In this document: piece by piece, positions 1 through 38,578 of the stretch | Position numbering within the stretch: the stretch's first letter is position 1 | How the letters are laid out: every line of letters begins with the position of its first letter | IMG/VR virus record: IMGVR_UViG_2529292720_000015 | Length of the DNA stretch: 38,578 nt | Reading direction: 5' to 3' (one strand) | Origin: a virus | Lineage: Duplodnaviria; Heunggongvirae; Uroviricota; Caudoviricetes | Made by a program: the position numbers and the translations under genes | The notes under the pieces: generated by a model | Databases searched by the model: none | The model's input: only the letters and a program-made list of their open reading frames with translations | What the model was told of the DNA's origin: nothing

Positions 1-138
1 GAGCGCGGCCGCTTCGCCTGGCCGTCAGCCCGGGATGGCAAAGTGTTCCTCACACCGGCACAGCTGGCGATGCTCCTTGAAGGTATCGACTGGCGGCAGC
101 CTAAAAGACTGCTTACGTCCCTGACTATGTTGTAAGCC
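1..138 (+). CDS. tnpB: IS66-family accessory protein TnpB (C-terminal fragment, 5' end outside window)
   Basis: Frame 1 translates to ...[41 protein letters not shown], which matches the conserved C-terminus of IS66 Orf2/TnpB proteins from memory. It lies 45 bp upstream of the transposase gene. Confidence 0.7.
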
Positions 139-183
139 TCTTTATCCTGGTCGACGCTGAATGAGCCTGGTAATATACCCGGT

Positions 184-1722
184 ATGAGCAGCTCACTTCC
201 TGACGGTATCAATGCGCTGAAACGTCTCCTTGCCGAACAGGAGGCGCTGAACCGTGCCCTGCTGGAAAAGCTGAACGAGCGTGAACGCGAAATAGACCAT
301 CTGCAGGCACAGCTGGATAAGCTGCGCCGGATGAACTTCGGCAGCCGCTCCGAAAAAGTCTCCCGTCGTATCGCACAGATGGAAGCTGACCTGAAGGCAC
401 TTCAGAAAGAAAGTGATACCCTTACCGGTCGGGTTGACGACCCGGCCGTGCAGCGCCCGCTGCGTCAAACCCGCACCCGCAAACCGTTCCCCGAATCACT
501 CCCCCGCGATGAAAAACGGCTGCTGCCGGCAGCGTCATGCTGCCCGGAATGTGGAGGCTCACTGAGCTATCTGGGTGAGGATGCCGCCGAACAGCTGGAG
601 TTGATGCGCAGCGTCTTCCGGGTTATCCGGACTGTACGTGAAAAGCATGCCTGTACTCAGTGCGATGCCATCGTGCAGGCCCCCGCGCCTTCACGGCCCA
701 TCGAGCGGGGTATCGCAGGACCGGGGCTGCTGGCCCGCGTGCTGATCTCAAAGTATGCAGAGCACACCCCGCTGTACCGCCAGTCTGAAATGTACGGCCG
801 CCAGGGCGTGGAGCTGAGTCGTTCACTGCTGTCGGGCTGGGTGGATGCATGCTGCCGGCTACTGTCACCGCTGGAAGAAGCGCTTCAGGACTATGTGCTG
901 ACTGACGGTAAGCTCCATGCTGATGACACGCCTGTCCCGGTGCTGTTGCCAGGCAATAAGAAAACGAAGACCGGGCGGTTATGGACCTACGTTCGTGACG
1001 ACCGTAACGCCGGGTCAACGCTGGCGCCGGCGGTGTGGTTCGCTTACAGCCCGGACAGAAAAGGCATCCATCCGCAGACCCATCTTGCGGGGTTCAGTGG
1101 TGTACTGCAGGCGGATGCATACGCCGGGTTCAACGAGCTGTACCGGGATGGCCGGATAACGGAAGCCGCCTGTTGGGCTCACGCCCGCCGTAAAATCCAC
1201 GATGTGCACGTTCGCACCCCGTCAGCCCTGACGGAGGAAGCGCTGAAACGGATCGGCGAACTGTACGCCATCGAGGCAGAGATAAGGGGAATGACGGCGG
1301 AGCAGCGCCTTGCCGAACGTCAGTTGAAAACGAAACCGCTGCTGAAATCCCTGGAAAGCTGGCTGCGTGAAAAGATGAAAACCCTGTCGCGACACTCAGA
1401 ACTGGCGAAAGCGTTCGCATACGCCCTGAACCAGTGGCCGGCGCTGACGTACTATGCAGATGATGGCTGGGCTGAGGCGGACAATAACATCGCTGAAAAT
1501 GCGTTGCGGATGGTCAGTCTGGGCCGCAAAAACTACCTGTTCTTCGGTTCGGATCATGGAGGAGAGCGGGGAGCGCTGCTGTACAGCCTGATCGGGACGT
1601 GCAAACTGAACGGAGTGGAGCCAGAAAGCTACCTCCGCTATGTCCTTGACGTCATAGCCGACTGGCCGATAAACCGGGTCGGCGAACTGCTCCCCTGGCG
1701 CGTAGCACTGCCGACTGAATAA
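184..1722 (+). CDS. tnpC: IS66-family transposase (TnpC)
   Basis: 512-aa ORF with an N-terminal coiled-coil/leucine-zipper region, a Cys-rich CPECGG...CTQCD zinc-finger-like segment and a long catalytic region, typical of IS66 TnpC. Position after the TnpB-like fragment fits. Confidence 0.9.
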
Positions 1723-1738
1723 CACATCCCCGTCAATA

Positions 1739-1759
1739 CGGTTCTTGCTGCACGCTTAC
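1739..1759 (-). repeat. putative IS66 right terminal inverted repeat
   Basis: Reverse complement reads GTAAGCGTGCAGCAAGAACCG. The TAA inside GTAAGCG supplies the stop codon of the incoming minus-strand baseplate ORF. Confidence 0.5.
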
Positions 1760-2664
1760 GCATAAACAGGTACATCACTGGAACGCGAGAATTTGATTAC
1801 ATGGGGATTGCCGTATTTATCCGGAACCGTAACGGATGTTGTACCGTGAGTGGCTGTCCCCTGGCCTTTATTCCCTCTGATAGCCTGAGCAATATCCGTC
1901 ACATCACCGCCATCCACAATTACAGCAACAGAGTGTGGCGGTAACCCGTTACCGTCCTCCGAACCAGTATCGTTTTCATAGAGTTTGTGGCGGGTTACAC
2001 CGGTAACATTAGAAACAGCACCATCCAGTGCTTCAAATGGGGTTATTGATGGCAACGCAACACTTTGCGACTGGCGGATACGTAACTCAGCATCAGTTTC
2101 TGCCGGAGAGCCAACAGTAGCCGCAGCAGGATTAGTTACCGAAACCCAGCCACGGGTTGGCGTATTAATTTCAGTGATAGTTCCAGCCAGCGCCGCCACT
2201 GCACCACTGACGGAACATGTTGCGGTCGCCATCACTGTACCATCCACGCCGACCACCACTGAAGCAGGCAAACGCCATATCACATTATTACTGTCTTTCA
2301 CGCTGCCATTAATGATGGTTGTTCCGGCAGTTCCTGTAAGAAGCAAATCAACCGTAGAGTTCGTCGCGCCTTTACGTGAAATACCATTTATTTTCACGTT
2401 ACTGGTCAGTGCAGCCCCATAGCCGGTTGCCGGTGAAAAACAGTTGTAGACAGTTATCGCCATATTATTGGCATCATGAATCGCCAGCGCCATCAGAGCC
2501 ACCATCTGGCCGTCTTTGCTGTCCGGTTCGAGGTAGGCATCACTGCCATAAATCTGCTGAAAATAGCTAATCAGGGTGCTGAGTATCGTCTGATAATCAG
2601 GCGCACTGATCCCCTCCGCGGTTACCTTTGCAGATAAACCGAGAGAATCAAGGTTCAGAGCCAT
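1756..2664 (-). CDS. baseplate J-like protein (Mu gp47 / P2 gpJ-like), 3' end interrupted by the IS66 insertion
   Basis: 302-aa ORF, last in the minus-strand baseplate cluster. Its reading frame runs uninterrupted to the IS boundary and stops on the TAA within the IS terminal GTAAGCG. The family assignment is by position and composition only. Confidence 0.5.
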   Translation of the reverse strand: MALNLDSLGLSAKVTAEGISAPDYQTILSTLISYFQQIYGSDAYLEPDSKDGQMVALMALAIHDANNMAITVYNCFSPATGYGAALTSNVKINGISRKGATNSTVDLLLTGTAGTTIINGSVKDSNNVIWRLPASVVVGVDGTVMATATCSVSGAVAALAGTITEINTPTRGWVSVTNPAAATVGSPAETDAELRIRQSQSVALPSITPFEALDGAVSNVTGVTRHKLYENDTGSEDGNGLPPHSVAVIVDGGDVTDIAQAIRGNKGQGTATHGTTSVTVPDKYGNPHVIKFSRSSDVPVYA

Positions 2665-3017
2665 TACGCCTCCGATGTAACAGTCGTTATTCCATAGAGA
2701 GTGTCGATTTCAGCGGAAAACATGACACGTCGGGTCGTGGTATCCACCGTCGTATTGAAAGAGAGGATTGATTTAACGCCCTGCGTTTCGAGGATGCGCT
2801 TACGGATCGCCAGGTTGTAAGTTTCTGGTTTTTGCCTGCCCAGCACGGACTGGATCCACGGTGTTCCCTCTGTGGTATCAAGAAACCATTGCCCATACCA
2901 CAATTCGAATCGCGTTTTCACAGCCTGCGCTACGGCCTCAGGCGAGTTAATCAGCCAGGTGTCATCACCGCTGCCAAAGGTGTAATCGCCATCGGCGTCT
3001 TCACGTCTGTATCGCAT
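2664..3017 (-). CDS. baseplate protein (gpW/gp25-like position), putative
   Basis: 117-aa ORF with start/stop overlap to both neighbours in the baseplate cluster. Assigned by synteny only. Confidence 0.4.
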   Translation of the reverse strand: MRYRREDADGDYTFGSGDDTWLINSPEAVAQAVKTRFELWYGQWFLDTTEGTPWIQSVLGRQKPETYNLAIRKRILETQGVKSILSFNTTVDTTTRRVMFSAEIDTLYGITTVTSEA

Positions 3018-3769
3018 CAGTTTACCCCGTCGGTACTGCTTCCACCACGCTGAACACCACCATGAGTGTGTGTATCATCGATTGGCTTGCCATTAGCCTT
3101 CACGCTCCCCAAAAACTCAACAGCACCAGTGATTTTTGAAGCCACACCAGAAACCACAGACCCCACCATGCCCCCCATCCAGGTTAACAGGCCATGAATG
3201 GTTACTTTCTCAGAAAAATCAGCCAGAGGGGCAACCACATCAAGACCACCTGGAGCGACAATTTTAATTTTCCTGGTATCAGGATTAAGCTCAAAATAGG
3301 TGCTGCCGTCATCACTACGCAACTGTGTGGCACTGGTATTAATACCGCTAATCTTCCTTGCCTGCGACTGGGGACCGACAATACAAAACGCATCCGATAA
3401 ATCATGCATTCTGTCATCGACCGACTCCTGTATCCCGCCACTCTGCCACCAGAAATCAATACAACGATCGGCAAAAATCACCAAACATTCATCACCGGCT
3501 TTAACTGGGAACGTTAGCGTACATCCTCCGCCGCGCGGGAATACCACTGGCACATCCACCAGCAATGGGTAATTTTTGGTAATGCGGTTGCCGTCATTAT
3601 CCTTTTCAACCGAACGGATAGCAGGCTGCACAACTGCCGTCACCGCATCAGGATCGAATGACTGAATAATGCCAGGCAAGGCGACACGGATCTGGTTCTT
3701 TGTTGTTTCCCGCTCGGACTTGAATGTTTCGGCAAGGTCACCGCTACGAGTCTGGTCTGATATGGCCAT
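3017..3769 (-). CDS. baseplate assembly/spike protein (gpV-like), putative
   Basis: The ORF track gives 3017..3802, but that start is a TTG inside a terminator hairpin. The ATG at 3769..3767 is preceded by GGAG with 8-nt spacing, giving a 250-aa product beginning MAISDQ. Confidence 0.5.
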   Translation of the reverse strand: MAISDQTRSGDLAETFKSERETTKNQIRVALPGIIQSFDPDAVTAVVQPAIRSVEKDNDGNRITKNYPLLVDVPVVFPRGGGCTLTFPVKAGDECLVIFADRCIDFWWQSGGIQESVDDRMHDLSDAFCIVGPQSQARKISGINTSATQLRSDDGSTYFELNPDTRKIKIVAPGGLDVVAPLADFSEKVTIHGLLTWMGGMVGSVVSGVASKITGAVEFLGSVKANGKPIDDTHTHGGVQRGGSSTDGVN

Positions 3770-3782
3770 TTGATAAACTCCT

Positions 3783-3811
3783 GAAAACAAAAAACCCGCC
3801 AAGTGGCGGGT
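3783..3811 (-). terminator. intrinsic terminator downstream of the tail-module moron
   Basis: On the minus strand, a 7-bp stem (A-CCCGCC / GGCGGG-T) with a 4-nt loop is followed by TTTTTGTTTT. Confidence 0.6.
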
Positions 3812-3830
3812 CTACAGGAACAACTCTAAG

Positions 3831-4001
3831 TTTATTTTTTCTGTTTAAAATTGTCCAACTCAGGTTCTTTAACGCTTTCTGTCATGTAATCCAATCCATC
3901 AAAAGGTACTTCAAGCATTATACTGCTTTCATAATCAGCCATGGATTGCTCTGCTTGCGTTGGCTTACTTTGCTGTGAGTTGTCATTATTTGATGTTGTC
4001 A
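3831..4001 (-). CDS. small acidic hypothetical protein (56 aa), third gene of the tail-module moron
   Basis: ATG at 4001 sits 4 nt after the stop of the upstream membrane-protein gene. Product MTTSNNDNSQQSKPTQAEQSMADYESSIMLEVPFDGLDYMTESVKEPELDNFKQKK. It is below the ORF-track length cutoff and has only a weak SD. Confidence 0.35.
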
Positions 4002-4005
4002 TCAA

Positions 4006-4560
4006 CTATGCCTTATTTATCAAAAGAAAAGTAACCGATAATATGAAAAAACCGAAAGATAACGCAATTCCTTCAAAAAGATAACGAGCATAAACTGCCT
4101 TTTCTTTATGAAGACTTTCGATCAATTCAACAGCTTTACCATACTGAAACATATGGTATCTAAGCGTTTTAATTTTATCACCGTAAAGTAAAAAATCATG
4201 CTCTTCTTTTCGCTTATGAATAGGCATTTTTGGTATATCTTTCAGTCCCCAAGTACGCCATAGGAAAAAAAAGCACATAACAATACAAACAAAGCACAGA
4301 TATGCACAAAGTATAGATAATGTTAAAAACCAATTACTCTTTAGCCCACTTTTGAAATCAACAGTCCCAAATACAGCCAGTAGAGCAGAGGTTTCTACAG
4401 CTAAAATAGCAAGAAGGTAGTTAACTTTGTCCTCAAGACGACGATATGTTGATTTTGCTTCCTCATATCTATCTTTATAATATGACGAAATAAAATCAGC
4501 GCCTATAGTCTCAATTGCCTTTTGTTCTTCTGTTGTATCTATTGGCGAACGCTTGCTCAT
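4006..4560 (-). CDS. hypothetical inner-membrane protein (about 3 TM helices), moron
   Basis: 184-aa ORF in a low-GC segment. It has a hydrophilic N-terminal region of about 45 aa and three hydrophobic helices (LLAILAVETSALLAVFG, WFLTLSILCAYLCFVCIVMCFFFLW, IALSFGFFILSVTFLLI). Its start is 7 nt after the upstream stop. Confidence 0.6.
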   Translation of the reverse strand: MSKRSPIDTTEEQKAIETIGADFISSYYKDRYEEAKSTYRRLEDKVNYLLAILAVETSALLAVFGTVDFKSGLKSNWFLTLSILCAYLCFVCIVMCFFFLWRTWGLKDIPKMPIHKRKEEHDFLLYGDKIKTLRYHMFQYGKAVELIESLHKEKAVYARYLFEGIALSFGFFILSVTFLLINKA

Positions 4561-4567
4561 TTCTTAA

Positions 4568-4915
4568 TCAACCAACAACTTTCTTACACGGGAAAGAGCC
4601 AATAATTTTCGGAGCATCCATGCTGTTCTGCAACAACTGGACGTTCAGGAAACGCGTTTTAGTGCCCGGTCGATGGATATACTCGAACCCATAATTGTTG
4701 CCATCTTTGGCAGGCATCAGCTCCATTTTGATCTGCATGCCTGTACCGTCTTTACCCAACATTTTTACTTTTTGGGATGTTACTGTTTCGCCATTGATTT
4801 TAAATAATGAGTCAGGGATCGCATCCATACGAAAGTTGCCGCATTGCATCGTTATGGTGTTTGCACTTACACCAACAGACACTAACGCCAGCAATGAAAA
4901 TATCCATCGTTTCAT
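4568..4915 (-). CDS. hypothetical secreted/periplasmic protein with signal peptide, moron
   Basis: The ORF track gives 4568..4996. The likely start is the ATG at 4915 (MKRWIFSLLALVSVGVSA-NT..., a signal peptide with an AXA-like cleavage site), preceded by GAGG; the upstream gene's TAG stop lies 2 nt before it. There are two Cys in the mature part. Confidence 0.55.
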   Translation of the reverse strand: MKRWIFSLLALVSVGVSANTITMQCGNFRMDAIPDSLFKINGETVTSQKVKMLGKDGTGMQIKMELMPAKDGNNYGFEYIHRPGTKTRFLNVQLLQNSMDAPKIIGSFPCKKVVG

Positions 4916-4917
4916 TT

Positions 4918-5982
4918 CTATAATCCTCTCTGCAAAGCAGTGCTGGATGGCATATCCTGCGCACCGCGCGCTTCGCACATCATATCCATGTACCACGCCT
5001 GGCCCCTTGTGTCGCCAGTGTACATAATCCCGCGCACAATATAAACGCCATCCGTTGCGATGCTGGCAGGCTGCGATGTGGTGCCGCTTAGCGTGATATT
5101 TCCATCCGTGTTCTGGTCGGTGATCTGACCACCAGCCATCGCAATATCGTTGTTCGACAACGCGGTACGATACACTGAAGCCTGATCCAGCTGAATGAGT
5201 CCGTTAACCCAGATGTTCGGATTAATAAGCGCGCGGACGTTTACGCCGTTACCGATAGTCTGCTGCGGCATGCCAATAAGCCCGGTAGCGCTGTTGAGCA
5301 CAATCGCTTCATGAACATATTCGTTATTCGCCACCATCTGGCGCTGACCATCCACGAATTGCCATGTTGCGCCACATTGCCCGGCTACGTTATCCATTAG
5401 ATGCCGCGTCATGCCAAAGAGCACCCGCCCCCGGGGGAATACAGTAGCAGGCATTTCAGGCGTCAGGCCTTCGGTCGCACCTTTGGCTTCGAAGTCTTTC
5501 ATCAGCGCACGGTTCACATCAGCGACCGTGTAACCGGCAGCCAGCGTCTGTGAGGTTATACTGGTGGCAAAAGCCAGATCAGTATCTGCTGCCTGAATCA
5601 GGACGTAGGAATCAACCGGACTGTCTTTTCCTGTGACCGAGTAGCGAATTTCACCGCTGAAAATCAGTCCGTAGTTGCGGCCATCTCTCTGGCCCACGTC
5701 CGCCGCGTCAACTTCCCGCACGGTCCCTACGTCGCTTGCTGACACCTCCGGCGCGATACCGTCGTAACCGGCAATCAGACGCACTTTCGAAAATTCCTGC
5801 CCGGTGATTCGGTTCACAGTATCTGCCGAGAGGTTATAAATTTTGATAGTCCCTACCCGGGACGCGCTGCTGATGTTGAACCAGTCGATCGTAAAGGTGA
5901 CTTTGAAATCACTTAGCTCAATTCCCTGACCGTTCCCGTCCACAAGCTGCAGCTCGAAATGTCTCATCCAGTTCTGTGACAT
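4918..5982 (-). CDS. phage tail/baseplate protein (hub, Mu P / late control D-like), putative
   Basis: 354-aa ORF in the tail cluster downstream of the tape measure. Assigned by position and size. Confidence 0.45.
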   Translation of the reverse strand: MSQNWMRHFELQLVDGNGQGIELSDFKVTFTIDWFNISSASRVGTIKIYNLSADTVNRITGQEFSKVRLIAGYDGIAPEVSASDVGTVREVDAADVGQRDGRNYGLIFSGEIRYSVTGKDSPVDSYVLIQAADTDLAFATSITSQTLAAGYTVADVNRALMKDFEAKGATEGLTPEMPATVFPRGRVLFGMTRHLMDNVAGQCGATWQFVDGQRQMVANNEYVHEAIVLNSATGLIGMPQQTIGNGVNVRALINPNIWVNGLIQLDQASVYRTALSNNDIAMAGGQITDQNTDGNITLSGTTSQPASIATDGVYIVRGIMYTGDTRGQAWYMDMMCEARGAQDMPSSTALQRGL

Positions 5983-5984
5983 GC

Positions 5985-6287
5985 TTACTCCGTTGATACC
6001 AGTAAATGACTGAGGCCGCCCAGATCAGTTTTCGTGGGATAATCCTGTGTGTTGTCATCGCAGACCACCACCAGCTTAAAACCAAGTCCCATACAGGCGT
6101 ACTGCGCCAGCAGGTCAGCACCAGTGACGAGAGGAATACCGGAGATTACCGGCTCCCCTCTGTCGTTCTGCAGGTCCATAATCCAGTACAGATCGCGCCA
6201 TATGATGCTAATCCGCCAGGTAACACCACCCAGGACGATGCTGAACTGCTGGTTGTCCGCTGTCAGCGGAATTTCCTGAATTGTCAT
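5985..6287 (-). CDS. phage tail protein, hypothetical
   Basis: 100-aa ORF tightly packed in the tail operon. Confidence 0.4.
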   Translation of the reverse strand: MTIQEIPLTADNQQFSIVLGGVTWRISIIWRDLYWIMDLQNDRGEPVISGIPLVTGADLLAQYACMGLGFKLVVVCDDNTQDYPTKTDLGGLSHLLVSTE

Positions 6288-6874
6288 TAGCCGCCCCCCA
6301 GTAATGACGCCACGTTACCCGTGATGCTTTTCAGCAGTGAAGTATCTGGAGGCTTGGTGGTTTTGTTGCCGCTGTTCTGTACCGCCGACGTGCTGGCCCC
6401 TTCCTTCATGTTGGTTTTATCCGCGACGGTAATCTGCTGCGTCCGGGAGATAAGGACCTCCCTCAGGGTGAGGACGGCGGACAGGACGTTTTCGGTTGTC
6501 TTGTCCGTCGTCACTTCCAGCGCCCGGATCAACATGTTGCTGTACAGTCGTTTACCGGTTACCACATCGAAGGGGATACGGCTTTCCTGCAGATCCAGTA
6601 GCTCCTGATACGTCTGCTGAGGACTCAGGCCGAGCAGGCTGGTAGCCGTCAGATTACTGGCAAAATCCAGCAATGCGCCGCCACCGGCGAAACCAACCTC
6701 CATCACCACTTCTGACGGTTTTTTATAGGCATGATCAGCGACAGCGGCCCCAACCTCTACCGGATGCTCTGTTATTTCAAGCATATCTGTATGCTTCTCT
6801 GAAATAACAACACTGGGAACAATCATTCCTATTTTTCTGCTCTGCTGATGAAAAAGTGTAGAGAGAATATCCAC
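6287..6874 (-). CDS. phage tail protein, hypothetical
   Basis: 195-aa ORF with start/stop overlap to the tape measure gene. Confidence 0.4.
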   Translation of the reverse strand: MDILSTLFHQQSRKIGMIVPSVVISEKHTDMLEITEHPVEVGAAVADHAYKKPSEVVMEVGFAGGGALLDFASNLTATSLLGLSPQQTYQELLDLQESRIPFDVVTGKRLYSNMLIRALEVTTDKTTENVLSAVLTLREVLISRTQQITVADKTNMKEGASTSAVQNSGNKTTKPPDTSLLKSITGNVASLLGGG

Positions 6875-8883
6875 TAACCCACCCTCACCTGATTACTTCG
6901 CATGACCTGAGCATTTGCAGACTGTTGCCGACGTGCAACCTCATTACCGACAGCGTGCGGATCTCCACCACCGTAAATGTGGTAGGTATTTTGCTGGTTA
7001 ACCTCTGTCATTTTGCCACTAATTCCCGCCACGGCAGCCTTATTAATCAGCTCTCGAGAATAGATATTTCTTCCATTCTCATGCTGGATAATGCTGCTCA
7101 TCAATGCTGACATGGTTTGCGGATCGCTCATATTCAGGGCAGCCCGGGGATCCACTCCCAGTCGTTGCGATACAGCCCTGATATACGCAGTTGTGTTGTT
7201 ATTATCAGACGCAGGTGCCCAAGTAGAGATAATTTTCTCCACACTGTTTATTCCCCGTCCGGCGTACAGCATTAACTGACGAGCAAGAGCCCGTAATCCA
7301 TCAAAAGCAGTTTCAAATCTGGCAAATCGCCCGCCCGGGCGTTCAAGAGAAGCCCCTGCCTGACCAGCAAAATTAAGGTTTCCCGGATTGTTATTCCGTT
7401 CTCCTCGTTTCGTAGCCTGTGCATATTGTTCCGGCTCATCATCACCAAACCAGCCGCGTACCGTCCGGCCCACACTGCGGGGATCGAATCCCCAGTGCTC
7501 TTTAATCCAGTCGGCTGTACTGTTAGCGCTGTCTGTAACCATCGGCATCGCTGACGGATTTTCGCTGCCCTGATTAAGTATCTGTTTGCCGATGCTGACG
7601 GCATCAGCCCAGCGTCCATCTTTGATAGCGTTAAGCAGGTCGGCAATCATGTTCAGCATTTTGCTGAATTCGCCCATCTGGTCGATGAAGTTGCTGAAAT
7701 CCCACTTCAGGGACCATGATTTGGGGTCAATATTGAGTAGTTTCGCCAGCGCTTTCGCCAGATCGTTAACGGTCGTTTTAAGGTCACGAACCATCTTCAG
7801 CGCGGCATCGACCTCCGGTTTCCACTTGCCCCAGTCAATCAGGCTGTCGCCGCCTTCCTTCCAGGTCTGATAGTCCTCCCACAGGAGGGCAATCCCCGCC
7901 GCCAGCGCGGTAATGAGGCCAACCGGCGACATCCAGAACGTACTGTTCAGAATGCGCAGCGCAATCGTCAGTGCGCCAAACAGCGAGATCAACTCCCGCG
8001 TTTGCTTATCCAGCGATTGCCACCAGGTGATAAGGCCTGATGTCCCCTCAATCAGTCTGAAGAACAGCCGCCCGATGATGTCTCCGATCGCCAGAATGCC
8101 TTTTATGGCTTTCGTCAGGGTCTGCTCGATACGAGGGAAGTTGTCCAGGATATGGCGGCGCAGGGTGTCTAGCGAACCCGCAAGCCCACCCGCAAGATTA
8201 GAGCCGATTTTGTCACGGGCCATGCCTGCCATCGCGCCGAACTCGCGCAGGGAGGTCATGAATTTGTTGGAGCTTCTGGCCGCCTCGTCAGCATTGAAGC
8301 CGATAGCTTTCGCCATTGCGCTGTACTGCCCGGAGAACCCCCCCACACCCCGGCGCATCGCCATAAGGGTATTTTCGTCAATGCCCAGCATCTGCGCATA
8401 CTGGTTAGCCCGGTAATACGGCATGCTGCTGAGCTTCTGGCCGACGCCCGTAAAGATAGCGGCCATGTCGCGCATGTTACCGCTGGCGTCACGGGTCTGT
8501 ACCCCCAGACGATTCAGAAATCCCTCCGCCCCGGGATTATTACGAATAAACCGGGAGAGGTTTTCCAGAGAAGATCGCGCAGCGTCCACGCTGCCGCCAA
8601 CCTGCGAAACCGCATAGCCAATAGACTGAATTCCCTGGACTGTCGCGCCGGTGCGCTGTGACGCCCAGTAAAGATTATCCAGACCGGAGGCGATCTTAGC
8701 CGTGAAGGCCACCACGGACAGCGCGGCTCCTTCAACGGCCAGCGCCATTTTGATGACATTTGCAGTTGTACCGGCGAGGACAGAACCGAACTTTTTCGCT
8801 CCTGCATCATCCACACTGAAGCCAAGCGAGACGAGGAAATCTTTAATAGTTTCAGCGTTCATTATCCTCTCTCCATTTCTCAA
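6874..8883 (-). CDS. tail tape measure protein
   Basis: 669-aa ORF, the longest in the tail module, Ala/Gly-rich with hydrophobic central segments, sited between tube/chaperone and baseplate genes. The true start may be the internal Met at MNAETIKDF (about 8862). Confidence 0.7.
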   Translation of the reverse strand: MRNGERIMNAETIKDFLVSLGFSVDDAGAKKFGSVLAGTTANVIKMALAVEGAALSVVAFTAKIASGLDNLYWASQRTGATVQGIQSIGYAVSQVGGSVDAARSSLENLSRFIRNNPGAEGFLNRLGVQTRDASGNMRDMAAIFTGVGQKLSSMPYYRANQYAQMLGIDENTLMAMRRGVGGFSGQYSAMAKAIGFNADEAARSSNKFMTSLREFGAMAGMARDKIGSNLAGGLAGSLDTLRRHILDNFPRIEQTLTKAIKGILAIGDIIGRLFFRLIEGTSGLITWWQSLDKQTRELISLFGALTIALRILNSTFWMSPVGLITALAAGIALLWEDYQTWKEGGDSLIDWGKWKPEVDAALKMVRDLKTTVNDLAKALAKLLNIDPKSWSLKWDFSNFIDQMGEFSKMLNMIADLLNAIKDGRWADAVSIGKQILNQGSENPSAMPMVTDSANSTADWIKEHWGFDPRSVGRTVRGWFGDDEPEQYAQATKRGERNNNPGNLNFAGQAGASLERPGGRFARFETAFDGLRALARQLMLYAGRGINSVEKIISTWAPASDNNNTTAYIRAVSQRLGVDPRAALNMSDPQTMSALMSSIIQHENGRNIYSRELINKAAVAGISGKMTEVNQQNTYHIYGGGDPHAVGNEVARRQQSANAQVMRSNQVRVG

Positions 8884-9039
8884 TGCGCCGCTGGTTATCC
8901 GCTTTTACCGCCAGATGGTCATTCAAGAGAGCAATGTCGTACAAATCGACAGAGCCATCTTTCAGTGCTGTATAAGGAATTAACCCGGCGTCAACCGGAT
9001 TGAGAAGGTAGGACAGCCCGTCCGGCAGGCTGTTAAACG

Positions 9040-9492
9040 TCAGCCCTGTTGCAGGCTCTGTGTCGTGCTGGTAAGGGGGGTAGGCAAAAAATTTCCCAGT
9101 GAATCGGCGACCCCCCGCGCCACCAGCTGCAGCATGGTTAGCAGGTCGATATCATCGAACATCAGCTGACCGCTGTTGAATACCGGCGTCCATCCGTCCA
9201 TGTGCTTACGTGATACTACGGCCAGGCAAGGATGAATAATCGCGTTGGTATCTTCTTCAGTCAGGGAAGACAGTTCCTCAGCGATACGCGGGAGCATGGT
9301 TTCAAACACCGGTTTTAACTGCTCGAATTTCACGGTGTCGATTTTGCCATCAGCAGGCAAACGGGAGCGAATGCTCCCGAAATCTGACATCATTCCTGCC
9401 AGCACCGGCAGAAGTTTGCGGGTCACTTTCAGCTGGTCAAAAACGCTGAGTTTTGCCACGCGATATTTCACGCCTTTGATTTCGAATTCCAT
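9040..9492 (-). CDS. tail assembly chaperone, putative
   Basis: 150-aa ORF immediately upstream of the tape measure gene. Assigned by synteny. Confidence 0.4.
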   Translation of the reverse strand: MEFEIKGVKYRVAKLSVFDQLKVTRKLLPVLAGMMSDFGSIRSRLPADGKIDTVKFEQLKPVFETMLPRIAEELSSLTEEDTNAIIHPCLAVVSRKHMDGWTPVFNSGQLMFDDIDLLTMLQLVARGVADSLGNFLPTPLTSTTQSLQQG

Positions 9493-9495
9493 GTA

Positions 9496-9936
9496 TTAAA
9501 ACTCCCCGAGAACCTGGTCAATCTTGCCGCAGTCAAACACCCACGGCATCGTATTACCGGTTTTAGCGTTGGCGTTATCCGGTTGTTTCTGGAACGCAAC
9601 ACTGCGTGCCGTGATGATGTCGCCGCTGACCTTGTTGCGGATCACGATAACGTTATTCCCCCATGTGGCAGAAGACTGGCTCTGTGCGTTATACGCCAGC
9701 GACAATTTTTTATTTGTCGGTGATGTCTTCAGAAGGTTAACGGTAATCGTCCCGCTTTTATCTGCATGGAGGCTGTGCATCACTTCGCCATCAGCACCGA
9801 TGGTCATGGTGTTTTTAGGACCGCCCATCGCAACCACAATCCCCTCCTCAGAACTTGCCGAACCGTACCCGAGGTCAATCGAACCGGTCGGCCCGGTCAG
9901 CGTCGCAGTGACATCCATAAAAGAATAGGTAGACAT
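9496..9936 (-). CDS. tail tube protein, putative
   Basis: 146-aa ORF directly downstream of the putative sheath gene. Assigned by synteny. Confidence 0.5.
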   Translation of the reverse strand: MSTYSFMDVTATLTGPTGSIDLGYGSASSEEGIVVAMGGPKNTMTIGADGEVMHSLHADKSGTITVNLLKTSPTNKKLSLAYNAQSQSSATWGNNVIVIRNKVSGDIITARSVAFQKQPDNANAKTGNTMPWVFDCGKIDQVLGEF

Positions 9937-9946
9937 TCACTTCCCC

Positions 9947-11092
9947 TTAGCGAACAACGTTAATCTGTACGTCAGCGTAATGAACCGCGCCTGCAAGTTT
10001 TATTGCAGCCTGAATCACCGGAGCCTTACGGGCTTCACGTTCTGATTGTGCCTGTTCATCCAGCGGCTGGGCGTATACGTAATAACCTTTGGGCAGCGTG
10101 TCACCTGATGACAACTGCCCAAGGTCGCCACCGTTCCATACGCCCGGAGCAATCAGTCCATTCTGAACGGCCTGATCCAGTGATTTTTCTACATTTGATA
10201 ACAGTCGGGTAATACCGGTTTCAGTCTGGGGAACCTTCGTGGTGCTGGTATAAAGCAGGTTATAGAGGTTGGTCTGCACATAATTCTGTAACCAGTCCAG
10301 GCCGTGGCGTTCATCAAAGAAATCGCCGTTAGCCATCACTCCCTGCTGGAGGATAGCTGTATCATTCTGGTAGTACACGAACACATTGCAGTTTTTTGCA
10401 TCAAGTGCCGATGCCTGGCTGACTGTCAGTGTTTCATACCCGACACCCGGCTCCTGCTTAAACTTGAGCGTAATCGCGGTATTACTGCCATTGAAATTAA
10501 CCGTGAATGCCCGGCCAAATGCAGATAACGCAGCGTATTTATTACCCGATGAATACTGAATAAAACTGCGTGAATATCCGGCGGTTTTCAGTTTTGATGC
10601 CAAATCATCTCTGGATGCAGTCTGCAGGCATTTCTCATCGCTTGTCGTAATCGCCAGAATACGGCTTACAGAAGAGGATTCGATCGCCGCAGCCACTTTC
10701 AGCCAGTCTGCATCCGGAATATCTGCATCGTCTGCAATCCCCAGCCCATACCATGAAGTATAATCAAGCATGGCATTCACAGCCTGCTCCAGCGTCTCAG
10801 GCGTGGCCTGTTCGCTGTCTCCCTTCGTTTTCACCCAACGACCAACAAAAACCTCCTGAGGTTTCGGTGATTGTGAGAAAAACACCTGCGCAGCTTTATA
10901 TTCTGGTGATTCCACGCCAAAATCTTTTCCAATATCTTCCGCGGCAGAATAACGACGAATGCGCTCACTTACCGGAATGATTGTGGACGGGCCGAGAATG
11001 AGTAATGCACCAAAATTTCGCCCTGATGCTGCACGCGGCGACATGATCACATCAACATTAACAACGTTTGATACAGGCAAGCCCTGTGCCAT
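9947..11092 (-). CDS. tail sheath protein, putative
   Basis: 381-aa ORF followed by the tube gene, the usual order in a contractile tail. Assigned by synteny. Confidence 0.5.
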
Positions 11093-11095
11093 AGC

Positions 11096-11662
11096 TTAAT
11101 CTCCGAAAAAGATGACTGGTGCTTCCACCAGCGATTTAATACCGTACTCGCGCACAACCTTCCGGCGCAGGCGTACCGTCATATCGTAGCGGCGGACCCA
11201 TTGCTGATTAATAAGTTCAGGGAAGGGAGTCAGACCTGTGTAATCGCCAAGAGACAGCCCCAGCGCATTCAGTGCTGCATTGTTCTGCGGCACAGATATA
11301 CCGTCACGAAACCGGGACGCATACACCATCCCCGCCGGTCCATAAAACGAAGCCATACACTCAATCGTTTCATGCCGCCAGAGCTGAGAGCCATCATCGG
11401 TCTGTCTGGTGAATGCCGGACTGTCATCACCTGACCATCCGATAACCCCAAACGCACACCAGTTCGTTTCAACCGGTAGCAGTGGCGGCTGCTCTTTCTG
11501 CCAGCGCGGGCGAACCATCCCGGCAGACAGACCGGAAACGTTACGCATCCACTGGCTTAACAGCCTGTCGAGCGCTTCGTCATAATCCGGATCGCCACTG
11601 GTTGGTATTAACCATCCGCGCTCTGTACTGGTGTTATTGCTCAACCGGAGTTCCCCCATCAA
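11096..11662 (-). CDS. phage head-tail joining/structural protein, hypothetical
   Basis: 188-aa ORF between the head and tail modules. Confidence 0.4.
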   Translation of the reverse strand: MMGELRLSNNTSTERGWLIPTSGDPDYDEALDRLLSQWMRNVSGLSAGMVRPRWQKEQPPLLPVETNWCAFGVIGWSGDDSPAFTRQTDDGSQLWRHETIECMASFYGPAGMVYASRFRDGISVPQNNAALNALGLSLGDYTGLTPFPELINQQWVRRYDMTVRLRRKVVREYGIKSLVEAPVIFFGD

Positions 11663-12023
11663 ACGGCATCAACTCACAATGCGCCTGAACGAATCCGGCC
11701 CCATAAGCTGTATACGGGTCGACGAAGGTCACACGATAATCACGGCCCTGATACGTCACGATATCGGCATCACGGCCAGTCTGTCCCTGCGTCAGTCGCT
11801 CAGTCGTCACAATCAGAATTGCACCGCTGATTACCTGCCCTGCCTGCATACGGCGGTTTTCCAGAGAGCGATCAACAGTTACGACTCCGGCAAACTGCTT
11901 TTTAACTTCACTGTCGCTGCCGATCCCGTCCTCATCCACCGTTTGCACTCGGCGTGTTACCCACAAATTGAAGTCGCAAAAATCGGGGTCAAAAAGCACA
12001 TCTGTTACATCAAGAGTCGGCAT
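11634..12023 (-). CDS. phage head-tail joining protein, hypothetical
   Basis: 129-aa ORF, tightly packed in the structural operon. Confidence 0.4.
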   Translation of the reverse strand: MPTLDVTDVLFDPDFCDFNLWVTRRVQTVDEDGIGSDSEVKKQFAGVVTVDRSLENRRMQAGQVISGAILIVTTERLTQGQTGRDADIVTYQGRDYRVTFVDPYTAYGAGFVQAHCELMPFDGGTPVEQ

Positions 12024-12564
12024 CTTTATCCCTCACTACATGGGTAATAGCTCTGCGATATTGCCCGGTGTCAATTAATGGTTTCGCCAGATCGGTTCCG
12101 GGAGATTCGCCAGCAACACGCCGGGCAAGTTCCAGTGTTGCCCCCTTGCGCCCCCGACGAGCCCGGGCTTCAACAGTGCTGTCAGCAAGCGGCGTAAAGT
12201 CGGTAATAGTCATGTAACGCCTGACGCCATTAGCGGCCAGCGTTCCGGCACGGTTGAGTGCGCGTTCTGCTCCCGCAGCATTACCATCAAGAGCAGCCTG
12301 CGCCGCGGTTTTGAGCTGCGGCACCGTCTGCTCTTCTGCCGATTTAACGCCGGGGACCAGGTGAGGTCGTGGCGGGATGTTCTGCTCTGGTGAGCCGTAT
12401 TCGTTGAGGTAACCGATGCCCGCATTACCAAACGGAACATCATCCCGCTCGCTGTCTTCCGAAGGGATGCCGACCAGCACATCTTTTTTGGTTAACGACC
12501 TGAGCGCATCCAGAATGGCCTTAGCGTTATCCACCCTCGTTGTTACACCGCTTTTGAAACTCAT
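12010..12564 (-). CDS. phage structural protein, hypothetical
   Basis: 184-aa ORF in the structural operon. Confidence 0.4.
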
Positions 12565-12968
12565 AGCTGGCGACCGCCTGCACCGAACATCGTGATCAAC
12601 TGATAAAATTCAGCGCCATATCGGGTGTTATTCCAGAAACCTGCATCAGGATTCAGCGTCGCGCTGGTGTCATAGCTGACGCTTACCTTGTCAACGGACT
12701 TTGAGGACTGAACACCATTGGTTGAACCGCCCGGACCACCAGCCAGCATCGCTCTGCTGTCTGCCGCCCAGAGCGTCATGTAGTGCGCAACGAACAATCC
12801 GGCAAAGTACGGAAACAACTTTTTGCCGGTGACGTTTTCACTCAGCAGTTCATCGGCCAGATTCAGACGAAACTGGATTTGCGCTTCGGGATATTTGGCA
12901 GGGTCAGCAAACTGCGGGAAGTCGCGGCGAAAATCACTTACCGCTGGCAGACTTTGATTCTTTGGCAT
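12561..12968 (-). CDS. phage head completion/connector protein, hypothetical
   Basis: 135-aa ORF with a 4-nt overlap to its downstream neighbour. Confidence 0.4.
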
Positions 12969-13156
12969 TTTTTTACCTCGTTACGCGCGTCTGTGGCTTT
13001 GCCAACGGATACTTCCGCGTGCGCACGAGTGAACCAGTGCGTGGCAACGTCTTCCTCCACAGCATGACGGCCTTTAACAAACTCGCGCCGTGAACCGTCG
13101 GGAAGCGTGAGCACAAACGGGGTATGTACGTGTATTACTGCATTATTTTTTGCCAT
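12938..13156 (-). CDS. small phage structural-module protein, hypothetical
   Basis: 72-aa ORF between the capsid and connector genes. Confidence 0.3.
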
Positions 13157-13197
13157 CGGGTCATCCTTAATGGCCCCGCCAGGGGGCCATGTGGCTG

Positions 13198-14139
13198 TTA
13201 AATGCCATCAACGTACGAAATGGTTTCTTTGTACACTGGCTCGACTGCACCCAGCTTGCCGTAGTAAGTGACGATCTGATACAGACCGCGATACTGCACC
13301 GGCACGCTCTGAAGCGGAACCAGCGGGTAGCGGACGTATTTTTTATCGTTGGTGTACGCAACCATGCGATCCTTATTCCCCACACCACGGCCTTTCAGCC
13401 ATTTAACCGCGCGGATATTCAGCGGAACACCGTTCTGGTGATAGCTGATGGTGTTGGTCTGAAGGTACGTCAACAGGGACTGGTTACCCGCAGATGAAAC
13501 GATGATGCTGGACAACAGAGCAAACTGCTCAGGCGGGATCAGCAAATCACGCGGAACCACAGAGTAACCGGAAGCGGCCCACGCATCAGACAGCACCTGG
13601 TTAATGCTTGCGCGGATTTCGTCCGGTGTTGAGGTTGCCCACGTTTTGGCAGCGTTGTTGACAGGCACGCCGTCCAGGATAACAAGACCTTTCAGGTTTA
13701 ATGCGGAATCGCCAACATATACCTGTTCATCGTTATCCATCTGCCATTTCAGTTGCATCCCGTCATACTTCTGCGTATCAATCGGGCGTCCGATCTGCTG
13801 AGCAGCCTGCAATTCTATGACCGTCCAGCCAAGTTCCATCCCCCACAGGTTCAGCGGGTTACCGGATTTGCCGATATCCACGTTCACGCCAGCAATAGCG
13901 GTTGAGTCTTTGCCTACCCAGTTTTTGCCATTCGGATTTGCACCAGTACCCGCAGCGGCGAAGCTGGTATTCGTCCAGCTGGAAATGTCATCTGCGATGG
14001 AGACATCTTCACGCAACTGAATATCGCGGGTCCAGGTGTACCCCACCAGTGGCAGGTTCAGCGTCTGGTCGAGTCGCTCCAGCTCCCCGATGAGAAAGGC
14101 ACCAGAGCTGTCAACGGTTGCCTGATCAAAAGTAATCAT
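13198..14139 (-). CDS. major capsid protein
   Basis: 313-aa ORF directly downstream of the scaffold/protease-like and decoration-like genes. Assigned by position and size. Confidence 0.65.
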   Translation of the reverse strand: MITFDQATVDSSGAFLIGELERLDQTLNLPLVGYTWTRDIQLREDVSIADDISSWTNTSFAAAGTGANPNGKNWVGKDSTAIAGVNVDIGKSGNPLNLWGMELGWTVIELQAAQQIGRPIDTQKYDGMQLKWQMDNDEQVYVGDSALNLKGLVILDGVPVNNAAKTWATSTPDEIRASINQVLSDAWAASGYSVVPRDLLIPPEQFALLSSIIVSSAGNQSLLTYLQTNTISYHQNGVPLNIRAVKWLKGRGVGNKDRMVAYTNDKKYVRYPLVPLQSVPVQYRGLYQIVTYYGKLGAVEPVYKETISYVDGI

Positions 14140-14150
14140 TCGTCTGTTCC

Positions 14151-14657
14151 TTAAATCTTCCAGGAAATTTCTGCATTGCCGTCAGCATCTCCGGCACCTG
14201 TGAATTCAGCGTTGGTCAGCACCACGTTTTTGCCACTGACTGACGTGGCCATGAATCCACCCAGCGGCACTTTGATGGATTCATCAGTGGAGACGACAAC
14301 GTATACCGGGTCGCCTTTTTTGATGGTGCTGGCATCAAAATCAGAACCGAGATTAACGGTCACGTAGCCACGCTTCATGGCGTCGCCCGGGAAGTTCTTG
14401 CCAGTCCCCACCTGGCGAACCATGTCCGGCTGCGAAGTGGTCGGATAAGGGCGCACGTAGATCCCCTTCACCTTGTCTGCGGTATCACCATCTGCCAGCG
14501 GCACGAAAAAACCGTCATCATCGTATTTACCAGCCAGGCCATAGGCAGCGAAGGCGTTATCGGATTTAAGGACCACCGGTTCGACGGTTAAGTCCTGCGG
14601 GCGAGAGACGGCCCCGGCAATGCCAACAGGCATCCGGTACAGAAATACATTATTCAT
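14151..14657 (-). CDS. head decoration/structural protein (DUF2190-like), putative
   Basis: 168-aa ORF between the scaffold/protease and capsid genes. Confidence 0.45.
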   Translation of the reverse strand: MNNVFLYRMPVGIAGAVSRPQDLTVEPVVLKSDNAFAAYGLAGKYDDDGFFVPLADGDTADKVKGIYVRPYPTTSQPDMVRQVGTGKNFPGDAMKRGYVTVNLGSDFDASTIKKGDPVYVVVSTDESIKVPLGGFMATSVSGKNVVLTNAEFTGAGDADGNAEISWKI

Positions 14658-14660
14658 TTT

Positions 14661-15881
14661 TTACCCTTTACGGTTTGCCCAGAATTCAGCGTTTTGTTTG
14701 TTCAGGGAAGCGATACTGGTCATGCCCATGTTTGGGCGCTGTGCATCGCCGGTGGTGGCGCGGGTGTTTCGCCCTTTGGCAATCTCAGACACGGCATTAA
14801 ACGCCATGTCGACCGATTGTTTCGGTAATTTGCGGATATCCGCATCACCGACTATCTGGCGAACCAGCGTTTTGTCAGCAGAAGCCAGAACCTCACGTTT
14901 GAACGCGGTCGGTTTCATCTTACGGCTCAGATCGATACCCGGAACGATAACTTCGGCACGCCAGGCTGAGTCACCAGTAATCGTGGTTTCCTCTTCATCG
15001 TCCTCGCCGTCACCGGTCGGATTATCGTCAGGCTTATTGTCGTTATCGCCCGTCGCATTTCCTTCCAGCTTAGCCAGCAGGGCTTTCAGTAATGTTTTGA
15101 GGTCATCATCACTATCGCCGGTTGGACCTCCGCCCATCTCTGGTGCTTTGTCCGGTAGCGGTTGCTGCGGGGACAGGTTGATGTTGAGATTAACGCCCTG
15201 CGGCAAATCCCCCTCATCTCCTGTAACCGATGCGGGAGCCGACTCCACCAGTTCGTTCATGGTGTCAGCGTCACCCGTTTTGATGGCCGTGCGCATGCGG
15301 GTCCACCAGCTTTTCTTTTGATTTGCCATTGTGTCTCTGTCTCCAATTGCACAACGATTTCCGGCTCTGCCTTTAGGGACAAGAGCCACATGGTTTCCGG
15401 TAATATCGACCTGCTGAGCCTTACCCGGCTCAGCCTGTTTATATTCCGCGTCATAGCCACACGACACTTCGCGCAGGCCATCTTCGATCAGCTGAATGGC
15501 GTTTTCGTCTTTGACGATAAGGTCAGCCAGCATCAAATCAGACTGCACACCCGCCCCGCGCCGGACATTCTGAAGATGCCCGACCGCGAGCTCTTTCCAG
15601 TTCTCTGGATTCACCAGCCGCACATCCCCGTTTTCATCCTCGGGATGCAACACCGTGATACTCATTCCTTCGAATGAGGCAAGCGTGGCGGGATGGAATA
15701 CCTGCTCAGGAGAACGCGTGACGACTATTTCACCGAACTTATCGGGTTTCAGTTTTGGCAGGTCATCAGCACCATAGAGCTGCTTACCTGTTCGTCCTAT
15801 CGGCACGTCTTTGCACAGCAACGAGCCGTCAGCCAGCTGATAGCGGGTTTCCCCCAGCCGGGTATTGAAAAAATATTTCAT
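14661..15881 (-). CDS. head scaffold/protease-like protein (DUF2213-like), putative
   Basis: 406-aa ORF with an acidic, low-complexity Asp/Gly-rich centre typical of scaffolding proteins, sited between head morphogenesis and capsid genes. Confidence 0.5.
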   Translation of the reverse strand: MKYFFNTRLGETRYQLADGSLLCKDVPIGRTGKQLYGADDLPKLKPDKFGEIVVTRSPEQVFHPATLASFEGMSITVLHPEDENGDVRLVNPENWKELAVGHLQNVRRGAGVQSDLMLADLIVKDENAIQLIEDGLREVSCGYDAEYKQAEPGKAQQVDITGNHVALVPKGRAGNRCAIGDRDTMANQKKSWWTRMRTAIKTGDADTMNELVESAPASVTGDEGDLPQGVNLNINLSPQQPLPDKAPEMGGGPTGDSDDDLKTLLKALLAKLEGNATGDNDNKPDDNPTGDGEDDEEETTITGDSAWRAEVIVPGIDLSRKMKPTAFKREVLASADKTLVRQIVGDADIRKLPKQSVDMAFNAVSEIAKGRNTRATTGDAQRPNMGMTSIASLNKQNAEFWANRKG

Positions 15882-15895
15882 GTGTTACCTGCGAT

Positions 15896-16669
15896 TCAGG
15901 CGGGGTAAGAATGGGAGGTGGGAAAAACAATTTCTTTATAACAGCGACAATTCGGGAGCTCGCCAGCGTGACCTGTCATGCCGTCAAGCGTTGGAGGTTT
16001 GCCCCATTCGACAAATTTACCTTCCATTTCCCGATGAGAATGCCTGACATCACCATCTTCGGCTGTACGCCAGATATAACCATTCGAACCAATTGACAGC
16101 GCACGCGCCTGATCCAGCGCGCCGGTTGCACGTCCAAGTTCAGTACGGGCAATCAGGTCAGCTCTGGACTTTGCTATATCACCCGATGCGGCTATTTCTT
16201 TAGCAAAATGTTCCGCTCTCCCACCGGTAACAACAGCTTCTATCGCCCGATTCTGGATGTCGTACACCCTGTCAGCCGCCTCGAGGGGTAGCGATTTGAT
16301 GTACTTAACCTGTTCAGCAACGATGGATTTCATCACCTGCCCTGGAGGGGCACTGTTTACCAGATTGCGTAGCTCACGGCTGATGGTTTTGCTGTGTTTA
16401 CGCCACTGCTCATCATTCTTGCGCACAATGTCGGCGGTAAAGTTTTCCGCGACCTTTGTCGCCCAGGGGGTGATGATTTCACTGTAGCGTTCCAGCGCCT
16501 CAATAATTTCCGTGATACTGTCATTTGAACCATCGTAGCGACCATTTACGATGTCCCCGACCGCCCGCGCTATCCTGCGTAGGCTGGTTCGATAGCGGAT
16601 TTCCGCCTGACGGTTCCTGCGGTTCGTCATCAGGTTCGCCGATGCCGGGCGGCGCTTCGTCTTCGGCAT
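15896..16669 (-). CDS. head morphogenesis protein (Mu gpF / SPP1 gp7-like)
   Basis: 257-aa ORF immediately downstream of the portal gene. The 5' end overlaps the portal 3' end by about 150 nt, so the true start may be internal. Confidence 0.55.
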   Translation of the reverse strand: MPKTKRRPASANLMTNRRNRQAEIRYRTSLRRIARAVGDIVNGRYDGSNDSITEIIEALERYSEIITPWATKVAENFTADIVRKNDEQWRKHSKTISRELRNLVNSAPPGQVMKSIVAEQVKYIKSLPLEAADRVYDIQNRAIEAVVTGGRAEHFAKEIAASGDIAKSRADLIARTELGRATGALDQARALSIGSNGYIWRTAEDGDVRHSHREMEGKFVEWGKPPTLDGMTGHAGELPNCRCYKEIVFPTSHSYPA

Positions 16670-17987
16670 TCTCGATGTCCTCGTCGGTAATGGATGCCCC
16701 GATGCCGGTTACGTCAGAATTTTCGCGCAAATCAGTCATAGCAGCTTTCAGTGTCATCAGACCATCACCCAGCGCTGTACTGATTGCGTTGGTGGTATTT
16801 AATGCCCCCGTTGAACGATCGACATCAGACATTTGCCAGAGCGGGTTAAACTCAAATGTGAAATCATCCGGGAGCGGCTTGCCAAGTTCCGAACGATGCA
16901 TGATGTCCAGTATCCGCCGCACCGGAAGACGTAAACGCCTCTCCTGCAACGAACTTACCCGGTCGTAATAGTTGGCAAGGTCTGCATCGCCGGTAGAAAA
17001 TCCCTTCGGGGACTGTCCGAACAACCGCACCAGTGGGATACCAACAGCGCCACTAATCTGTTCTGCAAACTGTGAAAGGATGTCATCCAGACCACTGAAG
17101 CTGTACTGATGGGTTTCAAACTTATCCCGCGAGTCCATGAGAGTCATGCCTTCATTGCTCTGGAACTGTCGAATCAGGTCAATATTCTTCAGCAACGCTT
17201 CATACGCAGGACCACCAAGTGCGATAAGCTCGCGTAGCTTCTCCACGCTGTAGGTACGCAAATGCGCCTTGTAGACCAGCTGCGCCGCACCGACAGTAGC
17301 GCTGTCGAACGCGGTAAGACGATCCCAGATACGCTCTACAACCGACATTCCCCATTCGTTCTCGGTCATCTTCTGCTGAAATGGCAGCGTGACGCCATCA
17401 AAGCGAATCAGGCGACTGTGATGAATGCGCCAGGCAGGAATTCCCGTTGCTGTGGTCACCACATCATAAAACTCAGGTTTACCCAGGTCCGGCCCCATAT
17501 CTTTAATGCGGCGGGTCAGTATCGGATCAATCATCCAGCGGTCGAGCGGGAGAATCCCCTTAAACTTGCCCTTACCGATGGTTTCGGGTCGCAGCGGGGT
17601 CATTGGTGCCTGCCCCTCAATCATGATGAAACCCACCGCGCCGCCGTAGAGGCGCGACCATTTCAGCACGTCATTCAGCGCATCCCAGATTTGCAACTCA
17701 TCCAGTTGTGATTCGAGAATGCCACGATCTTTTGCATCAATTTCCGAAGTGATGCGAATGCCTTTGCGGGTCATATCATCCGGGATAGCATCGACTGCTT
17801 CGCCGATGATCCAGGAAGAACGATAGGACCATTCCACCAGCATGCGGTTACGACTGGTGAAATTAGCCCGGTAGGTGGATGCTGAGTGCTGGTTAGGTGT
17901 CTGCATCCCTACGCGGGCGATAAAATTCTCATAACCATCAGCTGTGGCCTGCGCAGTTCGCCGCAGGGCTTGTTTGTTTCGTGCCAT
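16521..17987 (-). CDS. portal protein
   Basis: 488-aa ORF whose start abuts the stop of the large terminase gene (positions 17987). Confidence 0.6.
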   Translation of the reverse strand: MARNKQALRRTAQATADGYENFIARVGMQTPNQHSASTYRANFTSRNRMLVEWSYRSSWIIGEAVDAIPDDMTRKGIRITSEIDAKDRGILESQLDELQIWDALNDVLKWSRLYGGAVGFIMIEGQAPMTPLRPETIGKGKFKGILPLDRWMIDPILTRRIKDMGPDLGKPEFYDVVTTATGIPAWRIHHSRLIRFDGVTLPFQQKMTENEWGMSVVERIWDRLTAFDSATVGAAQLVYKAHLRTYSVEKLRELIALGGPAYEALLKNIDLIRQFQSNEGMTLMDSRDKFETHQYSFSGLDDILSQFAEQISGAVGIPLVRLFGQSPKGFSTGDADLANYYDRVSSLQERRLRLPVRRILDIMHRSELGKPLPDDFTFEFNPLWQMSDVDRSTGALNTTNAISTALGDGLMTLKAAMTDLRENSDVTGIGASITDEDIENAEDEAPPGIGEPDDEPQEPSGGNPLSNQPTQDSAGGRGHRKWSLRWFK

Positions 17988-19609
17988 CAGGCCTGTCTCC
18001 CTAGCAACTCCCAGATGTTCAGGGCTGAATTCATTGGGGCATAGTTGATCATCACCGAGTCGGCAAGATTTGGCGACCGGGTCCCATCAGGCTGTTTATC
18101 AATAACGATTTTTCCCACACCATTAATGGAATAGGTCGGCTGCGAAAGCTCGATGATGAGTTTATCTTTGAGTGCCATGCTACTGCTGATTGAGATGATT
18201 TCGTCCGGGTTGTAAGCCATACCTTCAACCACGGCGCGCCAGGTATTCTGAAAAAGTTTACGTAACCGCCACCAGCTTTGGGCTTTGGCGTTAGCGAAGA
18301 AGTCCTTGTTCAGACGTGCGGCTTGCCCGTTGTCCCCGCGAACAGCTTCATCATCCGGATCAAATACCGCGCCACTACCTCGAAACGGTGTGGCGAGTAT
18401 TGACGGTCGACGCGCAGCGTTACGCAGTTCGTTGATAGCGCGTGCATCGCCGCGAACGCCAGCGCCCAGCCCGTCCTCGTCAAAGCGAAACTCTTCGAGG
18501 TTATCCTGTTCGCAAAAGCCGAAAACCTTCTCGACGGACTGATAAATGTCGCTGCCCACACCAGACCATTCCCGCACATTTTCCAGGAGGAAGCCATGAC
18601 GGGTGGAAAAGGCATTTTTGTCCCTGCCTTCGTCGGCGACATCCATCGCGCCAAGTCGTTTGCCTGTTGGCTGGATACCCAGTTTGATATGCGCATCAAC
18701 GGCAGCCTGTACCCATTCGGATGGAATCAGGACGCCTTCCGCTGATGCGCTGTAGTTCAGATCAAGTTCCTGTGCCACCACCACCGGATTATCGATTTTC
18801 TCGCATTCCCTGCGATACCACTCTTCATCCTTGCGAGGATCATCCCGCCAGTGGAATGTGAATACCGGTATCTTCCCGCCATGACGCTTCTGAGCGAACG
18901 GGTTCGCCATGCCGTTAACTGAACTCAAGTCGATACGGCAACGCGTCGTTTGTGACAACGCCGCATCAATCAGCAGAGGACGCTGAAGGAATGCAGCCTC
19001 ATCAACCAGATAAAGCGTGGTACGGTCACCACGACCAATATTATCGCCAGCCTCGCCTTTGATAACGGCACCAGTTTCAGGAAACTCAACACGCATATAT
19101 GGCGCGTGCTTCTTCTCGCTCCACGAACCGCGAAACTCTACAGGCAGTGTTTCCACGAACTTGCGCGCCTTCCAGAACAATGCTTTCGGGTCACCGGTGC
19201 TGTCGACGTATTCCTCTTTACGGGAGCCGAAACCGATAACCATTTCTTTGTTGAAGAGACAAAGCGAACATGCCAGTCCGATCGCGGTCCAACTGAGCCC
19301 CATTTCACGGGATTTTTCGGTAATACCATTCTCCCGATTGCCCCAGCGTTCCATAATCCAGTGGATCCACTCCTCCTGCTTAGGGAAGAGTAAAAACGGA
19401 ATGGTCACCGGCAGGCCATAATCAATATTACGCGGGTCCGTTGTCATGCCCCAGTCGATGATGAACTGAGCCGGATTAGTTCGGTAAAACTGTTTTAGTG
19501 CAGGCAATATTTCAGGATTCTGGCGAATGCGCTGTAGGCGTTCCATCCGCCATTCAAAAACCATCTGGTAATCAGGATGTTTAAAATCGAAGGGGAATGG
19601 TAACGGCAT
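17987..19609 (-). CDS. terminase large subunit
   Basis: 540-aa ORF following the small terminase subunit, with an ATPase-like N-terminal half and a nuclease-like C-terminal half. Confidence 0.8.
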
Positions 19610-19611
19610 AC

Positions 19612-20184
19612 TTAGCCCATCATTTTTCTATACGCCTCTGCAGCCTGCTCCGGCGTTAAGTTGGTAATTTCTGTTCTGACGGGTCCTCCATCAGCGCCAG
19701 TCACTTCATTTTTGACGTTGTCTTTAAACGCCTGAACAGAAACATGACGCCCAAGCAACTCAAGGTTTTTAACCTTATCAGGCCACTTAATCTTTTTAAG
19801 GATCCCGACCATTTCTCTGTCATCTCCTCGCCCCTCAAACATTTCAGCGAGGTTAAATCCACTCAGGTACCGACGCCACGATTCCGGCCACGCAGACAGA
19901 GGCTTAATACTTAAATCGTCCTCCAGGATGTCAGCCACATCGAGCCTGTCGATCTCAACCAGTCGCATCAGCACATAATTCGCATCAATGCCCAGTTGAT
20001 CAATACGCTCCTGCTTTAGCTCGTTAATACGGGCGCGTATCTCAGGTTTACCGTATAGTTCAGCCCCCGTAACATGTGCTCGCCTGGAGACGTAGCCTGC
20101 GCGAATAGCTGCTTGTGTAGCATTCAGATCGACAAGAAACTCGCGACAAAACACCTCGTGTTTTGCTTTCAGCTTCTTAGTCAT
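19612..20184 (-). CDS. terminase small subunit (P27-family-like)
   Basis: 190-aa ORF whose N-terminus ...[22 protein letters not shown] matches the conserved motif of Terminase_2-type small subunits from memory. Confidence 0.7.
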
Positions 20185-20245
20185 TTTATTTTCCAGTTAT
20201 CAGGTCATTATCGAAGCCCCTCCTGGAAGAGCTTCTGTAATGCTA

Positions 20246-20770
20246 TTACCGGGACTGTTCTATTTGTCGGACACCAGCCAACTGGTTATTCGCCTTCTCG
20301 ATGGCTGCCAACAGTGGGTTAATCCACAGAACAGCCTGGCAATATGTCAACGTTCTGGTGGTAGTGGCACGATCACCGGCTGAGTCAATGTCCCCGGAAT
20401 CGGCGTGCAATGCGCTGGCACGTAAACGGTTCGCGTAGTTGAGCAACCCGACAGCAATATCAACAGGAACAGGGAAATCACAGTTCTTTTCACGGAGCAG
20501 AACCTCACGGTATTTGATGACTGTCTTCTCGTGACCGATGTCGACCAGAGAATTTAATCGGCTTGCGTTTTCTGCTATCTGGTTAAAACGATTGAAGTTT
20601 AATGCCTGATTAGCTATCACTTTCCCTTGATATTCAGCTTCACCTTCCGCTTTATCAGCCCGCAACTTTTCTGCCTGATACTTGCTGTGGTAATGGTTTG
20701 CAGACCAGACGAGCGCCCCAAAGGCAGAGAAGAAAAATGCCGCGATGACAATCTTATAAGTCAGCTTCAT
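20246..20770 (-). CDS. Rz-like spanin (i-spanin), putative
   Basis: 174-aa ORF with an N-terminal TM helix (KIVIAAFFFSAFGALVW) and a coiled-coil periplasmic part, directly downstream of and overlapping the endolysin gene. Confidence 0.5.
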   Translation of the reverse strand: MKLTYKIVIAAFFFSAFGALVWSANHYHSKYQAEKLRADKAEGEAEYQGKVIANQALNFNRFNQIAENASRLNSLVDIGHEKTVIKYREVLLREKNCDFPVPVDIAVGLLNYANRLRASALHADSGDIDSAGDRATTTRTLTYCQAVLWINPLLAAIEKANNQLAGVRQIEQSR

Positions 20771-21230
20771 TTACCACCCCACCAGCATCTTTAAAACTGG
20801 AAATCAGGTCACCGATTTTATGTTCATACTGACCGTAACCTGCACCAGGTAACGACGCCCAGATATTGCTGCAACGGTCGATTGCCTGACGAATATCGCC
20901 ACGGTCAATCATCGGTAAAGCGCCACGCTCTTTAATCTGCTGCAGCGCCACAGCGTCCTGACTTTCTGGCGAAAAATCTTTCAGGCCAAGCTGCTTGCGG
21001 TAGGCATCCCACCAGCGTGAAAGAAGTTGATACCGGCCTGCAGCTGTTGATTTAAGCTTCGGGTTTAGCGTGACAAGTTTGCGAGGGTGATCGGAGTAAT
21101 CAGTGAACAACTCACCTCCGACGATAACGTCATAACCGTGATTACGTGTCGGTTGTCGCCCGTTATCCGTTCCTTCTGACCAGGCCACCATATCCAGGAA
21201 AGCTTTACGCTGGGGATTTAGTTCCTGCAT
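20754..21230 (-). CDS. R: endolysin, lambda R-like lytic transglycosylase
   Basis: 158-aa product MQELNPQRKAFLDMVAWSEGTDNGRQPTRNHGYDVIVGGELFTDYSDHPRKLVTLNPKLKS... is near-identical over most of its length to phage lambda R as I remember it. Confidence 0.85.
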   Translation of the reverse strand: MQELNPQRKAFLDMVAWSEGTDNGRQPTRNHGYDVIVGGELFTDYSDHPRKLVTLNPKLKSTAAGRYQLLSRWWDAYRKQLGLKDFSPESQDAVALQQIKERGALPMIDRGDIRQAIDRCSNIWASLPGAGYGQYEHKIGDLISSFKDAGGVVNEADL

Positions 21231-21233
21231 AAA

Positions 21234-21593
21234 TTACTCCTTCGAGCTACCAAATTTGTTACCGATTACTCGCATTGCAGCCCCACGAATAGCATCGACA
21301 CCGATCAGCCCAACGCCGCCACCAATGGCAACAGAAAGCGATTTAGGCCATCCAACATACTCAAGAGCGGATGCAAAGGTCAGCGTCAGAGCACCACAGA
21401 GCAAAATCTCAAGCGTTTTTCGTTTCCAGCCGCCGCCACCGCCAAAATAGGCAATGCGCAACCCAGCCATAACAATTGACATAACCACTGCGCCCAACGG
21501 CGTATCTCCACGCCACCAACTTTGTAAGAGTTCCAGTAAGTCAGGCCAGGAATGAGGAGCATTGTGCATTTTCATACTTCCCCCCTCCGCCAT
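21234..21593 (-). CDS. holin, putative
   Basis: 119-aa ORF immediately upstream of the endolysin, with hydrophobic helices and a charged C-terminus. A possible dual start (M...MKM) is present. Confidence 0.55.
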   Translation of the reverse strand: MAEGGSMKMHNAPHSWPDLLELLQSWWRGDTPLGAVVMSIVMAGLRIAYFGGGGGWKRKTLEILLCGALTLTFASALEYVGWPKSLSVAIGGGVGLIGVDAIRGAAMRVIGNKFGSSKE

Positions 21594-21676
21594 TACGGGG
21601 TGTTGTTGAAAGGCGGGCCCTGCGTATACGCCCGTAGGATTGGGTTATGAGCCGTCCTTCGGTGGGCCCTGAATAC

Positions 21677-21699
21677 AAAAAAAGTTCGCCATAGCGAAC
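21677..21699 (-). terminator. intrinsic terminator in the late leader region
   Basis: On the minus strand, GTTCGC-TATG-GCGAAC (perfect 6-bp stem) is followed by TTTTTTT. Confidence 0.55.
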
Positions 21700-21929
21700 C
21701 TTGTTAAATTTGTTAAAAAAGGAAGTTATTTAACATAATGTACGTTATAGGAACCACACGATCCCCGCTCGCAATAGATTTGCGATGAAAGGCCTATTTA
21801 ATCAACTTAAGTGGTCCAGAATGACGAAATTCGAGTGAATAAAAGGTGCATAAAAAAGGGCAAAAACTGCATAGCGTTTTTTCGCGACGAAAACCCTGTT
21901 TTATTAACTTTTACTGAGAATAGAGCATT

Positions 21930-21953
21930 AAAAAAGGCCCCCTTGCGGGAGCC
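21930..21953 (-). terminator. intrinsic terminator (tR'-like candidate)
   Basis: On the minus strand, GGCUCCC-GCAA-GGGGGCC (7-bp stem with one G-U pair, tetraloop) is followed by UUUUUU. Confidence 0.5.
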
Positions 21954-22020
21954 TCTTCGTGATGAACTGTTTTCAACAGATATCAGGCTAATCGGCTTTT
22001 TGGAATTCCACAACTATTTT

Positions 22021-22362
22021 TTATCTTACCTTGATGCCTGATGCCGTCAGATGTTTACGACAGTCCTGAATACCTTCGTTATAACCCGCATCGTAGAAGC
22101 TATCCGGCTTTGCCTTCAGCGCAGGAAGCGTAACGCTGGTAGCTCTTCGTTCGGCCAGAACACCTGCCTGAAAGAGTGTCCACATCAACTGAACTGCTGA
22201 ATCACAGTAAGTAACATCTTCACTGTACAATTCTCGTTCAATCCTGATGCCAAGTTGAGCCTTCATTGATGCGCCAATATTACCTTTGACCTGCAACGAC
22301 AGGTCTGGGTACCTCTGTTCCATGAAGCTTTCAAATCTGTTGCGAACGCTGATCAGAGCCAT
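22021..22362 (-). CDS. hypothetical protein downstream of Q
   Basis: 113-aa ORF 31 nt downstream of the Q stop, with normal GC. No recognisable motif. Confidence 0.45.
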   Translation of the reverse strand: MALISVRNRFESFMEQRYPDLSLQVKGNIGASMKAQLGIRIERELYSEDVTYCDSAVQLMWTLFQAGVLAERRATSVTLPALKAKPDSFYDAGYNEGIQDCRKHLTASGIKVR

Positions 22363-22393
22363 CTGGTTCCCTTACGTGATTGATTGCTGGATA

Positions 22394-22816
22394 TTATGCC
22401 GCCGAGCAGCTCCTACGCAAAGTCCTGATAGCCTGAGGCTTTGACTGAACCGACTGATCCATTTCGAGCACCACATCCAGCATGGCTAAGCAACCGTCAA
22501 TAAATCCCTCTGCCGCCTGAAGCCTCTTCAGAACGTGGGTGTGAGATACGCCGAGCTTCTCACCCATCGCCCTCACGGGCATGGCCTGGACGTAATGCCA
22601 CTCAAGGAGCGTGCACAGATACGGATCTTTTTTCTTCAAGCAGCTCATAGCGGAGTTGATGATAAGACCGTCATTGTCACTGCATTTCAGCCTTCCAGAC
22701 TGCGTCGCGGGTAGCAGATTCTTAAACCCGGCTGCAACAGGAGGAAAGTAGACGCTACCACCTTCACTCGCTGCCCAGCCACCCCAGCGCTCTAAAACCT
22801 GTTGAATATTACGCAT
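22394..22816 (-). CDS. Q: late-gene antitermination protein Q (Q82-type family)
   Basis: 140-aa ORF with Cys-rich and basic segments, upstream of the late leader region and lysis genes. Family assignment is from recalled similarity. Confidence 0.65.
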   Translation of the reverse strand: MRNIQQVLERWGGWAASEGGSVYFPPVAAGFKNLLPATQSGRLKCSDNDGLIINSAMSCLKKKDPYLCTLLEWHYVQAMPVRAMGEKLGVSHTHVLKRLQAAEGFIDGCLAMLDVVLEMDQSVQSKPQAIRTLRRSCSAA

Positions 22817-22946
22817 AGCTCTGACCTCTACGTTTTGCTACGAAAAAATTTTCTGAGAACTACGTCTGTATATCCGTGGGTGTGGATAACGCAGTTCCGA
22901 TCCGCATATTGCATGTATCAACATGCAAAAAGTTGCTAATGCGGAG

Positions 22947-23136
22947 TGGAACCACCTGCCCCCACCTGGAACCACCTTTTCCTAACCTTTCCCTCAATCG
23001 ACTTATATATATATATGGGGTTTCTAGTAGAAAGGCGGTTCCAGTGGTTCCAGTAGTTCCGCCCCGCTTGCCACAAGGTCTGCAAGGTGGAACCACCTTC
23101 TCTTCTAGGTGGTTCCGCGTGGTTCCAGCGGTTCCC
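22947..23136. repeat. iteron-like repeat cluster, candidate origin of replication
   Basis: TGGAACCACC / GGTTCC(A) occurs about 9 times in both orientations within roughly 190 bp (22947-22956, 22967-22976, 23037-23060, 23087-23098, 23109-23136), next to a (TA)6-7 tract at 23004-23016. The cluster overlaps the 3' end of the primase gene. Confidence 0.45.
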
Positions 23137-25291
23137 AAACCTTGCATTTTTTCCCCCCAATTCGCCTTTGGGCACGCTTATACCCGCAATTTTGCAAAAC
23201 ATTACTAATTCGCATTTCTTCGCGTTTTCCGATGCGGTCAGGATTTAGCCCAATCGCATCACGCAAAACATCACTTGCGCGTAAAAATTCGCAATTTCGC
23301 GGAAGTTCATTAGTCATCAGGTCTGGCGTGTCGAGCCATTTCTCTACCGTTTCAAGCCAAGCATCCTTGATGGTGTACTGTTCATGGACACTCGCTGCCA
23401 GTTGTTCAGCCTCACGGAACTGGATACCCCCCAGACGCTGAAACACCTCACGAGCCTCAGCCCAAAGTAAAAGGAGATCTCTTTTTATCGCTTTCACGTC
23501 GACTTTCGACACTTCCACGGGGAGCCAGCGACGGTTACCAGTCTTGTCCGCAAGGAATTCGTCCTCATTGGTGGTACCAACGAACACCAGGCGACGAGGA
23601 AACTGGGTGGCGAACTCCCGGTATTTCGGGATCCAGTTTTCGTGAGTACGTGTCACAAACGCTTTGATTGACTCCAGCTCTTTGGTATTAAGTCCGCGCA
23701 GTTCACCAATCTCTGCCACCAGCCGACCACGCATTTTTCGAGCGAGATCATCGTCTTTTTCGGCAAAAGAGATTTCAGTAAAAAACGCAGGATCAGGGCT
23801 CAGTGCCTCCACTCCGGAAGACTTACCGCAGCCCTGCGGACCAACGAGGATCGGCACCATATCCGCTTTGATGCCTGGCTCCAGTACTCGCCCCGCCAAC
23901 GCGGTCCACATGTACATAGACACCGCACGGGTATAAGGCGTGTTGGCTGTACCGAAGTGCGTATGGTAGAAACATTCGATGCGCGGCACGCCATCCCACT
24001 CCAGCCCGTTCAGCCAGGTGATCGCTGAATCGAATGGTTGTTCATCGGCTGCAAGTAACACCACATCGCGAATAAGTTCACGACCAACAGGTTTAAATCC
24101 CCGCTTTTCCATCGTGATGCGCAGGCGCGCATAATCCGCATCGGTGAATGCTCGCCATTGTCCGGATCCTGCAGGGGCAAACATGATTTCGTCGCGGAAC
24201 TGGTCAAAGCGAATATCGATGTCCACAAAATCAGGGCGTACTACTGCTTTGGCTGCGTTGCTGATGGTTGCCTCGATACGCCCCCATTTATCACGCTCGA
24301 AAGCAGGCAGCGGTAAAGGTTCCGCCACTTCGGTGCTGGTCAGATCTTCGAAATCGTCGTTGCGGATCCCGATGGCATTAAGGAAATCTCCGTCATCACG
24401 ATGCGCACAACTGGCATGCAGGCATTTAAAATGCCCCTGCTCAAAGCCCGCGGTTCCCGCAGGAAAATAAGCTGTGCTTGTTGGATCGCCCCCGCTACTG
24501 TGGCCGTCTTCAAACGGACAGCGGATATATCGTTCACCATTTGCGCCATCCAGCAGCGTCCAGCCATTGGCATCAAGATATTCAGCTGTATCATCCGTCG
24601 CGCCGGGCGTGAATGCTGATCGGTCGCGCATCTTCGTGTTGCCCGCTTCGGTGGTTACCGACACAGGGAGTTGTTCAGCCAGGCGCTGCCACAGCGTTTC
24701 AAGCTGCTCACCAGTAATAGCCGGAGGTTCATCCGGCAAACCACCGTCCCATTCAATACGCGCGCCGCTGCTGTGCGTACCACAGGCAACGAACTGCTGC
24801 CCGTTCGCCAGCAACTCGATAATGCCCATATCCCCCGCCAGGCGATGGATACGCTTACGGAAATCACCATCAACGGCCAGCAGATACAGACACTTATTAC
24901 TGTTTGCTCGCCAGCGTCGCGGCGGCAACTCCCCCAGAAGTTGCACAAGCGTTTTGCGAATATCTGCCTGAATGTCTTCATCTTCGCTATCGCAGTCCAG
25001 CGCCAGCCAGCCATGGCCTGTACGCACGCAGATGCCATAATCCGGTTCATTCGACCAGCGGGCAAAATCATGCTCAGTAACAACATACCCGGTCCATTGA
25101 GCAATACCGGTGACCTGGCGGTCCCGGTTATAGCGACTTGGCGTCTTGCCCAGCGCTTTCAGTTTACTATCAGGGGATATGGTCGCACCGGGGTTACATA
25201 CAACTGGGAGAAGATGCTCAGTTCTCCCCAATACCAGGTCGAAATGAAACCACTCATCAGGCGTAGCTCCCCATGGTTTGCTATCGGACAT
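23105..25291 (-). CDS. DNA primase (prim-pol N-terminal domain plus VirE/D5-like P-loop NTPase)
   Basis: 728-aa ORF with an N-terminal primase-polymerase-like region, a CxxC/H zinc-binding-like segment (HFKCLHASCAHRD) and a Walker A motif (GPQGCGKSS). Confidence 0.75.
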   Translation of the reverse strand: MSDSKPWGATPDEWFHFDLVLGRTEHLLPVVCNPGATISPDSKLKALGKTPSRYNRDRQVTGIAQWTGYVVTEHDFARWSNEPDYGICVRTGHGWLALDCDSEDEDIQADIRKTLVQLLGELPPRRWRANSNKCLYLLAVDGDFRKRIHRLAGDMGIIELLANGQQFVACGTHSSGARIEWDGGLPDEPPAITGEQLETLWQRLAEQLPVSVTTEAGNTKMRDRSAFTPGATDDTAEYLDANGWTLLDGANGERYIRCPFEDGHSSGGDPTSTAYFPAGTAGFEQGHFKCLHASCAHRDDGDFLNAIGIRNDDFEDLTSTEVAEPLPLPAFERDKWGRIEATISNAAKAVVRPDFVDIDIRFDQFRDEIMFAPAGSGQWRAFTDADYARLRITMEKRGFKPVGRELIRDVVLLAADEQPFDSAITWLNGLEWDGVPRIECFYHTHFGTANTPYTRAVSMYMWTALAGRVLEPGIKADMVPILVGPQGCGKSSGVEALSPDPAFFTEISFAEKDDDLARKMRGRLVAEIGELRGLNTKELESIKAFVTRTHENWIPKYREFATQFPRRLVFVGTTNEDEFLADKTGNRRWLPVEVSKVDVKAIKRDLLLLWAEAREVFQRLGGIQFREAEQLAASVHEQYTIKDAWLETVEKWLDTPDLMTNELPRNCEFLRASDVLRDAIGLNPDRIGKREEMRISNVLQNCGYKRAQRRIGGKKCKVWEPLEPRGTT

Positions 25292-25294
25292 GGG

Positions 25295-25525
25295 TTAAGC
25301 CTTTTTATCGTTTTGTGAGCCATACAACAGCCAATTAGGGTCGCAATCCAATGCTATAGACATTTCAAGAAGATAACGTGGCCGAGCAATAACACCACTT
25401 TCAATTCTGTTTATTGCCTGCTGGCTCACTCCTGTGAGCTCAGCCAACGTAACTTGCGTCATTTTGAGTTCTTTACGTCGTTCTTTTACTCGGGTCGCTA
25501 AGGTCATTGCTTTCACCTCATACAA
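25295..25525 (-). CDS. Cro-like HTH (XRE family) transcriptional regulator
   Basis: 76-aa ORF with an HTH motif (QVTLAELTGVSQQAINRIESG). It is divergent from the CI-like gene and is the first gene of the leftward operon. Confidence 0.75.
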   Translation of the reverse strand: MYEVKAMTLATRVKERRKELKMTQVTLAELTGVSQQAINRIESGVIARPRYLLEMSIALDCDPNWLLYGSQNDKKA

Positions 25526-25627
25526 TTTTAGTGGTATTTAGCAACAACAAACGAGGTTTGTCAAATACAACAAAAATTGTTTTTAATGTGGGTATACACA
25601 TTAATACAACCCAGAAGGACTAATCCC
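25526..25627. promoter_or_regulatory. divergent promoter/operator region of the immunity switch
   Basis: 102-bp AT-rich intergenic region between the divergent HTH regulator genes. Individual -35/-10 elements and operators are not confidently resolved. Confidence 0.4.
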
Positions 25628-26251
25628 ATGTCTCTCGCAGCCCGTTTTAAAGCACGTCGTTTGGAATTAGGAATGACTCAAGTGGAAGTAGCGAATTCTG
25701 CAGGGGTTAGCCAACAATCCATAGAATCCATCGAAAGTGGACGAACCAGAAAGCCGCGCAATCTTCTGGATCTGGCTAAGGCCTTGAAATGTAGCCCAGA
25801 CTGGCTACTGAACGGTAAAAATATTATGCCTCTCGCGGAGATAAGTACCAGACGCATACCTATATTAAGTTACGTTCAGGCAGGAGAGCTTACAGAAGCA
25901 AGAGACATAACAGATCTGACAGGGGAATTTGAATATATTTTGGCAGACTCTGACATTCCAGAAACATGCTTCGCATTACGTATTGATGGCGACAGCATGC
26001 AACCAGAGTTTAAAGAAGGAGACATTGTTATCATCGATCCTGATCTATGTCCTGCACCAGGGGAGTTTGTTGTCGCCAAAAACGACGGTCACGAAGCTAC
26101 ATTTAAAAAATACCGTCCATTAGGAATCGGCATCGACGACTTTGAATTAATCCCCCTAAATCCTGATTACCCTATTTTTCGTAGTGCAGATATGAACTTA
26201 CAGATCATAGGTGTAATGATCGAACACCGTATTTACCGCCGTAAACGTTAG
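25628..26251 (+). CDS. CI/LexA-like repressor with S24 peptidase domain
   Basis: The ORF track starts at 25577, but the likely start is the Met at MSLAARFKARR (25628), preceded by GAAGGA. The product has an N-terminal HTH (TQVEVANSAGVSQQSIESIESG) and a C-terminal S24 autopeptidase-like domain with Ser (DGDSM) and Lys (KKY) motifs. Confidence 0.8.
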   Translation: MSLAARFKARRLELGMTQVEVANSAGVSQQSIESIESGRTRKPRNLLDLAKALKCSPDWLLNGKNIMPLAEISTRRIPILSYVQAGELTEARDITDLTGEFEYILADSDIPETCFALRIDGDSMQPEFKEGDIVIIDPDLCPAPGEFVVAKNDGHEATFKKYRPLGIGIDDFELIPLNPDYPIFRSADMNLQIIGVMIEHRIYRRKR

Positions 26252-26270
26252 TATTCCCACCGTAAATATC

Positions 26271-26296
26271 GGGAGGCGTAACAGCCTCCCTTACCC
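26271..26296 (+). terminator. possible terminator after the CI-like gene
   Basis: GGGAGGC-GTAACA-GCCTCCC hairpin followed by a weak, interrupted T-tract (TTaccccaTTT). Confidence 0.3.
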
Positions 26297-26573
26297 CATT
26301 TGTAAAGTCTTACAAATTAAATTCACTTAAATATCAATAAAGTAGTATTCACACCCCACAAAATACCACATTTGTGGTTTACACAATACAACTCAAATTG
26401 TATCTTTAGCCACAAGTCGAACGGCGCGACTCTAAACCATGCGTCGGGACCGTGGCGGGACAGGATGTCGGCAATACGGGTCAGTAAGTTCCCTTTGGGG
26501 TGCGGCGAAGCACTGTCTACTGATACAAGTCGAAGCCGCCGAACCACCAAAGTGAACTGAATGAGGAAACGGC

Positions 26574-26768
26574 GTGAAAACGTATAAACCGCTCAAAGGT
26601 GAATGCCCTGCTTGCCAAACACAGCTTCAGACACCAAAGCCAAAACGATACCAAATCAACGAATGTTATGAGCACTGCCCTGGATGTGGTGCTTTCCTGC
26701 ATACCATTGCAACGCACTGGCGTGTCCGCTTCAACCTTGTGGTACCACGTACGCACAATACCAACTGA
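26574..26768 (+). CDS. small zinc-ribbon protein, hypothetical
   Basis: 64-aa ORF with a GTG start preceded by GAGGAA. It carries CPAC ... CPGC, a four-Cys zinc-ribbon-like arrangement. Confidence 0.4.
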   Translation: MKTYKPLKGECPACQTQLQTPKPKRYQINECYEHCPGCGAFLHTIATHWRVRFNLVVPRTHNTN

Positions 26769-26884
26769 ATCATCCATGTAATTGCTGTGTGTAGTCTTTG
26801 CCCGCCGCAAGTGACGGGCTTTTTTATGTCTGAAAGCGCACTCGCAACAGCGCGCTCCCCGATATGAAAAAAGGAATACAACCG

Positions 26885-27034
26885 ATGAAACCTGAACACT
26901 TCTATCGACTGACGGGGCGCGATGTTCTCCGTTATCGCCGTAAAAACTTCGATTTGATGACCGGTCTGGCCGTTGCCACTGCGCTCGGTCTGATCATCAC
27001 TTTCATTCTCCTTGTAGCGAGGACCACAGTATGA
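26885..27034 (+). CDS. small single-TM membrane protein (49 aa), hypothetical
   Basis: Product [49 protein letters not shown]. Its stop overlaps the downstream start in an ATGA arrangement. It is below the ORF-track length cutoff. Confidence 0.35.
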   Translation: MKPEHFYRLTGRDVLRYRRKNFDLMTGLAVATALGLIITFILLVARTTV

Positions 27035-27933
27035 GTTTAGAAACCAGTCTCGAACTTAATAATCAACTTCTGGCACAACATAATGCGCTGCTTGAACGTC
27101 TTATCCGCACGATGGCATCAGGTATTGTTATGCATCCTGACACGATTTCACGAGTGCAGGAATGTCGGGATACAGCAACTGAAACTGAAAATATGTCAGC
27201 GGCAATGACACTGGATGATCTGGAGTTCAGCGACGTTATCGCACTGGCTGGTTTCTACCCGGTAGCCACCCCTATCACAGAAGACATGCTGCAACGTGCT
27301 GTTGCCTACCGTGATGCTGAAGGCGATAAACGAGTAGTTCAGATTGATGCTCTCGACAGCGCATTGCAGGGCGTCAAACGAGCCAGGGCACTGCATAAAC
27401 CCGCTCTTCTGGACCTGTCCCGTAACATTCTTAAGTTCTGGGACGACCTGCCAACCATCGGCGAGCGACGTGCTTTTGCCGAGCAACTACTTGATGCACC
27501 TGCAGATGGGCGTGATGAAGTTAAGCCGAAAAAGGCCAGTAACAAAGATGGAGAACGCACGGGGCCGTTTTACGTCAAAAATGTATCCGGCACAGCAGCC
27601 AGTGAACTCCACACCTTACGCAAGTTGAACGAGATGCTTAAAAAAGGCCATATCGAGATCAACCGTGTTGAGTACCTTCAGCTGCAGGAAGAATTTGCAC
27701 GCAGAGACGCAGCAAATTCCAGCCAGAATAATGACGCCAAAGATGACCATACAATTGATTTCGCGGCACTACGCAAACAAGCTGAAGGGTTGATCCTCCA
27801 GTTAGCAAAAGGGGGTTACCGGGCAGAAGCTATTGCAATTCTGGAAAAACAGGGAGCCAGGAAACTTGGTGAAGTAACGGATGAAAATCTCGCTGAAGTA
27901 ATCACCCTGGCTGAAAAAGCACTGGAGGGTTAA
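27031..27933 (+). CDS. hypothetical protein (replication-module associated)
   Basis: 300-aa ORF, translationally coupled to the upstream small ORF, with a 2-nt gap to the DUF2800 gene. No motif recognised. Confidence 0.55.
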
Positions 27934-27935
27934 TC

Positions 27936-29237
27936 ATGCCAGACGTTCATGCACAACTTTCTCCATCATCAGCGCATCGATGGATGCGCTGCCCAGGAAG
28001 TCTGGCGCTGGAGGCCACACAACCGGATAAAGAAACAACTTTTGCAATCGAGGGCACTGCAGCGCACGCGCTTGCTGAAAAAGTTCTACGAAACAGGCAA
28101 AGCCACCCGGAACACTACGCCGGATGCAATGTTTCTATGTTTCTCGGCTCATACCCCCTTCGCGAAAATCCTGATGATACATCTGGCCCACAGGTGGATG
28201 ATGAAATGGTCGAAGCCGTTGGCCGGTATGTTGATACGGTCTGGACTCTTGCACAGAATAATGAACTATTGGTTGAACAACGTGTTGATTTCTCACATAT
28301 AACGGGGGTGGAAGAATCTTTCGGAACTGCCGACGGCATAATCATCGCTGGTAACGAATTACAAATCCACGACCTGAAATATGGCAAAGGCGTCCGCATT
28401 GATGCAGAACAAAATGAGCAACTACAACTGTATGCTCTGGGTGCGCTCGAACAATTCAGCATGCTGTATGACTTTGAGACTGTAAGATTATTTATTCACC
28501 AGCCAAGGCTCAACCACGTTTCAGAATGGTCGTTAACCGTGCAGGAACTTCAGTCTTTCGGTAAACGAGCACAGGAGGCCGCAACCAGTGCGATCCTTGT
28601 TCTCAATATTGCTGAATGCGAAGGCATTGAGACACTACCGCTGGAAAACTTCATACCTGGAGAAAAACAGTGCCGCTTCTGTAAAGCAAAAGCTATTTGC
28701 ACTGCCCAGAAAATGCAGCATTTACAAACAGCGGCCAGCGACTTTGAAGATCTGACAAAGCCTGTCAGCGAAATAATCACCAATGCCAGCGCACGTGTAC
28801 CTCTGTTAACCATTGAGCAGCTTGCGGAGATCTATAGCCAGGCCGACTTTATTGAGTCCTGGCTAAAGGCAGTACGGGACCGGGTTCACAATGAACTCAA
28901 TGCCGGACATCCGGTACCGGGGTTTAAACTGGTAACAGGAAAACAAGGTAACCGGGCCTGGAGTGATGAAGAGGCAGCTCGCGCACTTCTGAAGGACCAG
29001 TTCAGGTACAAAACTGAAGAAGTATTCGACTTTAAACTTATTAGCCCCACAAAAGCCGAAAAACTTATCAAAAAGGCCAGTCCGCGCCGTTGGTCAAAAG
29101 TCGAGGCACTGATAACACGAGCTGATGGTAAACCCACCATCGTTCCCGAGTCAGACCCACGCCCCGCACTCAATATCAACCCTGTAAATGATTTCGACGA
29201 CGTATCCGACGATACGCTAACCGCAGACCTCATCTGA
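27936..29237 (+). CDS. DUF2800-family PD-(D/E)XK (Cas4-like) nuclease
   Basis: The N-terminus [15 protein letters not shown] is the hallmark of the DUF2800 family as I recall it, and a C-terminal Cys cluster ([10 protein letters not shown]) is present. This is its typical position ahead of DUF2815 and the polymerase. Confidence 0.75.
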
Positions 29238-29252
29238 TTTAAGGAAATACCC

Positions 29253-29696
29253 ATGAAACTGAAGCTGAACAATGTTCGTCTGGCCTTCCCGTCTCTGTTT
29301 GAAGCTAAAACTGTAAACGGCGAAGGCGATCCACGTTTCTCCGCAGTATTTTTAATGTCACCCAAACACCCACAACTGGAAGAAATCCGTAAAGCTATGA
29401 AGCAGGTAGCGAAGGAAAAATGGGGAGAGAAGTGGGAGCCCATTTATAACCAACTGGAGAAAAAACTCAATCTGTGCCTGCATGATGGTGATGAAAAAGC
29501 AGAGTATGAAGGCTTCCCCGGCAATTTCTTCCTGAATGCTGCTAACAAAGCGCGCCCAGCTGTTCTTGATCGCGATCGTTCGCCACTTATTCAGGCTGAT
29601 GGACGTCCCTATGCAGGGTGCTATGTAAACGCCGTTATCGATATCTGGGCACAGGACAATAATTTCGGTAAACGCATTAATGCCTCACTCGGCTGA
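29253..29696 (+). CDS. DUF2815-family protein (SSB-like), apparently C-terminally truncated by an in-frame TGA
   Basis: The N-terminus MKLKLNNVRLAFPSLFEAK is typical of DUF2815. After the TGA at 29694-29696 the frame continues for 34 codons (VQFLRDGDAFAVGGVASADDFDDISEGADAEALI) to a TAA at 29799. Confidence 0.75.
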   Translation: MKLKLNNVRLAFPSLFEAKTVNGEGDPRFSAVFLMSPKHPQLEEIRKAMKQVAKEKWGEKWEPIYNQLEKKLNLCLHDGDEKAEYEGFPGNFFLNAANKARPAVLDRDRSPLIQADGRPYAGCYVNAVIDIWAQDNNFGKRINASLG

Positions 29697-29853
29697 GTCC
29701 AGTTCCTGCGAGACGGCGATGCATTCGCTGTCGGCGGAGTGGCAAGCGCTGACGATTTCGACGATATCAGCGAAGGTGCTGATGCTGAAGCACTGATTTA
29801 ACCCTACTTCATAGACGCCCGGTTAAATACCGGGCTGCTGATTAGGCGCATAA

Positions 29854-30483
29854 TCACTCAGGAATCTTAATCTTCCTCAATTCTTTATTTAGTTCACAGA
29901 TCTTCTTCTTAGACGGGAAAGTATCATACATCCAAAAACCAACAGTCTCTAAAACTATTGTCATAACCATATACACAAGATAATTTAAAAGGCCTTCATT
30001 TTGCCCTATGGAAATAATGCAGATAATAGAAAAAAGGATAAACAGCACAAAACACAGAAAGGAAAACAGACGACTAATAATAAATAAAAAACCTGAAAAA
30101 TTAACATTGATGAAAAACACTCCGTTATCTTTCTCTATATAATTCTGAAGCTTAATCACCTGATTTATATACTGTCTTTTTTCTAATCTATTGCAAATGT
30201 AAATAACATCACTTCGGTTATAAGAAGATTGCAATTTCAGCGCATCACGAATAATTTTATCATTTATTCTTTTTTCTATGGCACTCTTATCCTCCTTATC
30301 CAGATAACGTTCATACTTAACTAAATATAAAATTAACTTCTTGACATATTTAGGCTCTTTATACTTATAATTAAAAATGATCTTTCTTATCCAGACTCCC
30401 ATAACAATCAAACATGAAAAAATATATCCAGCTATTTTCTCCAGATGCTCTGTATGGTCAATCAAGTATTGGATCATATGCAT
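29854..30483 (-). CDS. hypothetical membrane protein (about 3 TM helices), AT-rich accessory gene
   Basis: 209-aa ORF, very low GC, on the strand opposite the flanking replication genes. It has hydrophobic helices at roughly residues 17-33, 134-158 and 169-190, with a Lys/Glu-rich soluble region between. Confidence 0.6.
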   Translation of the reverse strand: MHMIQYLIDHTEHLEKIAGYIFSCLIVMGVWIRKIIFNYKYKEPKYVKKLILYLVKYERYLDKEDKSAIEKRINDKIIRDALKLQSSYNRSDVIYICNRLEKRQYINQVIKLQNYIEKDNGVFFINVNFSGFLFIISRLFSFLCFVLFILFSIICIISIGQNEGLLNYLVYMVMTIVLETVGFWMYDTFPSKKKICELNKELRKIKIPE

Positions 30484-30529
30484 AATTAATCTTTTAATCA
30501 GTTAATAGAATAAAAACCAAGGTAAACAC

Positions 30530-32593
30530 ATGTCCAATATACTATGGGGCGACCTGGAAACCTATTGCGAAATCCCTATTACGAACGGTACCCATGCGTA
30601 TGCCGAAGGCGTTGAAGTGATGCTGTTCGCATGGGCTATCAACGACGGGCCAGTAAACGTATGGGATATCACTGCCGGTGGTGGTATTCCACACGGCTTA
30701 TACGAAGCAATCGCAGCCCCTGAAACCCTGCTTTATTTTCATAACTCTCACTTCGACCGCACCGTCCTGCGTTATGCAATGCCGCGACTGGCACCGCCAG
30801 TCGAACGTTGGCGCGACACGATGGTGCAGGCGCTGGCGCACGGTCTCCCGGGGTCTCTGGGGGAACTCTGCGAAGTACTAGGCGTCCCGCAAGACAAAGC
30901 GAAGGACAAAGAAGGTAAAGCGCTGATCCAGCTGTTCTGTAAGCCACGCCCGAAAAACAGCAAACTGCGCCGGGCCACCAGCAAAACCCACACGGAAGAA
31001 TGGCGGCGCTTTGTTGCTTACGCCGGACTGGATATCGAGGCAATGCGCGAAGTCTATAAACGTCTGCCGAAGTGGAATTATCAGGGGACAGAACTGGCGC
31101 TCTGGCATCGTGATCAGCAGATCAATGACCGGGGCGTCTGCATGGACGTGGAACTCGCACGCGCTGCGATCGACGCGGTAGACCAGGAACAAAAGCGCCT
31201 GGCAAAGCGTACACAGGAAATGACTGATGGCGAAGTGCAGGCAGCCACACAACGAGACGCGTTGATTAAGCACATTGTTGAATCCTACGGTGTGGAGCTA
31301 CCAGACATGCAACGCAGTACTCTGGAACGTCGTATTGCCGACCCCGATTTACCATCTGCCGTGAAAGAACTGCTGGCTATCCGCCTGCAGGCCAGTACTA
31401 CCAGCACCAGTAAATACAAGGCACTGATGAAAGGCGTAAGCCACGACGGGCGCTTACGCGGTACGCTACAGTTCTGCGGGGCGTCACGTACCGGTCGTTG
31501 GGCCGGACGGCTATTCCAGCCCCAGAACCTTCCCCGCCCTTCACTAAAACAGGAACAAATAGACGAAGGCATCGAAGCACTGAAAGCCGGATGTGCAGAC
31601 CTGCTGTTTGACAATATCATGGAACTAACCAGTTCAGCGTTACGTGGCTGCATTATCGCGCCAACAGGCAAAAAGCTGGTGGTAAGTGACTTGTCGAACA
31701 TTGAAGGCCGTATGCTGGCATGGCTGGCGGGAGAAGAATGGAAACTGAATGCATTCAGAGAGTACGACGCCGGAACGGGTCCGGACTTATATAAACTGGC
31801 GTATGCAAAAGCTTTCGATATTGCACCAGATGATGTTGATAAACACATGCGTCAGATCGGTAAAGTCATGGAACTCGGTCTGGGTTATGGAGGAGGTGTA
31901 TCGGCTTTCATCACTTTTGCTCTGGTTTACGGTCTCGATCTCGACGGGCTGGCGAACGCCGCACTGCCAAACATTCCCCGCGATGTTATCCGCGAGGCGA
32001 AAAGCTGGTACGACGAATCGGTTAAACGTAAATCGACCTACGGGCTTTCTGAACGGGTATTTATCGCCTGCGACTCACTTAAACGTCTCTGGCGCCGGGC
32101 GCATCCCGCGACCTGTGATTTCTGGTACGAACTGGAGTGCACCGTCCGCACAGCAATCGCCACACCGCAAAAAACATTGTATTGCGGTTATCTTAAAATC
32201 CGCCGCGATGGCGCGTGGCTGCGCATACAGCTACCATCCGGACGCGCTGTATGCTACCCGTCTCCGGTTATCGAACAAGGGAATATCACCTACATGGGTG
32301 TTAACTCTTATTCGCGTAAATGGCAACGACTCAAAACCTACGGCGGAAAGCTGGTGGAGAACGTCACCCAGGCGGCCGCCCGCGACGTTCTGGCCGGAAA
32401 CATGCCGCTTATCGAAGATGCCGGTTACAGCATTGTGCTGACGGTACACGACGAGGTGATCACCGAATCACCTGACACAGAAGATTTCAACGATAAAGCG
32501 CTTTCCGCGCTTCTCTCCACTAACCCCGAATGGGCGCCAGATATCCCACTGAACGCTGGCGGTTTTGAGGCGTACCACTACCGTAAGGATTAA
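30530..32593 (+). CDS. DNA polymerase, family A, with N-terminal 3'-5' exonuclease domain
   Basis: 687-aa ORF with an N-terminal DxE exonuclease motif (WGDLETY). The C-terminal region contains HDE (TVHDEVITE), consistent with the polymerase motif C region. Typical partner of DUF2800/DUF2815. Confidence 0.85.
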
Positions 32594-32598
32594 CTCCT

Positions 32599-32814
32599 AT
32601 GTCATTTAAATACCGGGACAATCCACTTTATTACAGGGCTGCAAGGGAGGCTTTGCGACTTGAACAATCCGGCGAATATGACCGGGCAGCGAAGGTCTGG
32701 GCAAAAGCCAACCGCGAATCACATCACGAACTGAATCAGGAATGGAGTGAACGCAGATCTGATTTTTGCCTGATGCAGAATATGCGTGAAAAGCGTAAGG
32801 CGGTCGAAGAATGA
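32599..32814 (+). CDS. small regulator-like protein (possibly ANR/PerC-like), hypothetical
   Basis: 71-aa ORF. The pattern YYRAAREALRLEQSGEYDRAAKVWAKA resembles small ANR-family proteins from memory; this is uncertain. Confidence 0.35.
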   Translation: MSFKYRDNPLYYRAAREALRLEQSGEYDRAAKVWAKANRESHHELNQEWSERRSDFCLMQNMREKRKAVEE

Positions 32815-33110
32815 TCGTTTACGTTGCCGGGCCGATGAGCGGTTACGAGCAATTTAACCGCCCGGCTTTTCATTCCGCAGCAAAGAGGCTAACGGACAAG
32901 GGATATGTTGTGCTTAACCCCGCAACTTTACCCAATGGTTTGACACAGGCTCAGTATATGGACATCTGCCTCGCAATGCTTCGCTGTGCCGATACGATTT
33001 ATATGCTCAAAGAGTGGGAGTACTCTGCTGGCGCACGTGCAGAAAACGCGTTGGCAGAGAAACTGGAATTGAATGTGCTTTTTGAAGAGTGGGATTCAGA
33101 TGGCCTATGA
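32811..33110 (+). CDS. DUF4406-like / nucleoside 2-deoxyribosyltransferase-like protein
   Basis: 99-aa ORF whose N-terminus MIVYVAGPMSG matches the VYxAGP motif of this family. ATGA overlap with the upstream gene. Confidence 0.55.
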   Translation: MIVYVAGPMSGYEQFNRPAFHSAAKRLTDKGYVVLNPATLPNGLTQAQYMDICLAMLRCADTIYMLKEWEYSAGARAENALAEKLELNVLFEEWDSDGL

Positions 33111-33369
33111 ACGTGAAAGCCTTATCGAAAAGCACCTCGTCGCTGAAGTGAAAAAAGCTGGCGGAGTGGCCTTTAAGTTTGTATCTCCCGGTCACCGCTC
33201 GGTACCGGATCGCATTGTCCTGCTACCAGGTGGTCGTATCGTTTTCGTTGAATGTAAATCTCCCGGCAAGCCACCACGGCCTGACCAATTGCGCGAACAT
33301 GAACGTCTGCGAAAACTGGGCTTTACCGTAGTGGTGCTGGATAGCAAGAACCTAGAGAGGATATTATAA
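33073..33369 (+). CDS. VRR-NUC domain nuclease
   Basis: 98-aa ORF with PD-(D/E)XK-like residues (PDRIVLLPGGRIVFVECKSPG), matching the VRR-NUC pattern. Usual position beside the SNF2 helicase in this replication module type. Confidence 0.75.
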   Translation: MCFLKSGIQMAYERESLIEKHLVAEVKKAGGVAFKFVSPGHRSVPDRIVLLPGGRIVFVECKSPGKPPRPDQLREHERLRKLGFTVVVLDSKNLERIL

Positions 33370-33373
33370 AAAT

Positions 33374-33943
33374 TTAGTCAATGCCTTTTTGATTGAACTT
33401 CTGATTCTCCAGTATGCTTTGCAGCTCAATATTATCATTTGCAGCGGTTTGTTTATGCTCATGATATTTTTCTTGCGTATAATTTCTTTCTCTTAGTTTC
33501 TGTGCGTAATTATTAGAAATAATATCATGACGATCTTGTAATACTTGTTCAAGTTGACTTTTAAAGTCCTCTATCTTTTCATTAGAAATAACATTTTTGT
33601 ACTTTTCAATATCACGGCGAAGTTCTTTTTCTTTCTTCTTATTAATGCTTAATAACTGTCGATTAACGCTACCTAAGGACCATTTAAACCCAATCGACTT
33701 TATCCAATGCGCCAGAAACATAGCGCAACTGGGAAGCATTAATAAAAGAAATGGCTTTATTGTATTTAAATCAGAACCAATATACGGAAAACAACCGTCC
33801 CACGAGGACACCAGTAATGTTAAAAAACCAGTGATGCCACCAGCAGCAACATTAGAAATCAGAGGGACTTTTTCGTAGCTATCAAGTTTAGAAGCGCTAC
33901 TCAAACGTCCCTCCTTTGACTGATCTTCCAGCACGAATGGCAT
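33374..33943 (-). CDS. hypothetical membrane protein (2 TM helices plus C-terminal coiled-coil), accessory cassette gene 3
   Basis: AT-rich ORF. The ATG at 33943 has no SD, whereas an alternative TTG at 33904 is preceded by AAGGAGG at 5-nt spacing and lies 2 nt after the upstream stop, giving about 176 aa. TM helices are GGITGFLTLLVSSW and FLLLMLPSCAMFLAHWI, followed by a Lys/Glu/Gln-rich predicted coiled coil. Confidence 0.6.
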   Translation of the reverse strand: MPFVLEDQSKEGRLSSASKLDSYEKVPLISNVAAGGITGFLTLLVSSWDGCFPYIGSDLNTIKPFLLLMLPSCAMFLAHWIKSIGFKWSLGSVNRQLLSINKKKEKELRRDIEKYKNVISNEKIEDFKSQLEQVLQDRHDIISNNYAQKLRERNYTQEKYHEHKQTAANDNIELQSILENQKFNQKGID

Positions 33944-34145
33944 TCATTGCAATTTTGTAAAATTCATCATCAGAAGAGACATCAACGACATCGCGACGGA
34001 CAACTCCTTCTGAGTCAACACATTCAAGAACAAGATGATGTTTAGGCATAAGCGCAAAGCGTAACCGGTCAAACCCCATCTTAAGAACCCAATATAGTAC
34101 GGGAAGCAGGCTAAAAAAAGCCAGCCAAAAAGCAAAAGCAATCAT
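33897..34145 (-). CDS. hypothetical small single-TM protein, accessory cassette gene 2
   Basis: 82-aa ORF with GGAGG 5 nt upstream of the ATG. N-terminal TM helix (IAFAFWLAFFSLLPVLYWVL) and an acidic soluble C-terminal part. Confidence 0.6.
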   Translation of the reverse strand: MIAFAFWLAFFSLLPVLYWVLKMGFDRLRFALMPKHHLVLECVDSEGVVRRDVVDVSSDDEFYKIAMNAIRAGRSVKGGTFE

Positions 34146-34168
34146 AGCCCCCTCCCCATGTGAATCTA

Positions 34169-35047
34169 CTATAAGATGCCGTGTACTTTAACAACTATGT
34201 ACGTTTTGTCCAGCGAATTCAAGTTCTCACGGACGAGCAAATAAACGCAGTAAGCATCACTAAAAACACCAGGTTCTCTTCCCGTACTAACACGTTGTAA
34301 GAACTCAGTATCTTCTATAGACACGCTGATTGTGTCATCGCCATAGTTGACTCGCCAGCCTGTGTTTTTATCCTTATGAATAGTCAAAAATGTGATTAGA
34401 GCCTCTTCAATCACCCTTTCAGACAAGGACTGCACTACAGGAACGCGCCTATATCTGAACGGTTCAATATTATCTTCGTGCACCTTAATCAGCTCAACCC
34501 CCTGTTGAGTTGAAATTTTAAGCGATTCGTATCCTTCCTTTTGCAAAGGATTATGAATTAACTTCGATAAGGATTTGCGTATGCTTGGTGAGGCAAGTAA
34601 AGGCCGGAAATATGACGGGGCTATAATTTCCTCACCATCATCCATAACTATTTTACAGTCTCCTTCCGCTGTTAAAGTCAACCGTTTTATTTGCCTACCA
34701 TTGATCTGACGAATTAAGTCAATGAGAGTATTTCCTGCTGCGAGTGCAGTTGTACCTCCAAGCCCAATAATGCTTAATATATTCAAATGGTCAAGTGGAT
34801 TTTGAATAACATCAATCAAATACTCAAATGAGCCTTCCTTAAAAGGCTCAACCTCAACATTAATACACTCACTAGTGCCATTGACAACCAAATTAACTTC
34901 TTTAAGCAAGTTGTTTAGTCCATTCAATGACTCAGTTAAAACATCCAAATCTATTTTATGATCTGCTAGTGCGGGACCATCATATTTAACAACTAATTTA
35001 TCAGTAATATTTTCTTCTTGCTGGACATCTGTATAAGCTGAGGTCAT
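34169..35047 (-). CDS. hypothetical soluble protein (292 aa), accessory cassette gene 1
   Basis: AT-rich ORF with AAGGAA 5 nt upstream of the ATG, on the strand opposite the replication genes. No Walker A, HEPN, PD-(D/E)XK or other catalytic motif was recognised. Confidence 0.65.
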   Translation of the reverse strand: MTSAYTDVQQEENITDKLVVKYDGPALADHKIDLDVLTESLNGLNNLLKEVNLVVNGTSECINVEVEPFKEGSFEYLIDVIQNPLDHLNILSIIGLGGTTALAAGNTLIDLIRQINGRQIKRLTLTAEGDCKIVMDDGEEIIAPSYFRPLLASPSIRKSLSKLIHNPLQKEGYESLKISTQQGVELIKVHEDNIEPFRYRRVPVVQSLSERVIEEALITFLTIHKDKNTGWRVNYGDDTISVSIEDTEFLQRVSTGREPGVFSDAYCVYLLVRENLNSLDKTYIVVKVHGIL

Positions 35048-35114
35048 AACTGTTCCTTTCGAAATAAATAATTAAGCTATTACTACATAAGTTCATTCAT
35101 GGAGATACAATACC

Positions 35115-36512
35115 ATGGACTATGCTATATTTTCACCTCACCCCTACCAAGATCTCATCATCAATCATCAAATCGACATTATGCGCTGCAACATCTGGGC
35201 AGGTATGGGAATGGGTAAAACCGTGGCAACGCTCACTGCGCTGGAAGATCTTTTTATGGCAGGGGCAGAAACACGCCCCGCACTGGTCCTCGCGCCGCTA
35301 CGTGTTGCAGCAAACACCTGGCCGGATGAAGCAGTGAAGTGGGGGCATTTGCGCAATATCGAGGTGCAGCCGATTGTTGGTAATGCCAAAGCGCGCTCTA
35401 CGGCGCTGGCGAACAGCAACGCAAGCGTGTTCACCATCAACTACGATAACCTTGTCTGGCTGGTTGAAGAATTGGGAGAACGATGGCCGTTCGGTATTGT
35501 CATTCCAGATGAAAGCACCCGGCTAAAATCCTTCCGGCTGCGAGGTGGTGGTAAGCGCGCGGCGGCACTGGGCAAAGTGGCGCATAAGTATGTCCGGCGC
35601 TGGATAAATCTCACCGGTACGCCAGCACCGAACGGCCTGGTAGATTTGTGGGGACAATCGTGGTTTGTGGACCAAGGGCAACGTCTCGGGCGCACTTACG
35701 GTGCGTTTACCTCACGCTGGTTCAACTCGATACAGTTTCCGGGACAGAGCTGGACTAAACTGGAGCCTTTTGCTCACTCACAGGGTGAAATACAGCGAGC
35801 ATTAGCCGATGTGACCCTCTCGCTAGATGCGGCCGACTGGTTCGATATCAAAGACCCCATCCATAACGTAATCCGCGTGGATATGCCGCCGAAGGCCCGT
35901 CAGCAGTATCGTGAAATGGAAAAGGAAATGTTCCTCGAGCTGAATGGCGAAGGCATCGAAGCACCGAACGCCGCGGCAAAGACACTGAAGTGTCTTCAAA
36001 TCGCCAGTGGCGCAGTATACACAGACGACACCGGAAGTTGGTCAGAACTGCATGACACCAAACTACAGGCGCTGGACAGCATACTGACCGAAGCAGCTGG
36101 CGCACCTGTGCTGGTTGCTTATCACTGGAAACACGATCTTGAACGCTTGCTTAAAGCATTCCCTCGCGGTCGTCACCTCGACCAGGATCCACAGACACTG
36201 CGCGACTGGAATTCCGGAAAGATTCCTGTTCTCTTTGCACACCCAGCCAGCGCGGGCCACGGCCTGAACATGCAAGACGGCGGAAATATACTGGTATTTT
36301 TCTCACACTGGTGGGACCTGGAGCAATATCAGCAAATTATTGAACGTATCGGCCCCACCAGGCAGATACAGGCCGGACACAATCGTCCGGTATTTATTCA
36401 CCACATTATTGCTGCCGACACTATGGACGAAATGGTGATGGAGCGGCGCAACTCAAAACGAACAGTGCAGGACATCCTGCTCGATGCCATGAAAAAGAGA
36501 GGTATAGCATGA
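35115..36512 (+). CDS. SNF2-family (DEAD/DEAH-like) helicase
   Basis: 465-aa ORF with Walker A (GMGMGKT) and a DExx-type motif (IPDEST), plus a C-terminal helicase domain. Confidence 0.8.
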   Translation: MDYAIFSPHPYQDLIINHQIDIMRCNIWAGMGMGKTVATLTALEDLFMAGAETRPALVLAPLRVAANTWPDEAVKWGHLRNIEVQPIVGNAKARSTALANSNASVFTINYDNLVWLVEELGERWPFGIVIPDESTRLKSFRLRGGGKRAAALGKVAHKYVRRWINLTGTPAPNGLVDLWGQSWFVDQGQRLGRTYGAFTSRWFNSIQFPGQSWTKLEPFAHSQGEIQRALADVTLSLDAADWFDIKDPIHNVIRVDMPPKARQQYREMEKEMFLELNGEGIEAPNAAAKTLKCLQIASGAVYTDDTGSWSELHDTKLQALDSILTEAAGAPVLVAYHWKHDLERLLKAFPRGRHLDQDPQTLRDWNSGKIPVLFAHPASAGHGLNMQDGGNILVFFSHWWDLEQYQQIIERIGPTRQIQAGHNRPVFIHHIIAADTMDEMVMERRNSKRTVQDILLDAMKKRGIA

Positions 36513-36709
36513 GCGAGAAACCCGACGATTTACTCACCCCGGATGAAGTATGCCAAAAGTTAGGTATTACACAGAAAACGCTATGTGAGTGGAATATTAA
36601 GCATCGTCATCGGGCTATCCTGGCACCAATTCGTTTCAGTGCAAAAGTAGTTCGTTATGAGCGCCGCAATGTCGACGCTTTTATTCAAAAGTGTCGCAGC
36701 CGGTATTAA
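36509..36709 (+). CDS. AlpA/Xis-like DNA-binding protein (putative excisionase or regulator)
   Basis: 66-aa ORF whose motif LLTPDEVCQKLGITQKTLCEW is typical of AlpA-family HTH proteins. It sits next to, and convergent with, the integrase gene, with an ATGA overlap to the helicase gene. Confidence 0.55.
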   Translation: MSEKPDDLLTPDEVCQKLGITQKTLCEWNIKHRHRAILAPIRFSAKVVRYERRNVDAFIQKCRSRY

Positions 36710-38109
36710 CCTCGCCGCCGTAGCAATGCCACCTGCGCAAGTATGCTCCGCTCGTGAGCCTCGAAAGCTTCGCGCTTTAACGCAATCTCTTCCTGCAAAA
36801 TCTCATCAGAAAAGTCGTAATGTTCTGCCATCGGGTCATCTGACTTGCTGGAGTGGTGAAGGCAAAGGAGGCTGATTTCCCTTCGGTCTGATCGGGAATA
36901 GCCTCTTTCCTTCATCAAGGCAATAACATTGCTCTTAAGGAATTTACGGCACATCGTATTAAATGCACCGTCTTTCCCTTTAACAGTCCCATCATGTTTT
37001 ATTCCTTTTACAGCCCCATCCGGGCTGTATGTTTTCACTAGCTTATCCAGTGATCGTTTTGAAAATGGCTGCATTGGATCACGCGGCTGCAAAAATACAT
37101 AATCCCTGTTGCACTCAGGAACTGAATCACGCCATGCTTTCTGCTCGTCGATAATCCGCCGGATCTCCGGCGTTATTGGCAGGCGGAAAGCCTTTTGTGT
37201 TTTCATAGCCCCTCGCATGCCGATAACCCCTTCAGGATAAACAATTTCGCCAGTCTCCTCGTGAACGTAGTCCCAGCGCAGGTTATGGACATTAATCGGA
37301 CGAACGCCGGTGATGATCATGAAGCGAACAGCATTCTTCTGGTGTACAGAGGTGCAGGCGGCAACATTGAGCCAGAGCCGGGCGATTGACTCAATATCGG
37401 TAAAAAGCCGTGTGGGGGTGGGTTTCTGTACGCGGGAGGAAACATAATCATCTGGCAGACTGGCAGCAACATTGCGACCGTTACAAAGAGTAGGTGCGCA
37501 GAACTTCCAGAACCGACGGAGCTCGGCAAACAACTCCAGGGCGTTATTGTTCGAGCGAGTGGCGATCCACTCGTCCAGCACTTCCACCAGCCGATTGTAT
37601 GTTACGTCGCTGAACACCTCACGCTCGCCGAACGTTGCTTTAATCCGGTCGATACGCACCCCGTAGGTTGTGAAACTGTCCGGGCTCAGCTTCTGCCGGG
37701 CGACTTTGGCTTTGAGGTCATCCCGGTACATTTCCAGCGCTGCATGTACGGACTCTGCCCGCAAGCCACCGTCAGCCATACCTAGCGCTTTTTCGCGCGC
37801 CAGCTGGATAGCGAGCTCCGGCCACTCGCCGAGCTTTTTACCCTTGAGGCCCATCTTTTTTGGAAACTCGGCGTAAAATGTAACCTTACCGGCTTTGCTG
37901 AAATCGATACGGAGATAGTTCTCTTTTTCGTATTTGGAACGGCGAGCCACGCCGGAAGCAGCGAGGATGATTTTGGCGGCAGCAACACAGATTTTCATGT
38001 GTGCGCTGGTATAGGGGGGTTTACAGGCGTCCCATTTTTCAGATGCGGCTAAAACATCGTCATTATTGGGGCTATCCGGATTATGTGTTACAGTGCGCGG
38101 CATTCTCAA
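36706..38109 (-). CDS. int: tyrosine-type integrase
   Basis: 467-aa ORF. The C-terminal domain carries recombinase boxes (ITGVRPINVHNLRWDYV with the conserved Arg, and LLCLHHSSKSDDPMAEHYDF with the His...Tyr). It lies at the prophage edge next to a chromosomal gene; the N-terminal start is uncertain. Confidence 0.7.
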   Translation of the reverse strand: MRMPRTVTHNPDSPNNDDVLAASEKWDACKPPYTSAHMKICVAAAKIILAASGVARRSKYEKENYLRIDFSKAGKVTFYAEFPKKMGLKGKKLGEWPELAIQLAREKALGMADGGLRAESVHAALEMYRDDLKAKVARQKLSPDSFTTYGVRIDRIKATFGEREVFSDVTYNRLVEVLDEWIATRSNNNALELFAELRRFWKFCAPTLCNGRNVAASLPDDYVSSRVQKPTPTRLFTDIESIARLWLNVAACTSVHQKNAVRFMIITGVRPINVHNLRWDYVHEETGEIVYPEGVIGMRGAMKTQKAFRLPITPEIRRIIDEQKAWRDSVPECNRDYVFLQPRDPMQPFSKRSLDKLVKTYSPDGAVKGIKHDGTVKGKDGAFNTMCRKFLKSNVIALMKERGYSRSDRREISLLCLHHSSKSDDPMAEHYDFSDEILQEEIALKREAFEAHERSILAQVALLRRRG

Positions 38110-38308
38110 TCCTTATCTGCGTAGGCGCAGAAAACAAGCTCACACATACAAGTCTTTTCTACGGGACAAAATGCAATGTGTTGCGGTTTTGTGTTGCTGG
38201 ACTGAGTTTATCAAGGTTAAATACACTGGATCAACATACAGTAAGTTAATGACAGTAAAGCATACAAACTCGATACAACTTACTGATTTTAAAATGATTT
38301 AACGGTAA

Positions 38309-38578
<270 letters not shown>

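Follow-up and report, generated by a model that had tools for sequence, protein, structure and literature searches.

An ISEc22 Insertion in the Baseplate Wedge Gene of a SEN34-Type Escherichia coli Prophage, with a Plausible Block in Tail Assembly

An ISEc22 Element at the Start of the Window

The window, i.e., the whole stretch of DNA analyzed here (38,578 nucleotides of a Caudoviricetes record, IMGVR_UViG_2529292720_000015), begins with the right-hand 1759 bp of an insertion sequence (positions 1–1759, plus strand), which correspond to positions 683–2441 of ISEc22, a member of the IS66 family; the left side is cut by the contig end. This part contains the last 44 codons and the stop of tnpB (1–135, plus strand), encoding the IS66 Orf2 accessory protein (PF05717 TnpB_IS66, E = 2.2e-8, profile 65–100 of 101), followed by an intact tnpC (184–1722, plus strand). 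The 512-aa tnpC product is an IS66-family DDE transposase (PF03050, E = 1e-106) that also matches PF13817 (IS66 C-terminal element), PF13007 (LZ_Tnp_IS66), and PF13005 (zf-IS66) in Pfam. The full tnpB (115 aa) and tnpA (126 aa, PF01527) are found upstream of tnpC and in the same orientation on an overlapping companion contig (L024) and on sister contigs. All of these IS genes are convergent to the phage late operon.

The right terminal inverted repeat, read directly from the window (1738–1759, minus strand), is GTAAGCGTGCAGCAAGAACCGT in the outward-in direction, so that the IS ends at position 1759 with ...CACGCTTAC and phage DNA follows from position 1760. The left repeat of ISEc22, GTAAGCGTACAGCCTGAACCGT, agrees with the right one at 19 of 22 positions; the two repeats are thus imperfect, and both begin with 5'-GTAAGCG. 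The whole element is 2441 bp long, its length and ends having been measured on copies in RefSeq genomes. In its tnpA-tnpB-tnpC order, its GTAAGCG... terminal inverted repeats, and its 8-bp target duplication, the window element is as expected of ISEc22, and nothing in it differs from the annotated ISEc22-family copies; only the insertion site is particular. Over its 1759 bp, the window portion is 100% identical to ISEc22 copies on ETEC plasmids (e.g., CP023350.1), including those of ETEC-2264 and the LR88297x plasmids. The transposase of the identical ETEC-2264 plasmid copy is WP_000099207.1, annotated in RefSeq as “IS66-like element ISEc22 family transposase.”

The Truncated Baseplate J Gene

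Adjoining the IS is a truncated gene (1756–2664, minus strand, from the list of open reading frames) for a baseplate J/gp47 wedge protein, of which codons 1–302 of 399 remain (PF04865, E = 3.7e-13, profile 4–159 of 255). As the initial annotation had described on recognizing an IS66-family element here, this reading frame stays open up to the terminal repeat and stops on the TAA (1758–1756) that the terminal GTAAGCG of the IS supplies. Because codon 302, which spans the junction (GC|G), still encodes Ala, the product contains no IS-encoded residues, and it is identical at 302 of 302 positions to residues 1–302 of the 399-aa protein WP_001197068.1. The interruption that had been proposed is therefore located at codon 302 of 399, and intact homologs end at 399 aa rather than 302.

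Both the 302-aa product and the intact protein score well above the gathering cut-off of PF04865 (49.8 and 55.7 bits respectively, vs. 21.1). In the intact protein the domain (profile 4–252) extends over residues 85–342, so that the cut falls inside it, and the truncated product is missing the final 40 residues of the Baseplate_J domain along with the C-terminal 57 aa. The first in-frame start in the C-terminal remnant is Met335, which would give a reading frame of at most 68 aa. Immediately upstream, in the same late operon, is an intact gp25-like sheath initiator gene (2664–3017, minus strand; PF10934 Sheath_initiator) that is identical to the ETEC-2264 copy and whose stop overlaps the baseplate J start codon. 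In two uninterrupted loci (L001 and L002) the gene order is sheath initiator, baseplate J, wedge partner (DUF2612), and tail fiber; in the window prophage the IS splits this same order.

Homologs of the wedge protein are nearly all 399 aa long among the best 120 clusters, and most of the shorter ones are partial or are fragments at contig ends. By tblastn, SEN34, Mulock, yong1, and Magia all cover residues 1–397 of 399, at identities as low as 49%, and the lost 97 aa are conserved in every full-length homolog down to that level. The protein is also homologous to components of solved baseplates, namely gp88 of 9zd7 (E = 1e-31), wedge protein 2 of 9ndy (E = 1e-24), gp16 of 7kh1 (E = 1e-16), Pam3 gp22 (E = 5e-8), and E217 gp44 (E = 8e-7), and these solved wedge proteins align to the intact protein through residue 396. 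An AlphaFold2 model of the intact 399-aa protein, made for domain borders, came from a shallow alignment (83–99% identity) with a pLDDT of 47 and a pTM of 0.28, and was not used.

Junctions and Target-Site Duplication

Window coordinates are those of the draft contig AQDC01000082.1, whose end is the start of the window (the window is the reverse complement of the listed locus L005, a contig end). Identity to the uninterrupted ETEC-2264 gene (L001) starts exactly at position 1760, where the initial annotation had placed the IS boundary, and the first 8 bp of phage DNA (1760–1767, plus strand) are GCATAAAC, the right copy of a target-site duplication that is single-copy at positions 8001–8008 of L001. 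At least six independent contigs, which come from different assemblies and sequencing runs, have the same right junction; two further contigs (L009 and L012) were left out of this count, as they end at the same codon by chance and have native sequence (GCC) without an IS.

The left junction lies on AQDC01000084.1, another contig of the window's own assembly, which shares a perfect 82-bp overlap with AQDC01000082.1 inside the IS. In this contig and six sister contigs, i.e., seven with the left junction, GCATAAAC directly precedes the IS left end. The parts that had been predicted to exist to the left of the window, namely tnpA and the left repeat, the 8-bp duplication, the distal part of the baseplate gene, and the downstream tail-fiber genes, were thus all recovered on AQDC01000084.1 and its sister contigs. 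Beyond the left junction AQDC01000084.1 carries the gene remnant, DUF2612, the tail-fiber cassette, and pin; since it has these as well as the same 8-bp duplication, the event appears to be a simple insertion without deletion. The genes on the far side (DUF2612, the tail fiber, two tail-fiber assembly genes, and the pin invertase) are intact, and the left flank runs collinear with the corresponding 8 kb of ETEC-2264, as far as chromosomal genes, at 99.95% identity.

Relationship to SEN34

The prophage has the simple contractile tail module, similar to that of E217 and Pam3, of the SEN34-type prophages of Enterobacteriaceae, with which it shares the order sheath initiator, baseplate J, DUF2612, and fiber. 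Its structural module is 82% identical in nucleotide sequence to that of SEN34 over 62% of 24 kb, and in the baseplate J protein the identity to SEN34 is 83.6% across residues 1–397. The baseplate region is uninterrupted in SEN34, whereas the window gene is cut at codon 302, and the two also differ in the replication/regulation module (DNA polymerase A, DUF2800, an Enc34-type ssDNA-binding protein, and VapE). SEN34 is a mitomycin-inducible, plaque-forming myovirus (PMC5261728).

Four 97%-identical records, vB_EcoM-606R2, 689R2, 611R5, and 683R1, were considered as proof of virion formation and then dropped in favor of SEN34. The one record examined, vB_EcoM-606R2, appears to be an excised prophage region because it includes the host genes tadA, yfhB, and yfhH, and we found no paper on any of the four.

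Age and Distribution of the Insertion

Compared with the uninterrupted ETEC-2264 copy, the right 36.8 kb of the prophage is collinear and differs by nine SNPs and no indels. Sister-assembly sequence covers the first three of these nine SNPs, one of which is shared and two of which are private. A search of 5426 complete E. coli genomes, 349 of which contain the baseplate gene, did not find the junction in any of them, and the baseplate region is uninterrupted in 313 E. coli genomes (those covering at least 80% of the 1341-bp region). The junction was seen only in one batch of near-identical drafts and two sequencing runs; E. coli 2872800 and 2875000 are examples of strains that have the IS. Among the assemblies carrying the insertion, the site is occupied by the IS in all, and an empty-site contig was not seen. 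Judging from these comparisons, the insertion happened very recently and is limited to a single group of closely related strains.

Predicted Consequence for Tail Assembly

Loss-of-function mutants of T4 gene 6, P2 gene J, and Mu gene 47 leave baseplates, and hence tails, incomplete. The window gene belongs to the same protein family (PF04865). Those mutants are experimentally characterized amber or temperature-sensitive point mutants, whereas the window case is a natural IS insertion that keeps 76% of the protein and is known from sequence. Wedge proteins contain N-terminal helices and wing, trifurcation, and dimerization domains, the last of which connect adjacent wedges (PMC13433997). In phage E217, six triplexes, each made of two gp44 and one gp45, form a “nut” that holds the fibers (PMC10329688). 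By homology, the missing C-terminal part would be the portion of a gp6/gpJ-type wedge protein that links adjacent wedges into a ring.

A tail defect is strongly suggested because homologs, that of the plaque-forming SEN34 among them, keep their full length at identities as low as about 49%, and because the cut lies inside the Pfam domain. Together with the homology to essential wedge proteins, this makes it plausible that the insertion blocks tail building. As the reading frames of baseplate J and DUF2612 overlap in the intact locus, the translational coupling from the former to its wedge partner would also be broken. Contractile tails polymerize from a completed baseplate, so infectious tailed particles are not expected, and induction would result in DNA-filled heads and lysis without them.

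Consensus scans of the IS, for a promoter reading outward at its left end and for strong terminators on the strand of the late operon, gave nothing above shuffled expectation. The prophage encodes an intact Q antiterminator (22394–22816); with it, late transcription may continue across the IS, and DUF2612 and the fiber genes are possibly still expressed.

State of the Prophage and Alternative Explanations

The prophage is located between yfhH and yfhL. Compared with ETEC-2264, 47 of its 48 other ORFs are full length, the exception being an apparent nonsense change at 29694, G148* in the gene for the Enc34-type ssDNA-binding protein, which was found in this assembly only; the IS is the only lesion known to be common to the sister assemblies. 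Most probably, a resident ISEc22 transposed into the wedge gene of a SEN34-type prophage, a temperate myovirus that is otherwise intact, by simple insertion, with an 8-bp duplication and no loss, the element probably having been copied from the strain's own ETEC plasmid.

That the junction is an artefact, in which a draft assembly joined an IS repeat to phage sequence as a chimera, can practically be dismissed. The window does start at a contig end within a multi-copy IS, and the companion contig has an 802-bp fold-back artefact. However, this fold-back is located in the invertible fiber segment, away from the IS, neither the 8-bp duplication nor the 82-bp overlap contains a mismatch, and the right and left junctions recur identically in the six and seven contigs described above. 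It is also unlikely, at a real junction, that the insertion is tolerated and the particles are infectious, whether because the 302-aa fragment suffices, because a related prophage in the same genome provides the wedge protein, or because the IS is rarely and precisely excised. In principle the fragment might keep partial function, Q-antiterminated transcription could read through the IS, the wedge protein could be provided in trans (some E. coli genomes have up to three copies of the baseplate region), and the 8-bp direct repeats could mediate precise excision. As a rule, though, excision between 8-bp repeats is very rare, and the occupied site in all insertion assemblies argues against it, while the 97 lost residues, kept in every full-length homolog and including part of the Pfam domain, argue against a sufficient fragment.

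The initial annotation had viewed the element as the mark of a domesticated cryptic prophage that the host retains for its cargo (the repressor and accessory cassettes), a reading in which the IS hit would be part of long-term decay. A low-GC three-gene moron (extra non-phage cargo) does lie within the baseplate operon (3832–4915), with a weak PycTM match, the repressor is intact, and prophages commonly decay through IS hits in their genes, other ISEc22 copies being found in prophage tail and lambdoid genes. This reading nevertheless seems rather improbable to us and is not supported. The insertion is very recent and limited to one strain group: the prophage has hardly diverged from the uninterrupted copy, no difference separates the IS from its plasmid donors, and complete genomes lack the junction even where the gene is present. 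Moreover, beyond the one shared lesion, the genes for structure, lysis, replication, and integration otherwise have full-length ORFs. With repressor, Q, holin, endolysin, and terminase intact, the prophage should still kill its host on induction, which argues against domestication; the intact lysis and regulatory genes would leave the host unprotected from induction. Selection of the insertion in the ETEC clone, which would keep immunity, cargo, and lysis and lose spread to or killing of competing kin, or a reversible infectivity switch by precise excision across the 8-bp repeats, appears very unlikely. The event looks like a recent chance hop of an IS in one closely related strain group, not an adaptation.

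With transposition of a resident ISEc22 as the preferred explanation, the 302-aa “hypothetical protein” and the 68-aa “putative bacteriophage domain protein” of several draft ETEC genomes are the two halves of one ISEc22-split wedge gene, and the prophage can be marked as probably non-infectious in the IS-bearing clone. The insertion is real and is an ordinary event, with no new biology and little importance beyond annotation. It does offer a clean and datable case of how prophage decay begins, one IS hit with the rest intact, and the IS-bearing prophage and the isogenic uninterrupted copy in the complete ETEC-2264 genome might serve as a natural control for the wedge C-terminus in SEN34-type tails.

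Other Disruptions and Other ISEc22 Copies

In pathogenic E. coli, the IS629 insertions of the O157 Sakai prophages are a case of a resident IS disrupting a prophage morphogenesis gene. The resulting prophage has one defect, as in the window, but belongs to another type and was hit by an IS of another family. Our search for homologs of the C-terminal fragment also turned up an independent disruption of the same gene in P0002, with another junction near residue 314, and several frameshifted variants, which are separate from the window event.

Other ISEc22 copies lie in a prophage tail-fiber gene (L032), a P22-like tailspike/arc region (L004), and lambdoid genes (L028). A target-site preference was considered, as the first three duplications were alike (GCATAAAC, GCATCAAC, and GAATAACA), and was rejected when eight more copies gave unrelated sequences; the unrelated duplications include AGTAAGTA, AAATGACC, TCTTCTTT, CCTGCTTC, GTTTATTT, and GGATCAAG. 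Among about 10 other ISEc22 copies, two have no target duplication, one has a duplication of 9 bp, and eight have one of 8 bp, the same length as in the window.

An ISEc22 Element Interrupts the Baseplate J Gene

The first 1759 nt of the window (+ strand) are IS66-family DNA and represent the right part of ISEc22 (IS positions 683–2441), comprising the last 44 codons of tnpB (1–135, +; PF05717) and an intact DDE transposase of 512 aa (184–1722, +; PF03050, E = 1e-106, with zf-IS66, leucine-zipper, and IS66 C-terminal domains). Read directly from the sequence, the right end of the element (...CACGCTTAC) lies at 1759, and identity to the uninterrupted phage locus of Escherichia coli ETEC-2264 starts in the alignment exactly at 1760. 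Two other ISEc22 copies, each with an 8-bp target duplication, have the same terminal base, and the window's 1759 bp show no difference from the full 2441-bp copy on an ETEC-2264 plasmid. All IS66/ISEc22 features that can be examined in sequence (three genes, GTAAGCG inverted repeats, and an 8-bp duplication) are present. The initial annotation of an IS66-family element at the window start, and its placement of the boundary, are thus confirmed.

The interrupted ORF (2664–1756, −; Baseplate_J, PF04865, E = 3.7e-13) encodes 302 aa, all identical to residues 1–302 of the 399-aa WP_001197068.1 (302/302, 100%). As initially proposed, it stops on the TAA within the terminal GTAAGCG; because the codon split at the cut (GC/G) still encodes Ala, this is a clean C-terminal truncation without IS-derived residues. 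The suggested alignment to intact homologs gave 302 vs. 399 aa: almost all of the best 120 homolog clusters are 399 aa long, and most of the few that fall short are incomplete or cut off at a contig end. In tblastn searches, residues 1–397/399 aligned in phage genomes down to ~49% identity, among them SEN34, Klebsiella phage Mulock, Hafnia phage yong1, and Burkholderia phage Magia. The Pfam domain spans residues 85–342 of the intact protein, and in the truncated product the match ends at profile position 159 of 255. Alignment to solved wedge proteins extends through residue 396, and many positions within 303–399 are nearly invariant among the 30 homologs compared. The insertion target is a genuine baseplate J/gp47 wedge gene, now truncated.

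The same gene has been independently disrupted elsewhere in public data, as seen in homologs of its C-terminal remnant. In one (P0002), the protein continues into unrelated sequence near residue 314, suggestive of a different mobile-element junction; three others (P0021, P0038, and P0053) are frameshifted variants.

The Far Side of the Insertion

The reverse complement of the end of contig AQDC01000082.1 (GCA_000354455.1) matches window 1–12664, and contig and window coordinates coincide; the window thus starts at the contig end within the IS, and nothing lies to its left on that contig. We built the predicted left junction from the full 2441-bp ISEc22 copy of the ETEC-2264 plasmid. There, the first in-frame start of the gene remnant is Met335, giving a 68-aa ORF. 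GenBank lists exactly this protein for the strains that have the 302-aa one (among them E. coli 2872800 and 2875000), and the latter is on record in a number of draft E. coli assemblies. Contigs of seven assemblies contain the left junction (...GGGCATAAAC/GTAAGCGTACAG...), including AQDC01000084.1 from the window's own assembly, whose IS part (1–764) matches the plasmid copy at every position and shares 82 bp with that of the window (683–2441). Both sides of the IS carry the 8-bp duplication GCATAAAC. Past the remnant follow a DUF2612 gene (226 aa), a tail-fiber gene, two tail-fiber assembly genes, an alternative fiber C-terminus, and the pin invertase, and then chromosomal yfhH, yfhB, tadA, mltF, and purL, in a stretch collinear with ETEC-2264 (99.95% over 8 kb). 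Taken together, the two junctions, the duplication, and the collinear far side indicate simple transposition without deletion. The rest of the IS, the duplication, and the 3′ remainder of the gene, which the initial annotation would have sought left of the window, are all found on AQDC01000084.1, and the displacement of the gene's distal part and the tail-fiber genes beyond the IS is borne out on this and sister contigs.

Age, Source, and Significance of the Insertion

Window 1760–38578 is collinear with ETEC-2264; over these 36,819 bp the two differ by nine substitutions and by no indel. The sister assemblies can be compared at the first three of these nine positions; one (5676) is common to them and two are private to the window's assembly. 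Each of the eight differences other than 5676 either falls in a G/C run or is of the G>T or C>A type, a pattern suggestive of draft sequencing errors. Plasmid copies in ETEC-2264 and a sister genome, adjoining CS7 fimbrial genes, share 100% identity with the IS. None of 5426 complete E. coli genomes matched a query spanning the junction, although 349 of them contain the baseplate region. The near-zero divergence, the identical plasmid IS, and the absence of the junction from complete genomes indicate that the insertion arose recently within a single ETEC clone, most simply by a hop from the resident plasmid.

On that ETEC-2264 plasmid (CP023350.1), the identical ISEc22 (L014 1819–4259, coordinates of the plasmid locus) lies beside the CS7 fimbrial gene csvA without target duplication. 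A second, inverted copy (L014 4681–6759) is 0.4 kb away, and the two flank a GspE/PulE gene fragment, which points to past IS-mediated rearrangement on this virulence plasmid.

IS insertion in prophage morphogenesis genes is common, and several of the few other ISEc22 copies inspected lie in prophage tail-fiber, tailspike-region, or lambdoid genes. The insertion in baseplate J is correct and well delimited, but an ordinary finding, of only modest value as providing a naturally isogenic pair (ETEC-2264 vs. the IS-bearing clone) for testing the wedge C-terminus.

Predicted Effect on Tail Assembly and State of the Prophage

In baseplate structures, this family contributes two copies to each wedge "triplex" (PMC13433997; E217 gp44/gp45, PMC10329688). 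N-terminal helices are followed by wing, trifurcation, and dimerization domains, the last of which join neighboring wedges into a ring (PMC13433997). By inference, the 302-aa product would be unable to close this ring. In intact loci, the gene for the wedge partner DUF2612 overlaps the baseplate J stop codon, a coupling that is lost in the IS-bearing locus. The IS genes are convergent to the phage late operon, and a sequence scan found no outward promoter-like site at the IS left end. As the Q antiterminator is intact, downstream transcription may still pass through the IS, in which case the main predicted defect would be the truncated wedge protein itself. Among isolated phages, SEN34 has the closest structural module (82% nucleotide identity; wedge protein 83.6% identical); as it is a mitomycin-inducible, plaque-forming myovirus, the intact module would by analogy make working tails.

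The initial view of a domesticated cryptic prophage retained for its cargo is not supported, and the prophage is not a decayed element. Compared with ETEC-2264, 47 of the 48 other ORFs are full length, including head, tail, lysis, Q, repressor, replication, and integrase genes, and there is no sign of cargo selection. Since the lysis and regulatory genes are undamaged, induced cells should still die, and the insertion would offer the host no obvious protection.

The exception is an Enc34-type ssDNA-binding (DUF2815) gene of the replication module (29253–29801, +), in which a G>T difference from ETEC-2264 at 29694 introduces a premature stop (G148*). Records of the 147-aa product come from the window's assembly only; since the other private differences are located in G/C runs or belong to the G>T or C>A type, G148* may be a draft sequencing error instead of a second real lesion.

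Variable Regions and Related Records

Between the spike (3017–3769) and hub (4918–5982) genes lies a low-GC (33–40%) block (3832–4915, −) with three small ORFs of 56, 184, and 115 aa. Three related prophages (L002, L009, and L026) carry different small genes at this position, so the spot resembles a variable cargo hotspot within the baseplate operon. The membrane-like 184-aa ORF has a weak PADLOC match to PycTM (E = 9e-4) and no Pfam match.

On the companion contigs left of the IS (1294–2095 and 3993–4794 of L024, the AQDC01000084.1 locus; also L017–L023), the tail-fiber gene pairs an invariant N-terminus of 117 aa with either of two C-termini, gp53-like_C (229 aa) or Collar (291 aa), which the Pin invertase exchanges. 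Sister assemblies show both segment orientations, and the perfect 802-bp fold-back at the end of AQDC01000084.1 suggests that both were present in the sequenced culture; Pin would then still be active in IS-bearing strains. In the complete ETEC-2264 genome (L001/L013 4618–6915, outside the window), the fiber gene and gp53-like segment are annotated as shortened or as pseudogenes. Three single-base indels separate ETEC-2264 from the IS-bearing drafts across the 8-kb region holding the fiber genes; as the fiber ORFs are full length in the drafts, these may be homopolymer errors of the long-read assembly.

The GenBank "phage" vB_EcoM-606R2 (ON470579.1; L026 1–2254) opens with host genes tadA, yfhB, and yfhH, so it is apparently a prophage region flanked by chromosomal DNA and not a packaged phage genome.

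Follow-up and report, generated by a model that had tools for sequence, protein, structure and literature searches.

An apparent cargo slot between the baseplate hub and spike genes of SEN34-like prophages, with a conserved predicted secreted-protein gene, a shared terminator hairpin and a candidate two-gene membrane module

Described systems and the hub-spike interval

P2-like prophages and P4-like satellites carry anti-phage hotspots at fixed positions (Rousset et al. 2022, PMC9122126), and classical lambdoid phages have tail-region morons, among them lom, bor and HK97 gp15 (PMC3594210). The locus considered here lies in a window of 38,578 nucleotides, the whole stretch of DNA analysed, from a Caudoviricetes virus (IMG/VR record IMGVR_UViG_2529292720_000015). 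Like the P2 and P4 hotspots, it occupies a fixed position between conserved phage genes, is filled by many alternative and mostly small low-GC gene sets, some of them with recognisable toxins or nucleases, and is found in otherwise near-identical elements. It differs from them in belonging to lambdoid-regulated SEN34-like myoviruses (PMC5261728), in its location, which is within the baseplate operon, with the hub gene on one side and the spike gene on the other, and in being bounded by a conserved secreted-protein gene (gene A) and a conserved terminator. With the lom, bor and gp15 morons it shares extra genes of deviating GC content between late genes, a terminator after them, and Q-type antitermination; the differences are that no promoter was detected, that the terminator is owned by the slot, and that A is not "extra". 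A Pfam scan found no sequence relationship of A, or of the two genes that follow it (B and C), to Lom, Bor or gp15, and a literature search found no paper describing a hub-spike slot.

For the individual proteins, other comparisons apply. Bacillus subtilis SpoIISA is a membrane toxin with three transmembrane (TM) segments, and SpoIISB is a 56-aa antitoxin. The B-C pair is arranged alike, with the membrane gene first and then a hydrophilic, probably disordered partner of ~56 aa, but the topology of B differs and its similarity to SpoIISA is not significant (E = 0.81). T4 Spackle and Imm are phage exclusion proteins of the periplasm and inner membrane. P22 SieA is an exclusion protein of the same periplasmic/inner-membrane group (PMC10883804), and the likeness lies in the predicted placement of phage-encoded A in the periplasm and of B in the inner membrane; an exclusion gene linked to the tail module would stay associated with the target for which it is specific. 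Pycsar consists of a PycC cyclase and a PycTM membrane effector (PMC11224242). B resembles the latter as a small multi-helix inner-membrane protein with a weak PADLOC PycTM match, but it has a small protein partner in place of a nucleotide-signal generator, and no cyclase is adjacent. The Tai/Ati tail-assembly-inhibition systems (PMC11364771) and HepS (PMC13043305) were considered as precedents and set aside as unrelated proteins.

The locus, its coding genes and its terminator

The three low-GC open reading frames (ORFs) between hub and spike that were reported in a preliminary description of this DNA are present, all on the minus strand (Table 1). RefSeq gives them identical boundaries in an E. 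coli locus of 100% identity, and names the spike gene product "membrane-puncturing spike protein". In A, B and C, divergence at codon position 3 exceeds that at positions 1 and 2 (0.43/0.29/0.60 for positions 1/2/3 in C), an excess that marks all three as real coding genes. The TAG stop of the hub gene (4920-4918) is followed by AA and then by the ATG of A, confirming the geometry of translational coupling that had been claimed; B begins 7 nt after A, and the start of C abuts the stop of B. GC content is 0.43 in A, 0.34 in B and 0.36 in C, against 0.54 in the hub gene and 0.50 in the spike gene. Diverged B-C orthologues, including those at only 39-55% identity, all share this low GC, and so it may reflect membrane-protein composition rather than recent transfer. 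A holin gene is also present in the phage.

Table 1. Positions of the hub-spike genes, the hairpin and the late antiterminator in the window
Feature	Position	Strand	Evidence or remark
Baseplate hub gene (354 aa)	4918..5982	-	phrog_196 baseplate hub, E = 2.8e-88; weak Pfam E217_GP41
Gene A (115 aa)	4568..4915	-	predicted signal peptide, two Cys; NCBI name STY1065/STY2022 family
Gene B (184 aa, 3 TM)	4006..4560	-	phrog_18554; hydropathy profile
Gene C (56 aa)	3832..4002	-	phrog_18231; small partner of B
Intrinsic terminator hairpin	3783..3813	-	9-bp stem 3813-3792 and T-run
Baseplate spike gene (gpV/gp138-type N-domain and Apex motif)	3017..3769	-	Pfam PF18352, E = 4e-44; PF18946
Q-type late antiterminator, same prophage	22394..22816	-	Pfam Phage_antitermQ, E = 5e-42

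The terminator (AGACCCGCC-ACTT-GGCGGGTTT followed by the T-run) lies ~10 nt upstream of the spike Shine-Dalgarno, has a fold energy of -21.3 kcal/mol (z = -2.6), and is the sole minus-strand terminator match of such quality near the cassette. The strong hairpin of the preliminary description is thus real, but it is not the cassette's own. Of 126 loci, which represent 41 arrangements, 110 have the same hairpin in front of the spike gene, with varying loop and stem bases; two of these loci have an empty slot. It precedes the spike gene whatever the cargo, is a property of the slot rather than of the cassette, and forms the conserved right border of a cargo slot.

A scan of the window for consensus sigma-70 promoters gave none above the chance level in front of A or B, though weak promoters or promoters of another type may exist there. 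The orthologous loci of Salmonella and Serratia likewise showed no sigma-70 site, and counts throughout were at or below the shuffled expectation. Expression may thus be purely late, and the expression from the prophage that had been supposed finds no counterpart in the scan. The Q antiterminator of the same prophage likely explains how a strong terminator is tolerated inside a late tail operon.

Conserved and exchangeable genes

The hub gene is found in 306 of 5426 complete E. coli genomes (~6%). SEN34-like prophages with the slot occur in about the same share of these genomes, and widely in Salmonella, Klebsiella, Serratia and Pantoea. The gap between hub and spike ranges from 0 to ~2200 bp in all loci but one, the exception being that of Serratia aquatilis (L122, ~5 kb), which contains an array of A paralogs. 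Within this gap there are 41 gene arrangements and at least 44 ORF families other than A, and different cargo is found in relatives whose hubs are 95-99% identical. Recognisable cargo includes a YafO-family toxin pair (Pfam E = 4e-17), a TM-fused Mrr_cat nuclease (E = 3e-27) that also matches the Zorya ZorD and PDC-S02 models, DUF4282 and DUF2335 membrane proteins, and one weak HEPN_IX match. Annotation is missing for most of the cargo, so that the label "defence hotspot" depends on few recognisable members. Judged by this comparison, the hub-spike interval is occupied by accessory genes of low GC that are not structural and that vary from one close relative to the next, with the hub gene and conserved A as its left anchor and the hairpin and spike gene as its right.

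The sequence features of A agree with its earlier description as a secreted protein with two Cys. Its N-terminus, MKRWIFSLLALVSVGVSA followed by NT, has the n-region, h-region and terminal VSA of a predicted Sec signal peptide, and the Cys pair (C25, C110) is invariant across 37 homologues; signal peptide and both Cys are kept in every A examined, and the N-terminal half of the protein is variable. The Cor, Lom and Bor precedent offered in the preliminary description did not hold up. With NT and no Cys after the VSA, A lacks a lipobox, it has no family match to the Cor/Llp/Bor lipoproteins or to Lom in Pfam, and nothing indicates receptor blocking. A is predicted to form an 8-stranded beta-barrel, and in this it resembles the PliC/MliC periplasmic lysozyme inhibitors, which are small periplasmic barrels of eight strands. 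For the lysozyme-inhibitor-like fold that had been named as a target for structure searches, the predicted barrel is not joined by a sequence-profile match, either in Pfam or in a profile search against PDB sequences (nothing below E = 0.47). Scans of A against Pfam, NCBIfam and PADLOC returned zero matches. An orthologue (WP_000832849.1), encoded at the corresponding place in an E. coli locus of 99% identity, is named STY1065/STY2022 family phage-derived protein, a name that conveys no function; no such model was returned by hmmscan of A against NCBIfam release 20, and a literature search on the name found nothing. Inhibition by A of a tape-measure lytic-transglycosylase domain was left as speculation. 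Homologous tape-measure proteins bear a precomputed SLT tag, a direct Pfam scan of the tape-measure protein in the window did not recover SLT, and at the few loci inspected the SLT tag and the presence of A do not track each other.

In 98 of 112 related tail clusters that were sampled independently (the hub-sampled loci), A is the gene directly after the hub, and its synteny with baseplate genes persists down to ~50% hub identity. Six of seven loci with A only, from distant lineages, are tightly packed as hub-A-spike without the hairpin. This nearly constant position after the hub, together with the distant packing without a terminator, marks A as a backbone gene, and it would appear to be an old conserved accessory member of the tail-gene cluster rather than inserted cargo. 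Elsewhere its occurrence is less regular: the slot is without A in some relatives (e.g., L134, L138), an unrelated lipoprotein takes its place in others (L009, L047), the A domain forms the C-terminus of a 296-aa lipoprotein-like protein in Klebsiella, and in Serratia aquatilis there is a tandem array of ~7 A paralogs, partly interspersed with hub 3' remnants.

For B, hydropathy gives three hydrophobic segments (46-69, 75-106 and 160-184), in agreement with the three-TM protein described earlier. A predicted cytoplasmic N-terminal helix carries an invariant Y..RY.E....YRRLEDK, TM1 contains an invariant Glu56, and TM2, a cytoplasmic helical hairpin and TM3 follow in the predicted topology; the periplasmic loop predicted from hydropathy has only ~10 residues, and the AlphaFold pLDDT is 79.5. 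Homologues comprise 22 close clusters and 81 remote relatives, the latter with no Pfam family. When 17 close relatives and 50 remote ones were scanned against Pfam, the scattered sub-threshold matches to 8xMP and DUF2207_C were rejected as noise, and a literature search on "8xMP" gave nothing relevant. No curated family for B or C was found in Pfam, NCBIfam or PADLOC scans, bar the weak match of B to PADLOC PycTM (E = 9e-4). Three PADLOC PycTM models match 14, 8 and 7 of 50 members of the B superfamily (best E = 2.7e-6), and a few of these 50 match CBASS 2TM and CARF-TM effector models. The PycTM likeness was not reproduced by a Pfam hmmscan, in which PF18967 had no match at E <= 1; four homologues have a precomputed PF18967 tag. 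No cyclase gene was found in any examined locus around B or its relatives, and the B profile gave nothing significant against PDB sequences. B is predicted to be an inner-membrane protein with its N-terminus inside and three TM segments, from a superfamily that is uncharacterised and has distant similarity to Pycsar/CBASS membrane effectors. Its divergence roughly parallels that of the hub and spike across genera, which suits long residence better than frequent mobility.

C is hydrophilic and, as had been reported, acidic (pI 4.2). It contains a short motif, VPFDG..YMTES, common to diverged partners, and the partners of B share [IV]x[FY]D...[IVM]xES despite pI values from 4.2 to 9.7. A role as an acidic DNA mimic was rejected, the diverged partners being basic (pI 9.6-9.8) and only the short motif being conserved. 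Wherever the slot contains B, which is the case in 18 loci of Escherichia, Salmonella, Klebsiella and Serratia, a small ORF comes after it. On this evidence C would be an obligate small partner of B in the slot, probably cytoplasmic and disordered. B-like genes at 23-26% identity, again with small partners, recur in the slot (L144, L150) and also in a lambdoid nin region (L140). In the tail module of a siphovirus (L145) a B-like gene is followed by a 32-aa ORF without clear partner motif, and B-like genes without a recognisable partner ORF (L142, L151) lie near a hipA locus in Acinetobacter and in a Vibrio cassette array.

The distribution of the pair separates it from A. B is present in 7 of the 112 hub-sampled loci (~6%), and presence or absence between the same two neighbours among close relatives is found for B-C only, so that the variability of the insert among related tail clusters holds for B-C, whereas A is conserved. 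The other mark of a moron, a base composition differing from the flanks, is found for the whole insert (0.34-0.36 in B-C and 0.43 in A, against 0.50-0.54), with the recurrence in diverged orthologues described above. B-C is missing from the isolated and sequenced phages SEN34, vB_EcoM-606R2 and YP3, the first of which is a plaque-forming, mitomycin-inducible myovirus (PMC5261728); the pair is thus dispensable.

Possible functions of the slot genes

These findings bear on several readings of the region, whose proposed roles are drawn from sequence and comparative genomics. The preliminary description took the three genes for a single moron that ends in a terminator of its own, and that may be expressed in the prophage state and block receptors or modify the envelope in the manner of Cor, Lom and Bor. 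The low GC, the secreted and membrane proteins, the tail-region location, the downstream terminator and the close relatives without B-C all speak for it, but it has become very improbable: A and B-C are distributed differently (98 versus 7 of 112 loci), the terminator is common to all cargo types, no promoter was found, A is without lipobox or Pfam match to Cor, Bor or Lom, and the ~10-residue periplasmic loop of B leaves little surface to block an outer-membrane receptor. That A is instead a structural baseplate protein, with an N-terminal hydrophobic stretch that is not a cleaved signal peptide, is hardly credible. Its conservation, its synteny to ~50% hub identity and the tight operon packing would suit such a protein, and conserved structural homologues had been named beforehand as evidence against the moron. 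Conservation with the baseplate genes is indeed seen, but the Sec signal peptide retained in all A argues against a virion component; in addition, all homologues keep a classic n-h-c signal peptide and an invariant Cys pair of the kind usual in periplasmic disulfide proteins, and the absences, the lipoprotein replacements, the Klebsiella fusion and the Serratia aquatilis array also stand against it.

Two further readings concern mainly B and C. The pair, possibly with A, could serve the phage's own lytic cycle as late genes, acting in lysis timing, in protection of the infected-cell envelope, or in tail assembly or ejection. Their place in the late operon on the tail-gene strand, the coupling of A to the hub gene with B only 7 nt beyond, the failure to detect an independent promoter, and the same position of B-C across four genera fit this proposal. 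Functional relatives with unrelated cargo or none, B-like pairs in the early/nin region and outside phages, and the holin that the phage already has make it decidedly unlikely. A plain addiction module, with B as membrane toxin and C as labile antitoxin stabilising the prophage or the slot and having no anti-phage role, is unlikely but deserves somewhat more weight, for it would explain the coupled gene pair with its small hydrophilic partner, the YafO-toxin pair in the same slot, the B-like gene near hipA in Acinetobacter, and the SpoIISA/SpoIISB-like arrangement. Against it are the B-like genes without a recognisable partner ORF (L142, L151); moreover, toxin-antitoxin and anti-phage functions are not mutually exclusive.

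We consider it probable that the region is a composite of conserved A, a cargo slot and a mobile B-C, with the following roles. A would be a periplasmic, disulfide-bonded beta-barrel translationally coupled to the hub gene, and its most likely role would be in exclusion, or as an immunity-like factor, in the periplasm and tied to this tail type. The slot between A and the hairpin would be recombinational, with related prophages swapping unrelated accessory genes, and in the window would contain B-C as a mobile two-gene module in which C is translated immediately after B. B may act as a membrane-perturbing effector restrained or regulated by C, and the two together may constitute an abortive-infection/exclusion module, or a toxin/antitoxin-like module, that favours the lysogen. 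During the lytic cycle, late transcription under Q antitermination would pass the hairpin, at which locally started transcription would stop.

A bolder version is tentative, and doubtful as a whole. It holds that the hub-spike interval of SEN34-like prophages is an undescribed anti-phage reservoir, that B-C is a self-contained two-component membrane abortive-infection system in which B would form pores in the manner of PycTM but without a cyclase, and would be gated by C, an intrinsically disordered protein, through a short linear motif, and that A is a diversifying, tail-linked, periplasmic immunity-like exclusion protein. The variable N-terminal half of A and its ~7-paralog array in Serratia aquatilis suggest the diversification, and the array resembles orphan toxin-CT/immunity arrays.

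In summary, A as a conserved secreted protein and B-C as a swappable membrane module in a cargo hotspot offer a reasonable lead for a new anti-phage or toxin-like system. Variable prophage slots are productive places for finding new immune systems, and this one is clearly bounded and common in enteric pathogens, occurring in EHEC O55:H7 and O103:H2, in ETEC, and in sopE-carrying Salmonella prophages. In B-C it offers a candidate for a membrane effector whose small partner is unusual, and in A a predicted secreted protein that is conserved along with the baseplate module of a contractile tail. Should the elements of the slot be active, consequences would follow for prophage competition and for the host range of phage therapy in enteric pathogens; should they be inactive, the locus would still be a clean example of a moron slot built around a shared terminator.

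Tail genes and phage type of the window

Every gene of the tail region is carried by the minus strand of the window, and the boundaries of the three small ORFs between the hub and spike genes, here designated A, B and C, agree with RefSeq annotation for an E. coli locus of 100% identity. All three ORFs show coding constraint. The preliminary description of this interval was accurate as to its sequence features: three ORFs, a hub stop TAG followed by AA and the ATG of A, a signal peptide, transmembrane (TM) segments, an acidic C, a hairpin, and low GC (0.34-0.36 in B-C and 0.43 in A, with 0.50-0.54 in flanking genes).

Features of the window, and cargo genes found between hub and spike genes in related loci (L-numbers)
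Feature	Position or loci	Strand	Remark
IS66-family transposase gene	184-1722	+	adjoins baseplate J gene
Baseplate J gene	1756-2664	-	last in tail series; truncated by the transposase
Sheath-initiator-like gene	3017-2664	-	
gpV/gp138-type spike gene	3769-3017	-	
9-bp GC-rich hairpin and T-run	3813-3783		about 10 nt ahead of spike ribosome-binding site
Gene C	4002-3832	-	56 aa
Gene B	4560-4006	-	184 aa
Gene A	4915-4568	-	115 aa
Baseplate hub gene	5982-4918	-	
Pam3-gp18-type plug gene	6287-5985	-	
Dit-like gene	6874-6287	-	after tape-measure gene
Tape-measure gene	8883-6874	-	
Q antiterminator	22394-22816		
Cargo: 192-aa protein, then 138-aa YafO-family toxin	L018, L026, L085-L087, L107		Pfam PF13957, E = 4e-17
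Cargo: 282-aa protein, two N-terminal TM helices fused to Mrr_cat nuclease	L111 (Rouxiella silvae), 7480-8328		Pfam E = 3e-27
Cargo: 243-aa and 142-aa pair, between A and spike	L083, L096, L097, L020, about 30 others		commonest
Cargo: DUF4282 and DUF2335 membrane proteins			
Cargo: secreted tRNA_anti-like OB-fold protein			
Cargo: 170-aa protein			RNNLFH (Rx4H) motif

Besides Q, the window encodes a lambda-S-type holin, a CI-like repressor and a small terminase subunit, and its tail genes match those of Salmonella phage SEN34, Yersinia phage YP3 and several induced E. coli phages. SEN34 is a plaque-forming, mitomycin-inducible myovirus with lambda-like regulation (PMC5261728). The J product of the window has 302 aa (399 aa in relatives), and the wedge and tail-fibre genes found 3' of J in ETEC-2264 are absent; thus this prophage copy is tail-defective, despite which A-B-C is kept. 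The tape-measure protein has a C-terminal region with an RNNNPGNL motif; homologues of the same length bear a precomputed Pfam SLT (lytic transglycosylase) tag, a tag that was not obtained when the window protein itself was scanned against Pfam. In the record of phage vB_EcoM-606R2 (4675-5739) the annotation splits the hub into ORFs of 212 and 139 aa, reflecting either a frameshift or a sequencing error.

Conserved gene A beside a variable cargo slot

From IMG/VR, GTDB genomes and phage records, 126 loci having both hub and spike genes were gathered and the ORFs between the two genes clustered; frequencies of A and B were taken from the 112 loci for which sampling had used only the hub gene. 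The interval holds 41 gene arrangements and spans 0 to about 2200 bp in all loci except a 5-kb Serratia aquatilis array. An A-family gene directly follows the hub in 98 of the 112 loci, whereas B occurs in 7, so that A, B and C do not form the single three-gene unit first proposed. Nor is the terminator the cassette's own: the pattern AAACCCGCC-NNNN-GGCGGGTTTTTTGCTTTCTGGAG...ATG(spike) precedes the spike gene in 110 of 126 loci whatever genes come before it, including two in which the slot is empty, and the hairpin is kept with different loop and stem bases in Pantoea, Serratia and Rouxiella relatives. The hairpin thus forms the right-hand border of a cargo slot and the conserved 3' part of A the left-hand one; the layout is a composite of conserved A and a variable slot with a shared terminator. 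By analogy with lambda, late transcription would be expected to read through the hairpin, because the phage has a Q antiterminator.

Gene A opens with a textbook Sec signal peptide (MKRWIFSLLALVSVGVSA/NT) and contains two Cys, invariant across 37 homologues. A identity is 52-81% where the hubs of the compared phages are 81-96% identical; the C-terminal two thirds of the protein are highly conserved, whereas the N-terminal strands vary. In six distant loci (hub identity 53-57%) A is packed tightly as hub-A-spike without the hairpin, and retains the signal peptide and both Cys. This conservation after the hub, extending to hairpin-less loci, places A in the tail cluster as a long-standing gene and not as part of an insert. 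A minority of loci lack A (L134, L138) or have an unrelated lipoprotein or secreted protein in its place, and in Klebsiella aerogenes the A domain is the C-terminus of a 296-aa lipoprotein-like protein. The NCBI pipeline name, 'STY1065/STY2022 family phage-derived protein', conveys no function, and no literature was found under it. The SEN34 homologue, SEN34_20 (NC_028699), is a 77-aa product in GenBank begun at an internal ATG; its ORF reaches further upstream to give a full 113-aa A homologue with signal peptide.

In the S. aquatilis exception (NZ_CP173186, 7092-11980), about seven A paralogs stand in tandem in the hub-spike slot, each with a signal peptide and one frameshifted; 42-aa remnants of the hub 3' end lie ahead of two of them. 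The layout of this array resembles orphan toxin-CT/immunity arrays, a pattern typical of diversifying immunity or exclusion genes, and would also fit recombination at the conserved hub gene end.

Most slot cargo is without annotation. The 192-aa protein and YafO-family toxin probably form a toxin/antitoxin pair within the baseplate operon. The TM-Mrr protein also matches Zorya ZorD and PDC-S02 models, and may be related to membrane-bound nucleases that, in one study, reportedly cut injected phage DNA. The commonest pair has no Pfam or NCBIfam family, its 142-aa member giving a weak PADLOC HEPN_IX match (E = 0.009). The few recognizable members give the cargo an apparent flavour of toxin/antitoxin and defence genes, as at P2/P4 hotspots (PMC9122126).

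The B-C module and its relatives

Hydrophobic segments of B (46-69, 75-106 and 160-184) separate two long hydrophilic regions with 9 and 12 Lys/Arg from a short loop with 2; this charge distribution suggests N-in topology, with the N-terminal count offset by acidic residues. C is acidic (pI 4.2). Close B homologues form 22 clusters. Those examined in context, from Salmonella (sopE-carrying prophages among them), Klebsiella and Serratia, all occupy this slot, and in each the B stop adjoins the start of an ORF of 52-57 aa. Across these genera B identity is 39-55% and hub identity 63-84%; invariant residues are found in the juxtamembrane N-terminal helix (Y27, R31, Y32, E34, Y39, R41-L-E-D-K45, N47), TM1 (E56, S58) and the loop after TM2 (P110, M112, P113). 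When 1.8 billion representative proteins were searched by profile, 81 full-length relatives (160-260 aa) emerged, with a common RLEDKA.K motif and no Pfam family.

A small partner ORF follows B in 18 of 18 slot loci with B. Two more diverged subtypes (L144, L150; 23-26% identity) lie in the slot with 61-71-aa partners. B and a small partner are also paired at a second phage position: in a Citrobacter lambdoid prophage (L140), a B-like gene with a 58-aa partner and a terminator is found in the nin region, where DUF977 and dinI/rusA/Q flank it. No recognizable partner accompanies B-like genes near hipA in Acinetobacter (L142, L149) or the remote one adjoining a DUF4145 gene on a 5.7-kb Vibrio diabolicus contig (L151); one flanked by tail genes on a siphovirus-like contig (L145) is followed only by a 32-aa ORF without clear partner motif. 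The Vibrio contig resembles an integron cassette array, with many small ORFs and spacers of about 30 codons. Since partners ranging in pI from 4.2 to 9.7 share the short motif [IV]x[FY]D...[IVM]xES, a disordered protein docking through a linear motif is suggested.

Of 5426 complete E. coli genomes, 306 have the hub gene; the full cassette is in 21 of them and some part of it in 39. B-C is missing from isolated, sequenced relatives. In Salmonella the module is widespread, the B orthologue P0010 being present on more than 700 contigs. Three S. enterica prophages with A and B-C orthologues (L004, L006, L007) carry sopE just past the tail-fibre assembly gene.

Possible functions and comparison with known systems

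A would be exported and disulfide-bonded, and would most likely act in the periplasm against infecting phages that share this tail type. B is predicted to insert N-in with three TM helices and could perturb the membrane, C may bind its cytoplasmic part and restrain or regulate it, and together they would constitute an abortive-infection or exclusion module, or a toxin/antitoxin-like one. With A coupled to the hub gene, B starting 7 nt past A, and no sigma-70 promoter standing out in the window or orthologous loci, A-B-C expression is possibly late only.

The PADLOC PycTM profile matches B weakly (E = 9e-4), PycTM profiles match 14, 8 and 7 of 50 B-superfamily members (best E = 2.7e-6), and a few members also match CBASS 2TM and CARF-TM effector models. 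A precomputed PF18967 tag on four B homologues was not reproduced by a fresh Pfam scan. On these profile matches, B may be distantly related to the membrane effectors of signalling defence systems, which kill via membrane disruption (PMC11224242). B as a Pycsar component was ruled out, as no cyclase gene lies near any member in the loci examined, and assignment of A-B-C to Pycsar, Cor/Bor/Lom or PliC/MliC failed. SpoIISA/SpoIISB resembles B-C in arrangement only.

The locus, rated as prophage hotspot cargo, works like P2/P4 hotspots and lambdoid morons but differs in phage family and position, and unlike them is flanked by a conserved gene for a secreted protein and, at the opposite end, by a shared terminator. 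It is possible, though less likely than not, that B-C represents a novel kind of membrane defence system and A a new class of tail-linked exclusion protein. The locus would be no surprise to specialists, but provides a useful lead and a well-defined hotspot.

Follow-up and report, generated by a model that had tools for sequence, protein, structure and literature searches.

The alpha protein of satellite phage P4 carries a primase, an SF3 helicase and a C-terminal origin-binding winged helix in one polypeptide; it binds short iterons in both orientations, and P4 needs two separated sites, ori and crr. The alpha/ori/crr system was reportedly described by Ziegelin and Lanka in 1995 and by Yeo in 2002. 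The Rep protein of the SaPI elements is a self-loading helicase whose C-terminal winged helix recognises iterons of 5-6 nt (Qiao et al. 2022, PMC9371898). According to that paper, 6-12 short iterons are placed directly downstream of rep with an AT-rich centre (PMC7581432 says the same), at least two iterons lie on each side in opposite directions, and two hexamers are thought to load, one per side. For the SaPI1 Rep and SaPI5 PriRep replicons, both papers cite Ubeda 2007/2012. The PICIs of E. coli have the same origin layout, and a cloned pri-rep-ori segment of EcCICFT073 replicates; their Pri-Rep proteins are distantly related to the P4 alpha protein (Fillol-Salom 2018, PMC6092414). The archaeal plasmid pRN1 has as its origin a stem-loop of ~100 nt directly 3' of the replication gene, with a 21-nt stem and a 58-nt loop (Berkner et al. 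2014, PMC4234260). The authors propose the stem-loop as a general origin form for replication proteins with prim-pol, SF3 and winged-helix domains, those of some phages included, and describe the pRN1 origin as one without iteron structure (PMC4234260).

In the window, by which is meant the whole 38.6-kb stretch of phage DNA analysed (38,578 nucleotides), dense iterons in both orientations had been predicted at 22947-23136, as about nine copies in ~190 bp, at the 3' end of a primase gene and upstream of Q. Reading of the sequence and a k-mer scan of 200-bp stretches confirmed this array, with coordinates that agree and a number of sites that matches: eight exact copies, one with one mismatch and one degenerate copy, plus a (TA)6T tract (Table 1). 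The two genes also lie where they had been placed. Relative to the stop codon of the initiator gene the array extends from -28 to +160; its first sites fall in the last 10 codons of that gene and it ends 130 bp before Q. The copies of group A, with the consensus GGAACC(A/G)C, code for the initiator tail WEPLEPRGTT, and equivalent copies are found at equal offsets in relatives. Together, copies A3 and A4 make up an inverted repeat that straddles the stop codon, with perfect 10-bp arms and 8 bp between them, and a convergent pair with a spacer of 8-9 bp was present in the iteron types inspected. The middle copy of group C, which is degenerate in the window phage, is intact in most relatives.

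Table 1. Positions in the window of the iteron array, its centre and the surrounding genes
Feature	Position	Strand	Remarks
Q antiterminator gene	22394..22816	-	Next gene downstream; Pfam Phage_antitermQ, E=5e-42
Iteron group C	22948..22977	+	Three tandem inverted 10-mers
Group C copy 1	22948-22957	+	GGAACCACCT
Group C copy 2	22958-22967	+	GCCCCCACCT, degenerate
Group C copy 3	22968-22977	+	GGAACCACCT
Central gap	22978..23034		57 bp, between inverted triplets B and C; presumed melting region
(TA)6T alternating tract	23004..23016		Near dyad centre of groups B and C
Iteron group B	23035..23060	-	Three forward copies, exact 9-bp spacing
Group B copy 1	23060-23053	-	GGAACTAC
Group B copy 2	23051-23044	-	GGAACCAC
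Group B copy 3	23042-23035	-	GGAACCGC
Iteron A4	23089..23098	+	Inverted copy, GGAACCACCT
Iteron group A	23107..23135	-	Three forward copies, 9-10-bp spacing
Group A copy A1	23135-23128	-	GGAACCGC
Group A copy A2	23126-23119	-	GGAACCAC
Group A copy A3	23116-23107	-	GGAACCACCT; final T is base 1 of the TAG stop, 23107-23105
Initiator gene, 728 aa	23105..25291	-	Prim-pol, Cys/His cluster, VapE/SF3 helicase, C-terminal winged-helix-like domain
Cro-like HTH gene	25295-25525	-	
LexA/S24-type repressor gene	25577-26251	+	Divergent
Module beyond the repressor	27936-36512 (+) and 36706-38109 (-)		Includes nuclease, SSB, polymerase, helicase and integrase genes

The clustering is a local property. The hexamer GGAACC occurs 18 times in the window against 17 expected, so there is no overall enrichment, and eight of the 18 sit in 22948-23135. 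When any 6-mer was counted together with its reverse complement in all 200-bp stretches of the window, the maximum was 8 in the array and 4 elsewhere; for any 8-mer the corresponding maxima were 6 and 2. Exact GGAACCRC is found 11 times, eight of them inside the array, and there is no second GGAACCRC cluster in the 38.6-kb window.

The central gap has a local GC content of 0.38-0.40 against ~0.5 for the window, which makes it, at ~60% AT, mildly AT-rich. The (TA)6T tract is no more than ~5 bp away from the dyad centre between triplets B and C; among the 30-mers of the intergenic region it is the least stable, and in the whole window it stands at the 99.8th percentile. At the same position, the distant relatives L091, L090, L010 and L011 have other alternating purine-pyrimidine palindromes, which contain GC (GCGTGCGCGCGCACGC in L091, TTGCGCGCGCAA in L090 and CACATGTG plus (TA)n in L010). 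For this reason the conserved property is taken to be an alternating palindromic tract, which suggests that alternation or palindromy (a cruciform or Z-DNA propensity) is under selection at the centre, and not AT-richness alone. The alternating TA tract of the original prediction is therefore present, but is better called an alternating purine-pyrimidine palindrome at the dyad than simple AT-richness. As single-stranded DNA, B, the gap and C fold into a long stem with a loop of ~57 nt (dG -21.9 kcal/mol, z=-3.2), and none of 200 shuffles was as stable; for the whole array z was -3.5. The GC skew, both local and window-wide, follows gene orientation with no inflection at the array, and is uninformative because no inflection is expected in a 40-kb phage where skew behaves in this way.

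The gene previously called a primase does contain a prim-pol domain, but the protein is a fused prim-pol, SF3-helicase and DNA-binding initiator, as judged from its domain, 7PDS and fold matches. An N-terminal archaeo-eukaryotic prim-pol is followed by a Cys/His cluster, a VapE/D5-type SF3 helicase and a C-terminal winged-helix-like domain at residues ~644-721. The initiator matched Pfam VapE-like_dom (E=4e-60), and its homologues in databases have the PF09250 Prim-Pol domain; an NCBIfam scan of the initiator matched no family. In a phmmer search of the PDB, residues 393-657 matched 7PDS, the structure of SaPI1 Rep with dsDNA (E=4e-33), which was the sole PDB sequence match; identity to SaPI1 Rep is ~22%. 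Foldseek aligned the AF2 model of the protein (mean pLDDT 74.6) with 7PDS over ~450 columns (E=1.8e-17), and matched its N-terminal third to the prim-pols of pRN1 ORF904 (1RNI/3M1M) and phage NrS-1. In the model residues 644-721 are arranged as H-H-H-strand-strand, a winged-helix topology, with a moderate model confidence (pLDDT about 70-83, around 75 overall), and residues 714-721 are the last strand of the domain. With the C-terminal domain alone Foldseek gave weak matches (best E=0.02), mostly to winged-helix proteins, which included PadR, Scc1, Stf76, TubR, RTP and FOXM1, and the C-terminal 91 residues had no meaningful sequence match in the PDB. With a domain-alone fold search this weak, the grounds for assigning a winged helix are the topology and the match of the whole protein to 7PDS.

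For comparison, ~90 related loci were collected from E. coli genomes, GTDB genomes, IMG/VR contigs and the Yersinia phage YeP4, and the repeats in all of them were found by de novo repeat detection. A 601-bp query that covers the array finds an identical stretch (100%) in a prophage of E. coli ETEC-2264, and related prophages with 78-100% identity over this query are present in 141 of 5,426 complete E. coli genomes. Hosts of the family are E. coli (ETEC, O55:H7 and STEC strains among them), Salmonella, Enterobacter, Klebsiella, Yersinia and Pectobacterium. The same pattern was found in the ~90 loci: two to three forward copies and one reverse copy, three forward copies, a gap of ~57-67 bp which holds an alternating purine-pyrimidine palindrome, and three reverse copies. 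Offsets from the stop codon are near-constant in the relatives, at about -1, 9 and 29 for the first set, 64, 73 and 82 for the second and 149, 158 and 168 for the third. In the close family this layout holds for ten or more iteron sequences, and it is also found, with further iteron types, in relatives at only 50% identity (L090-L092), as well as in L010 and L011, where the protein is related in its N-terminal half only.

When six E. coli loci are aligned, all iteron copies of a locus are seen to switch together (GGAACCAC / GTACCAAC / GTTACCAC); outside the iterons, the outer flanks and the central gap with its TA tract are conserved, and the spacer between A and B diverges. A layout that stays fixed while the repeat is replaced wholesale is the mark of an array with many sites for a single sequence-specific protein. 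Phage YeP4, with an initiator 73% identical to that of the window, has the iteron AGACAACCT in the same arrangement. YeP4 is a podovirus and the window element a myovirus-type prophage; they have the array in common and their virion modules are unrelated, and the comparison indicates that the array follows the initiator gene rather than the virion module.

The C-terminal tail of the initiator is a by-product of the iterons, as can be seen from window positions 23105-23135 and from the stop codons of L005, L043, L008, L009 and L001. Where the iteron type contains TAA or TAG (GTAACC, GTAGCC, TAGACC, TAGACA) the protein ends at ~722-726 aa, and in the GTTACC type it ends at the same length just before the first iteron. 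In the types without a stop (GGAACC, GTACCA, GTCCCA) read-through of two to three iterons adds 6-9 residues. At L003 3295-5486 (E. coli Z1322HEC0009) the annotation gives the initiator gene as a frameshifted pseudogene, and the downstream array is intact, perhaps because a prophage in decay has left an orphaned candidate origin.

The initiators of the window and L002 are 98% identical and their iterons differ, with the protein differences concentrated in the last ~15 residues. From the five residues that follow an invariant Gly-Lys (KCKVW in the window, 715-719), the iteron type can be predicted in 96% of 81 loci. The seven residues in front of Gly-Lys are a far poorer predictor, as the first wing strand RVQRRVD occurs with six iteron types. 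The rest of the protein is uncoupled from iteron type: the GTACCA/MTRIF cassette is found on backbones whose identity to the window protein ranges from 99.4% down to 77%. At wing position 5 there is a Trp in seven of seven iteron types ending in ..CCAC and a Phe in three of three ending in ..CAAC. Two near-minimal pairs were found, AGACAACC/QQR(I/V)F against AGACCACC/QIRVW, and GTCCCAAC/KMRIF against GTCCCCAC/KQRIW, where the GTCCCCAC arrays are somewhat heterogeneous.

The wing residues are not encoded by the iterons: overlap in the window type is limited to the GG of the Trp codon, which falls in the first iteron, and other types have their iterons starting 9-12 nt further on. These codons lie 10-60 bp from the first iterons and less than 300 bp from the array and move with it as one cassette, and physical linkage alone could yield part of the covariation. 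Pure hitch-hiking is unlikely, however, because the first wing strand, only two codons away, does not track iteron type. The covariation of the last strand with iteron type argues that the C-terminal domain reads iteron DNA. Tentatively, the last wing strand may be a swappable, near one-to-one code for the iterons, where recombination at a precise boundary moves the strand together with ~200 bp of origin and at least ten orthogonal pairs exist in one enterobacterial phage lineage; we consider this a genuine possibility that falls somewhat short of being probable. Entries in the candidate code would be Trp/..CCAC and Phe/..CAAC at the end of the iteron, and KC/KS-GGAAC, MT-GTACC and QQ-AGACA. 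The pressure to switch would then probably be avoidance of cross-firing with co-resident prophages or of hijacking by satellites.

The complement of the ..CCAC iterons contains GTG, and the ..CAAC types are without it. GTG is linked to template recognition by the pRN1 prim-pol. A GTG motif is highlighted in the pRN1 origin stem-loop (PMC4234260).

Taken together, we consider that the array is very probably the phage origin of vegetative replication, served by a self-loading initiator-helicase of the SaPI/PICI type. The origin belongs to a known type and is not a new kind of system. That a replication origin made of initiator-binding iterons would lie beside the primase gene had been predicted, and is supported by the homology to SaPI Rep, the conserved layout and the wing covariation. 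From sequence, we infer the steps of binding, melting, double-hexamer loading and priming, and a role for group A, as follows. The 728-aa protein would bind the GGAACCAC iterons through its C-terminal winged-helix-like domain, with a specificity presumably set by the last wing beta-strand, KCKVW at residues 715-719. The inverted triplets B and C, with sites spaced by one helical turn, would place two oligomers, probably hexamers, head to head around the 57-bp gap. Melting would start at the alternating (TA)6T palindrome in the dyad centre, and the helicase rings could then load onto the single strands without a separate loader. Primers would be made by the initiator's own prim-pol domain and extended by the family-A DNA polymerase together with the Enc34-type SSB, both encoded by the phage beyond the repressor gene. 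Group A and the inverted A4 at the stop codon may be an auxiliary high-affinity or nucleation site.

Beyond the repressor, at 27936-36512 on the plus strand and 36706-38109 on the minus strand, are genes for a DUF2800/PD-(D/E)XK nuclease, an Enc34-type SSB, a family-A DNA polymerase, an SNF2-type helicase and an integrase. As the phage encodes its own polymerase, SSB, nuclease and helicase, a self-contained phage replisome is plausible. The phage brings most of its own replisome, unlike lambda. A dependence on DnaA was considered and rejected. The sequence TTATCCACA at 22881-22889 (-), 58 bp past the last iteron, is the only perfect match to the DnaA-box consensus TTATNCACA in the 38.6-kb window, with one match observed against a chance mean of 1.33. 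The box is kept in E. coli relatives (as TTATTCACG in two of them) and YeP4 has none at the equivalent place. DnaA was left out of the mechanism because the box occurs at chance frequency and is absent from YeP4. At the left end of the window, positions 1-1759 are 99.5% identical to IS66-family transposase genes of Stx2 phages, an insertion sequence beside the prophage tail genes.

All the genes round the array are on the minus strand, and past Q the order continues with the holin and lysis genes and then terminase. Scans of 22300-23600 for sigma-70 promoters and intrinsic terminators found none. As no Q promoter was detected, Q is probably co-transcribed through the array, and, given the empty terminator scan, the stop-codon hairpin is no classical terminator. 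Between the array and Q, at 22909-22928, there is a perfect 8-bp inverted repeat, TTGCATGT-ATCA-ACATGCAA; a T run precedes it on the gene strand, it is partly kept in relatives, and it is not terminator-like on either strand.

In iteron plasmids, initiator-binding repeats also act in autoregulation and copy-number control. The array could accordingly be mainly regulatory, with the initiator or another phage protein throttling or timing read-through into Q, or autoregulating, and with the origin elsewhere. Its position between the early genes and Q with no promoter- or terminator-like site between, and the probable dependence of Q expression on transcription through a protein-bound array, are in keeping with this. 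We nevertheless think it improbable, as the inverted triplets, central palindrome and one-turn spacing are the SaPI/PICI origin layout (PMC9371898, PMC6092414) and the 38.6-kb window has no other repeat cluster fit for an origin; a regulatory side-effect could also go along with an origin at the array without taking its place. Cro type and iteron type vary independently, and Cro was rejected as the iteron binder, one Cro cluster occurring with eight iteron types. The suggestion, made as an alternative in the original prediction, that the array binds a separate regulator is disfavoured by this independence and by the lack of a promoter- or terminator-like site between the primase gene and Q.

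A role at the RNA level, in which the hairpin at the primase stop or the long stem-loop would be an attenuator, a processing site or a stabiliser of mRNA, is highly improbable. At the stop codon A3 and A4 can indeed pair into a 10-bp stem without mismatch, closed by an 8-nt loop, and the z-scores of the B-gap-C and whole-array folds, given above, also speak for this role. Neither hairpin is followed by a T/U run, however, and no terminator was found in the scan; no Rfam family matches, as a scan of 22300-23700 gave only a sub-threshold chance hit inside Q, and the direct repeats of A and B with their 9-bp spacing have no part in a hairpin model. Apparent compensatory changes in the stems are automatic, because both arms are copies of one iteron. 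Least probable of all is a target of the small terminase or of a ParB-like protein, for packaging (pac/cos) or centromere-like partition, since the array, for all that short repeats clustered in both orientations are typical of such sites, travels with the initiator gene across unrelated virion modules (YeP4 and the myovirus-type prophage), occurs as a type in small plasmids without packaging genes, tracks the initiator C-terminus in sequence, and belongs to a phage with an integrase and no par genes among the ORFs scanned.

With the array read as the origin of replication, a candidate origin is located for a widespread family of enterobacterial temperate phages that replicates with its own prim-pol-helicase and not the lambda O/P system; no description of an origin for this family was found in the searchable literature. 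The matched variants of wing strand and iteron on near-identical backbones are a ready-made mutagenesis experiment, and the series could help both to explain how DNA is read by winged-helix initiators and to construct orthogonal replicons. The locus also links three systems that have been described separately, those of SaPI/PICI, pRN1 and the small VapE plasmids.

Other replication systems were compared and rejected. The P4 alpha protein resembles the window initiator in having primase, SF3 helicase and C-terminal winged helix in one polypeptide and iterons in both orientations. Its primase, however, is of the Toprim/DnaG type, while the window protein has an AEP prim-pol (PF09250 on homologues, and Foldseek), its iteron sequences are unrelated, and in place of an ori-crr pair there is a single cluster within the 38.6-kb window; the AEP prim-pol and the single cluster rule out the P4 class. 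A lambda-type O/P origin does not fit an early operon of cro, prim-pol-helicase and Q with no O or P homologue, where only the last 10 codons of the gene overlap iterons. The 'Eru' modules of Stx phages are also a different system: the Eru paper does not deal with iterons, VapE or origins, and Eru1 has an SF2 helicase and a Toprim protein.

Homologues of the helicase and CTD (38% identity, residues ~335-715) are encoded on small natural enterobacterial plasmids of 10-15 kb from E. coli, Serratia, Klebsiella and Yersinia. Both plasmids inspected have iterons in both orientations round an AT-rich stretch of ~100 bp directly after a VapE gene without a prim-pol domain: pLAO97 (L093 2695-2983) with the iteron GTTCCACCC and pYe4449-2 (L094 4252-4532) with the iteron GGTGTGACAG. 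These modules are apparently the plasmid version of the same type of replicon, and lend circumstantial support to the origin reading of the window array.

The closest likeness is to the SaPI Rep-ori system. The VapE/D5-type SF3 helicase core is homologous, and the window protein has a putative C-terminal DNA-binding domain to set beside that of Rep. As described in PMC9371898, the SaPI origin lies immediately 3' of the gene as in the window phage, its 6-12 iterons form two opposed sets round an easily melted centre as do the ten sites of the window, where B and C flank 57 bp, and its initiator-specific iteron sequences differ between elements. At the level of sequence, the array has every feature by which the SaPI origin is described there. 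It differs in belonging to a full-size temperate phage of Gram-negative hosts and not to a satellite, in the fusion of an AEP prim-pol domain to the initiator, in its iterons of 8-10 bp against 5-6 nt, in beginning inside the coding sequence with an extra convergent pair at the stop codon, and in its centre, which is an alternating purine-pyrimidine palindrome. The E. coli PICIs share a host species with the window phage and a layout that is alike by description, but are satellites without virion genes, whereas this phage has its own polymerase, SSB and virion genes. Proteins of the pRN1 ORF904 type (archaeal plasmid pRN1; phage BIP-1) have the same order of AEP prim-pol, SF3 helicase and C-terminal winged helix with a cis element just 3' of the replication gene, and B, the 57-nt gap and C fold in a similar way when single-stranded; the hosts are from different domains of life, and the stem in the window is visibly built of repeated candidate binding sites. 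The 'iteron origin' of SaPIs and the 'stem-loop origin' of pRN1 may be one architecture. What the comparison of loci adds is a fixed arrangement of ten sites, a set of at least ten interchangeable cassettes for specificity and, in a single strand of the wing, a candidate code for recognition.

Follow-up and report, generated by a model that had tools for sequence, protein, structure and literature searches.

The window, by which the whole stretch of 38,578 nt analysed here is meant, corresponds to the first 38,578 nt of AQDC01000082.1, a contig of the draft assembly of E. coli 2872800 (GCA_000354455.1), a CS7 ETEC isolate. A gene for a DUF2815 / Enc34-type (T7 gp2.5-like) ssDNA-binding protein (SSB) is located on the plus strand at 29253..29801; it measures 549 nt and encodes 182 amino acid residues in all relatives, and in this contig it carries one in-frame TGA. 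The ORF as read in the window begins at the ATG at 29253, with AAGGAA just ahead, and after 147 codons closes at the TGA at 29694-29696 (29253..29696; 147 aa, deposited as EMV45580.1). The in-frame stop is due to a T at 29694, where all relatives have G (GGA, Gly148), in the context CTCGGC[G>T]GAG. Past the stop the frame stays open for 34 sense codons, VQFLRDGDAFAVGGVASADDFDDISEGADAEALI, before a TAA at 29799-29801, and the coordinates and description given for this continuation in the first-pass annotation were correct. The downstream stretch with its TAA (29697..29801) encodes the C-terminal half of the final beta-strand (GVQFLR), an invariant DGDAF, a Gly-rich linker and an acidic tail, ADDFDDISEGADAEALI. 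A run of 34 open codons has a chance probability of about 0.21 at this base composition and is insignificant alone, so the open run was dropped as evidence by itself and protein conservation was used in its place.

The SSB gene lies in a phage replication module. Its neighbours are genes for a DUF2800/PD-(D/E)XK nuclease, a family-A DNA polymerase, a VRR-NUC protein and an SNF2 helicase, and a VapE primase/helicase gene lies on the other arm. A functional link between the neighbouring small ORFs and the SSB was sought with PADLOC and Pfam, and none was found.

The domain assignment was compared with and without the stop. The 147-aa ORF matched PF10991 (Enc34_ssDNA-bd, formerly DUF2815) over residues 1-146 with 114.0 bits (E 8.1e-33), the match ending at profile position 144 of 176. 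When Gly148 was restored, the 182-aa product scored 145.9 bits (E 1.3e-42; residues 1-175, profile positions 1-172 of 176), and the 34 downstream codons therefore add about 32 bits; both versions exceed the curated gathering threshold of 26 bits. Sequence matches of the repaired protein included ORF6 of the Enterobacter/Hafnia phage Enc34 (5ODJ, 5ODK, 5ODL) and the DUF2815 proteins 4JG2 and 4KLK, and all of these alignments reach past the position of the stop. For Enc34 ORF6 the match to 5ODJ had an E value of 6e-16, although the identity is only about 28%.

The AlphaFold2 model of the protein (mean pLDDT 81) showed an OB-fold in which a strand at residues 28-35 is followed by a long helix at residues 42-70. 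The hallmark of T7-type SSBs, an OB-fold barrel with a long capping helix directly after beta-2, is thus present in the model. The last strand comprises residues 139-153, and pLDDT is low from residue 159 onwards (tail about 159-182). The top Foldseek matches were Enc34 ORF6 (5ODJ), 4KLK, 4JG2 and T7 gp2.5 (1JE5), with TM values of 0.69-0.72 for the Enc34/DUF2815 structures and an E value of 7e-7 for 1JE5. The protein shares with Enc34 ORF6 an OB-fold in which a long helix follows beta-2, and an acidic C-terminal tail that is disordered. With T7 gp2.5 it shares the T7-type SSB fold, an acidic tail bearing a conserved aromatic residue (F169 here) and a place in a phage replication module beside a family-A DNA polymerase and helicases, while the identity to gp2.5 is about 11-12%. 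A relative at the DNA level, Bbp40 of BPP-1, is annotated as a 'Gp2.5-like ssDNA binding and annealing protein'. DUF2815-type proteins have been described as T7-type SSBs in the Enc34 study, in which the definition of the type includes the helix after beta-2 (PMC5686142). The underlying gene is an ordinary member of a known phage SSB family (Enc34 ORF6 / T7 gp2.5 type).

The stop had been thought to divide the DUF2815 body from its tail. Its position proved to be different: it falls within the Pfam domain, in the last strand predicted for the conserved OB-fold core (residues 139-153) and in the motif NASLGGVQFLRDGDAF, which is the most conserved of the family, NASL(G/R)GVQFLRDGDAF. The acidic unstructured tail is encoded only beyond the TGA and is absent from the 147-aa product. 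According to the model, this product would lose about 11 residues of the folded core in addition to the tail. The end of the Enc34 deltaC construct that was used for crystallisation aligns with query residue ~160, 13 residues beyond the end of the deposited copy at residue 147, so that part of the folded core would be lost too. Without its acidic tail, Enc34 ORF6 binds dsDNA as well as ssDNA, and the tail of T7 gp2.5 mediates contacts with the polymerase and the helicase (PMC5686142). By analogy with these two proteins, the intact protein would be expected to prefer ssDNA, and its tail may contact the neighbouring polymerase or helicase.

Conservation across the stop was analysed in the relatives of the gene. 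A search of 5.8 billion proteins returned 2701 matches, and the best 120 of them (61-99% identity) were all 179-190 aa in length, mostly 182. When 29 homologs of 61-100% identity were aligned, Q150, F151, D154, G155, A157 and F158 were invariant, and G148, G160, G161, A164 and F169 were conserved in at least 90%. The 29 homologs extend through the region downstream of the stop, in agreement with the earlier suggestion that full-length DUF2815 proteins carry such a tail, and the presence of an acidic SSB-like C-terminal tail was likewise borne out; the tail is conserved in the homologs, with F169 at 90% or more. Neither a common end of the homologs at the position of the stop nor a loss of conservation downstream of it was observed. 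The gain in PF10991 score and the invariant columns, unlike the length of the open run, exceed what chance would give.

At the DNA level, Megablast matched the gene to 156 complete genomes of E. coli and to three phages of Escherichia, and every one of these annotates a single CDS of 549 nt and 182 aa. A sense codon occupies the position of the stop in every relative examined, from 61 to 99.8% identity, and among them in all 28 aligned homologs. Compared with the closest genome, ETEC-2264, the window differs at one position in 549 nt, a T for G at 29694 (GGA to TGA); apart from the TGA the gene is 100% identical to this intact copy and has no other lesion. The 61-nt stretch around the stop was sought in 154 complete E. 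coli genomes, in which no exact copy was found and the position is G (GGA). The Escherichia phages also have GGA, and the gene is complete (182 aa) in two sibling drafts from the project that produced AQDC, namely AQDB (strain 2875000) and AQDF. Of about 15 billion catalogued proteins, the 147-aa product (EMV45580.1) is found on a single contig, in NCBI only. In comparison with all relatives examined, the stop is thus a single-base nonsense change, GGA>TGA, as had been proposed.

The first-pass annotation had also taken the stop to fit prophage decay. Decay of this prophage is real. An IS66-family element occupies window positions 1-1759 (transposase ORF 184-1722, plus strand) and abuts the baseplate J gene at 1759/1760, and the truncated baseplate J gene (1756-2664, minus strand) encodes 302 aa here, against 399 aa in the uninterrupted form. 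The junction recurs unchanged in at least five other assemblies (AQDH, AQDM, AQDI, APXB and the Logan read assembly SRR446711); ETEC-2264 and E2980 have an intact baseplate J gene and no IS66 junction. The IS66 junction is a real, clonal lesion that probably leaves the prophage of this clone tail-defective. The link from this decay to the stop did not stand, because siblings with the same IS66-disrupted prophage keep an intact 182-aa SSB gene and an insertion common to them does not account for the TGA. As signs of a pseudogene, a lesion common to the clonal relatives or further lesions in the SSB gene were looked for, and neither was found.

To place the TGA among the other changes of the contig, window positions 1760-38578 were compared with ETEC-2264 and E2980, two complete genomes to which they align gap-free, and three prophages at a greater distance served as further outgroups. 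Eight private derived substitutions were found in 36,819 nt: five were T>G/A>C, three were G>T/C>A, and none was a transition. In the orientation concerned, five of the eight sites read GG[T>G] (GGT>GGG), which is five of the seven sites other than the TGA; the TGA site itself, GGC[G>T], belongs to the A<>C/G<>T class with a non-canonical motif. Two of the seven fall in the tail assembly chaperone gene: a synonymous T>G at 9079 in the context GGGG[T>G], of the same anomalous class as the TGA, and an A>C at 9113 in the context [A>C]CC (GGT>GGG on the other strand), which gives V127G. Three further A>C changes, all in the context [A>C]CC, are found at 16807 (V394G in the portal protein, DUF1073), at 21462 (synonymous, in the holin gene) and at 21583, just upstream of the annotated holin start and 11 bases inside a longer 119-aa frame (21234..21593). 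The remaining two are C>A changes, at 30992 (P155T in the family-A DNA polymerase) and at 34243 (D269Y in a 292-aa PDC-S42-like protein). The V394G, P155T and D269Y proteins each occur on one contig. The V127G protein variant was also seen in two sibling drafts and in one unrelated lineage, which makes the change at 9113 either a recurrent or a real one. The 147-aa product and the V394G, P155T and D269Y proteins, the four private protein variants of AQDC01000082.1, were found nowhere else in the protein collection; all four are likewise absent from Logan and ENA, although Logan may lack the reads of 2872800. These seven further substitutions are probably, for the most part, consensus errors.

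The same pattern was observed in the sibling drafts. In AQDB, six of the eight private changes are A<>C/G<>T, including four GGT>GGG and one further GGC[G>T]; in AQDF, all four are A<>C/G<>T and all are GGT>GGG; AQDH and AQDI have one private T>G apiece in 3.9 kb. In other projects, assemblies of this prophage gave 1507 variant sites, with 70% transitions, 18% A<>C/G<>T and 16 GGT>GGG. Against these other-project assemblies, Fisher's exact test gave p = 1e-11 for the A<>C/G<>T class and p = 1e-19 for the GGT>GGG motif, and the natural spectrum would place all eight private changes of the window in the A<>C/G<>T class with a probability of 1.3e-6. The private sets of the siblings have almost nothing in common and are star-like rather than nested. 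When the siblings' private variants were checked against Logan, most were single-contig and NCBI-only; T247P in the AQDB helicase had been considered as a private variant reproduced in Logan and was rejected, as it is a natural variant in unrelated samples. AQDC and its sibling drafts show an excess of private substitutions that bears the signature of Illumina systematic miscalls and is specific to one project.

The consequences of this process for gene structure can be seen in AQDF, in which a private GGG[T>G]TAA change deletes a stop and creates an 800-aa HTH-VapE fusion present on one contig only. The fusion extends over AQDF01000050.1 5170-7572, equivalent to window ~23105-25507, with the change at window-equivalent 25295. 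This fusion is spurious and was made by the same error process.

In AQDB01000093.1 (strain 2875000), the integrase gene carries a private C>G and a private A>G three bases apart, at window-equivalent positions 37184 and 37187. This pair lies outside the GGT/G<>T pattern and may reflect a local misassembly or a real change.

According to published analyses of Illumina reads, GGT>GGG (T>G) is the strongest systematic-error motif; it is repeated at given sites and can extend to every read of one orientation, and a single laser serves for both G and T (PMC3295828). Sequence-specific errors are set off by inverted repeats and by GGC triplets, most readily where C precedes and G follows the triplet (PMC3141275), and error motifs ending in GG have been confirmed across platforms (PMC4787001). 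The private T>G changes after GG, the GGC immediately before the TGA site and the restriction of the window's private changes to G<>T / A<>C all resemble the miscalls described by Meacham et al. (2011), Nakamura et al. (2011) and Schirmer et al. (2016). The CGGCG at the TGA site is the favoured GGC context, with C before and G after. Two differences were noted: the published miscalls are errors in reads, whereas here the errors would sit in the assembly consensus, and the TGA site is G>T, unlike the canonical GGT>GGG. The phasing-lag model of Nakamura et al. was tried for the TGA site and set aside as a misfit, because the wrong base differs from the bases that precede it; the reading of this site as an error relies on the class of substitution, the GGC context and the excess specific to the project.

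The counts of G:C>T:A changes point the same way. Three were seen in the window, where about 0.1 would be predicted by ordinary divergence (a figure that takes the zero private transitions as given) and about 0.5 by the error process of the siblings; for any one change, these counts would favour error by roughly 5:1 or more. The comparison has its limits, since the three G>T/C>A changes in the window stand against one and none in two siblings, an excess that is poorly predicted by either an error or a mutation model. Within the SSB gene, 22 of the 268 possible G>T/C>A changes create stops, and one nonsense codon among a few miscalls is therefore unremarkable.

Taken on the deposited sequences, the TGA at 29694 is probably, though with some room for doubt, a consensus or base-call error in the 2872800 draft, in which a G would have been recorded as T. 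AQDC01000082.1 would then carry a wrong consensus base at 29694, and we infer that this particular G>T belongs to the systematic-miscall population. The real gene would be an intact one, encoding a 182-aa prophage SSB whose OB-fold core would bind ssDNA and whose acidic tail, by analogy with gp2.5, would contact the adjacent phage replication proteins. The first-pass annotation had ranked a sequencing error among the less likely explanations; it is now the best-supported cause, as the TGA is private and belongs to the eight-site A<>C/G<>T set. Against it stand the requirement that a majority of the reads be wrong for the consensus to be wrong, and the state of the prophage, since its disruption by IS66 makes relaxed selection possible and hence a real nonsense mutation plausible.

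Such a mutation, a very recent GGA>TGA change in 2872800 in a prophage already broken by IS66, appears unlikely, though it is the likeliest of the alternatives. The T is present in the deposited sequence, G:C>T:A is a natural class of mutation, and selection on the replication genes may be relaxed in a clone whose prophage IS66 already disrupts. The product would be a 147-aa fragment that lacks half of the last strand, the invariant QF..DG.AF and the acidic tail, and it would probably fail to fold properly or to engage the replisome of the phage. Tail loss alone alters Enc34 ORF6, which gains dsDNA binding, and the gp2.5 tail provides the polymerase and helicase contacts (PMC5686142). However, the siblings with the same insertion retain GGA, and there are no private transitions in 36.8 kb, though about 70% of natural differences are transitions. 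The three G:C>T:A changes also exceed the roughly 0.1 expected from ordinary divergence, the companion private changes are mostly of a textbook sequencing-artefact type, and the four private protein variants of the contig occur nowhere else in the protein collection. If the TGA were real, it would merely be another inactivating lesion in a prophage already disabled by IS66.

A:T>C:G together with G:C>T:A is the 8-oxoguanine spectrum of the mutT/mutM/mutY pathways. All eight private changes fall in these two classes, and all eight would be real if 2872800 or its clone were an oxidative-damage mutator with a mutT, mutY or mutM defect. This is very improbable, because the A:T>C:G changes lie specifically in the GGT/ACC context, which is a sequencer motif, because the star pattern of the siblings' private sets indicates independent errors rather than a mutator lineage, and because a combined mutT-like and mutY-like defect would be needed. 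In addition, the complete genomes of the same lineage, ETEC-2264 and E2980, which were determined by other groups, differ at only 2 sites in 42 kb.

It is scarcely probable that the TGA is real and the truncation was selected rather than neutral. In that case, for instance, a tail-less, core-clipped SSB fragment might be retained by a defective prophage for its interference with superinfecting phages that use the same replisome, or loss of the complete protein might keep host sensors of phage SSBs from being triggered (a retron sensing a phage SSB is reported), and low-level UGA leakage could still yield traces of the full-length product.

Among the stop codons of E. coli, UGA is the leakiest. 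The regulated readthrough that the first-pass annotation had considered possible, in which programmed recoding (leaky UGA readthrough or selenocysteine) would yield both a short core and a full-length tailed protein, has almost no probability and was rejected: the open downstream frame encodes a functional-looking tail, as in leaky-UGA readthrough proteins such as the Q-beta A1 protein, but the stop is unconserved, being a sense codon in all relatives with G148 conserved in at least 90%, and it splits a beta-strand inside a folded domain, so that the short product would be no sensible module. No stimulatory signal was detected; a scan of 29200-30600 against Rfam at E<=1, SECIS included, gave no match, and the RNA downstream of the TGA had a minimum free energy no lower than its shuffled versions (z = 0.21). 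As a conserved mechanism, programmed readthrough or selenocysteine insertion is effectively excluded.

Biologically, the stop itself matters little; it is an isolated case in one draft assembly, and phage SSBs of this kind are well known. A caution for the use of such assemblies follows from the consensus-error reading. Apparent pseudogenes, fusions and missense 'variants' in ETEC drafts of the 2013 era can be consensus errors; the batch concerned comprises AQDB, AQDC, AQDF, AQDH and AQDI, the kinds of error are GGT>GGG and G<>T, and in the prophage region the rate is roughly one per 4-5 kb. Counts of prophage decay or of pseudogenes taken from such drafts would be inflated.

Some features of the prophage outside the SSB gene were also recorded. 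The integrase gene (36706-38109, minus strand) adjoins yfhL (38318-38578, plus strand), and the end of the window coincides exactly with the yfhL stop. In many E. coli lineages, related prophages are found at this yfhL/shoB site. Phages that are nearly identical, vB_EcoM-606R2 and its relatives, have been deposited as phage genomes, and the family therefore includes active members.

Three further ORFs lie on the minus strand. Between the SSB and DNA polymerase genes, a very AT-rich 209-aa ORF (29854-30483; GC 0.295) with several hydrophobic segments had no Pfam or PADLOC match. This slot varies among related prophages: it holds an Nmad5-domain gene and an 89-aa gene in L014, and nothing is annotated there in DEC5B. 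The slot has the appearance of a moron or of a site for accessory cargo. A 292-aa ORF (34169-35047; GC 0.387) matched the PADLOC candidate defence family PDC-S42 (E 1e-39), and in related prophages (L014, O103:H2 12009) the slot contains a BstA_C-domain protein beside a cytosine methyltransferase, which suggests a defence-gene hotspot between the VRR-NUC and SNF2 helicase genes. Among the baseplate genes, a low-GC 184-aa ORF (4006-4560; GC 0.339) showed a weak PycTM-like PADLOC match (E 9e-4) and may be another accessory insertion.

What the first reader, a model, noticed from the sequence alone, without database searches (positions are those of the whole stretch)
29854..30483. Single very AT-rich membrane-protein gene inserted antisense between DUF2815 and the DNA polymerase
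A 209-aa ORF with about three TM helices and a Lys-rich soluble region sits on the opposite strand between two genes that are normally adjacent in this module type. Its GC is far below its neighbours, suggesting horizontally acquired cargo. Single membrane proteins in such positions are often superinfection-exclusion or abortive-infection factors. The insertion also separates the polymerase from any upstream promoter, so the polymerase needs its own promoter inside or near the cargo gene.
Basis: partly seen in the sequence, partly recalled or inferred. Interest (0 to 1): 0.6.

Follow-up and report, generated by a model that had tools for sequence, protein, structure and literature searches.

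The report
Swappable membrane-protein gene in prophage hotspot
A real, AT-rich gene for a three-pass inner-membrane protein of unknown function sits backwards in a highly variable cargo slot of an E. coli prophage's replication genes; it is most likely an untested anti-phage protein, and a published machine-learning screen has already predicted this.

Summary
ORF 29854-30483 (-) encodes a 209-aa protein at 29.5% GC, against 47-54% in its neighbours. It has three transmembrane helices and a basic cytoplasmic domain of about 90 aa.

The window is an E. coli prophage, near-identical to one in strain ETEC-2264. The gap between the DUF2815 single-strand-binding gene and the polymerase gene is a cargo hotspot. 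Of 76 related viral contigs, 12 have an empty 74-80 bp gap and the rest show about 18 different fillings. These include a SIR2 protein (candidate defence PDC-S25), DUF4145, an SPFH lipoprotein, Nmad5, BRO-N and a homing endonuclease.

The protein belongs to a tiny uncharacterised family (PHROG 10579) with no Pfam, NCBIfam, PADLOC or structural match. Relatives sit alone in other accessory positions. Two further, very divergent lineages of the family (17-23% identity) occupy this same slot.

Its closest analogue in architecture and population pattern is P22 SieA, but sequence homology was tested and not found. DefensePredictor (Science 2026, Table S10) lists this exact protein as a predicted, untested defence gene.

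The defence reading is plausible but unproven. The claim that the polymerase needs its own promoter could not be tested. Verdict: a new member of a known kind, of moderate interest.

The parts
29854..30483 (-). Cargo gene. It encodes a 209-aa inner-membrane protein with three TM helices, predicted N-out/C-in. It has a cytoplasmic basic helical domain of about 90 aa and a conserved cytoplasmic C-terminal helix. It is identical to WP_000551021.1 and falls in PHROG 10579.
29802..30529 (.). The 728-bp variable slot between the DUF2815 stop codon and the polymerase start codon (GC 0.306). Homology between slot variants ends at the DUF2815 stop or just after the hairpin, and resumes exactly at the polymerase ATG.
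29817..29835 (.). GC-rich hairpin GCCCGGT-TAAAT-ACCGGGC, just downstream of both convergent genes. It has no U tract on either strand. It is shared with the BRO-N and SIR2 slot variants. Other variants, including the empty slot, have a different hairpin at the same place. It is therefore a backbone feature and a possible attenuator or terminator.
30484..30529 (.). 46-bp AT-rich divergent intergenic region (GC 0.22). It holds the polymerase ribosome-binding site (AAGG) and the 5' leader of the cargo gene. This stretch differs in every slot variant, so each cassette brings its own polymerase RBS.
30507..30536 (-). The only promoter-like match positioned to drive the cargo gene: TGGACA, 18 nt, TATTCT (9 of 12). 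Its -35 element overlaps the first polymerase codons. It is a weak, chance-level match and is unverified.
29253..29801 (+). Left flank: the DUF2815 (Enc34-type ssDNA-binding protein) gene. In this window it is interrupted by a GGA->TGA change at 29694-29696.
30530..32593 (+). Right flank: the family-A DNA polymerase gene (687 aa).

Best explanation
The gene is a self-contained accessory ('moron') cassette lodged in a recombination hotspot of the prophage's replication operon. I infer that it is expressed from the repressed prophage and makes a three-pass inner-membrane protein that protects the lysogen against other phages.

The mechanism I commit to is a single-protein sensor-effector. The conserved cytoplasmic domain (residues ~38-125) and the invariant C-terminal helix (I195, N199, L202, K204) detect a phage product or event at the inner face of the membrane. 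The TM2-TM3 hairpin carries a conserved membrane-embedded Glu (E179) and then oligomerises to permeabilise or depolarise the membrane. That would be abortive-infection-like.

Shown: the gene, its composition, its predicted topology, its family, the hotspot and the cassette swapping. Inferred: expression in lysogens, anti-phage function and the mechanism. I put any anti-phage function (this explanation plus the entry-block rival) at about 0.55, and this particular mechanism at about 0.3.
For: The slot is hypervariable between near-identical flanks. In 5,426 complete E. coli genomes, 159 carry the module and 67 carry this gene. In 76 viral contigs, 12 slots are empty, 9 hold this gene and there are about 18 other states.

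Alternative cargo includes a SIR2 protein matching PADLOC candidate system PDC-S25 (E 4e-158) and ThsA-like profiles, plus DUF4145, SPFH, BRO-N, Nmad5 and a homing endonuclease.

Family members sit alone in accessory positions elsewhere:
- a P2-like prophage, between the tail genes S and V;
- directly upstream of antiterminator Q, next to GAPS4-type PD-(D/E)XK, methylase/HNH and HD genes;
- antisense between RecT and a PAPS reductase gene in a phage early region;
- an ICE- or plasmid-like contig;
- near an integrase.

Three lineages of the family with 17-23% identity occupy the same slot. P22 SieA shows the same pattern (PMC10883804).

The topology is conserved, with almost all conserved residues on the cytoplasmic side. 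Periplasmic exposure is only about 16 plus 4-8 residues.

DefensePredictor gives this exact accession a mean log-odds of 6.1 and the 199-aa slot-mate 5.9. The paper's strict cutoff is 4, and 45% of the units it cloned were validated.

A second AT-rich antisense cassette 3 kb downstream matches PADLOC candidate PDC-S42.
Against: There is no experimental evidence of any kind. The gene is not among the cloned or validated units in the DefensePredictor tables held here.

No match was found to PADLOC, Pfam, NCBIfam or PDB sequences. Fold searches gave only generic helical bundles.

DefensePredictor uses genomic context, so it is not fully independent of the hotspot argument. Its minimum score for this protein is 2.9.

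No convincing promoter or intrinsic terminator for the gene was found. Xenorhabdus homologues sit at a conserved chromosomal site next to thrS, with no defence neighbours. Nothing here distinguishes pore formation from an entry block.
Confidence: 0.3

Rival explanations
1. Superinfection exclusion of the SieA type. The protein sits in the inner membrane and blocks the passage of incoming phage DNA, for example by interfering with the phage's ejection or tape-measure conduit or with a host inner-membrane entry factor. The cell is not killed.
For: Its architecture closely resembles P22 SieA. Both run TM1, basic loop, TM2-TM3 hairpin, then a short conserved cytoplasmic tail. Neither has a signal peptide. 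Both are antisense single genes next to essential phage genes. Both families have three sequence types below 30% identity at one locus. Many other occupants of the slot are also small membrane proteins on the - strand.
Against: No sequence homology to SieA was found. Pfam PF26849 was not hit. Profile-profile probability was 0.2%, the same as a reversed-sequence control. The family has very little periplasmic exposure and an extra cytoplasmic domain of about 45 aa. No phenotype data exist.
Confidence: 0.25
2. A non-defence accessory gene. It would be a membrane protein that changes host physiology or the prophage's own life cycle (lysis timing, lysogeny maintenance, stress tolerance), or selfish cargo with no benefit.
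For: Most hotspot cargo is of unknown function, and the slot also carries BRO-N, Nmad5 and a homing endonuclease. Xenorhabdus homologues are fixed at one chromosomal site beside thrS in several species. Only 45% of the units DefensePredictor cloned were validated.
Against: pN/pS of 0.24-0.38 and deep conservation of architecture argue against junk. The phage already has a lambda-family holin, endolysin and Rz. The holin PHROG match is not significant (E 0.066). The extreme divergence of slot-mates on near-identical backbones fits an arms race better than housekeeping.
Confidence: 0.25
3. A replication accessory protein that tethers the phage replication complex (SSB, polymerase) to the membrane, as phi29 p16.7 does, and co-evolves with the polymerase module. 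The phi29 comparison is from my own knowledge.
For: The gene lies between the SSB and polymerase genes. Family members fill this slot in 20 of 76 relatives, always with the 5' end 26-46 bp from the polymerase start. The cytoplasmic domain is basic.
Against: Twelve relatives have an empty slot and 44 carry unrelated cargo, on flanks that are 91-99% identical. The gene is on the opposite strand with foreign composition. Homologues lie in tail modules, beside Q, in a chromosome and on an ICE-like element, with no polymerase nearby. There is no fold match to DNA-binding domains.
Confidence: 0.05

Closest known systems
P22 SieA superinfection-exclusion protein (Pfam PF26849; Leavitt et al. 2024, PMC10883804)
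   Same: Both are prophage-encoded single genes lying antisense beside essential phage genes. Both are inner-membrane proteins with three predicted TM helices and no signal peptide, arranged as TM1, basic loop, TM2-TM3, then a short conserved cytoplasmic C-terminal motif. In both families several sequence types below 30% identity occupy the same locus.
   Different: No detectable sequence or profile similarity. This protein is about 45 aa longer in the cytoplasmic loop. It sits in a replication module instead of next to the ejection-protein genes. The host phage has contractile-tail-type genes, unlike the P22-like podoviruses. The function is untested.
Phage 'morons' and accessory or defence hotspots (lambdoid morons; P2/P4 hotspots, Rousset et al. 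2022; PMC13586616)
   Same: Conserved core genes flank a slot with rapidly swapped, compositionally foreign cargo. Near-identical backbones carry different cargo. Candidate defence genes are among the alternatives.
   Different: This hotspot lies inside the early replication operon of a different prophage family (DUF2800-DUF2815-PolA-VRR-NUC-SNF2). I found no description of it in the papers searched. Empty slots are common here (12 of 76), whereas the P2/P4 study reports that they are very rare.
Membrane-acting abortive-infection effectors (lambda RexB; 2-TM/4-TM effectors of CBASS, retrons and others) - compared from my own knowledge
   Same: A small TM hairpin joined to a cytoplasmic module, encoded on mobile elements. 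A conserved charged residue inside a TM helix is compatible with channel formation.
   Different: It is a single gene with no partner sensor or signalling enzyme. It matches no PADLOC model. Pore formation is purely inferred.
DefensePredictor 'predicted novel defense gene' clusters (DeWeirdt, Mahoney & Laub 2026, PMC13092281, Table S10)
   Same: The identical accession WP_000551021.1 is listed with mean log-odds 6.1. The 199-aa slot-mate cluster WP_096845875.1 is listed with 5.9.
   Different: This is a prediction only. Neither protein appears in the tables of cloned or validated systems. The paper does not link the two clusters as homologues and does not describe the slot.

Membership tests
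P22 SieA family (Pfam PF26849) | Sequence or profile similarity to SieA | tested here: not met
   The Pfam scan at E<=1 gave no PF26849 hit. hhalign of the family profile against P22 SieA, and against a 10-sequence SieA profile, gave probability 0.2%. That score equals the one for a reversed-sequence control.
P22 SieA family (Pfam PF26849) | Inner-membrane protein with three TM helices and a conserved cytoplasmic C-terminal motif | tested here: met
   Prediction only: hydropathy, the positive-inside rule across the family and the AF2 model.
P22 SieA family (Pfam PF26849) | Blocks DNA injection by superinfecting phage | not testable with these tools
   Needs infection assays.
Phage moron (accessory cassette) | Present in some and absent from other closely related phage genomes | tested here: met
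   67 of 159 E. coli genomes that carry the module. 9 of 76 viral contigs, with 12 empty slots.
Phage moron (accessory cassette) | Nucleotide composition different from the neighbours | tested here: met
   GC 0.295 against 0.47-0.54.
Phage moron (accessory cassette) | Own promoter and terminator | tested here: inconclusive
   There is one weak - strand promoter-like match at 30536-30507, at chance level. The downstream hairpin 29817-29835 has no U tract and belongs to the backbone.
Phage moron (accessory cassette) | Expressed from the repressed prophage | not testable with these tools
   Needs RNA-seq or 5'-end mapping of a lysogen.
Defence hotspot of a mobile element | Conserved flanking core genes with many alternative cargos | tested here: met
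   About 18 slot-length classes between DUF2815 and the polymerase at 91-99% flank identity.
Defence hotspot of a mobile element | Known defence systems among the alternative cargos | tested here: inconclusive
   The SIR2 cargo matches the PADLOC candidate PDC-S25 and ThsA-like profiles, and a DUF4145 protein is present. No experimentally validated system was identified in the slot.
Known or candidate defence proteins (PADLOC-DB v2.0.0) | Match to any model | tested here: not met
   0 families at E<=1 for this protein. The 199-aa and 223-aa homologues also gave none.
Holins | Significant match to a holin family and a position in the lysis cassette | tested here: not met
   phrog_2508 scored E 0.066 over 40 residues only. 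The phage's holin, endolysin and Rz genes lie at about 20246-21575.
PHROG 10579 (unknown function) | Profile match | tested here: met
   E 2e-109 over residues 28-209, covering the whole 182-position profile.

The most novel reading that the evidence does not exclude
The 209-aa protein and its two very divergent slot-mates (199/208 aa and 223 aa) represent a previously uncharacterised family of single-gene, inner-membrane anti-phage proteins. The family resembles SieA in architecture but is unrelated in sequence, senses or blocks infection from the cytoplasmic face of the membrane, and has diversified in place in a replication-module hotspot. The hotspot itself would be a new place to look for defence genes.
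Probability: 0.45. Interest if true: 0.6.

Novelty: new member of a known kind. Interest (0 to 1): 0.42.

Why it matters
If the protein does protect lysogens, it adds a small family with no known domains to the short list of single-gene membrane defences, few of whose mechanisms are understood (SieA, Imm, RexB-like effectors).

The slot between the SSB and polymerase genes would also become a compact hotspot with well-defined edges, about 18 cargo types on near-identical backbones. It could be mined for further defence or counter-defence genes.

Three lineages at 17-23% identity on 97-99% identical flanks offer a natural experiment on how specificity evolves.

If the protein shows no phenotype, this is simply one more prophage moron of unknown function.

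Tried and rejected
Searches that found nothing useful:
- Pfam, NCBIfam, PADLOC and PDB-sequence scans of the protein gave nothing significant.
- The single-sequence AF2 model was too poor to use (pLDDT 56).
- Foldseek against the PDB and BFVD found nothing at E<0.001. The AlphaFold database library was not available.
- The model showed a helix-helix-helix-beta-hairpin pattern at residues 63-125 and I wondered about a winged-helix domain. No fold hit supported this, so I dropped it.
- Back-translated pattern scans failed for the family alignment. The single-protein scan found nothing in one genome per species.
- The family is absent from PLSDB plasmids. Among GenBank phages it appears only in three induced E. 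coli phages.
- Rfam and tRNA scans of the window found nothing.

Ideas tested and rejected:
- By eye, the SieA C-terminal motif (FNKEF) and loop (YLKEKFSPE) resemble this family's (LNKEL, YL.KY..YLS.EDK). Profile-profile tests scored no better than a reversed control, so I rejected homology.
- A holin role and a replication-tether role were rejected on context (see the rival explanations).

Inconclusive or negative:
- Sigma-70 and terminator scans of this and three variant loci were all at chance level and cannot settle the promoter question.
- Literature searches for the accession, the phage names and the DUF2800/DUF2815 module found no description of the gene or the slot.

Full report
**What is there.**
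The finding's coordinates are exact. A 209-codon ATG-started ORF runs from 30483 down to 29854 on the - strand. RefSeq annotates the same ORF in the near-identical strain ETEC-2264 as WP_000551021.1, 'hypothetical protein'.

Its GC content is 0.295 (GC3 0.333). DUF2815 is 0.471, the polymerase 0.542 and the whole window 0.504. At this composition about 8% of random codons are stops, so an open frame this long has a chance probability of roughly 3e-8 (my estimate). pN/pS between natural alleles is 0.24-0.38, so the gene is a real coding sequence under selection.

**The host element.**
The window is an E. coli prophage. Outside its first 1,759 bases it matches ETEC-2264 (NZ_CP023349.1) except at nine positions.

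Annotation of that record shows:
- an integrase at 36706-38103 next to the host gene yfhL;
- a LexA-like repressor at 25628-26251;
- cro-like, VapE, Q, lysis and contractile-tail-type structural genes on the - strand;
- on the + strand, a replication operon of DUF2800 nuclease, DUF2815 (Enc34-type SSB), family-A polymerase, ANR, DUF4406, VRR-NUC and SNF2 helicase genes.

Three induced E. coli phages in GenBank carry the gene at 96.7% identity. This shows that prophages of this type carrying the gene can be recovered as phage.

**The protein.**
Hydropathy and the positive-inside rule give this layout:
- a short acidic N-terminus outside the cytoplasm;
- TM1 at about 17-37;
- a basic cytoplasmic region at about 38-125 (20 Lys/Arg against 12 Asp/Glu);
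- a TM2-TM3 hairpin at about 131-188, joined by a 4-8 residue loop;
- a Lys-rich cytoplasmic tail.

Across 11 non-redundant family members the net charges are -1.5 (N-tail), +6.9 (loop 1), -0.3 (loop 2) and +2.5 (C-tail). The topology is therefore conserved, and the C-tail is the best-conserved region.

An AlphaFold2 model built on a 15-sequence alignment reached pLDDT 76.7 and pTM 0.59. It shows helices throughout, plus a beta-hairpin at 116-125.

Notable conserved positions are:
- a Glu inside TM3 (E179), present in most members;
- an Arg/Lys at the cytoplasmic start of TM2 (R138);
- I195, N199, L202 and K204 in the terminal helix.

**Homology.**
No Pfam, NCBIfam, PADLOC or PDB-sequence match exists. 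The only library hit is PHROG 10579, of unknown function.

A word-indexed search of 5.8 billion proteins found only E. coli copies above 75% identity. A full HMMER pass over 1.84 billion cluster representatives found ten proteins. Eight of them were distant relatives at 25-43% identity, nearly all about 210 aa with the same layout. A profile search added Xenorhabdus proteins.

Fold searches returned only generic helical bundles. This is a very small, uncharacterised family.

**The slot is a hotspot.**
Among 5,426 complete E. coli genomes, 159 carry the flanking module and 67 of those carry this gene. The rest have other cargo. Examples:
- a BRO-N protein;
- a 199-aa - strand protein;
- Nmad5 plus an 89-aa or a 229-aa - strand protein;
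- a 500-aa SIR2 protein.

I then took 80 IMG/VR contigs whose DUF2815 is at least 91% identical and measured the gap to the polymerase in the 76 that hold both genes. The result:
- 12 have an empty gap of 74-80 bp;
- 9 have this 728-bp cassette;
- the rest fall into about 18 further length classes.

Scans of the other cargos show that the SIR2 protein matches PADLOC candidate PDC-S25 at E 4e-158 and ThsA-like profiles. They also identify a DUF4145 protein, an SPFH/Band-7 lipoprotein, a NUMOD4/HNH homing endonuclease and several small membrane proteins.

Flanks that are 97-99% identical carry entirely different cargo. Homology between variants stops at the DUF2815 stop codon or just after a hairpin. 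It resumes exactly at the polymerase ATG, so each cassette supplies its own polymerase ribosome-binding site.

**An unexpected point.**
The 199/208-aa and 223-aa - strand occupants of the same slot are remote homologues of the 209-aa protein. Against the family profile, hhalign gave probabilities of 96.8% and 97.1%, with E-values of 2e-10 and 6e-11. The alignments cover nearly the full length for the 199-aa protein and residues 52-207 for the 223-aa protein, at 17-23% identity. A 166-aa occupant is unrelated.

Family members fill 20 of the 76 slots. They are always on the - strand, with the 5' end 26-46 bp from the polymerase start.

**Contexts elsewhere.**
Relatives occur as lone genes in these places:
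- a Rahnella P2-like prophage, between tail genes S and V. A recent survey reports a P2 defence hotspot within the tail genes;
- immediately upstream of antiterminator Q, beside GAPS4-type PD-(D/E)XK, methylase/HNH and HD genes;
- antisense between RecT and a PAPS-reductase gene in a phage early region;
- an ICE- or plasmid-like contig with TraG;
- beside an integrase;
- at the edge of a mobile region in Xenorhabdus hominickii;
- a fixed chromosomal site next to thrS in several Xenorhabdus species.

The gene therefore works alone and travels alone.

**Comparison with known systems.**
The best analogue is P22 SieA. It is 162-164 aa with three predicted TM helices, sits in the inner membrane and has no signal peptide. 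It is an antisense single gene with a conserved cytoplasmic C-terminal motif. Three sequence types below 30% identity sit at one locus (sequence).

I tested homology directly:
- the Pfam SieA model PF26849 was not hit;
- hhalign of the family against SieA gave probability 0.2%;
- hhalign against a 10-sequence SieA profile also gave 0.2%;
- the score equals that of a reversed-sequence control.

So this protein may work like SieA, but it is not a demonstrable member of that family.

**Prior knowledge.**
DefensePredictor (DeWeirdt, Mahoney and Laub, Science 2026, PMC13092281) lists WP_000551021.1 in Table S10 as a 'predicted novel defense gene'. Its mean log-odds is 6.1 (range 2.9-9.5), with no HHblits or Foldseek hit to known defence proteins. 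The 199-aa slot-mate cluster scores 5.9.

The paper's strict cutoff is 4, and 45% of the transcription units it cloned gave protection. Neither accession, nor any 209-aa or 199-aa entry, appears in the tables of cloned or validated systems. The defence idea is therefore already published as a prediction and is still untested.

**The polymerase-promoter claim.**
No + strand sigma-70 consensus lies in or near the cargo. All promoter scans here and in three variant loci are at chance level.

More importantly, the empty slot already contains a GC-rich hairpin followed by TTTT between DUF2815 and the polymerase. Every variant has a hairpin at that position. The SIR2 variant has a strong terminator-like palindrome just before the polymerase.

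Whatever lets the polymerase be transcribed is thus a property of the backbone and not a consequence of this insertion. The question needs 5'-end mapping.

**Verdict.**
The 'horizontally acquired cargo' reading is well supported. The defence reading is the most likely one at about 0.55. I split it between a gated membrane effector (my pick, because nearly everything conserved faces the cytoplasm) and a SieA-like entry block. It remains unproven.

The finding is a new, uncharacterised member of a well-known kind of feature: a prophage moron in an accessory or defence hotspot. The hotspot and the in-place diversification of the family are the most useful new points.

Noticed in passing
window 29694-29696: The DUF2815 (SSB-like) gene has an in-frame TGA (GGA->TGA) that removes the last 35 residues, including the acidic DDF tail. 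H10407 and ETEC-2264 have the intact 182-aa gene. It may be a real inactivating mutation or a sequencing error.
   Followed up: partly
window 5676, 9079, 9113, 16807, 21462, 21583, 29694, 30992, 34243: All nine differences from ETEC-2264 after position 1759 are G:C<->T:A transversions. That bias is typical of oxidative damage or a sequencing artefact. Against H10407, the three differences inside DUF2815 are all T in the window where H10407 has G.
   Followed up: partly
window 33374-35047 (- strand): A second AT-rich antisense cassette (GC 0.36-0.39) lies between VRR-NUC and the SNF2 helicase gene. The 292-aa protein matches PADLOC candidate PDC-S42 (E 1e-39) and NCBIfam LAPAL_fam (E 8e-56, described by NCBI as a putative phage structural protein). 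It is followed by an 82-aa and a 189-aa hydrophobic protein. Relatives carry a methyltransferase, DUF6338 or other genes at this position.
   Followed up: partly
L005 10348-11109; L018 3105-3866: Some relatives carry a TIR-domain gene directly after the polymerase. In L005 it accompanies a SIR2 gene placed before the polymerase. In phage vB_EcoM-689R2 it accompanies the 209-aa membrane gene. So there is a third cargo slot, and possibly a Thoeris-like SIR2/TIR pair split around the polymerase.
   Followed up: no
L087 5550-5629; L104 5550-5623: The 74-80 bp empty slot can fold in two mutually exclusive ways. One is the hairpin CACCCGGC/GCCGGGTG followed by TTTT. The other is a longer hairpin, GGGTGTTTTGCAAAG...CTTTTCGCAAAGCACCC. 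This looks like an attenuator between the SSB and polymerase genes.
   Followed up: partly
window 26252-26884: About 630 bp between the repressor gene and the first replication-operon gene has no annotated gene. H10407 has a 525-bp - strand hypothetical gene in this region and other relatives differ, so this is another variable position.
   Followed up: no
window 3832-4915: A low-GC stretch (about 0.39) lies inside the baseplate/tail module and holds three small hypothetical genes. It may be another accessory insertion.
   Followed up: no
window 1-1759: This end of the window (GC about 0.60, one 512-aa + strand ORF) is unrelated to the tail-protein genes found at the same place in ETEC-2264. 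The window's source therefore differs from that strain at the tail-fibre end of the prophage.
   Followed up: no
L001 6831-8905: In E. coli H10407 the polymerase next to the same cargo gene is annotated as frameshifted, and the SNF2 gene has an internal stop. That copy of the prophage is decaying while the 209-aa gene remains intact and identical.
   Followed up: no

Follow-up and report, generated by a model that had tools for sequence, protein, structure and literature searches.

A three-gene prophage cassette of Escherichia coli with a remote homolog of mycobacteriophage gp29: a candidate abortive-infection module

Three compact, AT-rich genes lie antisense within the replication module of an Escherichia coli prophage, and their position raises the question of whether they serve the phage itself or are cargo acquired for another purpose. 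The window analyzed here is the whole 38,578-nucleotide stretch of caudoviricete DNA recorded as IMG/VR IMGVR_UViG_2529292720_000015, a prophage adjoining yfhL in E. coli ETEC-2264. The genes are termed A, B, and C, and the features discussed below are collected in Table 1.

The cassette and its insertion site

The original prediction described three tightly packed minus-strand reading frames with good ribosome-binding sites, and this arrangement is borne out: B, which is preceded by a strong Shine-Dalgarno sequence, begins 23 nt past the stop of A, and the start of C and the stop of B overlap by 8 nt. This overlap, together with the location of the C Shine-Dalgarno sequence inside the end of B, implies that B and C are probably translationally coupled. 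The TTG codon is most likely the start of C, because a Shine-Dalgarno sequence stands 5 nt before it, because the alternative ATG has none, and because both PGAP and PHROG 15878 use the 176-aa version. Upstream of A, no convincing sigma-70 promoter was detected in a promoter scan of the window, which returned no minus-strand site at the tool's threshold.

Table 1. Positions of the cassette genes, their translation signals, domains of protein A, and the surrounding features in the window.
Feature	Position	Strand	Description	Basis
Gene A	34169..35047	(-)	292 aa, soluble, WP_000199789.1; gp29-like / PDC-S42 / NF053583 family	ORF call
Gene B	33897..34145	(-)	82 aa, WP_000559954.1; TM helix at residues 2-22, then a small domain	ORF, hydropathy, phrog_15510 (2e-55)
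Gene C	33374..33904	(-)	176 aa from TTG, WP_001388886.1 / WP_000093032.1; hairpin at residues 13-70 and 100-residue charged, putatively helical tail	
Gene C, longer ORF	33374..33943	(-)	189 aa from alternative ATG at 33943	
Shine-Dalgarno of A	35053..35057	(-)	AGGAA, 5 nt before ATG of A	Read from sequence
Shine-Dalgarno of B	34148..34157	(-)	GGGGAGGGGG, 2 nt before ATG of B	Read from sequence
Shine-Dalgarno of C	33909..33916	(-)	AAGGAGGG, 5 nt upstream of TTG 33904, within the end of B	Read from sequence
C-terminal domain of A	34172..34435	(-)	About residues 205-292; OB-fold-like barrel, strand-strand-strand-helix-strand-strand	Predicted structure
Hydrophobic segment of A	34712..34795	(-)	About residues 85-112; Gly/Ala-rich, family-wide, borderline TM-like	
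Left flank	33100..33369	(+)	VRR-NUC / PDDEXK nuclease gene, convergent with C, 4 nt between stops	PGAP annotation
Right flank	35115..36512	(+)	SNF2/DEAD-box helicase gene, divergent from A, 67-bp spacer	PGAP annotation
Variable hotspot segment	33349..35134	none	Lacks DNA similarity to cassette-less relatives of the prophage	

The base composition of the cassette differs markedly from that of its surroundings, as had been predicted: GC content is 0.387 in A, 0.426 in B, 0.345 in C, and 0.382 over the cassette, compared with 0.542 in the DNA polymerase gene and 0.535 in the helicase gene. At third codon positions, GC is 0.30-0.35 in the cassette and 0.57 in the flanking genes.

DNA similarity to the cassette-less phage vB_EcoM-606R2 ends at 33348 and restarts at 35135. 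Both flanks are present in 158 complete E. coli genomes, 17 of which carry the cassette at this site, and overall it is present in 19 of 5426 genomes. Other occupants of the junction include a Dcm methyltransferase gene, Rha and Arc genes, and a DUF6338 gene. Contrary to the presumption that nuclease and helicase are normally adjacent, some cargo separates their genes in every relative listed. The junction is a cargo hotspot, variable among related prophages. These observations support the description of the cassette as foreign, self-contained accessory cargo.

Protein A and its family

Protein A matched the PADLOC PDC-S42 model PDLC05015 with an E value of 9.7e-40, residues 17-288 aligning with profile positions 5-286 of 302. 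It scored 189.6 bits (cutoff 60) against NCBIfam NF053583, named LAPAL motif-containing putative phage structural protein, and matched phrog_3243 at 1e-99. Similarity to Pfam DUF7946 (PF25678) reached 22.3 bits, under the gathering threshold of 27, and covered residues 19-81 only; precomputed PF25678 matches exist for some close homologs of A. Remote members carry the LAPAL motif in their N-terminal helix, and A of the window reads LTESL at the aligned position, so that the literal motif is absent. The remote relatives matched PDLC05015 at 1e-85 to 1e-93, and the family comprises 3619 clusters at 50% identity, nearly all with members of 280-320 aa. PDC-S42 is listed in PADLOC as a single-gene candidate ('S' class) found by guilt by association, whereas the clade of the window forms an obligate three-gene unit. 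Literature searches on PDC-S42, DUF7946, the LAPAL motif, and the cassette protein accessions found nothing, and likewise nothing on phenotypes of proteobacterial members.

The same PADLOC model also matches gp29 of mycobacteriophage MichelleMyBell (MMB) at 1.6e-16; the MMB genome was located by megablast from phage Butters. A profile of 52 A-family sequences aligned with gp29 in hhalign at 98.7% (E 2.1e-16) over 268 columns, near full length. An hmmsearch comparison gave 71.6 bits, and in direct BLASTP the two proteins were 26% identical across 310 columns (E 3e-12). In the record of Vibrio phage PQ189332, the A homolog had been labelled 'MMB_gp29_gp30__gp29' by the depositors. Judged by these alignments, A is a near-full-length remote homolog of gp29 in the DefenseFinder system MMB_gp29_gp30, and gp29, PDC-S42, and the family that NCBIfam names 'putative phage structural protein' together form one large family. 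The description of the cassette as undescribed and not linked to any named system does not hold for A: the cassette represents a three-gene form of a known, mechanistically obscure defence family, and a defensive role in E. coli would follow by extension.

The experimentally validated gp29/gp30 defence of MichelleMyBell was reportedly described by Dedrick et al. in 2017. Secondary sources present the pair as a toxic protein and a putative membrane protein that defend against lytic phages (PMC11856565), call the system typical of abortive infection, with adsorption and injection allowed (PMC6426606), and report that it cuts Tweety plating by 4-5 logs (PMC8549241).

The layouts of the two systems match in outline: both are prophage cargo in which the gene for a cytosolic protein of about 300 aa (310 aa in gp29) is followed by a coupled gene for a small membrane protein, with gp29 and the 67-aa gp30 encoded by genes that overlap by 41 nt. 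The two TM helices of gp30 resemble the N-terminus of C, and the C hairpin would have the same in/in topology. The cassette differs from MMB in having three genes instead of two, B being an extra single-pass protein and C adding a 100-residue charged tail that would be cytoplasmic. The hosts also differ, Gammaproteobacteria for the cassette and Actinobacteria for MMB. Neither B nor C showed detectable similarity to gp30 in profile hhalign comparisons (probability <1%).

In the structural model of A, the C-terminus appears to form an OB-fold-like barrel and no part resembles an enzyme; the model gives no sign of the cryptic TIR or nuclease fold that had been raised as a possibility. The best-conserved residues of the family, W231, R232, D246, and F249, all fall within this domain; only G24, G72, W231, and F249 are invariant across the 52 sequences, and no conserved catalytic residues were found among them. 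Foldseek returned no match of the model to the PDB at E <= 0.001, and the A profile matched no PDB sequence better than E 0.086. Domain scans found no Walker, HEPN, PD-(D/E)XK, TIR, nuclease, or methyltransferase domain in the cassette, in agreement with the earlier inspection by eye.

A second family-wide feature is the hydrophobic segment at residues 85-112, where model confidence is lowest (pLDDT 68-80). This segment contains the most hydrophobic 19-residue window in nearly all 52 members, with a KD value of at least 1.6 in 22 of the 52. The segment is no more hydrophobic in partner-less homologs than in the triad clade (median KD 1.59 vs 1.54, Mann-Whitney p = 0.17).

The membrane partners and their genomic contexts

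The reading frames and hydropathy confirmed the predicted 292-aa soluble protein and 82-aa single-TM protein. B has one clear TM helix, and under the positive-inside rule its small following domain is probably cytoplasmic. C has a clear TM helix at residues 13-33, followed at 51-70 by another hydrophobic helix with a weaker signal. Its tail (residues 77-176) consists of 36% K/R/E/D and 21% Q/N with zero proline, a composition that makes a long charged helix likely. The expectation of two hydrophobic helices and a long charged tail in the third protein was thus upheld; the proposed coiled coil was not established, because the heptad pattern is weak (5/8 a/d positions).

B is conserved in Aeromonas, Photobacterium, Pantoea, Vibrio, and Proteus-type loci, and C homologs are confined to the same clade as the A-B-C triad. 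Both B and C accompany A in 27 of the 27 loci in which A is at least 47% identical. B and C are obligate membrane partners of A that had not previously been described. Their profiles diverge too far to be of use in scanning viral contigs for patterns, and a species-representative genome scan returned only Pantoea and Photobacterium.

The 27 triad loci span at least seven genomic contexts. They include the nuclease/helicase junction, an integrase/Xis junction, the inside of a baseplate operon, and a position directly downstream of a cI-type repressor; the triad also adjoins a type I R-M system in Aeromonas, metH in Photobacterium, and the integrase of a PM2-like Vinavirales prophage in Vibrio. 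The three genes travel together from one unrelated setting to another, crossing virus realms (Caudoviricetes and PM2-like Vinavirales) and entering chromosomal islands.

These contexts bear on whether the cassette serves the phage's own biology, with A as a structural protein or as an OB-fold ssDNA-binding accessory of replication. The NF053583 name suggests the former, as does the Pantoea triad between the baseplate hub and spike genes, which is the only copy among baseplate genes; the location of the cassette inside the replication module and the OB-like domain of A would suit the latter. However, the cassette is missing from 141 of the 158 E. coli prophages of this type, lies on the strand opposite to its neighbours with a foreign base composition, occurs also outside phages, on islands, and in a virus of an unrelated realm, and always has two membrane proteins travelling with A. 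The integrase/Xis, cI-downstream, R-M island, and metH contexts further argue against a virion structural role of A. We consider this the least probable of all the explanations weighed here.

Alternatively, the cassette could act purely in addiction, as a toxin-antitoxin-like module that keeps the prophage or island stable and takes no part in defence against phages. This would fit the presence of the triad on many kinds of mobile element, its tight gene coupling, and the toxicity reported for gp29 (PMC11856565). The baseplate-operon and metH locations nevertheless fit it poorly, and the sole tested relative gives strong phage defence (PMC8549241). Many toxin-antitoxin systems, moreover, double as abortive-infection systems. 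Pure addiction is in our judgement very improbable.

Beyond the triad clade, no consistent small TM reading frame was found downstream of remote A homologs, which look standalone; because most of the remote proteobacterial homologs lack a consistent membrane partner, a membrane effector may not be family-wide. A 231-aa gene that follows a 28%-identical homolog (P0035) was considered as a B+C fusion and rejected, as it encodes a proline-rich protein with an apparent C-terminal HTH motif.

Candidate function in phage defence

The reading we favour, with a probability of roughly 0.6, is that the cassette is a mobile prophage accessory module (moron) that protects the lysogen from other phages via abortive infection. 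It is favoured by the homology of A to gp29, the matching layout, the invariable co-occurrence of the three genes, their mobility, the cI-adjacent relatives, the rarity of the cassette at its hotspot, and its low GC. The predicted combination of a cytosolic protein with small membrane proteins is thus retained, and a defence or abortive-infection role appears to be its best-supported interpretation.

In the proposed mechanism, the core is A, a cytosolic member of the gp29 / PDC-S42 family that is non-enzymatic. It would be located at the inner membrane alongside C, with its hairpin, and the single-pass B, the latter two standing in for gp30. The OB-fold-like C-terminal domain of A may sense an infection cue, either a nucleic-acid intermediate of the phage or one of its proteins, upon which the A/B/C complex would damage the membrane or otherwise arrest the cell before the invader completes its cycle.

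The roles could also be reversed, with A as the toxic effector, acting by ssDNA coating through its OB fold or by membrane insertion of its hydrophobic segment, and with B and C as antitoxin-like restrainers until infection. This would accord with the toxicity of gp29 and the membrane nature of gp30 as described in PMC11856565, and with the presence of both the conserved hydrophobic segment and the OB-like domain in A; many remote members seem to be single-gene, which suggests that effector activity resides in A. Against it stand the lack of conserved catalytic residues across the 52 sequences of A and the presence of two separate membrane proteins, one of them bearing a predicted cytoplasmic tail of 100 residues, which seems an elaborate provision for a mere anchor. 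We regard A as the toxin as unlikely.

Superinfection exclusion at entry would instead assign the main role to B and C, as inner-membrane proteins that block DNA injection in the manner of Sie, Imm, or Charlie gp32, and leave A an accessory part. The cassette does encode two small proteins of the inner membrane, the module resides in prophages with some relatives adjoining cI, and cluster N phages are known to carry exclusion systems based on membrane proteins (PMC6426606). Yet it is cytosolic A, and not the membrane proteins, that forms the family's conserved core, and the homologous MMB system is reported to permit adsorption and injection and to act by abortive infection (PMC6426606). A block at entry is accordingly judged improbable.

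Abortive infection from within a lysogen calls for comparison with lambda RexAB and gp30/gp31 of mycobacteriophage Sbash, which resemble the cassette in outline, each pairing a prophage-expressed putative cytosolic sensor with one or more small membrane proteins; a mechanism of abortive infection through membrane depolarisation has been proposed in this connection (PMC6426596). The membrane proteins RexB and Sbash gp31 each span the membrane with four TM helices, compared with one in B and two in C. A has no Pfam match to DUF4747 and is not homologous to the RexAB / Sbash system. The genomic position is nonetheless similar: rexAB lies directly downstream of cI, and in four loci (L030, L037, L038, and L044) the A homolog follows closely after an HTH_3+Peptidase_S24 repressor encoded on the same strand, with the repressor and A-homolog genes overlapping by 4 nt in L038. 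By analogy with rexAB, this position implies that these homologs may be expressed in lysogens.

A broader and more tentative proposal is that gp29 / PDC-S42 proteins are widespread non-enzymatic OB-fold sensors of phage ssDNA or replication intermediates that work with exchangeable membrane partners (none, gp30, or B with C). Although we hold this generalisation to be doubtful, were it true the E. coli triad would be a model revealing the mycobacteriophage mechanism, and B and C would constitute a new two-protein membrane effector.

The gp29/gp30 pair has been known since 2017 and regarded as an actinobacterial curiosity, and PDC-S42 is a bioinformatic candidate only. An E. coli version with two obligate membrane partners offers a genetically tractable route to the working of the family, and the novelty of the cassette lies in the B/C pair and the obligate three-gene layout. 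In light of the link between the three family definitions, 'putative phage structural protein' appears to be a misleading NCBIfam name, and the spread of the triad across virus realms and chromosomal islands illustrates the sharing of defence cargo. A comparable architecture is seen in Kiwa, in which the membrane protein KwaA is paired with KwaB, a cytosolic protein of about 300 aa that carries no enzymatic motif.

The cassette and its prophage junction

At 100% identity the window matches E. coli ETEC-2264, and it is a near-complete myovirus-type prophage whose integration site adjoins yfhL. Three minus-strand open reading frames, A, B and C, lie where the original prediction had placed them (table). 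Direct reading of the minus strand located the good ribosome-binding sites it had described: AGGAA 5 nt ahead of the A ATG, GGGGAGGGGG 2 nt ahead of the B ATG, and AAGGAGGG 5 nt ahead of a TTG at 33904 for C; no Shine-Dalgarno site precedes the upstream C ATG at 33943. From the TTG, C is 176 aa, the form used by both PGAP and PHROG 15878, and its start overlaps the B stop by 8 nt. The cassette is lower in GC than its surroundings, as had also been noted (0.382, where the polymerase gene has 0.542 and the helicase gene 0.535), and GC3 is 0.30-0.35 in the cassette genes versus 0.57 for comparison. The convergent nuclease gene ends only 4 nt from the C stop, leaving no space for a terminator.

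Of 5426 complete E. coli genomes, 158 have the flanks, a VRR-NUC/PDDEXK nuclease gene and an SNF2/DEAD-box helicase gene, and only 17 have the cassette at the junction; any version of the cassette was found in 19 genomes, two of these being ~70% identical copies elsewhere on the chromosome. Alternative cargo between the same flanks comprises a Rha gene with two Arc genes, a Dcm methyltransferase, a DUF6338 gene, or one or two hypothetical genes, and alignment with phage vB_EcoM-606R2 (L001), which lacks the cassette, shows DNA similarity ending at 33348 and restarting at 35135. The nuclease and helicase genes are therefore neighbours with variable cargo between them, a comparison that bears out the suspected hotspot and corrects the claim that the two genes are normally adjacent.

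The window holds a second, very AT-rich antisense ORF. Its match is to phrog_10579 (2e-109), and Pfam, PADLOC and NCBIfam gave none; it differs from the cassette in being shared with vB_EcoM-606R2 (L001 6-635) and strain JNEC-KY208. A second variable spot, the DNA polymerase/VRR-NUC interval, encodes a TIR-like domain protein in vB_EcoM-606R2, an ANR-family regulator and DUF4406 in the window, and a 253-aa protein without the DUF4406 gene in IMG/VR locus L017.

Features of the window and genomic contexts of the A-B-C triad (window coordinates unless a comparison locus, L, is named)
Feature	Location	Strand	Description
A	34169-35047	minus	292-aa ORF
B	33897-34145	minus	82-aa ORF
C	33374-33943	minus	189-aa ORF from first ATG
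VRR-NUC nuclease, longest ORF	33073-33369		start 33073
VRR-NUC nuclease, PGAP	33100-33369		start 33100; 11-nt overlap with DUF4406 gene
Second antisense ORF	29854-30483	minus	209 aa, GC 0.295, several hydrophobic helices; between DUF2815 and DNA polymerase genes
Second variable spot	~32594-33100 (L001 2810-3571)		DNA polymerase/VRR-NUC interval
Triad, window			nuclease/helicase junction
Triad, Klebsiella-type prophages			between tyrosine integrase and HTH_17 Xis-like gene
Triad, Pantoea ananatis prophage	L010/L028 5977-7625	same as operon	tail operon, between baseplate-hub-like gene and spike + Baseplate_J genes
Triad, Proteus-type prophage			immediately downstream of HTH_3+Peptidase_S24 repressor
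Triad, Aeromonas metagenome contig	L003 1-5364		beside type I R-M locus with Fic and Mrr_N genes
Triad, Photobacterium			adjoins metH
Triad, Vibrio phage 10N.286.45.F8_PE001 (PQ189332.1)	L045 1276-2880		adjoins integrase of PM2-like element

Family and predicted structure of protein A

The original prediction could not link the cassette to a named system, and it is here that the analysis goes further. A matched PDLC05015, the HMM of the PADLOC phage defence candidate PDC-S42, at E 1e-39, NCBIfam NF053583 ('LAPAL motif-containing putative phage structural protein') at 189.6 bits (cutoff 60) and, strongly, phrog_3243; its sole Pfam match, DUF7946, was sub-threshold. The A family is large and has a single architecture: a profile run against 1.84 billion representatives retrieved 3619 clusters at E <= 1e-3, nearly all of 280-320 aa and matched full-length. 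The phage collection gave a single match, PQ189332, a temperate Vibrio element of PM2-like type (Vinavirales), in which the same gene trio adjoins the integrase and the depositor's note on the A homolog reads 'MMB_gp29_gp30__gp29'.

We tested this link directly with the genome of mycobacteriophage MichelleMyBell (MMB; KF986246). The A-family profile aligned with gp29 (310 aa) at an hhalign probability of 98.7% (E 2.1e-16, 268 columns), gp29 scored 71.6 bits against the profile in hmmsearch, and window A alone matched gp29 by BLASTP (E 3e-12, 26% identity, 310 columns). gp29 itself also matches PDLC05015 (1.6e-16). Taken together, these matches make PDC-S42, NF053583 and gp29 one family. In Mycobacterium phage Xerxes (KU935726, L049 4392-5487), gp31 has the same score as gp29, 71.6 bits, with the same BLASTP alignment, and gp32 equals MMB gp30 in length and overlap, placing the validated system in other cluster N phages as well.

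The gp29/gp30 pair has been described as 'typical of abortive infection systems' (PMC6426606); with the pair present, Tweety plates four to five orders of magnitude less efficiently, and Tweety gp54 counters the system (PMC8549241). The evidence best supports reading the cassette as a three-gene, and in that form new, member of the gp29/gp30 (PDC-S42) family: an abortive-infection-type defence module, carried by the prophage, that would defend E. coli; exclusion at the level of entry is less likely.

Two AF2 models of A (pLDDT 74.8, then 85.0 with 48 sequences) both contain an N-terminal strand and long helix, a beta-rich middle part and a C-terminal barrel (residues 205-292) in the order strand-strand-strand-helix-strand-strand. 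Residues ~85-112 form a Gly/Ala-rich hydrophobic stretch, modelled with lower confidence and conserved family-wide. Foldseek and sequence searches of the PDB returned no significant match. Among 52 members, G24, G72, W231 and F249 are invariant and R157 and D246 nearly so; these conserved residues form no catalytic constellation, so A probably acts by binding or as a switch rather than as an enzyme. Its predicted OB-like domain may sense phage nucleic acid or a phage protein.

Membrane partners B and C

Hydropathy assigned B a single TM helix (residues 2-22) and C a hairpin (13-33 clear, 51-70 weaker), in agreement with the prediction. For the C tail, where a coiled coil had been proposed, charged residues make up 36% and Q/N 21%, and proline is absent; because the heptad signal is weak, we speak of a charged helical tail rather than a proven coiled coil. 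The positive-inside rule would place the soluble part of B, like both C termini, in the cytoplasm. The C hairpin has the same inferred topology as MMB gp30 (67 aa, two TM helices), whose gene overlaps the gp29 end; neither B nor C has sequence similarity to gp30.

B and C follow A directly and in constant order in 27 of 27 loci with A at least 47% identical (E. coli, Salmonella, Klebsiella, Citrobacter, Pantoea, Aeromonas, Photobacterium, Proteus-type and Vibrio sequences), with residue-level conservation of both proteins. A C profile search retrieved only 24 clusters, all within these taxa. No small membrane gene recurs consistently downstream of remote A homologs (<=30% identity), which fits the single-gene label of PDC-S42 in PADLOC. 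Some remote standalone homologs are followed by same-strand genes that may be alternative partners: one for a ClpP-like SDH protease/NfeD-type protein (L039 1717-2628), and two with signal-peptide/lipobox-like N-termini (L035 6918-7502, L044 6968-7531).

A may act, following the Rex model, as the trigger of B/C, or a toxic A may be restrained by B/C; a pure addiction module is less likely than defence. The family and its defence role were already known, through one validated actinophage system and one PADLOC candidate; the PDC-S42/NF053583/gp29 link, the obligate B/C partners, the predicted OB-like domain and the E. coli version are new. The E. coli triad offers a tractable route into the gp29/gp30-family mechanism, not a categorically new system.

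Genomic contexts and mobility

The triad occurs in at least seven unrelated genomic contexts (table), and DNA similarity between versions is limited to the three coding regions. The Vibrio element is 14 kb and belongs to realm Varidnaviria, making the triad cargo common to tailed prophages and a non-tailed virus lineage. With its primase/D5_N and Mob_Pre genes, the Aeromonas element has the appearance of a defence island carried on an integrative mobilisable element. The Pantoea baseplate location may lie behind the structural name of NF053583; judged by the other contexts, that name looks wrong, and a role in phage structure or replication is less likely than defence.

Just upstream of three remote standalone A homologs, and on the same strand, are cI-type repressors, in one case with a 4-nt overlap. 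In lambda, rexAB occupies this position, which argues for expression in lysogens.
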